Assembly: GCA_025594325.1 (NCBI GenBank)
Contig: JANHCV010000003.1
Coordinates: forward strand, 1,550,001-1,614,000
DNA: 64,000 bases
Direction of reading: 5' to 3'
Origin: Blastocladiella emersonii ATCC 22665
Lineage: Eukaryota; Fungi; Blastocladiomycota
Made by a program: the position numbers and the translations under genes
The notes under the pieces: model-generated
Told to the model about the DNA's origin: nothing
The model's input: only the letters and a program-made list of their open reading frames with translations
Database searches by the model: none
In this document: one piece after another, positions 1 to 64,000 of the stretch
Position numbering within the stretch: the stretch's first letter is position 1
Layout: the number at the start of each line of letters is the position of its first letter

Positions 1-23032: not shown

Positions 23033-25869
23033 TCACCCGCGGGGGTCAGGCTGCGACGACTTGTACAGGTTTCGCTGGTACCCAGCGTATCCGCCGGTCG
23101 CGGGGTCGCGCGGAACCGGATGATATTGTCCTGGTGCAACTAATGGCTGCGTACTCATTTGCGCGTTTTGGACGTTGAGTTGCAGGTTTGTCGTGGGCTG
23201 CGGGGTCGCGGGAGGCGACGCGTACGGAGGTTGAGTCGGGACCTGGTAACCTTGGTAGTATAGCGGTAAGTAACCCATCGGCCAACCTGGCCAACGATAT
23301 TGGAATACACTCGGATAATTCGGCACGGGCGAGTAAGGCGGGCGTGGAACTTGTACTCCCGGCAAAATTGGAGTGATCGCTGGAACAGCTGGAGCGTTTG
23401 ACGGGGGAATGTACTGAGGCGCCGCATGTGGAGCCGAGGGTCGTGCAAAAGCTGGCTGGAGTACAGCAGAGGAGTGCGAAGGCTGCGTCACGGCTGGAAC
23501 GAAGTCCTGCGCTGATGCGAGCGGCATAGGCTGCTCAGAGACAGCAGCGGAGCACGAGGGCCGCGTCGCTGTTTGAGCAGAGGTCCGCGGTGAGGCGAGC
23601 GGGGTCTGTGGTGGTGAACAAGTCCGCGGAGCAGTAGACGAGCTGGAAGTGGTGCTCGCGGGCAAGGAAATAGCCGCTTGCGCCTCGGACGTCGGCGCAG
23701 CGGAGCCTGTACCCGAGATCGGAAGCAGGTCCACGTCCATTGAATCGCGTTGTAACGTTGGCGGATTCAGAGTGAGCGCTTGGTCATGGGCTGCTCGGAG
23801 GGTCGAAAACAGACGCGGGTATTCATTGCGGAGCGGCGAGCGGTCAGGCAAGTAGTAAGGGTCCAACTTCATCAAATCAATCGAGTCGTGGGCATGAGCA
23901 TGTCGCGCCAGAAGCCAGCGAGTGCGAGTGGGAAGAATGTCCTCGGGGATGAGAGCAGAGTAACCCAGGCGCGACCTCGCGCCGAGCTCGTTAATGACGG
24001 CGATGGCGAGGTTATACAGAGTATCCACGACAAAGTCGACCTGGTGATCAAGGAGCCGCACCTTCGACATGCGCTTCAACTTGCCAGCAATGATTTGAGG
24101 AAATTTTGGTCGCGCACCTGGAGGCGGCTTCGCGTTGAACGAACTCTCGATGAAAGCACGACCGGGACCCAAGTCCATGTCAAAGATCGGTGAGCGAACG
24201 TTGGAACAATCGTGAGATGGCGAGTTGCAGCAGAAGCCGAATTCGGGCTTCTCCTCGCGATGCCCGCCAAACTTACGCAACATGTACTCCCGGTAGCATT
24301 GAGGACGGGAAACGGGGACCTCGGCGACGGTCGTCGAATCGTCGCTATTGGAATCTGGCCCGCCGGTCCGCGTGCGCTTTGCTGGGCTAGCTTCAATGCG
24401 AGCGGCCATGGACGCACACTCGTCCAAGGCGCGAGAGACACGGAGGCGCTGATCGACATCCTTTGGCGGGTCTTTTTTGCGTTTGGGCGACCAATAAAGC
24501 TGGATCACCTCGGCAGGTTTACCATCACGACCAGCGCGGCCATGAACCTGGACCATTTCCTCGCCCGAGGTCGGGTCGCCGATTGAGAGTACGACGCGAA
24601 TGTTGTCCAGGTTGACACCCTACATCGCGTTTGGGGCGTATCAATCAATGTCGGGTCGATTGTGCACATGAGCGCGGCAAGTGTACATACGGTCCCAAAG
24701 GCATGCGAAGCAAAGAGAACCACGGGACGAGTCTGTGGATCACTCGTCATGCGATCGTACGTGCGCTTCTGATGCGCCAAGGTGTGCACTCCGTGATAGA
24801 CAGCGATGAATTTCTTGGCCTTCCCGTCGTTGAGTTTCCGCATGACATGGTAGAAGCAATTGACGAGATCCGGCGTGTAAGCGGATACAAGGACTCGGGG
24901 CGCGTGCGCAACATTTTCCGGCCGCAGCGAAGCGATGAAGCGCCGCAACCACTCGTACAGCTAAACGGTCTCGTTGGTTAGTACGTGTCCTTCTCACAAG
25001 GGCCACGCGGAAGGCGACGTACGCCCGAATTAGGGTCGCGCATCATCTTCACTTGAGCCGCTTTGATGAAGCGGTAGAAGAGTTCAGGGCGGTCAAGCGG
25101 GCCGCGGATGCGTGTATATGGCGCGTGTCTTAGACCCAGAACCTGGTCCACGAGCAGATGCTCAAGTTCGGAACCGAGTGTTGCGGTCATGGCAAGGACA
25201 GCGGCTCCAGAAAAGAGAGTCAAAGCGTGAGCGAGATGAGAGCACTGTTTCCGGAAAGTTGAACCAGCCGACCCCCTAGCGATCGCGGGACAGGGGAAGA
25301 GGTCACACATCGGCTGGTAGAACACATCGTCCGGGAAAAAAAATCAATCAGGGGACGTACCACTTCGCGATCAGGTGGGCCTCATCAAAAACAATCGCGC
25401 TGACCTTGGGTGCGCGATCCAGTCGATGCCAGTTGCTGTGAAAGTGGTCGGCGAAATGTTCGGGCGTCATGAAGACGAGCTGAATCGCGCCCTCGGCGAG
25501 AGCGGTCATGTGCTCCTGGCGCTCCTTCTCAGTCGCATCCGACGACAAGGAGCAGCACTTGACGCCCTTCTCCTTGGCCTGGCGCACCTGGTCAAAGAGC
25601 AGGGCTCGGTACGGCGAGAACACGATAACGAGCATGCCGGGGCGCAGAAGGGTCATGGCGAGGAAGAGCATCGACTTTCCGTAGCCCGTGCGAGCAGTGA
25701 AGATCACTTTCTTTCCGTCCATGAGCTCAGAGAGCACCAGGAACTGGTCCGGGTGCAGCGACGCCACGCCAAACGTGGCACCGGCCCTTGAAATGCCCTC
25801 TCGGCGCATAATAGCTCGCTCGTCGGCCGACGGATCAGTTGCATCAGGTGCCATGGTCTGGTCGGACAT
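23033..25869 (-). CDS. Transposon-borne RecQ-like superfamily II helicase
   Basis: Exons 25869-25361, 25275-25023, 24960-24691, 24619-23033 splice in frame. Motifs TGYGKS, TPE, DEAH, WG...FR, TAT, AFGTGVN, QVHGRAGRDG, followed by a Cys-rich segment. Confidence 0.9.
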
Positions 25870-26520
25870 GTGTGGGGAGATTGGGGGTGCCGAAGTCGCT
25901 GGGAAGTCAGTGAACGCCACTGCGCGAGGCGCGCCGTGACGCGACCATGCGACGCGTCGTTCATGGCATGCTGGATCACAACTTCGATCAGGAACTCGAC
26001 ATGACGACTGTGGTGATTGAGAGACGTTGGAGACCACTTGGCGGTCATCGTGGACACGGTCAGCTGTGGACCTGACCTGCTTGTCCCGTCTCGCATCGGT
26101 TCAACCAACGCTGCAGCACCAGCAAGCACTCAAATAACACTTTTGACGACACAGATCTGCAGCCAAGTAACTTTCTTAGCGATTCTAGGAACTCAACTGG
26201 GTCCGAGTTCACCCAGGGATGAACGATAGCACGAACTGCCCGCGTCGGACAGGCGTCGCCGCGGTCGTGCTCCGCACCGTATTCTCAACTCTTTTCCCGA
26301 TTACCTGCTCGCAGGCGACAGGACAGTGACAGATCAAGTTCATGGCTTTCATTTAAGCTGAATTTCACGCGATGAACCCGCTCTGCGCATGCAGTACAGC
26401 CGTACAAAGCTTGTCCCACCCTGTTACCCCAGAATGACAGTTTTTACGAGTTTCTTACTACCATCATGTTCAGCCCGTTGAGCTCTATCAGAAACCGTCG
26501 AGAACTCGGAAATCGACCAA

Positions 26521-27093
26521 GTGGCACGGTCGGCGGGTCGCCCGCAAGTCAGTCGCGTGGACGCGCTCCGACCCGACCTTTCGCGGACCATACCCAACTC
26601 CCCACCGAGCGCACTCACTGCAAACTAGTACAGGGGTCTCCTGCAACACAATACAGCACATCCAGCTCGTTTGAGCGAGGTCACCACTTGGTGCCCGACC
26701 TCCACAGGCGCGCCAAGTCGATGCTCACCCCTTCTCGCCACCCCGTGGGCCGTCACATTTCAAATTGGTACCAGCGTGTAGCCTGGGAGAAGCGCTTTCG
26801 AATGTGCCCGGTCCGAGGCCAAACGGGCCATGGAGGTGCCGGTGCGACGTCGGCGCGGATCGGCCGAGGACCCCGGACCCCCGCCGAGGCGGGACCCACC
26901 TCTCCAGCGTGATCGGTGTGGATTTACGGGGCCGAACCTGTACGAGCGGGTAGAGCGTGTAAAATCATGTCCATCGTCTGAGTCGACCGAGGCAACTTTT
27001 ATTACGAGCGGGGGAGTAACGCGGCGCGAACGATTATCCGCGCGAAATACGTGGCGGGAGGGGTGGGGGTGAAACTAGATTCCAGACTCGTTT
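26521..27093 (-). repeat. Right long imperfect terminal inverted repeat
   Basis: Reverse-complement partner of 18411-18988, with a matching offset between the terminal and internal blocks (about 520 vs 515 nt). Confidence 0.75.
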
Positions 27094-27204
27094 CCACGGT
27101 CAGCCCGAGCGCCACTTTGACGCGTTTGGCAGGTCCAACGGCGCGCCACACGTGGGAACGAATCTGTGCACCGAGACTATCATGGGCGGGTGTATATTGC
27201 TCAG

Positions 27205-28374
27205 TTACAGCTTCGACGGCGAGGGCGACGGCGACGACCGCGCGGCGGCGGACGCGGCGCGCACCCGCTTGACGAAGCGCTCAATCACCTCAAAGTACCC
27301 GTCCTGCATCGGCGCGTCGTTGTGGGTGCCGTCCGGGAACTCGTGCCACACGCGCACGGGCTCGACAGCCTTGGTGTCCTCGTCGCCGTGACGCTCGCAC
27401 GCGATGCGGTGCAGCTCGCGCATGTGGGCCTGCGGGATGAGCTCGTCGTGGCCCGACGACAGGAACAGGATGGGCAGGTCCTTGCGGATCGTGGCCATGG
27501 ACGTGCGCGACGGCCACACCTGGTGGCAGAGGAACGTGAAGGGCTTGAGGAACGGCATGACGGACGGGATCAGCTCGGGGATGCTGAGGAACGTGTTCTC
27601 GACCATGAGCGCGGCAATGTGCTGGTCGTTGCGGGCCACCGTGTCAATGGCGACGGCGCCGCCAATCGACTGGCCGTAGACGTAGAGGTCGGCGCCCTTG
27701 GCGGCCGGGTGGCGCAGCAGGAAGTCGAGCGCGGTCTGGGCGTCGATGCGCATGCCCTTCTCGTGCGGCTCGCCCTCGGACTTGCCGTACCCGCGGTACG
27801 ACAGCATGAACACGTTGGCCTTGAGCCGGTGGTACAGGTTGAAGGCGATGGGCAGCCGGTGGCCCATGTTGCCCGCGTTGGCGTGGAAGTAGAGCACCGT
27901 CGGCCGCTTCTCCTCTTCGTCGGCATCGTCCTCGACCGACGGCCGGATGTAGTAGGCGTGCAGGCGCAGCCCGTCGCGCGTGCGCAGCTCCACGTCCTCG
28001 TACGGCAGCCCGAGCTCGGCCGGCGTGTCGACGTGCTCGCGCGACCCGGGTGGGAAGTTGGCCGGGTAGATGAGCCGCGTCTGCACCGCGTACAGCAGGC
28101 CCATGAGCGACAGCGGGATTGACACCAGCACCACCTGCCACAGCGACACGCGCGCGAGCCCGACCGCGTGCAGCGCCGCGCCGATCATGCTGCGCGACGT
28201 CGCCGCTGTTGCGGCTGTGGTGGCGTCGGGTGTGACAGCGCTGTCGCCGGCGGTTGACGCTTCGGAGGCTGCGCCGGCGGCAGCCAGCACCGAGCCGCCC
28301 GAGAGCAGCGACCACGTCGACGCGAGCACGGCCTTCGCCCATGCCGTCGTGCCGCGCACGTTGCGGCCAGTCAT
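27205..28374 (-). CDS. bem46: Bem46/ABHD13-family alpha/beta hydrolase
   Basis: LYFHANAGNMGHR, SYRGYGKS, nucleophile GQSIGG, ENTF, DELIP, HND catalytic triad; N-terminal TM segment; intronless. Confidence 0.92.
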   Translation of the reverse strand: MTGRNVRGTTAWAKAVLASTWSLLSGGSVLAAAGAASEASTAGDSAVTPDATTAATAATSRSMIGAALHAVGLARVSLWQVVLVSIPLSLMGLLYAVQTRLIYPANFPPGSREHVDTPAELGLPYEDVELRTRDGLRLHAYYIRPSVEDDADEEEKRPTVLYFHANAGNMGHRLPIAFNLYHRLKANVFMLSYRGYGKSEGEPHEKGMRIDAQTALDFLLRHPAAKGADLYVYGQSIGGAVAIDTVARNDQHIAALMVENTFLSIPELIPSVMPFLKPFTFLCHQVWPSRTSMATIRKDLPILFLSSGHDELIPQAHMRELHRIACERHGDEDTKAVEPVRVWHEFPDGTHNDAPMQDGYFEVIERFVKRVRAASAAARSSPSPSPSKL

Positions 28375-28793
28375 CTTGAGGGGGTTGATACGTTACGTTG
28401 TCGCCGTCGAGGAGGAACAGGGTGCGCCTTCACCTCCTCGCGACCATGTCTCAACCCTGTCGTCCGCTGAGGCCGCCGTCGTCACCGCGACCGCTGCTGC
28501 CAAGGCAAGCGCCGTGCAAGGCCCGCCTTCAGCCAGGAAGGGCCGAACAGCGAAGCAAGAGAGGGAGGAGCGGCGGTCTCAGGCGGGCGGCCGAATCCCC
28601 ACGCTGCCAAGTTCGCGGCCGCGCTCGCACGCGGTCCTCGCTCTCCCACCAACCCCCAACGCACTCCCATGCAATCTTGACGACGGCGGATCCTCGTTCC
28701 CACGCTGCACGCATCAACGTCTCCGAGCCCCGTCCACACCAGCAGCAGCCGCGGCACCGCACCGTCATCATCACCCGGCCCATCACCACCACC

Positions 28794-30905
28794 ATGGCGT
28801 CGCCGTTCGCCAACCTCATCCAGGACTTTGCGCGCACCGCGATCCCCGTCGCCGTGGCCATCGGCGAGTCGCTGACCCAGGGGCCCGGCAACCGTCCGCC
28901 ACTCGGCCGCGGTGCCGCCGCCGCTGCCGCCGCTGGCGGGGTCCCACCACCGCCGCCCGAACCCGGGCGCGACCGTGACCCGAGCGCCGACGACGCATCG
29001 ACCTCTTCGTCGTCAACGGGCGTGTTCGGGCGCAAGTCGCGCAACCTGTTCGAGTCGCTGGCGCAGAACCTGTTCCCGGGCAAGGCCGTCGACACGATAC
29101 TGGGTCTGCGCGGGCTGACGCGCGGGCTCGCCTTCTCGGCGCGCACGCTGTCGTCGGTGCTGACCTGGCGCCGCCCGCACGCCGTGCGGTACGCGCCGCA
29201 CGAGCGCAACCTGAGCCACCCGCCGCGCGCCGCGCTGCTGTGCATGGTGGTCTGGACCCTCGCGTGCTTCCAGACCCGGTTCCTGCTCTTCGCCGCCCCG
29301 CTGTGGCTCGCATGTCTACTGCCCATCGCCAACGGCGAGGAGGAGGAAGAGGGGACGGAGAAGGAGACGACCGAGTACCCTGACGAAGCACCGCGCGGGC
29401 GGTCCGCGGCGCCTCGGCCGCACATCCCGTCGTATACCGCGGCCGCTGCCGATACCCACGCGGTGCAGCCGCCGCCTCTCCCGCCCCGCATGTCTGCCGA
29501 CGGCGCCGCTCCGCCCGCGCTCCCGCCGCGCCCGTCTCCGCCGCCCCTGGCCCGCGGCGACGACGACGCGTCGCCCTCGCGCACCGAGCAGCTCCGCGCG
29601 GGCGCGCAGCGGCTCGAGGACAAGTTCAAGTCGGGTCTGTCGCACCTGCGCGAGCACGCACCGCAGCGCCCGGACTGGTTGTCGCACGAGTCGGCGGCGG
29701 CGTTCGAGTCGCCCGACGTGGCCGCGGCGTCGTACGCGGACTCGCTGCCCGTGCACCACGCCGAGCAGCGCAAGCGCGAGGTCCCCGGCGCCGTGGGCCA
29801 GGTGATCGACGACCTGGTCGAGGTGCGCGCGGTGCTCGTCGACCTGGCCGGCCGCGTGCGCCGGTTCCTCGATATCCTGGACCTCGACGCGTCGATCCGC
29901 CGGTGGGCCGCCGCCGCGGCGCGGCCCGTCCCCGCGACGTCGAAGCCTGCGCCCAAGCAGGTCACGGTCAACACGCTCGGGATCCGCCCGCTGCGGCTCG
30001 ACTGGGTCGTCCTCGCCATGGCGTGGTGGGCGTCGCTCGCCGCCGCCGGCGCCACGGTCCCCGTCGTGTGGGCCAACGGGTGTCTCGCCATGGCCGTGCT
30101 CTCGGAACCGGGCCTCTTCTACGCCGCACGCATCGTCCCGTGGGTCAAGGACGACGTCGTCCGCCGCACCTACCACCACCTGCGCCGGCTCGCCGCCGAG
30201 TCTGCCGCGTGGATCACGGCGCCGCCGCTCGCACCGCTGCCCGCGACGGGAAGCCGTGCCAGCGAGATCCGCGCTAAGCTCGCGGTCCTGCCGCGCGAAA
30301 TCGCGTTCGCGACCGTTGCTCTGACCGGCGGCATCTTTGTCCGGCTCGTGGTCCCGCCCGCCGTCCTCATCGTCAACTTCCTGCGCGAGGTCCAGCGCAT
30401 CGCCCAGGCGCACGAGATGCCGCACGGGTTCCGCGGGTCATCGAACGTGTACTTTCTCCTCGACCTCAACGAGGACGACGCGGGGCTCGGCGCGTTCGCC
30501 GAGTTTGCGTCGGACAATGATGACGAGGATGGCGAGGAGGAGGAAGAAGCGCGGCCCGGCGTGATCCGCGAGCTCCCCGCCGAGGTCGCCCTCGGCAAGG
30601 TCCCGTTCGCGCCGGCGCCGCGGCCCGCCGTCGATGCTGTGGTCGAGGACGCACTGGCGCTCGCACGCGGTGCCGAAGACGAGGCCGCCGCCGCCAGCTC
30701 ATCTTCTTCCTCCAGCAGCTCCGACTCGAGCAGCAGCGACGACGACGAGGAGGTGAGCGAGGCCGAGCACCACGCCGCGGCCATGTCGTTCCTCGCCGAG
30801 CAGGCCGAGGCCGAGGCCACGTCGCTGCCGCCGTCGCCCGTCGTCCAACGCGCGCTTCCACTGCATCCCGCCGCGCTGTCGTCGTCGTTCTCTGGATCAG
30901 ATTGA
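28794..30905 (+). CDS. Integral membrane protein, possibly Pex24/Pex28-32-like reticulon-type peroxin
   Basis: ATG in ACCACCATG context. LSSVLTWRRP followed by a hydrophobic hairpin, later PLRLDWVVLAMAWW and further TM segments; acidic low-complexity tail. The family call is by resemblance only. Confidence 0.45.
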   Translation: MASPFANLIQDFARTAIPVAVAIGESLTQGPGNRPPLGRGAAAAAAAGGVPPPPPEPGRDRDPSADDASTSSSSTGVFGRKSRNLFESLAQNLFPGKAVDTILGLRGLTRGLAFSARTLSSVLTWRRPHAVRYAPHERNLSHPPRAALLCMVVWTLACFQTRFLLFAAPLWLACLLPIANGEEEEEGTEKETTEYPDEAPRGRSAAPRPHIPSYTAAAADTHAVQPPPLPPRMSADGAAPPALPPRPSPPPLARGDDDASPSRTEQLRAGAQRLEDKFKSGLSHLREHAPQRPDWLSHESAAAFESPDVAAASYADSLPVHHAEQRKREVPGAVGQVIDDLVEVRAVLVDLAGRVRRFLDILDLDASIRRWAAAAARPVPATSKPAPKQVTVNTLGIRPLRLDWVVLAMAWWASLAAAGATVPVVWANGCLAMAVLSEPGLFYAARIVPWVKDDVVRRTYHHLRRLAAESAAWITAPPLAPLPATGSRASEIRAKLAVLPREIAFATVALTGGIFVRLVVPPAVLIVNFLREVQRIAQAHEMPHGFRGSSNVYFLLDLNEDDAGLGAFAEFASDNDDEDGEEEEEARPGVIRELPAEVALGKVPFAPAPRPAVDAVVEDALALARGAEDEAAAASSSSSSSSSDSSSSDDDEEVSEAEHHAAAMSFLAEQAEAEATSLPPSPVVQRALPLHPAALSSSFSGSD

Positions 30906-31438
30906 GCGACGGTCGCGTTGGCCGCTGCGACGACGACGGTCGCGGCAAGTGGTGCGACGCCGGCCGGATCGCGTGCAAGTTTGAGATGTTCATTTGTCGT
31001 TGTTGCCGCCGCGATGGCTGGCTTTGGAGTGTGTGCCAAGAGAACCCGTTCTGCATCATCATCAGATCGTCTCAGCGAGAAAAGGCCGCGATGGCCGAGC
31101 CTGGCCATCACGACGCGTGCTCCGCGGTGGCCATGGCCGCGGCCACCGTGGTCCAGGGCCCCGGGCCCCTTCCTTCCCCGCAACCCGTCGCCAGAACCCT
31201 TGCCGTCGCGTCCCTGCGCGCTTGACCTGAAACGCACCGCGTCGGAGAACATATCACTTTCTGATCGAGGGCAGGCGATGCCAAGCAGCGCATCGGCACT
31301 GTGCGCGCGCTTCGCGGAAAATCAGTTGCTCATCGCGCTCCTCCTCGTTCCGGCGGGCAGGGCGAGGGTTGCCGGCCTTCCAGAACGAGTCTCGCGTCGT
31401 TCACGACGACGACGAGGTCGGCGCAACTGTGACGGACT

Positions 31439-31764
31439 ATCTGATAGCCCGCACGCGCGTACGCGTCCCTGTACGACGGATACAGAAGGTCGCTCGTTCG
31501 TTGCGCGTAGAGGGAGGAGGAGTGGTCGGTCGGTCGGTGGTCGCCCGCCGTAGTGATGATAGCCATCGCAGCGACGACACGTTTTGGCACCGGCCAGCCG
31601 GCCGGCCGGCCGGCAGGGATGGGAACGCGCTCAGCGCCGACCGCCGCGGCCGCCCGGGTCGCGTAAGCAGGCCCCGAGGCCCCACGTTTGCCGATGCGTT
31701 CGACCGTCGCGGCGGTCATCGTTCCGTGGCCACGGTCACAGTCAGGGACGAGGTGCGGTGATAA
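31439..31764 (+). promoter_or_regulatory. Cluster of GATA-type sites upstream of the siderophore synthetase
   Basis: ATCTGATAG 31439-31447, TGATAG 31557-31562, TGATAA 31759-31764; TATATATA at 31853-31860. Confidence 0.4.
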
Positions 31765-32161
31765 CGCCGCCTCTCGAACCATCAGATGGGCGCGCCGCGT
31801 CGTCGCGCCAGGGACCGAGCCGCAGGGTCCGAGCTCCCGAAGCCGGTCAGCGTATATATACAGCGCGCCCCCGCGGCCAACCTACAGGAGACGCATCAAC
31901 CGAGTCATCACGCACGACGTCCCTGGCCACCGACGCAGCGACCGACGCATCGCGCGAACGACTACGCCACACTTCATCGGAGGTGCGTCGTCCCCTTCAC
32001 CCCCCTCCACCCTCGCGGCGCACGCGCCCGCCCATGCACGAACATGCAACTCGCTGCAGTCGGCGGCATGCGGCCCGCGGAGGGTCTCCCTGCCATGTCT
32101 CGCCGGCCACGTTGACTGACATCGCCGCTTCGGTCTCATCGCCCAGCCTTCGCCCACCACC

Positions 32162-34192
32162 ATGACCCCGCCCATCACCTACACGCCCCGCCCGTCGACC
32201 GCCCCGGCGACGGCGACCGCGCCCGCCACTAAGGCGCCCGCGACGCCCGTCGTCGACTGGACCGCGCGCGCGCAGTACGCCACGTCGTCGCGCCTCGTGT
32301 GCTGCGTCGTCAACGAGGCCCTGGCGCCCGCCTACTACGTGCCGTCGCCGTCTGCTTCGGGCACGGGCGACGTGCTCGGGTGGGCCGTCCTCGTCCGCCC
32401 CGACGACGAGCAGCAGCAGTCGGGCGTCGTCTCGGCCGAGTGGGTTCACGACGTGTTCCTGCCGTCGCTCGCCACCACCTCGCCCGTCATTCCCGCGGCC
32501 TCGGACGACACGGCGGTCCCCGACGCGATCCTGGTCCCCCTGCGCGCGACGCCGCTGCTGCGCACCCGCGACACCGTGTTCCCGCGCGTGCGGAGCGCCG
32601 ACCCGGACGACCTGGTGCCCGTGTCGCCGTTCCTGCTGCTGCACCCGACCTCCTCCGCTTCCGGGAAATGGACCGCGACGGCGACGCTCGACCCGGCGCG
32701 CGTGTGGTCGGCCGTGAGCCAGTGGAACGCGATCGACGCGGCGTCGTCGGGCAAGATCGCGCGCGAGCTGGCGTCGAGCGCCGCCGTGCAGGAGCAGCTG
32801 TACCTGCTATCCGCGGACCGCGCGCTGCCGACGCTCGACTCGCCGGCGCTCGACTGGGAGGCCGCGGTGCTCGAGGGCCACGCGACGCACCCGATGCACC
32901 GCACGCGGTCGGCCGCGGCCCCGCTGTCGTTTGCGGCCGACCACGCGCACCTCGCGGCGCTGGCCGACCCGGAGATCCGCTTCTTCCTGGTCCCGCTCGC
33001 GCGCGTCCACGCGCACGGGACGTGGCTCGCCGACGTCCATCCGCACCTCGCGCGGTACCTCGGCGTCGCGTGCCCCGCCGACCACGTCCTGTTCCCCGTG
33101 CACGCGTTCCAGGTGCCGTTCGTGCGCGCCACGTTCCCCGAGTTCCGGTACCTGGAGTCGGCGGCGATCCCGGCGCGCGCGCAGGCGTCGACGCGCACCG
33201 TGGTCCCGCGCGACCCGCACGCGTTCCCCGGCGCGAGCCACGTCAAGCTGTCCATCTGCATGACCATCACGTCCGCGATGCGCACCATCTCGCCGTACTC
33301 GGTGCACAACGGGCCCGTGTTCAGCCGCATGGCCGAGCTGGCCAACGAGGGCCGCGCGGTGCTCCTGCCCGTCGCGGAAAACGCGACGCTCGGCCTGCGC
33401 CACGACGACGAGTACTACGCCAAGACCATGGGCGCGGTCCTGCGCACCGACCCCGAGTCGGTGCTGCCGGAGCACGAGCGCACCATCATGTGCGGTGCCC
33501 TCGTCGAGCGCGACCCGGTCTCGCACACGCCGCACGTCGTGCGCGCATTCGCGCTCGCGACGCACGAAGCGAAACTCGATTTCTTCCACCACTACGCGGC
33601 CACGCTCGTCGCGGCCGTCGTCCCGCCGCTCGTCAAGTACGGCCTCGCGTGGGAGGCGCACGGCCAGAACATGCTGGTCCGCGTCGACCGCCGCACGCGC
33701 GCCGTCGTCGGGTTCGCGGCGCGCGACTTTGGCGGGTGCCAGGTGTACCCTCCCGCGTGGCGCTCTGCCTTTTCGGGGAATCCGGCCGCGGCGGGGCTCG
33801 TCGACCAGTTCCTCCCCGGCTCGTTCCAGACGGGCGAGTCGGCCGAGGCCGGGTGGGCCGTCGTGTACCACACGGCGTTCGCGTGCCACCTGCACCGTCT
33901 CGCGCGCGCGCTCGGCGTGCACGGCGACGCGCGCAGCTGGGCGGGCGTGCGGCGCGAGATCGCGCGGTACGTCGTGCGCGGCTCGCCGCTGTGGCAAGCG
34001 TGGCTCGCGACGCGCGAGGTCCCCGCTAAGGCGTTCCTGCGCATGAAGATGGACGGGCTGTACCGCGACTACGTCTACGAGCCCGTGCCCAACATCCTGC
34101 TCACTGGGGTCGCCGAGGATGATGATCTGAGTTTCCCCGAGCTCAGCGAGGGTGAGGGCGAGGCGGTGGAGGTGGTCGCGCCAGCAGTGTAA
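32162..34192 (+). CDS. IucA/IucC-family NRPS-independent siderophore (NIS) synthetase, rhizoferrin-synthetase-like
   Basis: LEGHATHPMHR, PVHAFQ, AQASTRTV, KLS...ITSAMRTIS, EAHGQN, RDFGG, K.FLRMKM...RDY.Y motifs; intronless 676 aa. Confidence 0.9.
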   Translation: MTPPITYTPRPSTAPATATAPATKAPATPVVDWTARAQYATSSRLVCCVVNEALAPAYYVPSPSASGTGDVLGWAVLVRPDDEQQQSGVVSAEWVHDVFLPSLATTSPVIPAASDDTAVPDAILVPLRATPLLRTRDTVFPRVRSADPDDLVPVSPFLLLHPTSSASGKWTATATLDPARVWSAVSQWNAIDAASSGKIARELASSAAVQEQLYLLSADRALPTLDSPALDWEAAVLEGHATHPMHRTRSAAAPLSFAADHAHLAALADPEIRFFLVPLARVHAHGTWLADVHPHLARYLGVACPADHVLFPVHAFQVPFVRATFPEFRYLESAAIPARAQASTRTVVPRDPHAFPGASHVKLSICMTITSAMRTISPYSVHNGPVFSRMAELANEGRAVLLPVAENATLGLRHDDEYYAKTMGAVLRTDPESVLPEHERTIMCGALVERDPVSHTPHVVRAFALATHEAKLDFFHHYAATLVAAVVPPLVKYGLAWEAHGQNMLVRVDRRTRAVVGFAARDFGGCQVYPPAWRSAFSGNPAAAGLVDQFLPGSFQTGESAEAGWAVVYHTAFACHLHRLARALGVHGDARSWAGVRREIARYVVRGSPLWQAWLATREVPAKAFLRMKMDGLYRDYVYEPVPNILLTGVAEDDDLSFPELSEGEGEAVEVVAPAV

Positions 34193-34363
34193 GTCATTCG
34201 TATCCAACCCCAATAGTATCAGACAATTTCTTGTATCACAGCTCGGGCAGAACACGAAGAGAGAGAGAGAGGCGAGGGTGGGGAATAACATAGGAAGAGA
34301 GAGGCCGAGGCGCGGATCCGGTCCGCTGACCCTCAGCACGGCGAGTCGAGGTCGAGGTCGAGT

Positions 34364-36057
34364 TTACATTTGCATGGGCGACGACGGCGCGGGGATGGCC
34401 GCGGCCACGGTCGACGGCGAGCCCGACGTCTGCGGTGCAGGCGCCGCGGCCGCGGACGCCGACCCGAACCCGCCGTTCATGCCCATGGACTGCTGCTGCT
34501 GTTGCTGCTGCTGGGCGGGCGCGGGGTTGCCGAAGAAGGAGTTGGCGGGCGGGTTGGACGCGGCCACGGGGCGCGGCGTGGGCATGGCCGAGGCGCCGTA
34601 CTGCATGGGCGAGATGGGCGACGCGGCCGACTTGTTGCCAGCGTTGCCGCCAAACTTGTTCTTGACGCGGTGGTCGTGGTCCTCGTCGTCGTGGTCGACG
34701 ACCGCGTCCTGGTACTGCTGGTACTCGGAGACGAGGTCGTTCATGTTGGACTCGGCCTCGGTGAACTCCATCTCGTCCATGCCCTCGCCCGTGTACCAGT
34801 GGAGGAAGGCCTTGCGGCGGAACATGGCGGCGAACTGCACGTTGATGCGCTTGAACAGGTCCTGGATCGACGTCGAGTTGCCGATGAACACCGACGACAT
34901 CTTGAGCCCGCGCGGCGCGACGTCGCACACGGCCGTCTTGACGTTGTACGGGATCCACTCGACGAAATGGCTCGAGTTCTTGGACTGGATCTGGCACATC
35001 TGCATGTCGACCTCCTTCATCGACACGCGGCCGCGGAAGAAGGCGGCCACCGTCAGGAACCGCCCACGGCGCGGGTCGCACGCCGTCATCATGTTCTTGG
35101 TGTCGAACATCTGCTGGGTGAGCTCGGGCACCGTCAGGGCGCGGTACTGCTGCGACCCGCGCGAGGTCAGGGGCGCGAACCCGCACATGAAGAAGTGCAG
35201 GCGCGGGAACGGGATCATGTTGACGGCGAGCTTGCGCATGTCGGCGTTGAGCTGGCCGGGGAACCGCAGGCACGTGGTGACGCCCGACATGACGGCCGAG
35301 ACGAGGTGGTTGAGGTCGCCATAGCTCGGGTTGGCCAGCTTGAGGGTGCGGAAGCAGATGTCGTAGAGGGCCTCGTTGTCGATGCAGAAGGTCTGGTCCG
35401 CGTTCTCGACGAGCTGGTGCACCGACAGCGTCGCGTTGTAGGGCTCGACGACCGTGTCCGAGACCTTGGGCGAGGGGGCCACCGAGAAGGTGCACATCAT
35501 GCGGTCGGGGAACTCCTCGCGGATCTTGGAAATGAGCAGGGTGCCGAGCCCCGAGCCCGTGCCGCCGCCGAGCGAGTGCGTCACCTGGAAGCCCTGCAGG
35601 CAGTCGCACGACTCGGTCTCCTTGCGCACCACGTCGAGGACCGACTCGACGAGCTCGGCGCCCTCCGTGTAGTAGCCCTTGGCCCAGTTGTTGCCGGCGC
35701 CCGACTGCCCGAACACGAAGTTGTCGGGGCGGAACAGCGCGCCGTAGGGCCCCGCGCGCACCGAGTCCATGGTGCCCGGCTCGAGGTCCACCAGCACCGA
35801 GCGCGGCACGTACTTGCCCGACCCGGCCTCGTTGTAGTACACGTTGACGCGCTCGAGCTGCAGCGAGTTCTCGCCCACGTACGTCCCGTTCGGGTCGATG
35901 CCGTGCTCGTCCGAGATCACCTCCCAGAACTTGGCGCCGATCTGGTTTCCGCACTAGATGAACGGGCGAGGGAGCGTGTCAGCGGATGGCGGATGCGATC
36001 CGTGGTGGGCGAGTGTGATCGTGCCTGGCCGACTGCGAGGCAGACAATCTCACGCAT
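34364..36057 (-). CDS. TUB2: Divergent beta-tubulin with a long non-acidic C-terminal extension
   Basis: [11 protein letters not shown]|CGNQIG after a GC-AG intron 36024-35954. [21 protein letters not shown] and [38 protein letters not shown] are present, followed by about 90 extra low-complexity residues. Confidence 0.95.
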
Positions 36058-36700
36058 GATGGTGGTTGGTTGGTTGTGGTTGGTGGTGGTGATCAGAAGA
36101 ACTACGCGAGCGATGCACAAGGGTCAGAGCCACGTCACGTCACGACCGCGCGGTGCACGCAGGGCGCAGACATACGGAAGCGCGCGCGGCGAATCAAGGG
36201 TGGTAGCTCCGTGGAAGTGTGGACTGCAGGATGCAACTGCAGAGAGAGGGCGGTGGTGCGGGCCAGCGGGGGAGGTTATAGCAGCGAGTGAGCGGGCGAG
36301 CGGCACGGCGGCGACGCGTCGCAGCGCACAGCGTGTGGGACGCGCCGGTCGGTCGGTGCGGGGGCGAAAGGGGGCCGCGTGCTGCAGCGGGAAGGCGGCG
36401 AGGCGTGTCTCCCACCTCGTTCACCCACATCATCGAGTCAAACGGGATGCGATGGCTCCACCCGCGCACACAATGTTACGATAAACCGCTGCGAATATTA
36501 TTGCCTCGATCGCGACGGGCGTGGGACACACGCGAGACATGGCCCGGCGGGACGCGCGTCACGCCGCGGCCGCGCGCTCGCCACGTGAGCAGCTGCGGGA
36601 GACGCGCGCTTCACCCGCACGTGACCCTCTCCCCTCTTCTCCTCCCCGTTGCTGAAGCGTCTCGAAACGAACGTGCGTATATCAACCAAAGCCGGCCCGC

Positions 36701-39691
36701 CTACTTCTGCTTCATCTTGACCCACATCCGGCCCACGACCTTGCCGACGCCCGTCGCGTTACACTTGCCGGCGCCCGTGTCGAGTCCGGCCTGGAGCGCC
36801 ATGAGCACGTCGCGCGAGTGGAGCCGGCGGACACGCTGCACGCCCGTGCCGGGGACCGGGGTCCCCGCGCCCGCACGGCCAGCCGCCGCTGCGCGAGCCG
36901 CCTGTGCCGCGGGCGTCCCGCGCTTGTTGCCGTTCCCGGCGGCTGCGCCAGACGCGGATGCCCCGCCCTTGGCGAGCGTACCCGCTCCCGCGGCCGTCCC
37001 GGGAGCCGCCGCGCGCAGCGACGCGGCGCCCGCGGCCGACGCATTGCCCATGGTCATCCACGACTTGGCGCCGCCCGCCGCCATGAGCGCCGTCGCGTTG
37101 GTCGACCGCTGCCGCGCCTCCTCGGTGACGTGCGTCCGGTCGCGCTTCTTCTTGCTCGCCGCCGCGTTGAGCGCAGCGGCTGCCGCCATGGCCGCCGACG
37201 ACGCAGCCGGGGTCGCTACCGCGCCATCCGCCCCCGCCGCGCCGGTCCCCGGAGTGGTTCCGGGCGCCGGCTCGAGCATGCGGCGTTGGGCAATCTCCTC
37301 GGCGACAGCGTGCGCGCGCTCGTCGCGGACGCGCAGCGCGTCGACGGCCGCCCACGTGTGGTCGGCGACCTCGACGTCGTACACGATCCCGCCGCGCGCG
37401 AGCGGGGACACGATGGGCGCCGCGGCGCTCGCCGCCGTCGGCCGCGAATGCACACCCGCGGCGCTCCCCGCCGCGATCTCGGGCCGCGCGTGCGCGCCCA
37501 TCCCGGCAAAACTGCGCGCCAGACTCGCACCCGACCGCACGTCCGAGATGCGCGTCGCCTCGCCCACCACGGACCGCAGCCGGTCCTGCAGCGCCAGCCC
37601 CAGGTAGTACACGGCCGACTCGGAGAGCTGCGACAGGCCCTCGGCGCCGACCAGCGCCTCCATGCGGGTGCGGAGGGCGGCGATGTTGACGACGAACCGC
37701 TCGGGAATGTGCATCGGGCTCGTCGGGACTGCGGGGCCCACGGTGCGCGCGGCGCCTGGGCGAGCGGCGGAGCGGAGGAGCTCCTCCTCACGCTCGATGT
37801 TGATCCCCATGGGCGTGCCCTCGTCGTTGCCGTCGTCGGCGTTCGACGCAGCGGCAGAGGCGGCGGTGGGCCGTGCGGGCGGTCGGTTCGGCGTGAACGA
37901 GGACCCCGCGTGCGGGCCGCTGCTAGGGGCGGAACTCGCGGGCGGCATCGACGGCGACGTGGCGGCGCCGTACATGTTGGAGAACTGCTGCGGCTGCTGC
38001 TGGTGCTGCATCATGTGCGCGTGCACCACGTTGTTGTTGCTGTACCCGCCGCCGATCCCGTGGAACGTCGACATGGGCCCGGACGCGGGCGGCGGCGGGC
38101 CAGACACGGCGACGTTGGCCGACGCCGCAGCAAACGACGCGGCCGCAGCAGCGTTCGCGGCGACCGCCGCGCTGGCCGCCGCCGGAACCGACTTGGCCGC
38201 CGCGTCCGTGGGCTTGGCCGACGCGCCGGAGCTGCTCCCAGCCGAGGACCCCGTGGTGCGCGCCTTCTTGGCCGCGGGTCCACCGACGGGCCCGGCGGGG
38301 GTACCCGCACGCTTGCGGGCCTGTGCGGCGGGGACCGCGACGGGGACGGGGACGGGGACGGGGACGGGCGCGGCAGACGCCCCGGCCGCCGCCGCGTAGG
38401 CCCCGGCCGACTGCGGCTCGAGCGACTCGAAGTACGCGTAGCGCTCGGGCCCAAGAATCTCCCTGGCGCGCGCGAGGAACATTTCGGCCGAAATGGTTCT
38501 AGCCTGGAACGACGCCCACAGCGTGCTCATCTGCGTGCGCGTCTCGGGCGACAGCTCCTGGATCAGGCTGCCGAACGAGCGCGGCCCGCCAGCGGCGGGG
38601 GCAGCGACGGGGCCGGCTTGGGCGGGGACTGCGGGTGCGGACGGCGCGGCGGGAGCGGAAGAAGTAGCAGGTGGTGCCGAGGTGGGAGCGGCGAAAGTAG
38701 GCGCCGGCGCGGGCACCGTGGTCGGCGGGGCGGCGGAGACCGGCGGGGTCGGGACGGGGCTCGCGGTGAGGGCGGGCGCGGCAAAGGGAGCCGACGTCGT
38801 CTGGAGCGGGTGCACGGCGGGGCTGGTCATGGCGCTCGCTGGGATCGACGAGACGGCGGGCGGAGGGAGCGCCGGGCTGCTGGCGCGGCTACTCGCCGAG
38901 CTGGCGACGCCGGGGCGCGGTTTAGGCGCGGCGGGCGCCGTCGGCTTCCGGGCGGGGGCCGGAGCGGGCGTCTTGGCGGCGGCGGGCGCCGCGGTCATGA
39001 TGGGCGACGAGGCGGCCGAGACGGGCGCGGGAGGCATGGCGTTGACGTTGTAGTTGGCGGCGGGGCTCGACATGCCCATGGTCACGGCGGGGGCCGACGT
39101 GACGGGGACGGGCGGCGGCATCTGCGGCGGCGGGGCGGCCGGCATGGCGCCGTACATGGGCGGCATGGGGTGCATCATGCCGCCGGGCCGCATGCCCATG
39201 GGGTGGTTCATGTAGCCGTACGGCATGCGCATCTGCGGCGGCATGTTGTAGGCGTTGTACATCGGGTAGGTCGGCATTATGGGCGGCGGCGGCGCGTGCT
39301 GCATGGGCGGCGGCGGGGCGTGCTGCTGCTGCATGGCGGGCGGGGCGCCGGGCATGGAGCCGGCTGGAGACTGCGCGTAGCCGGGATGCGGTGCCGAGGC
39401 GGGAGCAGCAGCAGCGGCCGCGTACGGGTCGTGCGGGTTCGGCATCGGCGTCCCCGCAGCCGATCCGGACGCCGCGGTCGGGACGGCGGGCGACCCGGCG
39501 GTTGACGAGGGGCCCGAGGCGGCCGAGGGCGCGCCGGGGACGACGACAGGCGACGCCGAGGGCTGGGCGGTAAACGATCCCTGCTCGAGGTTGGACAGAA
39601 AGTCGTCGCCGGCGTCCAGGTCGCTCAGCAGCGCCTCGACCGACGGGTCGACGGCGCCCGGCGCGGGTTGGTTGGGCGGCGGCGGATCCAT
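36701..39691 (-). CDS. TAF4: TFIID subunit TAF4
   Basis: Pro/Met-rich N-terminus, RST-like helical segment, histone-fold-like LRTRMEAL...LGLALQDRLRSVV, and conserved C-terminal TNATALMAAG and RRLHSRDVLMALQ. Confidence 0.85.
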   Translation of the reverse strand: MDPPPPNQPAPGAVDPSVEALLSDLDAGDDFLSNLEQGSFTAQPSASPVVVPGAPSAASGPSSTAGSPAVPTAASGSAAGTPMPNPHDPYAAAAAAPASAPHPGYAQSPAGSMPGAPPAMQQQHAPPPPMQHAPPPPIMPTYPMYNAYNMPPQMRMPYGYMNHPMGMRPGGMMHPMPPMYGAMPAAPPPQMPPPVPVTSAPAVTMGMSSPAANYNVNAMPPAPVSAASSPIMTAAPAAAKTPAPAPARKPTAPAAPKPRPGVASSASSRASSPALPPPAVSSIPASAMTSPAVHPLQTTSAPFAAPALTASPVPTPPVSAAPPTTVPAPAPTFAAPTSAPPATSSAPAAPSAPAVPAQAGPVAAPAAGGPRSFGSLIQELSPETRTQMSTLWASFQARTISAEMFLARAREILGPERYAYFESLEPQSAGAYAAAAGASAAPVPVPVPVPVAVPAAQARKRAGTPAGPVGGPAAKKARTTGSSAGSSSGASAKPTDAAAKSVPAAASAAVAANAAAAASFAAASANVAVSGPPPPASGPMSTFHGIGGGYSNNNVVHAHMMQHQQQPQQFSNMYGAATSPSMPPASSAPSSGPHAGSSFTPNRPPARPTAASAAASNADDGNDEGTPMGINIEREEELLRSAARPGAARTVGPAVPTSPMHIPERFVVNIAALRTRMEALVGAEGLSQLSESAVYYLGLALQDRLRSVVGEATRISDVRSGASLARSFAGMGAHARPEIAAGSAAGVHSRPTAASAAAPIVSPLARGGIVYDVEVADHTWAAVDALRVRDERAHAVAEEIAQRRMLEPAPGTTPGTGAAGADGAVATPAASSAAMAAAAALNAAASKKKRDRTHVTEEARQRSTNATALMAAGGAKSWMTMGNASAAGAASLRAAAPGTAAGAGTLAKGGASASGAAAGNGNKRGTPAAQAARAAAAGRAGAGTPVPGTGVQRVRRLHSRDVLMALQAGLDTGAGKCNATGVGKVVGRMWVKMKQK

Positions 39692-39963
39692 GAGATGCGT
39701 GGTGGGTTGCGGCGAGTGTGCACTCCAGGGGAGCCAGTCCGCTTTATACATGCGGCGGGGCAGCCAAGGGAGACACGAAAAAGCACACGCGGAATCGACG
39801 TGGCGCCTGCGTGGCAGAGCGTCACCTGATGCCGGCTGACCCCGCCGCACCCGCGTTTGAACAGGGGGGCTAAGTCCCCCTGGTTTGAACGACGCGTTTT
39901 CGTGCGCGGGTCCGCCCGCCGCCGGTTCTCGCTCCCTGCCGAACAATGCATCACTACACTACC

Positions 39964-40592
39964 ATGGAGCCCAAAGACTATCGAACGCTTGCTTGCAGCC
40001 GCTTCGCGACCACATCCGGCGCAGCGTGGAGCTATCGCCTGACGGCCTCGAGGACACCATCTGGCGCATCAACTGTCAGATTGCTGCCTACGCCGCTGAG
40101 CTGAAACGTCTCAGAGATTTGAATGCTTCTGCTCCGCTACCTGCCGAAACTGATCGCGTCAACCTTGAGGCGGAAATGAGCAGCCTCCGCAACCACATCG
40201 ACACGCTGCGCAAGGCCCGCGATCTCTTTGGGCCCACCAAGGCAGAAAAGGATGCCGACTTTGCCACTATTGCCGCTCGCGGCCCCGTCCTTGGAATCCC
40301 GGGCTTCGCACGCGACCCGCGCTGGGTGGTCTCACCCGTCGAGTTTCTCGCTCGCCTTGCACGCATCCCTGACCGCGTCGGCCTCTTCGATGCCTTGGTT
40401 GCATCGGCCGCCAATATCAGCACCCCGCTCTGGCAGAAAATAAGCTCGGTCATCAGTCCGTTCATGTCGCGTCCGCAGCTCGAGATTGCTTTCATCAATG
40501 CCATTAATCCGCTCGAGGGAGTCGCTCGCATCTGCGCCATCAACGATTTCGCACCCCGAGCTGGCGAAACGCTAGAGAGAGGGGGGAGGTGA
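39964..40592 (+). pseudogene. Orphan helical ORF whose likely ATG is out of frame
   Basis: The frame of ORF 39885-40592 has fungal-type third-position bias from about 40000. The ATG in good context (39964) lies in a different frame. Confidence 0.3.
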
Positions 40593-41515
40593 GGATGTGT
40601 CGCGGGATTGAGTGGAGGGGCCGAGAAATCATACTCGCTCGACCACCAGGCGTTGGTCTCCTGCACCACGGCGAGCAGGGCGCAGAGCGAGACGAGGGAC
40701 AGCAGGGGGACGGCGCGGAGATGTATGGTTGGCTGAGGGCAGCGTTGCTTCGTGAGACCTGAGAGAGAAGGACGGGAGGCGGGCGGTCCGCCGCTTTTAT
40801 AGTCACCGCGGTCGCCCCGAGCTCATGCCCCGCGCTGCCCGTCACGGCCGCCCCCAACCGTGTGCTGGACACGGAGCTGAGCGACCTCCGCCAGTCGCGT
40901 ACAGCTGCCCCACGCGGCCATGGCCACGGCGTTGGATAGAGCGAACACACTCGGTGTCCGCCGGACACCATCGCCGACTCGCGTCCGCGCGTGCATCCTC
41001 ATCATACGGGCCATCATGCGACCACGCCCTCCTCGGCCGCGCTCGCGCCCACCGGCTGTTGTTCGTGCGGCCCACGATGGCCGGTTGCACTCGGAACCCC
41101 GCGCGAGTTCGAAGTGTCCCCGCGATTTCGTGAGCCCGCCGACTGGGGACGCCGCCGCGACCTCGCGACTTTGCGATAACGCCGAACCGGGGACGGACCC
41201 GTGAAGGGTTGAGCGGCGAGATCGCGCGAGCGAAGGGAAGGAGTGTGGGAACTGTGGCGCAACGGGGCTGCTGCACGAGGTGCAGCGGCGTGCAGCTGCA
41301 CGTCGCAGGACGCGTGGTTCATCCGAGTGCCACCCGATGCGATCGCACCGCTGATCGCTCGTGCTCATCGCTGCTCCTTGCACACGAGGACCGTCCGCCG
41401 CTGCTCCTTGCCCGCGATGGACATGACGGCCCCCGGATCCGGTGGCGCGTCGCGCGCGAGTCCGTGTGCCGGGAAGCCAGGCGTCCAGCCAAAACGAGAT
41501 CTATTCACCTCCTCC

Positions 41516-44500
41516 TCAACTCAAAATCTCCTCCTTGACATCGGCGGGGAGCCCCGCGAAAACGTGCGCCAGCTCGCCGGCGAAGGTGCCCCCGGCCTTG
41601 ACCTGCGGGTGCACGCGGATCTGCTCGAGGACCTCGCAGCGCCAGACGGACCCGGCGGGGAGGTTGGCGACCGTCGACAAGTACGCGTGGAGCTGCTCGG
41701 CGGCCTGCTCCTCATCGTCGTTCGCCTCGAGGAGCGTGCCCTCGGCCGTCGGCAGTCCCGGCGTCGACGCGGGGAGCGTGAGCTGGGCGAGCCCGCGCGC
41801 GTTGCGGACCGTGGTGAGGAACTGGCTGCGGAAGTGCGCGGCCGTGGCGGCGGACCCGAACAGCGTGGCGGCGAGGAACGCCTGGAACGGCGCCGCGTGA
41901 AACGACACGTTCGTGTACGCGTCGACGAGCTCGTCGAACTGCGTCGCTGCGGCTTCGTCGTACCGCAGCCCGTGCACGCCCGCGGCGAGCGCGATCGTCG
42001 TAAGTGCGGGGCCGAGCGCCGGGTCGAGGTACGGCGCGTCCGGGTGCCCGAACACGGGGAACAGGTCGCTCGGGACGATCCACGGGATCGCGGTCGCGCC
42101 GAGCTCGGCGTGCCACTCGGCGACGCGGACGAGGAGCCCGATCGCGGCAGCGGACGTCGCCGGCTGCGCGGCCGCCTTGGCGAGCCACGGCCGGCTCAGG
42201 ATGCTCTGCGGGTACGACCACGCGCGCTCGAGCGTCGGCGCGTCGCACACGACGAACAGCGAGTCGCGCTTCGGCTCCACCAGGTTCGGCAGGAGCACCG
42301 TCTCGAGCGCCTCCCACGGATTCCCGAGACCGGCCGCGGGCTCCATGTGCGCGAGATGCTCGGCGAGCTGGCGCAGACTCGGCTCCATGGGCACCGGGAG
42401 GAACGTGAGCGTGGCGTACGCGACGAGGTGGTCGAGCGGCTTGTCGAACGCCGCGTACTGGAGCCACACGAGGCCGAGGGGCGCGAGCGCGGCGACGTGA
42501 CCGAGCTGCGCGCCGGCGGTGCGGAACACGGTGCGGAACAGGTTGCCAACCACGTCGAGTGCGGCGAGCGTCGACATGTCCTCGTCGGGCAGGTTGCGCA
42601 GCAGCGCGGCGAGCGCCTGGACACGCGTGTGCACCTCGGCGGGCAGCGGCGCGGCGTACTTGTGCACCGTCGCGGGGAACACGGCAAAGTGGTCGCGGCG
42701 CTCCTCGCCCGCACCACCGTCCTCCTCGTCGCATGCCATGGGCAGCGCGTCGACGATTCCGTCGCACAGGACTTGGCACGCCGTGACGAGGTCGGCGACG
42801 GGAGCCGCGACGCGGCGCGAGGCGATCAGCTGCAGCGCCTGGCTGAGCAGCTCCGCGTCAGAACTCGCCGCCGCTGCCGCGGGCGCGGGCGTGCCGAGCT
42901 GCTTGACCTCGAGGTACGCGTCGTCGACGATCGGGACCGTGAGGATCGCGAGGTCGGGTAGGTGCACGCGGATTGCGCGCGCGATCGCGTACATGGCGGG
43001 GCGGGTCTCGGCGCACCGCTGCTCGAACAGGAGCTGGCACGTCTCCTGGACCAGCACATCGACGCCGTAGCTGTACAGCGTGACTGCGAGCCGCGCCGCG
43101 GCCGTGAACACGTGCGCGTGCGCGGACTCGGCAGCCGTCGGGAGCGCGAGGAACTTGAGGAAGTGCGCTTCGAGCGCGCCGCGGTGCGTGTTGGCGAACG
43201 CGACCGAGTGCAGCGTCACTACCCGTAAAATGTCGAGGACCAGCGACGCGCGGTCGGCCGCGTCCGCATCGACGCGCGGCCAGGGGACCGCGAGCATGGC
43301 AAACATGGCCGCGACGAGGCGCGTGTCCTCAGACACCTGCTGGCACGCCTTGCGCGACTGCTCGCACAGGCGGAGCAGGACGACGAGCGCGAGCGTCTTG
43401 TCGGCGGGCCCGAGCGCCGCGTCGGCCGCGATCAGGTACCCGAGCCGGTGCACGATTTTGGTGGACACGAGCCCGTCGGGGACGTTGAGTCGGATCATGC
43501 TCGCGTGGTCGTGCAGCGTGGCCTCCTCGTCGGGCAGGTGCACGAGGCGGTCGAGGGCGACGACGTGCGCGCCGGACCACGGGTCGGCGGGCGCAGCGAG
43601 CGTGTCGGGGACCTCGAGCAGCGCGGACAGCGTGGCGAGGGCCTCGGTGAGCACCGACACGTTGTTGTCGTCGAGCAGGTTACGCGTGTGGATGATGGCG
43701 AGCGAGTCATGGATGAGCCGCAGCACCTCGTTGTGGGTCTCGACCGGGTACGCGCCCGCCCACAGCTGCCCGACGATCCGGCCGAGCGTGCGCACGCTGA
43801 TCTGGCGCTGCGCAGCGACCGCGCTGCGGAACAGGTGCACGAGCTCGGGCACCGTGTACCCGGCGGCGTCGGCGTTGTCGCCGTGGTGGTGCAGGCCGAG
43901 GTACGTCGGGACGTCGGCGCCGCGCGCGAGCAGGCGGCCGGCAAAGTCAAAGCGGTGGTTCGAACCGGCGAGGTCGGGCGCCTGCGTCAGCGGGTCGTTG
44001 GGGTCGAGCGCGCGGGACGCCACGGGGTCCGAGTCGGCGGGAGTGCCGCGGGACGACACGTCGCGCGTCCACTCGAGCTTGCGCTTCTCGGCGACCTCGG
44101 TGGGTTCCGGGATTGGCGGGAGCGCAGACGCTGGTTCTGGCTCGGGCGCGACGGCTACACTGCGCTGTTAGCGGCTATCATGAGACGCTGGACTACGCGT
44201 GAAGCGTACAATTGCTCGCAGGCTCAACCGACCCTGCGTACTTTGCCGCCGCGCGCTTCTGCAACATCGCGACAATCGCCGGGTCGAGCATGGTGAGGTA
44301 CTGCTGCTGCGCCTCCTCGATCTCGGTCTCGGACATGCCCTCGAGCTGGCGCATGCTCTCGTGGTGGACCTCGAGCTCCTCGCCGGCGAGCGTCGGCGCA
44401 GGCGCGAGGACGGCGGCCAGCTGCTCACCAATCTTGGGCTTCGCGGGCCCCGCCGCCGCCGCCGCTGCCCTGGCCGGCGCGACACCAGCGGGGAACGCGA

Positions 44501-45227
44501 CGGACCGGTGCAGCGCCATGGGGAACGCGACGGACCGGTGCAGCGCCATGGGGAACCCCGTCGCCTGGCTCGGGAACTGGACGAGGTCCGACTTGGGCCC
44601 CGTGGCGCCCGTGCGCTCGGCAATGTCGCCCTTGATGACGGACGCGGTCACGGCCTCGACGGGCGGCAGGCGCTCGCGGAACGCAGCCGTCACGGGGGCG
44701 GCGGGTTTGGGCGCGCTGGGATCGACGGGGCCCGCAGCGGCGGCGGTACCGGTGCCCGTGGTCGCGGCGCGGCGCTGGGCAAAGAGCGACTTTTTCTTGG
44801 CCTTGGCCGGCGCCGGCGCCACCGGTGTAGGAGCGGGAGCCGGGACGGGTTCTGGCTCGTCCTCGGGCGCATCCTCGACCGTAGCAGCTGGGTTAGCGGC
44901 CTCCTGCACCTCGCGCACGGGCACCACCGCGGGGACGGAGATCGGCGTCCCCGCGGTGCGCTTCTTAGCAGCAGCGACGCTCGCGGCGGACACGACGGGC
45001 GGCGGTGCCGTGGCGCGGAACAAGCGGGCGGCGGGCCGGATGTGCTCGGCGGGCGCCACGTCCTCGCCGTCGTGGTCAATGTTGAAGCGGTGCTTGCTGC
45101 CGGCGCTCCCGCCGCCGTTGCCGTTGCTGCTCAGGAAGGCGGCCTGCATGGCCTCGAGATCGTCGTCCGAGTCGTCGCCGAGCCCGGGCCGCGCGCGCCG
45201 CAGCTGCTTGATCGGGTGGCCCTCCAT
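41516..45227 (-). CDS. RBA50: RNA polymerase II-associated protein RPAP1/Rba50
   Basis: Intron 44241-44160 joins the RPAP1_N motif (HHESMRQLEGMSETEIEEAQ) to KLEWT and RPAP1_C (FDFAGRLL...LHHHGD...GYTVPEL..L.RS....QR), followed by ARM-like helices. Confidence 0.9.
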
Positions 45228-45570
45228 GGTGTGATACGTTGCAGATTGCTGACTGAGGGAGAGAGGGAAGGGGAAGGAGAGGAGAGGGGAGAAGAAGATC
45301 GTCGAGAGGCCACCCACGTGCGCCACGTGCGCGGTGCGAGACGCGTTTTGTCTCGCGTTTCCGCGCGTATTGTCTCCCTCGCGCGAATATCGGCTCGGAT
45401 GCCGCACTTGGCGCATCCGGGATCGGGGCACGAAATGCATGCCTTGACACTCGCACTTGGTCTGCTCTGCTCTCTACTCATCGAATGAATTGACTCTGCC
45501 ACCCCCAACCCAACTCGATACGCTTCAGCACGACCACACCAACCGATCGGCTCAACCACCTGCCACCACC

Positions 45571-46975
45571 ATGGCCGCTATAAGCGCCATCGTCTCGTCC
45601 ATCGTGGCGCCCGTCGTGCCGCCGGCACCGAGCCCCTCGGCCTCGTCGCCCGCGGCCAGCCCGGCGCCGAACCCGCCGCCGCCGGCCACCACCGCGAACC
45701 CCTCGCCGACGGCAAGTCCGACCAGCAGCGCTGCGACGCCCGCGCCGACGTCGAACAGCGGCAACCCGTCTCCTTCGCCGATTTCCGCGTCATCCGGAGG
45801 TAGCGCCGTGACTTCCTCAACCAAGGCCAGCGGTAGTACGGCTTCGGACTCACGCACCACGATTCCTCGGATCACTAACCGCGTCCCGCACGCGTGTAGA
45901 TGCATCCTCCACCGTGCTCCTGACCACCACCTCAAGCGGTACCAGCGGCGCCTCGCCGACCCCCGGCGACGCCGGCTCGACCACCAGCTCGATCGGCAGC
46001 GGGAGCCAGCAGCCGTCGAGCACCTCCGGCGGCGACCCAGCGCCCGCGGGCCTGTTCAACGGCAACAACACGGTGGTGATCGCGGTGTGCGCGGGCGTCG
46101 GCGTGTTCGTATTCCTGGGCGTGGTGATGGTGATCCGGGCGTGGTCGTCGTCCAAGAAGCTCAAGAAGGACCGGCTGCTAGCGAACGCGACGCCGAACCC
46201 GTTTGCGGCGCCTCGCCCAGGCCTGGCCGCCGCCCCTCGGCCGGGCGACCCGAGCGGGATGGGCGGCCAGCCGTACGCGATCCCGGCGGCCGACCTGAAC
46301 GCGGCGCTGCAGTCGGAGGAGGCCGCGGCGAACGCGGCGGCTGCGGCGGCGCTCGCGGCGGCGGTCGTTGGGAACCGCCAGCAGCAGCAGCACATGGTCC
46401 CTAGCTCGGCGTTCGTGCCGTCGGGCAAAGGTCCCGCGCCGCCCCCGCCGCAGCAGATGCACTACGCGCCGAACGCCGCGTACCACGTCATCCCGCCGAC
46501 GCAGTACTACGGCGCGCCCATGGCGTACGCGCCGGTCCCGCAGCAGCACCAGCAGTACGCGTACGCGGCGCCGTCGGGTGTCCCGATGCACCACACGGGC
46601 GGGTCGTCGGCTTCGGGCTCGTCGAGCGGGGCTGCGCGGTACGGCCCTGGGCCTGACGGGTTCTACACGGCCGGCGGCGCGGACCCGCGGTTCGCGGCCG
46701 AGGCGGCCATGCTCACGGGCGCGCCGGCCGGGTACCAAGGGCAGCAGCGTGTCGCTCGCGGCCCGTCGCCGCCGGCGCCGGTGCAGCATGCTGACGAGTA
46801 CGAGGCCGACGACGGCGGGATCGAGTACTACGACGACGCGACGACCGGGTACTACAACGAGCCGGCCGCGGCCGCGTACCCGACGCAGCAGCAGTCGCAG
46901 GGCTTCCGCCAGCGCGCGCAGCCGGGCGCGGGCGGCATCCCGCACAGTGGGTCGACGTACCACCTCCAGCAGTAA
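45571..46975 (+). CDS. Single-pass membrane protein with a Ser/Thr/Pro-rich N-terminus and a Tyr/Pro/Gln-rich tail (mucin/Mid2-like sensor candidate)
   Basis: Intron 45800-45899. TM segment VVIAVCAGVGVFVFLGVVMVI followed by basic SSKKLKK; NPF motif in the tail. Confidence 0.7.
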
Positions 46976-47077
46976 GCAAGCGAGACGGAGAGGTTGTGTA
47001 CACACAACGATTGTTATACATTTGAGATTCAGACAACACATGCGTGGACTCCCAGCGAGTCCCCTCCCCCCTCGATC

Positions 47078-48204
47078 TTAGGCGTGGTTCTTCTCGTAGA
47101 CGCGGTTCGAGAACTCGGCAAACGTCATGTCGGGGGTGACGGGCGCGTCGAGGTCGGGCTGCATGAACACGGCGAGCGTGTTGCGGGCGAGATGGGTCTG
47201 GGCGCCGCCGAAGACGCAGTGCTCGGTCGCGCGGAGCTTGCCCTGGGTCGAGAGCTGGAGCGACTCGCCGATCTGGAAGGCGAGGCAGTCTTTCGGGATC
47301 CCGACGCGCACCGTCTCGCCGCCGCGGGTGCGGATGAAGAGGCCGGCGTCGGCGGGCGCGGCCGTGTGCTCGAGACTGACGAGGTTGCCGTCGGCGTCCT
47401 TGTGCTCGACGGCGTACAGGGCCGAGGTCAGGCCCGTCAGCGACGAGTTGTCAAAGTGCCAGCCGCACAGGTTGTCGACGGCGCCGGGCGCGCGGAACTC
47501 CTCGGGCAGCGTGTCGAGCGGGAAGTAGTGGAGCAGGCGGCCCTTGTGGACGCGCGAGTTGGCGACCACGTCGCGCAGGTACGAGGTGCCGGGGTACTCG
47601 GCGATCCCGCGCGACGCGGCAAACTTGTCGCACTGGGCGCCGACCAGCGTGCCGACGGCCACGATGAGCTGCGCCAGGTCCTTGAACGACGGCTCGAGCT
47701 CCGGCAGGTCCTCGGGCAGCCACTTGTTGGGCCGCGTCATGCCCGGGTACTTGGCCAGCTTCTCCGGGTCCGTCTCGGGCACGTCGTACTTGGGCGAGGC
47801 GTAAAATGAGCCCTTGGCCAAATCGGGACGGCCATTGAACACCTCGTCGCCGTGGGACCAACCGACCCACTCGGTGACCTCGTCGTGCGCCTTGGCCAGC
47901 GTCTCCTTGGGCAGGTTCCCGAGCTTGGAGGCCAGCTCGAGCAGGCGCAGGCGCTTGTCGGCGAGGCCGGGCACGTTCTTGACGACCAGCACGCCCAGGC
48001 AGTCGTTGGCCGAGCCGTACGCCTTCTACACTCGGTGGCAGGGGACACGGATCAGATCATGCATCACGGGAGCAGGGCTCAAAAGCGCAACGAACGAACC
48101 TCGATGGCGTCCGAGTAGTCGGTGCCCTCAGCGGTGAGGAGGTTGTAGTCGAGGACGACGACGTTGTCCTTGTTGAGCTCGACCGGGGCGGGGTTGACGG
48201 TCAT
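47078..48204 (-). CDS. 2-oxoglutarate/Fe(II)-dependent dioxygenase (IPNS/DIOX-like)
   Basis: Intron 48099-48026; G.LVV.NVP, GRLLHYFP, WHFDNSSLT (HxD), FQIGE, TEHCV, R.TLAVFMQP. Confidence 0.88.
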
Positions 48205-48599
48205 GGTTCGTTCTTGTTGATACGTGGCAAGGGTATGATCCTCCTATGTCGAAACGGGAGCGAGGGCGTTGCGCGGGGGCGCTCGTAGGTTTTATACTCG
48301 CCAGGGACCAGGCGTGTGTGGGGCGAAGGCGCGCGAAGAAGCGCAAGTTGTGCGTGCGCGTGCACGAGGTCGGACGAGTGCGCTGATTGGTCGCCGGCGC
48401 AACCTTAGCTGCGCCACCGAGCGCCTTGTTCCGGCCAGCTCCGAGTGACGTGCGTGTGGGTCCTGAAACGGCGGGCCGAGCGGATGGATACGTCACGCGG
48501 CGGGTATCGGGATAGTAATAACTTTAGTGTGCAGTGATTCGAATAATAACAAAAGAGGGGAGGGGGGATGATGTGCCATTACAGATGAGCGGGAATGAC

Positions 48600-49571
48600 T
48601 TAGCGGGGCAGCGGCCGGTCGCGGTCCTGCTGGTCGAGGCCCGTGAGGCGGCGGTACTCCTTGCGCCAGTCCGTGTTCATGGTCTTGTAGCGGGTGAGGA
48701 AGAGGAGGGCGAGCGAGTAGCCGAAGACCTGGACGCCCGACGTCTTGGACCCGAACATCATCATGGACAGGGCGATGAGCAGGATGTCCTTGAGCACGCC
48801 GCACAGCGTCAGGACGAGCGAGCTGGTGCACCCGATGAGCAGGACGAGGGCCATGTTGAGGGCGAAGGCGGCCATGGCGTTGGACAGGAAGATGCCGGCG
48901 CCGAGCTCCGACACGGCGGCGAGGATGCCGTCCTCCATGTGGCCGTACTCGAAGATGAGGAACGAGAAGCCGTTGAGGATGGCGCAGACCGGGGCGAAGA
49001 AGTAGAGCGTCGAGAGCGGGTCGAGCTTCTCGGTCATGAGCTTCTGCATGAGGACGAGGCGGGCCGACTCGAAGACGATGCCGAGCTCCTGGAAGATGAA
49101 GCCCGTCAGGTCGAACATGATCTCGCCGTAGGACGCGATGATGACGCCGACGACGACGCCGCAGATGTTGACGAGCAGCTGGTTGTTGATCTTCTGCAGG
49201 CCGAACATGGACGAGAGGATGAGGGTGGCGAGCGGGGTCTTGGCCTTGAGCATCTGGATGAACGAGACCGAGAGGTAGAGGTAGGCGTAGTTGTTGAGCA
49301 TGAGCGAGGCCGAGAAGAAGATGCCGATGGGCAGGACCGAGCGGGCCCACGAGTCCCACGTCATGGTCGAGTTGCGGGCGCCGGGCAGCATGTTGGTGTA
49401 GTTCTTCATGAGGCGCGTCACGCCCGTCATGAACACCATGTGCCACGTCGTGAGGAAGATCGGGTAGTGGAACCGCGTCAGGATCCACTTGTTGTACAGG
49501 ATCACCACCGACGAGCACGCGATCCACATGGAGATGTAGACCGACGGGTGGAAGCGCTTCTCGACGGCCAT
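48600..49571 (-). CDS. Triose-phosphate/nucleotide-sugar transporter (TPT/DMT) family
   Basis: ILYNKWIL...FHYPIFLTTWH, NYAYLYLSVSFIQMLKA, ESARLVL, TSSLVLTLCGVLKDIL; about 10 hydrophobic segments. Confidence 0.88.
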   Translation of the reverse strand: MAVEKRFHPSVYISMWIACSSVVILYNKWILTRFHYPIFLTTWHMVFMTGVTRLMKNYTNMLPGARNSTMTWDSWARSVLPIGIFFSASLMLNNYAYLYLSVSFIQMLKAKTPLATLILSSMFGLQKINNQLLVNICGVVVGVIIASYGEIMFDLTGFIFQELGIVFESARLVLMQKLMTEKLDPLSTLYFFAPVCAILNGFSFLIFEYGHMEDGILAAVSELGAGIFLSNAMAAFALNMALVLLIGCTSSLVLTLCGVLKDILLIALSMMMFGSKTSGVQVFGYSLALLFLTRYKTMNTDWRKEYRRLTGLDQQDRDRPLPR

Positions 49572-50856
49572 CTTGACGGTGTGTTGGTGGTGGTGGCGCG
49601 TGGTACGAGGGGAACGGGTTGACAGAGACGAGGAACTCGAGGCGCGGGCGCGGTTGTGCAGGCGACGACCGTCAGACACGCAACAGCAGCAGCAAACTCT
49701 ACGAGACGCGGCAGGGTGCGTGAGCAAGGCTGGGCACGCTGCGGGGGCGAGAGCTGCGAGGGAGTGAGGGAGCGGAAGGGCAGGGCAGGGCAGGGCGGGC
49801 GATCCATGGCGTAGAATTGGGGCGACCGAGCGACCGAGCGACCGACGCGACCGACCGAGCGACCCCTGGCGACGCGCGTGTCCGCCGACGCGTCGCGTGT
49901 TCCCACGCACGGCGATCGTCACAGACGCGCGTGTGGCTATGTCGGCGTGATTCCAGCGGGCGCGGGACTGAGCCACCACCAGGTCGGCCGAGCGCGAGCA
50001 GCGGGTTGGCAGCTCGGCGGCAGCGTAGTGGCGCAGGCGGCGGGCGAACCGCGTGGTCCCCGTCGCCGGTACGGGATCATGCATCATGTGAATCGTCTCG
50101 CCGGTCCTCGGCGTGCGTTCGTCGGGCGGCCGTTCGGTCGGTCGCTCAGTTGTCGTTACGTGGCAGTGGCGGGCGGGAGGAGGAGGGGGGCGAGGCGGAC
50201 AGAACGCAGCAGCAGCACTTACAGCCGGGGGTGGCAGCGTAGGTGAGGGCAGCGCACGGGGGGAGAGGGTGTGGGCTGACGGCGGGCAAGAGAGAGAGCG
50301 GGCTGGGCGGGGCGGAGAAGGCAGGCCACGGTCGGCCGGGCCAGCAGGCAGGCAGGCAGGCACGTCGAGCCGGCGAGGCACGGGGCGGGCGCCGTGGGTG
50401 GCGGCGGCGCCCTCTGCCCGCCGCGGGGCGGTGATGAAACCACGGCAAACGTGTTTTCGCTTGCGGTGCGAGACATCGCCCGACCAATCAGCGCGCGTGC
50501 GCCACGCGGCTGATCTCACGTGCGCGGGCGTCTCACGAACGCGTCTCGCGGTTTTGTGGGCGGGAGACACCGAGATGAAACGCGCGTGAGCGTGGGAACC
50601 GCTGCGCCAAGCGATCCCGTGAAAACAAGCAAGGCCGCGACTGCGGCTCAGCATGGCAGGTGCCACGCGTAAGCGAGCGACCTGCCGAATTGGGACTCTA
50701 GGCCGCCCCCCTCCCCGTCCCGCTGCCGCTCCGAATTCGCTTCCATCCCCAGTTGCACCTTACCCGTACGCCGCCCACGTCAACCTGCAATGGAACCGCG
50801 ACCGACCTCGTAAACCGGAACCGAGTCTAGAACTCGCACATGAACTACTGGCGGCC

Positions 50857-53394
50857 ATGATCTCCGCCGCACAGCCTCCGCCACCGCAATCCCTGCCGCC
50901 CGGCGTGCACGTCGACCCGGGCCGCCGCAGACGCAGGCGCCCGTCGCTCGTCGCGGCCATTGCCAACGCGACCAAGCGCGCTCGCAAGTGGTCTGCGTCG
51001 TCCTCGTCATTGACCGACGGTCCTGTCGCCGTCACTCTGCACCCCGACCCGCTCGACGCTGTGGCGGGTGAGAGCGAGACGCTCGACCCTGCCGCTGCCG
51101 CTGCTGCCGAGCCGGCGACCACCGAGAGTGCTGCCGCCGAACCTGCGACCGCCGATGCTGCTGCTGCTGCTGCTGCGCCACCCTCCCTTCCTCGACCACG
51201 CGTCAACCTGCAGCACCCGGCCGTGACCGCCGCCCTGTTCCGCTCCATCGCCACCCCGCCTCCCGCAACACCGCACACCCGCCGCGCCGTCCCCGCGGTC
51301 CTGCGTGACCTGCACTTCCGCCTCAAGCTGCGCGCCTGGACCCGCCGCCACGCCAAGCGGTTCGCCGGGCTGACGCGCCACGCCATGACCATCCACACGC
51401 GCACGGGGCCCGACGCTTTGGCGATTCTGTGGCTGGCGCAGGCCCGGTGGGAGGCCGTTGCCGCTGCCGCCCTCGATCGGCCCGCTGCGACCCAACTCGG
51501 CGAGTTCCGCGAGGCCTTCGGGACGTGGCTCGGCGCGCTGGCGCGGCTCGTCCACACGCCGCTGTACCAGGCACTCGCGGGGACCGGGCTCGCGCTCAAC
51601 CGCATGGCCGCGCTGCGCCCGCTCGTCCCGCCGACCGACCTGCGCCACCTGCACCTCCTCGCCGAACCCACGGTTCTCGCCGCGCTGTTTCTTGCGGCGG
51701 CAGCTGATGCTGTGGGCGACAGCGACGACGACGAGCTCGGGTTCCAGGCCGGCGGGTGGTCGGCCGACGACGTAGCTCACCTCGTCCCGCCCGCGCGCCG
51801 CCTCGTCGCTGCTCTCGCGGGTTTGCGCGACGCCATCACGCAGCTCGTTCACGAGTGGGTCGCGTCAGGGCCGAACCCGCCCATCGCGTTCTGGGACTCG
51901 ACGCTCGCCACGTCCGCGCACCTCCTCGGGCCCGCCCTCGACCACCTCGTCCGCGAGTACACGGCCTTCGAGCTCGCGTACGTCACGCGGCTCGACGCGG
52001 GACTCTCGAACGCTGTCGCCGAGTCCGCTGAGACGTCGCCCGCTGTGTCGCCGCCGCCATCGGTCGCCGTGCCCGAGACGCCGGCGCGGTCAGAGTCGGT
52101 CCGCGGGTGGGCGCGACTTCGGCGCACCTTCTCGCGGTCGCTGAACCGCTCGGCGTCTTCCTCGGCTGCGTCGTCGTCCATGGCGCGGTCTTCCTCCGTG
52201 TTCGCCTCCTCTTCTCTCGCGGCAACGACGCCGCCGGCCGACCCGAACCGCACGCCGACCCCCACCGCGACCCTGTCCCTCCCCGCCGACGCCGACCCGT
52301 TCGCCTCGCACTCTGGCACCGGCACCTTCAGCGCGCGGTGGCTCGCGACCATGGAGACGTACAACCCTCACGCCCACGCCCTGTCCCTCGCGCCCTCCCC
52401 CGTCCTCGCAGACCCCGTCCGCGCCGAACGGTCCGCGCTGCAGGTCCTGCTGCACTCGGCGCTCGACTGGCTCGCCGTACACCGCCCCGAGACGTACGCG
52501 GGTGCCCTCGACATGGAGCCCGCGCACCTGCTCGCGCTGCCCCGACTCGCCATGTGGTGGACCGCCGTCGACGCGTTCAAGCCCAAGGTGCTCGCGGCCG
52601 AGGCCGACGTGGCCGTCGCGTGGTTCGACGCCCAGGCGGACGATCTCGACGCGATTGCCGAGGTTCTCGCGGATCTCAGGGGCGCGAGTGGCGGCGGGGC
52701 AGGGGATGTGGTCGCCGACGTGGCGAACGCGGTCCTCGCTGTCAGCGGTGTCGATGACGAAGAGGAGATGACCGCGGCCGTGGCCACGTCGTTGTCGTCG
52801 CTGCTCTCGACCGCGTCCACCACCGACACGACCGAGTGCCGCGACCACGCCCGCGCCGTGACCGCGCTCCACCCCCTCCTCCTCCGCCGCCTTCACCGCC
52901 GCCCCGGCGGCGACGCGACGCCAAAACGCCTCCCGCGGCACCACGGGCGGAGCCACTCGTGGCACCCACCAAGCCTGACCCTGCCCCCTCCCCTGCCCTC
53001 CCTCCGTGCCGCCGGCGACGCGACCCCAGCGCACGCCGACCACGACGTGCCGCAGTACTGCATCGCGTGCCACGGCCGCCGCGCGCGCGTCGCGTACGCG
53101 GCGCGGCTCGCGTGTGCGGTCGGTGACCGGCTGCGCCCGCGCGGCATGGTCACGCAGGCCATGGCCGAGGTGCTGGCCGTTGTCGCGCAAGTCCCGCCCC
53201 CGCTACAGGTCGCGGGCGAAGGGGAAGGTGCGGGCCGGCGCGTCGTGTGGACGCGGACCTACGCGCAGGCGTACGCGGACCGGTTCGGGGTCGCTGTGGA
53301 TCCGCGCGCGGCGACGGCGGTTGCGGCGGCGGCGACGAGGAGAGTGGGGCGGAGCAGCGCGCCCGGGTGGGTCATCAGTGTTCCCTCGATCTGA
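50857..53394 (+). CDS. Hypothetical protein of about 845 aa, helical and low-complexity, no recognised domain
   Basis: Long ORF with strong GC3 bias; the start codon is uncertain. Confidence 0.65.
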   Translation: MISAAQPPPPQSLPPGVHVDPGRRRRRRPSLVAAIANATKRARKWSASSSSLTDGPVAVTLHPDPLDAVAGESETLDPAAAAAAEPATTESAAAEPATADAAAAAAAPPSLPRPRVNLQHPAVTAALFRSIATPPPATPHTRRAVPAVLRDLHFRLKLRAWTRRHAKRFAGLTRHAMTIHTRTGPDALAILWLAQARWEAVAAAALDRPAATQLGEFREAFGTWLGALARLVHTPLYQALAGTGLALNRMAALRPLVPPTDLRHLHLLAEPTVLAALFLAAAADAVGDSDDDELGFQAGGWSADDVAHLVPPARRLVAALAGLRDAITQLVHEWVASGPNPPIAFWDSTLATSAHLLGPALDHLVREYTAFELAYVTRLDAGLSNAVAESAETSPAVSPPPSVAVPETPARSESVRGWARLRRTFSRSLNRSASSSAASSSMARSSSVFASSSLAATTPPADPNRTPTPTATLSLPADADPFASHSGTGTFSARWLATMETYNPHAHALSLAPSPVLADPVRAERSALQVLLHSALDWLAVHRPETYAGALDMEPAHLLALPRLAMWWTAVDAFKPKVLAAEADVAVAWFDAQADDLDAIAEVLADLRGASGGGAGDVVADVANAVLAVSGVDDEEEMTAAVATSLSSLLSTASTTDTTECRDHARAVTALHPLLLRRLHRRPGGDATPKRLPRHHGRSHSWHPPSLTLPPPLPSLRAAGDATPAHADHDVPQYCIACHGRRARVAYAARLACAVGDRLRPRGMVTQAMAEVLAVVAQVPPPLQVAGEGEGAGRRVVWTRTYAQAYADRFGVAVDPRAATAVAAAATRRVGRSSAPGWVISVPSI

Positions 53395-53500
53395 AAGGGG
53401 ACGAGTCGAAACGAAGAGTATCATCGCATAACCAACGAGCAATCCGCCAGACTTTATCACATCATCCACGCCAAATACACACGAATCCGTTCACACTGCA

Positions 53501-55721
53501 TCACGGCGTCTGCACGAGCGCCTCGATGTCCTGGTCCGAGTACCCGAGGAGGTACAGGACGGACGCGAGCGACTTCTGGTTGATCCGCGTGCGGGCGCGC
53601 TCCTGGACCTTGGGCTTGGCGTTGAACGCGATCCCGAGCCCAGCGGCCGCGAGCATCCAGAGGTCGTTGGCGCCGTCGCCGACGGCGATCACCTGCTCGG
53701 GCGTGATCCCCTCGGCCTGCGCGATCACCTCGAGCAGCTCGGCCTTGCGCTCGCCCGTGACGATCGGGCCGAATGTCTCGCCCGTGAGGTTGCCCGTGGC
53801 CGGGTCGACGCGCAACTGGTTCGCGAACGCGTAGTCGAGCCCGAGCTCGGCCTTGACGTAGTGCGCGAGTGGCAGGAACCCGCCCGAGATGACGGCGAGC
53901 TTGAACCCGAGCTTCTTGAGGCACCGGCACAGGTCGCGCGCGCCGGGCACGAACGAGATGCGCGCGCGCACGCGCTGCAGCACGTCGCTCGGCGTGCCGC
54001 GGAGCAGCGCCACGCGCCGGCGCAGGGACTCGGCGAAATCGATCTCGCCGCGCATCGCCGCCTCGGTGATGGCCGCGACCTGGTCCACGACGCCCGCGTC
54101 GCGCGCAATCTCGTCAATCACCTCCTGCTGGATCAGCGTGCTGTCCATGTCGAACACGACCAGCCGCTTCGACCGCCGGAACACGGTCGCCTCCTGCAGC
54201 GCCACGTCGGTCCCGTACGGCGCCGAGAGGGCGAACAGGTCGCTGCGGAACGCGTCCGTGTCGGCGTCGCGCGGTACCGAGAGCTGGTAGTCGATACACG
54301 TCAGCGCCGATGTACCGGCGCCCGTAGTCGCGGTGCTGTTGAGCCGGCCCATGCGCTCGACCGAGATGCGGTACCGCAGCAGCAGGCGCGTGAACGTGTG
54401 CAGGAACGCGGGCGCTAGCCCCGCCTGATTCAGCACCGTGGCCGTGTACTTGGTCCGGTTGTTGTACGGCGCGTCCTCGAGACTCGGCGGCAGCGGCGTG
54501 TCCGGGTCCTGCGCGTCGAACAGCAGCGTCGCGTTCCACCGTTTTGCGGCCGCCGTCAGCTCCTGCACGAACACCCCGTCGAGCGCGTCCGCCGCCGCAC
54601 CGCCCGCGGGAAGCTGCACGCGCACGGCAAACGTCACCTGGTGGTGCAGGCGCGAGAAGGAGAAATCTTCCATCGTCAGACCGGCCTTGGCGATCACCTC
54701 GAGCAGCGCCGCCGTGATGTCGGTGCCGTGCGGGCCCGACAGCGTGATCAGCACGCGCTGGCCGGGGAGCAGCGCCGTCGGCGGGAACCACGACGTCGGC
54801 GTCTTGCCCTCGCGCAGCAGCGGCAGGGACACGGACGCGCGGCGCTCGCCGTTCGGAAGCACCGTGGAGCTGCTGTGGTCGCTCTTGGTCGGCGACGTGG
54901 GCGCGTCAAGGGACGCAGCCGTCGCGGTCCCGTTCGCCGCCACCTCGCCGTTGGCCGCCTCGGTCGCCGCACCGCTAGCGCCCGAAGCCAGCGGCTGGAT
55001 CATGTTGGACCCGAGCTGCTGCCCGCGCGCGGGGCGGAGCCGGTTGAGCCACCCTGCGGGCGACGGCGTGAGCTCGTCGAGCGACGCGACGACGGCCTTG
55101 GCGACGAGCGACGCCTTGACGGCCGACAGCCGCGAGCTGGTGCGCACGAACCGGTGGGTGCGCGCCACGCGCGTCAGGTACGTCTCGGAGACGTGGCCGC
55201 CGAGCCCGGCGAACTTGTCGTGCTTCTTGAGGATTTTGGTCAGCGCCGTCAGGTTCAGCAGGGCAAACTGCTGCAGGCGGACGATATCGGCACGGACCGC
55301 GGCGCCGTCGGCGGCGGGACCGCCGGCCGTCAGCGCGAGAGCCGCGGCGCACACGCGGTCTTCCTCGGCCGCGTAGAAGGCCGACACGCGCAGGACCTGG
55401 TCGTCGAGGTCGGCGAAGAAGACCTTGGTCTAGTATTACGGGGTAAGCGGCCGTCAGCATTCATTCCATAACGATCGGCGAATGAGTGCAGCATACGGCG
55501 ATGGCGAGTGCGTTGAGCCGCTCCGAGGCGAGCAGCGCCACCGCGGCGTTGCTGCCGCCGTCGACGGGGTCGGGCAGCGCGCCGGCGATGGAGCGCAGGC
55601 TGTGCGGCATCAGCTGCGTCTTGAGGTGCGTCTTGAGCTTGACGTAGTCGAGGAAGGCGCCGGCGTGGTACGGCGACGCAAAGTCGCCCTGGTGCGCCAG
55701 GAACGTGTTGCCGAACTTCAT
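53501..55721 (-). CDS. SER2: SPX-ACT-ACT-HAD phosphoserine phosphatase fusion
   Basis: Exon 1 55721-55497 (75 codons), intron 55496-55430, exon 2 55429-53501. SPX signatures MKFG, LDYVKLK and LNLTALTKILKKHDK; two ACT-like domains; HAD motifs FDMDSTLIQQEVIDE, ISGGF, K and GDGANDL. Confidence 0.92.
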
Positions 55722-56227
55722 GGCGAGTTGAGGTTGATACGTTGCAATGTGCGATTAGCGGGTGCGAAGAGAGAGGAGGGAGCGATGGGCCGCTCGCCGC
55801 GAACGAGCGAAGCCGGCGAGCGAAACGCGGACGACTCGAAATCACGTGGGGCTGCAGCTCCAGCCCTCGCCTCGGCGAGGACCGGGTCTGCTTTTGGCGA
55901 CGAGGATGATTGATAGCGCTCTGATCCGATGTGATCCGAGATCCGAGGGACCGGGGATTGAAGTGACCGGCGCTCACGTGCAGATGAGAGACGCGAACAT
56001 GAGGACGTCGACCAAACCCCTTCCCCTGGCCAAGTTTCAGGCACGAGCAACATCGCTGAGGTGTCTCCCAGATCGCAAGCACCGAGCGCGGCCTCGCCAT
56101 CGAACCAGCTCCAGCCCTCGTCATCGAGGAGCTACAACTCTCGCCCTCGAACAAGCACTCGGTTTGACCAACCCTCCATGTAGCACATGAATCTAGCTCA
56201 CTGAATCTATAAAACAACGCAATCCTC

Positions 56228-57445
56228 ATGGATCCGTCCCTGCAGACCTTATCAGTCGGCTTGTCGATCGGCAGTTGCTGCTTGGCGGCGGCCGTCGCTG
56301 CTTCGCTCCTTCGACGTACCTTCCCATCCTCGTTTGGAACATTCGTTGCTGCCGATTCAGCACTGCGATACATGACAACACGTTGCCGCCTGCTCTTTAC
56401 CGCGTCTGTGCTCGTGCTGTTCAACAGTATCAACAGCGCCATCCACTTTGGGATGTTCACGAACGCGACGTCGGTTGCACCCTACTTCTGGTTTCGCGTC
56501 GTGCGCATGGTGACGGTTCTGTGCACGGGGCCAATTGTGACCTTGGCCGTCGCCCAGCGATGTGCTTTCGTGGTCATGCGCCGCCCAGAATCTCGCAAGC
56601 GGCTTCTCCGAGTCGTCGCCGTCGTGTGCGCGCTGGTCACGGCCGCGATCCAGCTCGCGGCAGGGATCACGATTGCGCGACTCTGGCAGCTGAATGACCT
56701 CGTCCGGTGGCGGGACTCCTCGAACTACGATAGCTGGGCCCTCATTTTTCTCGCGGTGCTTCCAGTCATCACGCTGGGCGGGAGCGCGTGGTCACTCTGG
56801 CGAGCGTTCCATGCGCCCGAAGCAATCTCGAGCAGCATCCCAGCGATGTCAAGTGTGGCGAGGCTCCAGGCATCGGCCGATGTACTTCAATCGCCTGCTC
56901 CAGCGCATCCTTCAACTTCACGCTTCGATGCACCGAGCAGACCACCGGCAACCTCCCGTGGCGCGACAAGTTTCTCGTTTGCCGCTTTATTCCGTTCTCG
57001 GAGCGACCTCAAGTGCCTCGAGGCGTCTAATGTCAAGCTCAACACCACCCTCGCCTCGAACGGCGTCAGTGCGACTTCAAGTCGGGTGCATTACAGCCTG
57101 AACGCAACTTTCAAACTCTACACGATCGTCATCTTCCTCGGCTGGATCGCCGTGCTTTTCGTGTCCTCACCAGCTTACCGCGGCAGCATCAAGTACGAGA
57201 TCATCATGGACTACTTTTCATGCGGAGCGATCCTCGTCGAAAGCCTGTTCGAGCGCCTCGTCAAGTTCACCCACGCGTTGAATCGCGACCAGCGGGGCCA
57301 CAGCGGTCAGTTTTTGGCCACGGAAGCTCCAGGAAGTGTTGTCCAGCTTCCGTGCAAGACGCTTGGCGTTCGTTCGCAAGGGCCGGGCATCACGAGCGAG
57401 GCGTCGTTTGTCGGTGTATTTCATGAATGGGATTCTCGTTTATGA
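56228..57445 (+). CDS. Orphan 7TM GPCR-like protein, copy 1
   Basis: Intronless 405 aa with five hydrophobic helices, a long Ser/Pro-rich loop, two more helices and a polar tail ending EWDSRL. Confidence 0.75.
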   Translation: MDPSLQTLSVGLSIGSCCLAAAVAASLLRRTFPSSFGTFVAADSALRYMTTRCRLLFTASVLVLFNSINSAIHFGMFTNATSVAPYFWFRVVRMVTVLCTGPIVTLAVAQRCAFVVMRRPESRKRLLRVVAVVCALVTAAIQLAAGITIARLWQLNDLVRWRDSSNYDSWALIFLAVLPVITLGGSAWSLWRAFHAPEAISSSIPAMSSVARLQASADVLQSPAPAHPSTSRFDAPSRPPATSRGATSFSFAALFRSRSDLKCLEASNVKLNTTLASNGVSATSSRVHYSLNATFKLYTIVIFLGWIAVLFVSSPAYRGSIKYEIIMDYFSCGAILVESLFERLVKFTHALNRDQRGHSGQFLATEAPGSVVQLPCKTLGVRSQGPGITSEASFVGVFHEWDSRL

Positions 57446-57687
57446 TGTTGGTTCCGAGCAATCTTCCTGCCACATGATCCGACGCGAAGTAGACGGGTAA
57501 GCGTGACGGTCATTTCACGTGCTCGCGAGGACACAAACCGGATCGAGGCCGTCTCCCACGCCATTCGTGCGCTTTTGAGTTCAACCGGCTCGTTCTCTGC
57601 CAACGCAACTCCTACTTCTTGATGTATACTTGATGAATCAGTTTATGACTTGATGCAACTGCTCGAGCTCGACGAAACAATCGGAAA

Positions 57688-58887
57688 ATGGACGCTGGTC
57701 CGCAACCGCAAGCGCTTCTATTCTCGGCCGCAAGTGGTCTGATCTCGACCGCTGTCGCCGTTTCTCTGTTTCGGCGGGCCTTCCCTGCCGCTTTTGGCAT
57801 CTTCATACCATCGGATTCTGCGATCAGCTACATGACGACGCGCTGTCGGCTTCTCTTCATCGGCGCTGTGCTCATCGTGCTCGACAGTATCAACAATGCT
57901 GTCCACTTTGGTTTCTTCATCAACTCGACCTCAATATGGCCCTTCTTTTGGTTCCGCGTCATTCGCATGGGCACGCTGCTGTATTCCGGTACGCTCGTCA
58001 CTCTGGCCATCGCACAGCGGTGCGCGTTGGTCGTCATGCGTCGCCCCGAAGCTCGGAAACGGCTACTCCGTAGTGTGGCCCTCGCGTGCACAATTACCAC
58101 CATCGCTTTGCAGGTCGGGACGGGGATCATGATCGCACGGCTCTGGCGGCTCGACGATCTCCAGCAATGGCGGACATCGCCCAACTCGGACGGATGGACG
58201 AGCCTCTTCCTTGCGCTGCTCCCCATCATCACTGTCGTCGGGAGCGCGTGGTCGCTGTGGCGGGCGTTTCGTGCGCCAGTCGAAGGCGGCTCCAGCACCC
58301 CGGCGCTTCCAAGCGGTGCGGCGAGCCAGGCCTCGCCCGAGTCACCACAACCTGCGACAGAGGTTCGCGCCGAGAACTCCAAGCCAAGCGCGACACCCGC
58401 CGTATCACCTCGCACGTCTCGCTCGCTGCTCAAGCTCTCGTGGTCCATGAACGGGCTGTCGCGCTCGTCATCTTTGAAACCCAAACCTGGCGCTGGCCCA
58501 ACTTTCAGTCGCGTCCAGTACAGCATGAACTCAAGTTTCAAATGGTACACGATCGCCATCTTCATCGGCTGGGCGGCCATTCTGTACGTCTCGTCGCCAG
58601 CGTACCGGAGCAACCTCAACTACGAAGTCATCATCAGTTTTCTCAGCAGCGGCGGGATTCTCATTGAAAGTCTCTTCGAGCGCCTGGTCCATTACACTCA
58701 CTCGCGAGCCGGCGGCCGGCGAAGCGACGCGGGCCACTTCTTGGCCACCGAGGTCCCCGGGAGCGCCGTCGAGCAGCATCACGCACATTCGGCGAAATTC
58801 ATGGGTCAGAAAGCCCAGGGATCAAGTGTTGTCGTAAGCGAGAGATCCGTCGTAAGTGCGTCAAACGAATGGGAGTCGAGGTTCTGA
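57688..58887 (+). CDS. Orphan 7TM GPCR-like protein, copy 2
   Basis: Intronless 399 aa collinear with copy 1 (RRAFP, DSA..Y.T.RCRLLF, FWFRV.RM, AQRCA.VVMRRPE.RKRL, ESLFERLV, GHFLATE, EWESRF). Confidence 0.75.
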   Translation: MDAGPQPQALLFSAASGLISTAVAVSLFRRAFPAAFGIFIPSDSAISYMTTRCRLLFIGAVLIVLDSINNAVHFGFFINSTSIWPFFWFRVIRMGTLLYSGTLVTLAIAQRCALVVMRRPEARKRLLRSVALACTITTIALQVGTGIMIARLWRLDDLQQWRTSPNSDGWTSLFLALLPIITVVGSAWSLWRAFRAPVEGGSSTPALPSGAASQASPESPQPATEVRAENSKPSATPAVSPRTSRSLLKLSWSMNGLSRSSSLKPKPGAGPTFSRVQYSMNSSFKWYTIAIFIGWAAILYVSSPAYRSNLNYEVIISFLSSGGILIESLFERLVHYTHSRAGGRRSDAGHFLATEVPGSAVEQHHAHSAKFMGQKAQGSSVVVSERSVVSASNEWESRF

Positions 58888-59175
58888 CATGAACGACAGC
58901 AATTGGTATCCGAATGGCGCATCCGAGAGAGGAGACCCGTCTCGCTTTGCAGCGCAAGTCATGAAACTGATCAGGAGCAGGCTCACGTGGAGTTGAAAGA
59001 CGCGAAACACTACCCCTGGCCTCGCCCATACCCGATGAATTGTCTCCCGGGTGCGGTCGATGGCGTCCCTGGCCATCAATTCGCTGCAATCGCTGCACGT
59101 CAAGGTCGATCAGAGCTCCGTGGCTACAAATGCAACCTCATGCACACAAATAGTTGAGACAAAGTCGTCAACAAA

Positions 59176-60263
59176 ATGGACTCGCAAGTGGCGCTCGCAC
59201 TTGGACTTTCGGTCGCGAGCGGCCTTCTCGCGATGGCCATCGCCGCTTCGCTCTTTCGGCGGGCCTTTCCGGGATCATTTGACATCTTCATCGCGCCCGA
59301 CTCAGCGCTCCGCTACGTGACAGTTCGCTGCCGCTTACTCTTCACCGCGGCCGTGCTCGTATTGATCGACAGCGTCAACAACGCTGTCCGGTTCGGTATC
59401 TTCGCCAATGCCACCTCTTCAACTCCCTTTTTCTGGTTTCGCGTCGTTCGCATGGGAACACTTCTCTACTCTGGCCCGCTCGTCACGTTTGCCGTCGCGC
59501 AGCGGTGTGCCTTTGTTGTCATGCCTCGGCCCGACGCCCGCAAGCGGCTCGTTTGGATTGCGCCACTGTTGTGTGCCACCATCGCTTGTACCATCCAGCT
59601 TGCGGCTGCGGTCACCATCGTACGACTGGCAGCATCTAACGACCTGTTGCAGTGGAAGACCTCGCCGAACGAATCATGGGGCTTCATCTTTCTCGCTGTC
59701 CTTCCCGTGATCACGGTCGTCGGGAGCGTTTGGTCTCTTTGGGTCGCCTTCCGAGGCCCCGAGCAGACCTCAACCGACAAACTACCAACACCCAAGTCTT
59801 CTATCCAACCCGATGTAACGCGTTCAGCGCCTCTCGCCTCGCGGCTTCAGCTGTTTGCTCCGGCACCAGCCGTTGGACCAACACACAGCCGCGTGCAGTA
59901 AAGCTTGAACACCAGCTTCAAGCGGTACACAGTCATTCTCTTGATTGGCTGGGGGATCGTGGGCTACGACTCTTCGCCTGCCTACCACGGAAGCGTTCCC
60001 TACGAAATTGTTATGAACTACCTCTGCAGCGGTGGAATCATGATCGAGAGCTTGTTTGAGCGTCTCGTCAAGTTCACCCACGCGCGCGCGCGTCTGAGCA
60101 GCGTGGCTATGCGGGTCATTTCTTGGCTACTGACCTTTCCGCAAGTGCAACTGATCAAGCAACACCGTACGACAAGGCAGCTGGTCCCGGAACGCGAAGT
60201 GTGAACGTGGTGAACGGAACCGGAGTCCTGAGTGACATGGACGAATGGGAAACGATAGATTAG
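59176..60263 (+). pseudogene. Orphan 7TM GPCR-like protein, copy 3 (nonsense + frameshift)
   Basis: TAA at 59899-59901 where the paralogs have TAC (Tyr). A frameshift in the CG run near 60080-60091; the shifted frame recovers GHFLATD...EWETID* ending at 60263. Confidence 0.8.
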
Positions 60264-60676
60264 GTTGTGGTCAAAATCAGCCTCTAAAAACTCCACACCT
60301 TCGACCTTGAAGCGATCCGCCGTCAAAACGCGAGGTCGATGGACGCGTCGAGAAATCACGTGTTCCTAACGTGACGTGAGCGGTGGAGACAGCGACGCGT
60401 TTCGGCGCGTCTCCTCCGCGCGCGCGTGCCGGGCCCGTTCTGGAAGCGCCGATGGCCCGCAAATCTGCACCCGAGTAGCGACACCAGCTCATGAAATGCA
60501 TCTGCACGGCTCCAGGCCAGCCCGACTCCTTGCAACAACCTGACCCGCCCTCTGCCGTCGACGTCGACGTCGCCGCACCCGCGTCACCCGGCCGCCGGCC
60601 GACTCTCGGCGCTCGCTATTTCCATTGATCGCGTGACGCAACTCCCGCGCAAGCAGCGCGCCGCTCGAACCCCGCC

Positions 60677-63244
60677 ATGACGGTCGCGCGCTACATTCAA
60701 ATCGACCCGGCGACGCTGTCGCTGTACCAGCGGCTGACGGCGTGGGTCGTGCACCCGCAGTCGCGGCGATACGTGTGGTGGCGCACCCTCGTGCTGATAT
60801 CCATCTACATCACGGTCGTCGTCGAGCCGTACGCGTCGGCGTTTGACCGCCGCGAGAGCCTCATCAGCTGGCTGTACGCGGCGGACCTGCTCTACTTCTT
60901 CGACGTGGTCCTGCGTTTCCACCTGCCGTACATTGAGGAGCACGTGTACATCATGGACGTGCGCAAGATCACCTGGAACTACGTCGAGACCGAGTTCTGG
61001 CTCGACCTCGCCGCGCTCGTGCCCATCGAGGTGGTCGCGCCCATGTTCTCGAGCGACATTGCGTTCTGGGTGCTCCGAACAAATCGGCTGGTGCGTACTC
61101 GCTGACGCTCAGCTCGAGGGATCTCACGCTGACCCCGCTTCCCTCGGGCGCGAACAGATCCGCGTCTACCGGTGCTTCAAGTTCTTTTCCGAGCAGCAGG
61201 CCGACCTCAACGCGAGTGTCCTGCTCATCTTCCTCAAGTTCTCGTTCCTCATCTCGCTCGTGTGCCACTGGTACACGTGCATCATCTTCATCGTCGGGTA
61301 CGCGCCGCTCGCTCTCGCCGCGAATGAGGCACCTCGAGCTCACGTCGCTCCACCGCCGTGTAGCTGCCCCGCCGAGTGCTCGCCAGGCGACGACCTGTCC
61401 ATGAGCTGGCCATCGACGGCGCTGCCGTACCTCGACATGCGCGAGGAGGGCCGCGTGTCCAAGTACCTGATCAGCCTGTACTTCAGCGTGTACACGCTGA
61501 CGACGACGGGGTACGGGCACCTGCACCCGGTGTCGGACCCGGAGCGGTGGGTGATCATCTTCGGGATCGGCCTGTGCAACTTTGTGTTCGGGTACTGCAC
61601 GGGGACGGTCACGTCGCTGCTGGTCAACTACCGAGGCACGCAGCTGCAGTACGAGCAGAAGGTGCAGGCGGTGCGCGACTACATGATGCAGCGGTCGTTC
61701 CCCGAGGACCTGCAGTCGCGCATCCTCGACTACTACGAATACATGTGGCTGCGCACCGCGGGCATCGACGCATACCTGCTCCTCCAGCACCTGCCGCCCG
61801 CCTTCAACGCCGAGGTCACGCTGCGCATGAACGAGACGTTGCTCGCCAAGGTGCCCATCTTCTCGGGCGCCAGCAAGAGCTTCCTCATGACGCTGTCGCG
61901 CGCCCTACGGCCCGAGGTGTTCCTCCCCGGCGACCTGATCGTGCACAAGGGCGACGTCGGGCAGGAAATGGTGCGCGCCCTCGCTTCCCCGCGATGGAAT
62001 ATCTTCTAACCATCGCCATCTGTTAGTACTTTATCTGCCGCGGCAAGGTCGAGGTCGTGTCGGACGACCTGCTCGAAGTCTACGACGCCATGGGCGAGGG
62101 CACCTTCTTCGGCGAGGTGTCCCTGCTGCTGTCGTGCCCGCGCACCGACAACATCCGCGCGGCGACGCACTGCGACATCCGCGTGCTGTCCAAGCCTGAC
62201 CTGGACCAGATCCTCGAGCACTTCCCGGACATGGCCGAGCGCATCTACGCCAAGGCGCAGGAGCGCGTGCGCAAGCACACGATGCGCGCGTCCATCAACT
62301 CGCTGACGCCCATGACCGACATCCACGTCTCGGCGTCCCGGTTTGCCGCCGCCGGCGCGTCGCGTAGCTCGGTCGCGATCCCGCACGGCGGCGGCGCCGC
62401 CGACTTTATGCGCGCCGCCGCCGCGTCCACGCCGGGCCTCCAACACCACTACCACCACCACGCGGGGCTCGGCATCAACACGAGCACCGGCATGATGCCC
62501 ATGAACCCGGGCGCCGCCAAGCTCAGCGGCAGCGACCCGGTGCACCCGGGCGGCGCTGGCGCTATGTCGATGAGCGGCCCGCTCACGCCCGTCCAGCACC
62601 CCGCCAACGCGGTCGCCGCCACGGCGTACGTCGGCGGCGGGAACATCCACACGGACCACCTCACGTCCGCGGCGGGGATGCCCACGACCACGTCGCACGG
62701 GACAGGTGGCGGCAACATCGGTCTGCCCGGCCAGCACCCGCCCGCGATGCCGTCGGCGCCGCAAGCCGCGAGCACGGAATCGCAGTCGTCGGTCCCCGGC
62801 GCCGCGCTGATGATGGGCCTGCTGCGCGGCCGCACCAACGCCGTGTCGGAGACAGTCGGCCGGCGGCCGACGGTGCACGGGTCGGCGACGCAGACATCGG
62901 TGGCGTCGTACCACGGGACGCAGGCGTCGCTCGCGGACCCGAGCGGGAACGGGAACGGGCACGGGAGCGGCGGCGGCATGGGCGTCGCGGCTGCGGACGA
63001 CGGGTTGCGGCGCACGTCGTACAGCGCGTACAACTCGACGGCGACGGTGGCCACGTCCGCGACGGTGCCGTCGGCGCTCGCGGGGATCGCGCAGGGCGCG
63101 AACCTCAGCGGGCTCCCGCAGGACCCGGCGCTCCCGGCGCCGCGCCGCGCGCGGCGCGCGTCTGAGCAGGGCGCCAACTTGATCTACGGCCGGCCGAGTA
63201 CCCGCGGCGGACCGGATCCGTTTGGGCCCGCGCGCTTCTTTTGA
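60677..63244 (+). CDS. 6TM cyclic-nucleotide-binding K+ channel (CNG/KCNH/CNGK-like)
   Basis: Introns 61091-61157 and 61971-62026. S4 VLRTNRLIRVYR, filter TLTTTGYG, C-linker, CNBD FLPGDLIVHKGDVGQEMYFI...FFGEVSLL...RT, and a long low-complexity tail. Confidence 0.92.
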
Positions 63245-63381
63245 GTAGGACGGTGGTGGGTTGCGCAAGGAAGGAAGGGGGGAATATTTGCTGTTATTCG
63301 CGTATACATTGGTCAGAAACAAAATGGGGGACACGGGGAAGCGAGCGGGAGTCGAGGGAAGGTCGAACTGAGAGCCGACGT

Positions 63382-64000
63382 CTACAGGGTGATGACGGGC
63401 AGCTCCTCGTCGACGGGCATGGGCACCTGGGCGTGGGCCTGGTGCTCGATGCCGAGCAGCTTGGACCAGTGCGCGGCGGCCTGGATGGTGCGGGTGGCCT
63501 TGCGCAGCTTGTCGACGGCGCCGAGCGACTTGGAGTTGGCGCGGATCGCGGGCAGGAGGTCGCTGGGCGTGACGGCGCCGGCAGCCGCCGTGGCAGCGGC
63601 AGCGCCGCCCTTGGGCGGGAGCGAGGCGAGCCACGGGTGGGCGAGAGCCTGGCGGGCGGTCATGCGCTCGTTGGGGTCGAGCTTGAGCAGGCCGCGGATA
63701 AAGTCCTTGGCCACGTCCGAGACGTGGGTCCAGTACTCCTTGGGCTCGAAGGCGTAGTCGGCGCGGATGATGGCCTGGATCTCGTCGACGGTGGTGTTGC
63801 GGTCGAAGGGCGTGTACCCGGACAGGAGGAAGTAGGCGATCACGCCAATGGCCCACATGTCGACGGGCTTGGAGTAGGCGAGGCGCTGGAGAATCTCGGG
63901 CGACATGAAGCCGGGGGTGCCGCAGGTGGTGGTGAGGAGCGGGTACGACTCGGACTCGAGGCAGCGGGCGAGGCCGAAGTCGGCGATGAGCAGGTCGGCG
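63382..64000 (-). CDS. CMK1: Ca2+/calmodulin-dependent protein kinase (CaMK1/CMK-like), 3' part; the gene starts beyond the window
   Basis: IADFGLA, TTCGTPGFMSPE, KPVDMWAIGVIAYFLLSGYTPF, AKDFIRGLL.LDP..R.TA.QALAHPW, and a CaM-binding-like KLRKATRTIQAA segment. Confidence 0.88.
   Translation of the reverse strand, partial: ADLLIADFGLARCLESESYPLLTTTCGTPGFMSPEILQRLAYSKPVDMWAIGVIAYFLLSGYTPFDRNTTVDEIQAIIRADYAFEPKEYWTHVSDVAKDFIRGLLKLDPNERMTARQALAHPWLASLPPKGGAAAATAAAGAVTPSDLLPAIRANSKSLGAVDKLRKATRTIQAAAHWSKLLGIEHQAHAQVPMPVDEELPVITL

What the first reader, a model, noticed from the sequence alone, without database searches (positions are those of the whole stretch)
53501..55721. SPX domain fused to an ACT-ACT phosphoserine phosphatase: candidate inositol-pyrophosphate-controlled serine synthesis enzyme
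Seen: one 67-nt GT-AG intron (55496-55430) joins a 75-codon exon beginning MKFG...LDYVKLK to an exon containing LNLTALTKILKKHDK, a linker, two ACT-like domains and a complete HAD SerB catalytic domain. Established: SPX domains bind InsP6/PP-InsPs through the YxxxK and K-x-x-K-K-x-x-K clusters, both intact here. The well-studied fungal SPX fusions are VTC subunits, Pho81, Pho87/90/91, Syg1 and Gde1. Tandem ACT domains in SerB enzymes (e.g. mycobacterial SerB2) mediate serine feedback. Inference: a two-input enzyme that couples phosphate status (PP-InsP) and serine level to phosphate release from phosphoserine. I know of no characterised SPX-SerB enzyme. Two CACGTG boxes (55843-55848, 55975-55980) lie upstream, but that motif is common in promoters here.
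Basis: partly seen in the sequence, partly recalled or inferred. Interest (0 to 1): 0.85.

Follow-up and report, generated by a model that had tools for sequence, protein, structure and literature searches.

The report
SPX sensor fused to phosphoserine phosphatase
This Blastocladiella gene encodes the last enzyme of serine synthesis fused to an SPX domain, the sensor that reads cellular phosphate status in eukaryotes; the fusion is old, widespread in early-diverging fungi, missing from model yeasts, and apparently never studied.

Summary
The gene lies on the minus strand at 53501-55721 with one 67-nt GT-AG intron (55430-55496). It encodes 717 aa, identical to the annotated Blastocladiella emersonii ATCC 22665 'phosphoserine phosphatase'.

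The domains are SPX (1-206), a disordered linker, two ACT domains and a SerB-type HAD phosphatase. All pass curated thresholds. The SPX-enzyme junction lies inside one uninterrupted exon, so the fusion does not depend on the intron.

All six inositol-phosphate-binding residues defined in yeast Vtc4 are present, and they are invariant or conservatively basic in 56 orthologues. The catalytic and substrate-binding residues are also invariant.

The fusion is not peculiar to this genome. It occurs in Blastocladiomycota, chytrids, Neocallimastigomycota, Mucoromycota, Zoopagomycota, two early Ascomycota and a nucleariid. It was lost secondarily in Gigasporaceae. S. cerevisiae and S. pombe PSP lack both SPX and ACT1.

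Nine literature searches found no description of it.

Best reading: a serine-pathway phosphatase whose activity is set by inositol pyrophosphate binding as well as by serine. The direction of that control is unknown. No RNA data were available for this organism, and no ligand binding or activity was tested. This is a new variant of a known kind, of moderately high interest.

The parts
53501..55721 (-). Whole coding region of the SPX-ACT-ACT-SerB gene (two exons, 717 aa plus stop)
   Evidence: the spliced translation equals the annotated protein P0001.
55497..55721 (-). Exon 1: SPX residues 1-75 (MKFG start, helices alpha1-alpha2 with Y26 and K30, start of alpha3)
   Evidence: Y26 and K30 are present in 55/55 aligned orthologues.
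55430..55496 (-). 67-nt GT-AG intron with a CTGAC branch-like site; it holds an in-frame stop if retained
   Evidence: GC 0.51 against about 0.70 in the exons. The junction is gap-free against orthologues. It is present in the DNA contigs. No RNA evidence.
55037..55429 (-). Exon 2 part of the SPX domain (residues 76-206, helices alpha3-alpha6), including LNLTALTKILKKHDK
   Evidence: Pfam SPX. Profile A2 against PDB SPX structures, E 2e-21. AF2 model with pLDDT 92.7 whose first 44 PDB matches are all SPX domains.
55214..55237 (-). KILKKHDK (K140, K143, K144, K147): the lysine surface cluster and one residue of the phosphate-binding cluster
   Evidence: Mapped to Vtc4 K129/K132/K133/K136 through the profile alignment and PMC9911596. 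K140, K143 and K144 are 56/56; position 147 is K or R in 56/56.
54767..55036 (-). Low-complexity linker (residues 207-296), predicted disordered. It contains RRASVS (54827-54844) and the conserved WFPP motif (54779-54790)
   Evidence: pLDDT is below 50 for residues 210-293. Mean column conservation is 0.18. RRxS is conserved only in Blastocladiomycota.
54509..54766 (-). ACT1 domain (residues 297-382)
   Evidence: Pfam ACT_6, 34 bits. Aligned to ACT1 of M. avium SerB2.
54185..54463 (-). ACT2 domain (residues 398-490)
   Evidence: Aligned to ACT2 of M. avium SerB2. It is also the N-terminal part that S. cerevisiae Ser2 retains.
53510..54175 (-). HAD-IB phosphoserine phosphatase domain (residues 494-715) with DMDST 502-506, SGG 590, K637 and GDGAND 659-664
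   Evidence: TIGR00338, 269 bits. PDB hits to SerB/PSP structures. The motifs are invariant in 56 sequences.
55722..56227 (.). Upstream intergenic region shared with a divergently oriented 7TM-like gene; holds the two CACGTG boxes (55843-55848, 55975-55980)
   Evidence: The motif is not enriched in the window.

Best explanation
The locus encodes one polypeptide. An N-terminal SPX domain is tethered by a roughly 90-residue disordered linker to a mycobacterial SerB2-type phosphoserine phosphatase (ACT1-ACT2-HAD).

Shown here: the gene structure, the domain identities, the invariance of the catalytic and phosphoserine-recognising residues, the conservation of all six residues that bind InsP6/PP-InsP in other SPX domains, and vertical inheritance of the fusion across Holomycota.

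Inferred: the enzyme carries out the last, phosphate-releasing step of serine synthesis. Its activity responds to two signals. L-serine acts through the ACT pair, as in SerB2. Inositol pyrophosphates, the eukaryotic read-out of cytosolic phosphate, act through SPX.

The most likely physical mechanism is that ligand binding changes SPX-SPX or SPX-enzyme contacts. That would shift the oligomer equilibrium that already controls SerB2-type enzymes.

The direction is not known. By the logic of other SPX proteins (high PP-InsP favours processes that lower cytosolic Pi), I lean slightly towards restraint at high PP-InsP and release under phosphate shortage.
For: Gene model: it is identical to the annotated protein, and the SPX-enzyme junction lies within a single open exon.

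SPX identity: Pfam 48.9 bits. The family profile hits rice SPX2 and SPX1, C. thermophilum and yeast Vtc4, and XPR1, with E from 2e-21 to 1e-9. The predicted fold matches only SPX structures at the top of the list.

Ligand residues: Vtc4 Y22/K26/K133 and K129/K132/K136 (PMC9911596) correspond here to Y26/K30/K144 and K140/K143/K147. They are conserved in 55-56 of 56 orthologues, while the SPX domain as a whole has a mean column conservation of only 0.46.

Enzyme: TIGR00338 equivalog, 269 bits. Full-length alignment to M. avium SerB2. D502, D504, E511, R547, S590 and GDGAND are invariant.

Inheritance: the fusion is conserved in more than 100 proteins from at least six fungal phyla plus a nucleariid transcript. 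The tree of the enzyme part follows organismal groups.

cDNA-like contigs: two contigs carry the whole fused ORF uninterrupted.

Precedents: SerB2 is regulated through oligomeric states (PMC10564941). SPX acts through homotypic contacts that PP-InsP disrupts (PMC10167327). Serine synthesis is a recognised Pi-releasing branch (PMC7864628).
Against: No RNA evidence for this organism was obtainable.

No binding or activity data exist. The full-length AF2 model gives no confident domain arrangement (pTM 0.57), so no interface is shown.

Several lineages have dispensed with SPX or let it decay, so the control is not indispensable. Gigasporaceae lack SPX. Saitoella has K30 replaced by T, and Sanchytrium has no recognisable SPX. 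The model yeasts lack both SPX and ACT1.

Whether this genome has a second, SPX-less PSP was not testable.
Confidence: 0.6

Rival explanations
1. The SPX domain still binds inositol phosphates but does not tune catalysis. It would serve to localise or scaffold the enzyme, for example by recruitment to other SPX-interacting partners or membranes. Alternatively, the protein would act as a phosphate-status-dependent phosphatase on substrates other than phosphoserine, as reported for moonlighting bacterial SerB enzymes.
For: The binding residues are conserved. M. tuberculosis SerB2 has reported effector and moonlighting activities (PMC4270767 and PMC10564941). The long flexible linker is compatible with a tethered adaptor.
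Against: The equivalog-level SerB score and the invariant phosphoserine-recognising residues point to the metabolic reaction. No targeting signal or partner was identified.
Confidence: 0.2
2. The SPX domain is an evolutionary relic. It would be kept as a structural or oligomerisation module, with no physiologically relevant ligand sensing.
For: SPX has been lost or has degenerated repeatedly without loss of the enzyme. The SPX part is much less conserved than the enzyme part, 0.46 against 0.86.
Against: Within that weakly conserved domain, the residues that contact the ligand in other SPX proteins are precisely the invariant ones, across roughly a billion years of fungal divergence. That is the signature of selection on binding.
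Confidence: 0.12
3. The fusion is an annotation artefact, or the two halves are made as separate proteins from an internal promoter, by alternative splicing or by processing in the linker.
For: There is no RNA evidence for B. emersonii. Some database homologues are short, 417-500 aa.
Against: SPX helices alpha3-alpha6, the linker and the whole enzyme sit in one uninterrupted 1929-nt exon. The same arrangement occurs in more than 100 species, in a Trinity transcript of Parvularia and in two 2-kb cDNA-like contigs. Several short homologues look like truncated gene models. The Gigasporaceae ones are real losses rather than split genes.
Confidence: 0.05

Closest known systems
Mycobacterial SerB2 (M. 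avium 3P96/5JLP; M. tuberculosis Rv3042c)
   Same: Residues 297-712 align end to end with ACT1-ACT2-PSP (E 1.7e-68, 37-38% identity). The catalytic motifs are the same. Serine-linked oligomeric regulation is documented for SerB2.
   Different: SerB2 has no SPX domain and no long N-terminal linker. It is bacterial. Serine allostery was not tested for the fungal protein.
Yeast Vtc4 (SPX fused to a catalytic TTM domain)
   Same: An N-terminal SPX domain with the same six ligand-binding residues, attached to an enzyme whose activity PP-InsP controls.
   Different: Vtc4 is a subunit of a membrane complex that makes polyphosphate. Here the partner is a soluble HAD hydrolase of amino-acid synthesis. 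Regulation is not shown here.
Fungal Gde1 (SPX + ankyrin + glycerophosphodiesterase)
   Same: It is the other SPX fusion to a soluble hydrolase acting on a phosphorylated metabolite. The CtGde1 SPX structure 5IJJ is among the best structural matches.
   Different: The catalytic fold and substrate differ, and Gde1 has no ACT domains. How SPX acts in Gde1 is itself poorly understood (my own knowledge).
S. cerevisiae Ser2 / S. pombe PSP
   Same: They are the orthologous enzyme. They superpose on residues 401-712/717 with TM 0.89 by hit.
   Different: At 309 and 298 aa, they lack SPX, the linker and ACT1. This explains why the fusion is absent from the standard yeast list of SPX proteins.

Membership tests
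SPX domain (Pfam PF03105) | Match to the family model above the curated threshold | tested here: met
   48.9 bits for residues 1-215 against a cut-off of 27.8. The family profile A2 hits solved SPX domains with E from 2e-21 to 1e-9.
SPX domain (Pfam PF03105) | Phosphate-binding cluster (Vtc4 Y22, K26, K133) and lysine surface cluster (Vtc4 K129, K132, K136) | tested here: met
   Y26, K30 and K144, and K140, K143 and K147, by profile alignment to the residues named in PMC9911596. They are conserved in 55-56 of 56 orthologues.
SPX domain (Pfam PF03105) | Helical-bundle fold with an N-terminal hairpin and two long core helices | tested here: met
   The AF2 model has pLDDT 92.7 and pTM 0.87. Its first 44 Foldseek PDB matches are all SPX domains, with TM by target up to 0.71. 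This is a prediction, not a solved structure.
SPX domain (Pfam PF03105) | Binds InsP6/PP-InsP with high affinity | not testable with these tools
   Needs ITC or MST with purified protein.
Phosphoserine phosphatase SerB (TIGR00338, HAD-IB) | Equivalog model above the curated threshold | tested here: met
   269.4 bits against a cut-off of 144.15.
Phosphoserine phosphatase SerB (TIGR00338, HAD-IB) | HAD motifs I-IV (DxDxT nucleophile, S/T, K, GDxxxD) and the cap residues that hold phosphoserine (M. jannaschii PSP E20, R56; roles recalled from knowledge) | tested here: met
   DMDST 502-506, S590, K637 and GDGAND 659-664. E511 and R547 align to MjPSP E20 and R56 (offset). All are invariant or nearly so in 56 sequences.
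Phosphoserine phosphatase SerB (TIGR00338, HAD-IB) | Hydrolyses O-phospho-L-serine | not testable with these tools
   Needs an enzyme assay or ser2 complementation.
SerB2-type ACT-ACT-PSP | Two tandem ACT domains directly preceding the PSP domain | tested here: met
   Residues 297-712 align to residues 9-399 of 3P96. Foldseek gives E 2e-33 to M. avium SerB2. ACT_6 scores 34 bits.
SerB2-type ACT-ACT-PSP | L-serine-dependent change of oligomer state and activity | not testable with these tools
   Documented only for the mycobacterial enzymes.
Described SPX fusion classes (VTC, Pho81, Pho87/90/91, Syg1/XPR1/PHO1, Gde1, SPX-RING, SPX-MFS, stand-alone SPX) | C-terminal partner is TTM/VTC, ankyrin-GDPD, SLC13 permease, EXS, RING, MFS or nothing | tested here: not met
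   The only other domains are ACT and HAD/SerB. It therefore forms a separate architecture class.

The most novel reading that the evidence does not exclude
Serine synthesis in the ancestor of fungi and nucleariids was wired directly into the inositol-pyrophosphate/SPX phosphate-signalling system, through an SPX domain on phosphoserine phosphatase. Most early-diverging fungi, including arbuscular mycorrhizal fungi and the Mucorales pathogens, still work this way. The link went unseen because the model yeasts and most Dikarya lost it. If PP-InsP really switches the enzyme, this would be the first SPX-controlled enzyme of central amino-acid metabolism. As a soluble enzyme it would also be a simple in-vitro model of SPX allostery.
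Probability: 0.45. Interest if true: 0.8.

Novelty: new variant of a known kind. Interest (0 to 1): 0.62.

Why it matters
SPX domains are the receptors of the eukaryotic phosphate-signalling pathway. All well-studied SPX proteins are transporters, polyphosphate synthase subunits, a CDK inhibitor, ubiquitin ligases or transcription-factor inhibitors.

An SPX domain conserved on a biosynthetic enzyme would extend that pathway into central carbon and amino-acid metabolism. It would act at a step that returns phosphate from a glycolytic intermediate to the free pool.

The protein is soluble and has a simple colorimetric assay. This makes it a convenient system for asking how SPX transmits ligand binding to a catalytic partner.

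It is present in ecologically and medically important fungi: Glomeromycotina, Mucorales, rumen fungi and chytrids. In these groups phosphate handling is a central trait.

Tried and rejected
1. RNA evidence for the intron and for a single transcript. No RNA run was listed. The three runs found are DNA from what is probably the source sample. They carry the intron and show no joints.

2. PDB search with the single SPX sequence. It gave only marginal E-values of 0.07-0.7. A 49-sequence profile was needed.

3. CACGTG boxes as a Pho4-type signal. There are 27 sites in the window against 33.6 expected, so this was rejected as evidence.

4. Long SerB relatives (800-1150 aa) from the representative library, suspected to be further SPX fusions. 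They have ACT, a long insert, ACT and HAD, and no SPX. One cluster includes a dinoflagellate transcript.

5. SPX-less Gigasporaceae proteins as possible split genes. No SPX-coding sequence was found within 6 kb upstream (best tblastn E above 1), and they nest inside SPX-bearing Glomeromycotina. I read this as loss, not a split.

6. Domain docking from the full-length AF2 model. pTM is 0.57, the linker is disordered, and the tool gives no coordinates or PAE. No interface could be claimed.

7. Nine literature searches and reading of two fungal phosphate reviews. No mention of an SPX-phosphoserine phosphatase was found. Subscription-only papers were not searched.

8. Mainstream Dikarya SerB sequences other than the two Swiss-Prot yeasts were not retrieved. 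'Lost in most Dikarya' therefore rests on those two, on the absence of other Dikarya among the 120 nearest relatives of the Saitoella enzyme, and on general knowledge.

Full report
**Observation**

The region was read on the minus strand.
- An ATG at 55721 opens a 75-codon exon that ends at 55497.
- A 67-nt intron follows at 55496-55430. It starts GTATGC, contains a CTGAC branch-like site and ends TAG.
- The second exon runs from 55429 to the TGA at 53503-53501, 642 codons long.

If the intron is retained, the frame stops after 86 codons, and 67 is not a multiple of three. The intron has GC 0.51, against 0.69 and 0.71 for the exons. Coding GC3 is 0.95. The spliced 717-aa product is identical, residue for residue, to a protein in the public collection named 'Phosphoserine phosphatase [Blastocladiella emersonii ATCC 22665]'.

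Only SPX residues 1-75 depend on the intron. SPX helices alpha3 to alpha6, the linker, both ACT domains and the phosphatase lie in one uninterrupted 1929-nt exon. The fusion itself is therefore not a splicing prediction.

**Domain identities**

- Pfam gives SPX at 48.9 bits for residues 1-215 (cut-off 27.8), ACT_6 at 34.2 bits (cut-off 23) and the HAD hydrolase at 92.9 bits.
- NCBIfam gives the SerB equivalog TIGR00338 at 269 bits (cut-off 144).
- Residues 297-712 align end to end with Mycobacterium avium SerB2, a solved ACT1-ACT2-PSP enzyme (E 1.7e-68). The AlphaFold2 model (mean pLDDT 81) finds the same structures first.
- The single SPX sequence is too divergent for a convincing pairwise PDB hit.
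- A profile of 49 orthologous N-termini hits rice SPX2 and SPX1, Chaetomium and yeast Vtc4, Vtc3 and human XPR1, with E from 2e-21 to about 1e-9.
- An SPX-only model (pLDDT 92.7, pTM 0.87) has SPX domains as its first 44 structural matches.
- Residues 210-293 are predicted disordered.

**Functional residues**

Guan et al. (PMC9911596) define the InsP6/PP-InsP site of Vtc4 as two clusters: a phosphate-binding cluster (Y22, K26, K133) and a lysine surface cluster (K129, K132, K136). Through the profile alignment these map to Y26, K30, K144 and K140, K143, K147 of the Blastocladiella protein.

In a 56-sequence alignment of full-length orthologues:
- Y26 and K30 are present in 55 of 55 sequences.
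- K140, K143 and K144 are present in 56 of 56.
- Position 147 is K or R in all 56.

This stands against a mean column conservation of only 0.46 for the SPX domain, compared with 0.86 for the HAD domain. Conservation in SPX is thus concentrated on the ligand site.

On the enzyme side, DMDST (502-506), S590, K637, GDGAND (659-664), and E511 and R547 are invariant or nearly so. E511 and R547 align to the residues that hold the amino and carboxylate groups of phosphoserine in the M. jannaschii enzyme; that role is recalled from my own knowledge.

**Distribution**

The 120 best homologues almost all carry SPX + ACT + HAD. They come from:
- Blastocladiomycota (Blastocladiella, Catenaria, Allomyces, Paraphysoderma)
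- Chytridiomycota (Spizellomyces, Rhizophlyctis and others)
- Neocallimastigomycota (Piromyces)
- Mucoromycota (Mucorales, Mortierellales, Endogonales, Glomeromycotina)
- Zoopagomycota and Kickxellomycotina (Syncephalis, Coemansia, Smittium), and Basidiobolus
- a Trinity transcript of the nucleariid Parvularia

A profile search of 1.84 billion representative proteins found matches that cover both halves in only about eight clusters at 50% identity. Every named one is fungal. One of these is Saitoella, an early-branching ascomycete. Saitoella has lost the K30 equivalent.

A maximum-likelihood tree of the ACT-ACT-HAD part was built from 48 rows; mainstream Dikarya were not included because I had no sequences for them. 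It gave these results:
- All Holomycota sequences fall in one clade (support 100/99).
- The main taxonomic groups are recovered.
- Three unnamed metagenomic proteins group with Parvularia (100/99).
- The SPX-less Gigasporaceae nest inside SPX-bearing Glomeromycotina (98/94).

No SPX-coding sequence lies within 6 kb upstream of the Gigaspora gene, so that case is a secondary loss.

The reviewed S. cerevisiae (309 aa) and S. pombe (298 aa) enzymes superpose only on residues 401-712/717. They lack SPX, the linker and ACT1.

The simplest history is one ancient fusion at or before the base of Holomycota, followed by vertical descent and several losses.

**Transcript evidence**

None could be obtained for B. 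emersonii. No RNA run was listed. The three runs that hold the sequence are DNA from what is probably the source sample. They contain the intron and show no joints.

There is indirect support from relatives.
- The Parvularia protein comes from a transcript assembly.
- Two Logan contigs of about 2.0 kb, from two different runs, carry the whole 650-codon fused ORF of a Mucorales-like orthologue. The ORF is uninterrupted, the flanks are about 50 nt, and one contig ends in a sequencing adapter. That is what an assembled cDNA looks like, although the library type was not verified.

**Mechanism**

Established knowledge: SPX domains are receptors for inositol pyrophosphates, whose levels report cytosolic phosphate. 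Ligand binding changes how the SPX domain interacts with a fused or partner module. In the VTC complex this happens by breaking a homotypic SPX-SPX contact (PMC10167327; PMC9911596).

SerB2-type enzymes are themselves controlled through an equilibrium of oligomers with different activities, which L-serine influences (PMC10564941).

The phosphoserine phosphatase step returns one phosphate from 3-phosphoglycerate-derived carbon to the free pool. It has been pointed out as a phosphate 'source' reaction (PMC7864628).

Putting these together, the best-supported reading is a two-input enzyme: serine through the ACT pair, and phosphate status through SPX. SPX most likely acts by shifting oligomerisation or by docking on the enzyme. 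This is inference. Nothing here shows binding, an interface or an effect.

The sign is open. The general rule for SPX proteins is that high PP-InsP promotes processes that lower cytosolic Pi. That rule predicts restraint of this Pi-releasing step when phosphate is plentiful. A growth-coupling logic, in which more serine is made for nucleotides and phospholipids when phosphate is plentiful, predicts the opposite.

**Comparison with the known, and novelty**

The protein is a member of the SPX family and of the SerB family by every sequence and fold criterion that could be tested. Its C-terminal partner matches none of the described SPX fusion classes.

Nine full-text searches and two recent reviews of fungal phosphate signalling contain no mention of an SPX-phosphoserine phosphatase.

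The architecture is nevertheless visible in public annotation, as precomputed Pfam domains on more than 100 proteins. What is new is the recognition and interpretation, not the sequence. I class it as a new variant of a known kind.

Earlier notes of this scan report SPX-RING genes and an inositol (pyro)phosphate kinase/phosphatase pair elsewhere in this genome. They fit an active PP-InsP/SPX system but were not checked here.

**Side issues**

- The linker carries RRASVS, a basic-basic-x-Ser site of the kind used by cAMP-dependent kinase. It is conserved as RRxS in Blastocladiella, Catenaria and Allomyces but not elsewhere.

Noticed in passing
window 54827-54844 (-), residues 271-276: RRASVS in the disordered linker is a basic-basic-x-Ser site of the type recognised by cAMP-dependent protein kinase. 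RRxS followed by PLLREGKT is conserved in Blastocladiella (two species), Catenaria and Allomyces, but not in other phyla. This could be a lineage-specific third input to the enzyme.
   Followed up: partly
L003:1-6000 and L004:1-3742 (Gigaspora rosea and a related assembly): Gigasporaceae phosphoserine phosphatases (Gigaspora, Dentiscutata, Racocetra; 417-430 aa) lack SPX. No SPX-coding sequence lies within 6 kb upstream, and they nest inside SPX-bearing Glomeromycotina. This is a clean secondary loss within arbuscular mycorrhizal fungi.
   Followed up: yes
P0270/P0125 (Saitoella), P0287 (Neolecta); locus L005:3001-4893: Two early-branching Ascomycota (Taphrinomycotina) keep the long N-terminal form. 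In Saitoella the alpha4 lysine cluster is intact but the K30 equivalent is Thr. The Neolecta model lacks the MKFG start and the KILKK segment, possibly through a gene-model error.
   Followed up: partly
P0132, P0135, P0137, P0139-P0141, P0143, P0148, P0151 (representative library): SerB relatives of 800-1150 aa have an N-terminal ACT domain, an insert of roughly 450 residues, then ACT_PSP_2 and HAD, with no SPX. A related 50% cluster (P0150) includes a dinoflagellate (Biecheleria) transcript. The insert was not examined.
   Followed up: no
P0163 (Sanchytrium tribonematis): The orthologue has an N-terminal extension of similar length that is rich in charged, coiled-coil-like sequence. It has no recognisable SPX motifs and sits on a very long branch in the tree.
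   Followed up: no
P0293 (Absidia cylindrospora), P0287 (Neolecta): Some database orthologues miss exactly the VFLNYTGITKILK segment of SPX helix alpha4. This looks like mis-called introns in those annotations and could make automated domain censuses undercount the fusion.
   Followed up: no
window 54779-54790 (-), residues 289-292: A WFPP motif just before ACT1 (P291 and P292 invariant, with nearby P297 and Q299 nearly so) is conserved across all phyla, even though it lies at the end of an otherwise unconserved linker. It is a candidate docking element. K180 in a late SPX helix is also invariant.
   Followed up: no
window 55722-56227: The gene shares a roughly 500-bp divergent intergenic region with the first gene of the 7TM-like array that starts at 56228. 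Downstream, it converges on the large orphan ORF that ends at 53394, leaving about 106 bp of AT-richer spacer.
   Followed up: no
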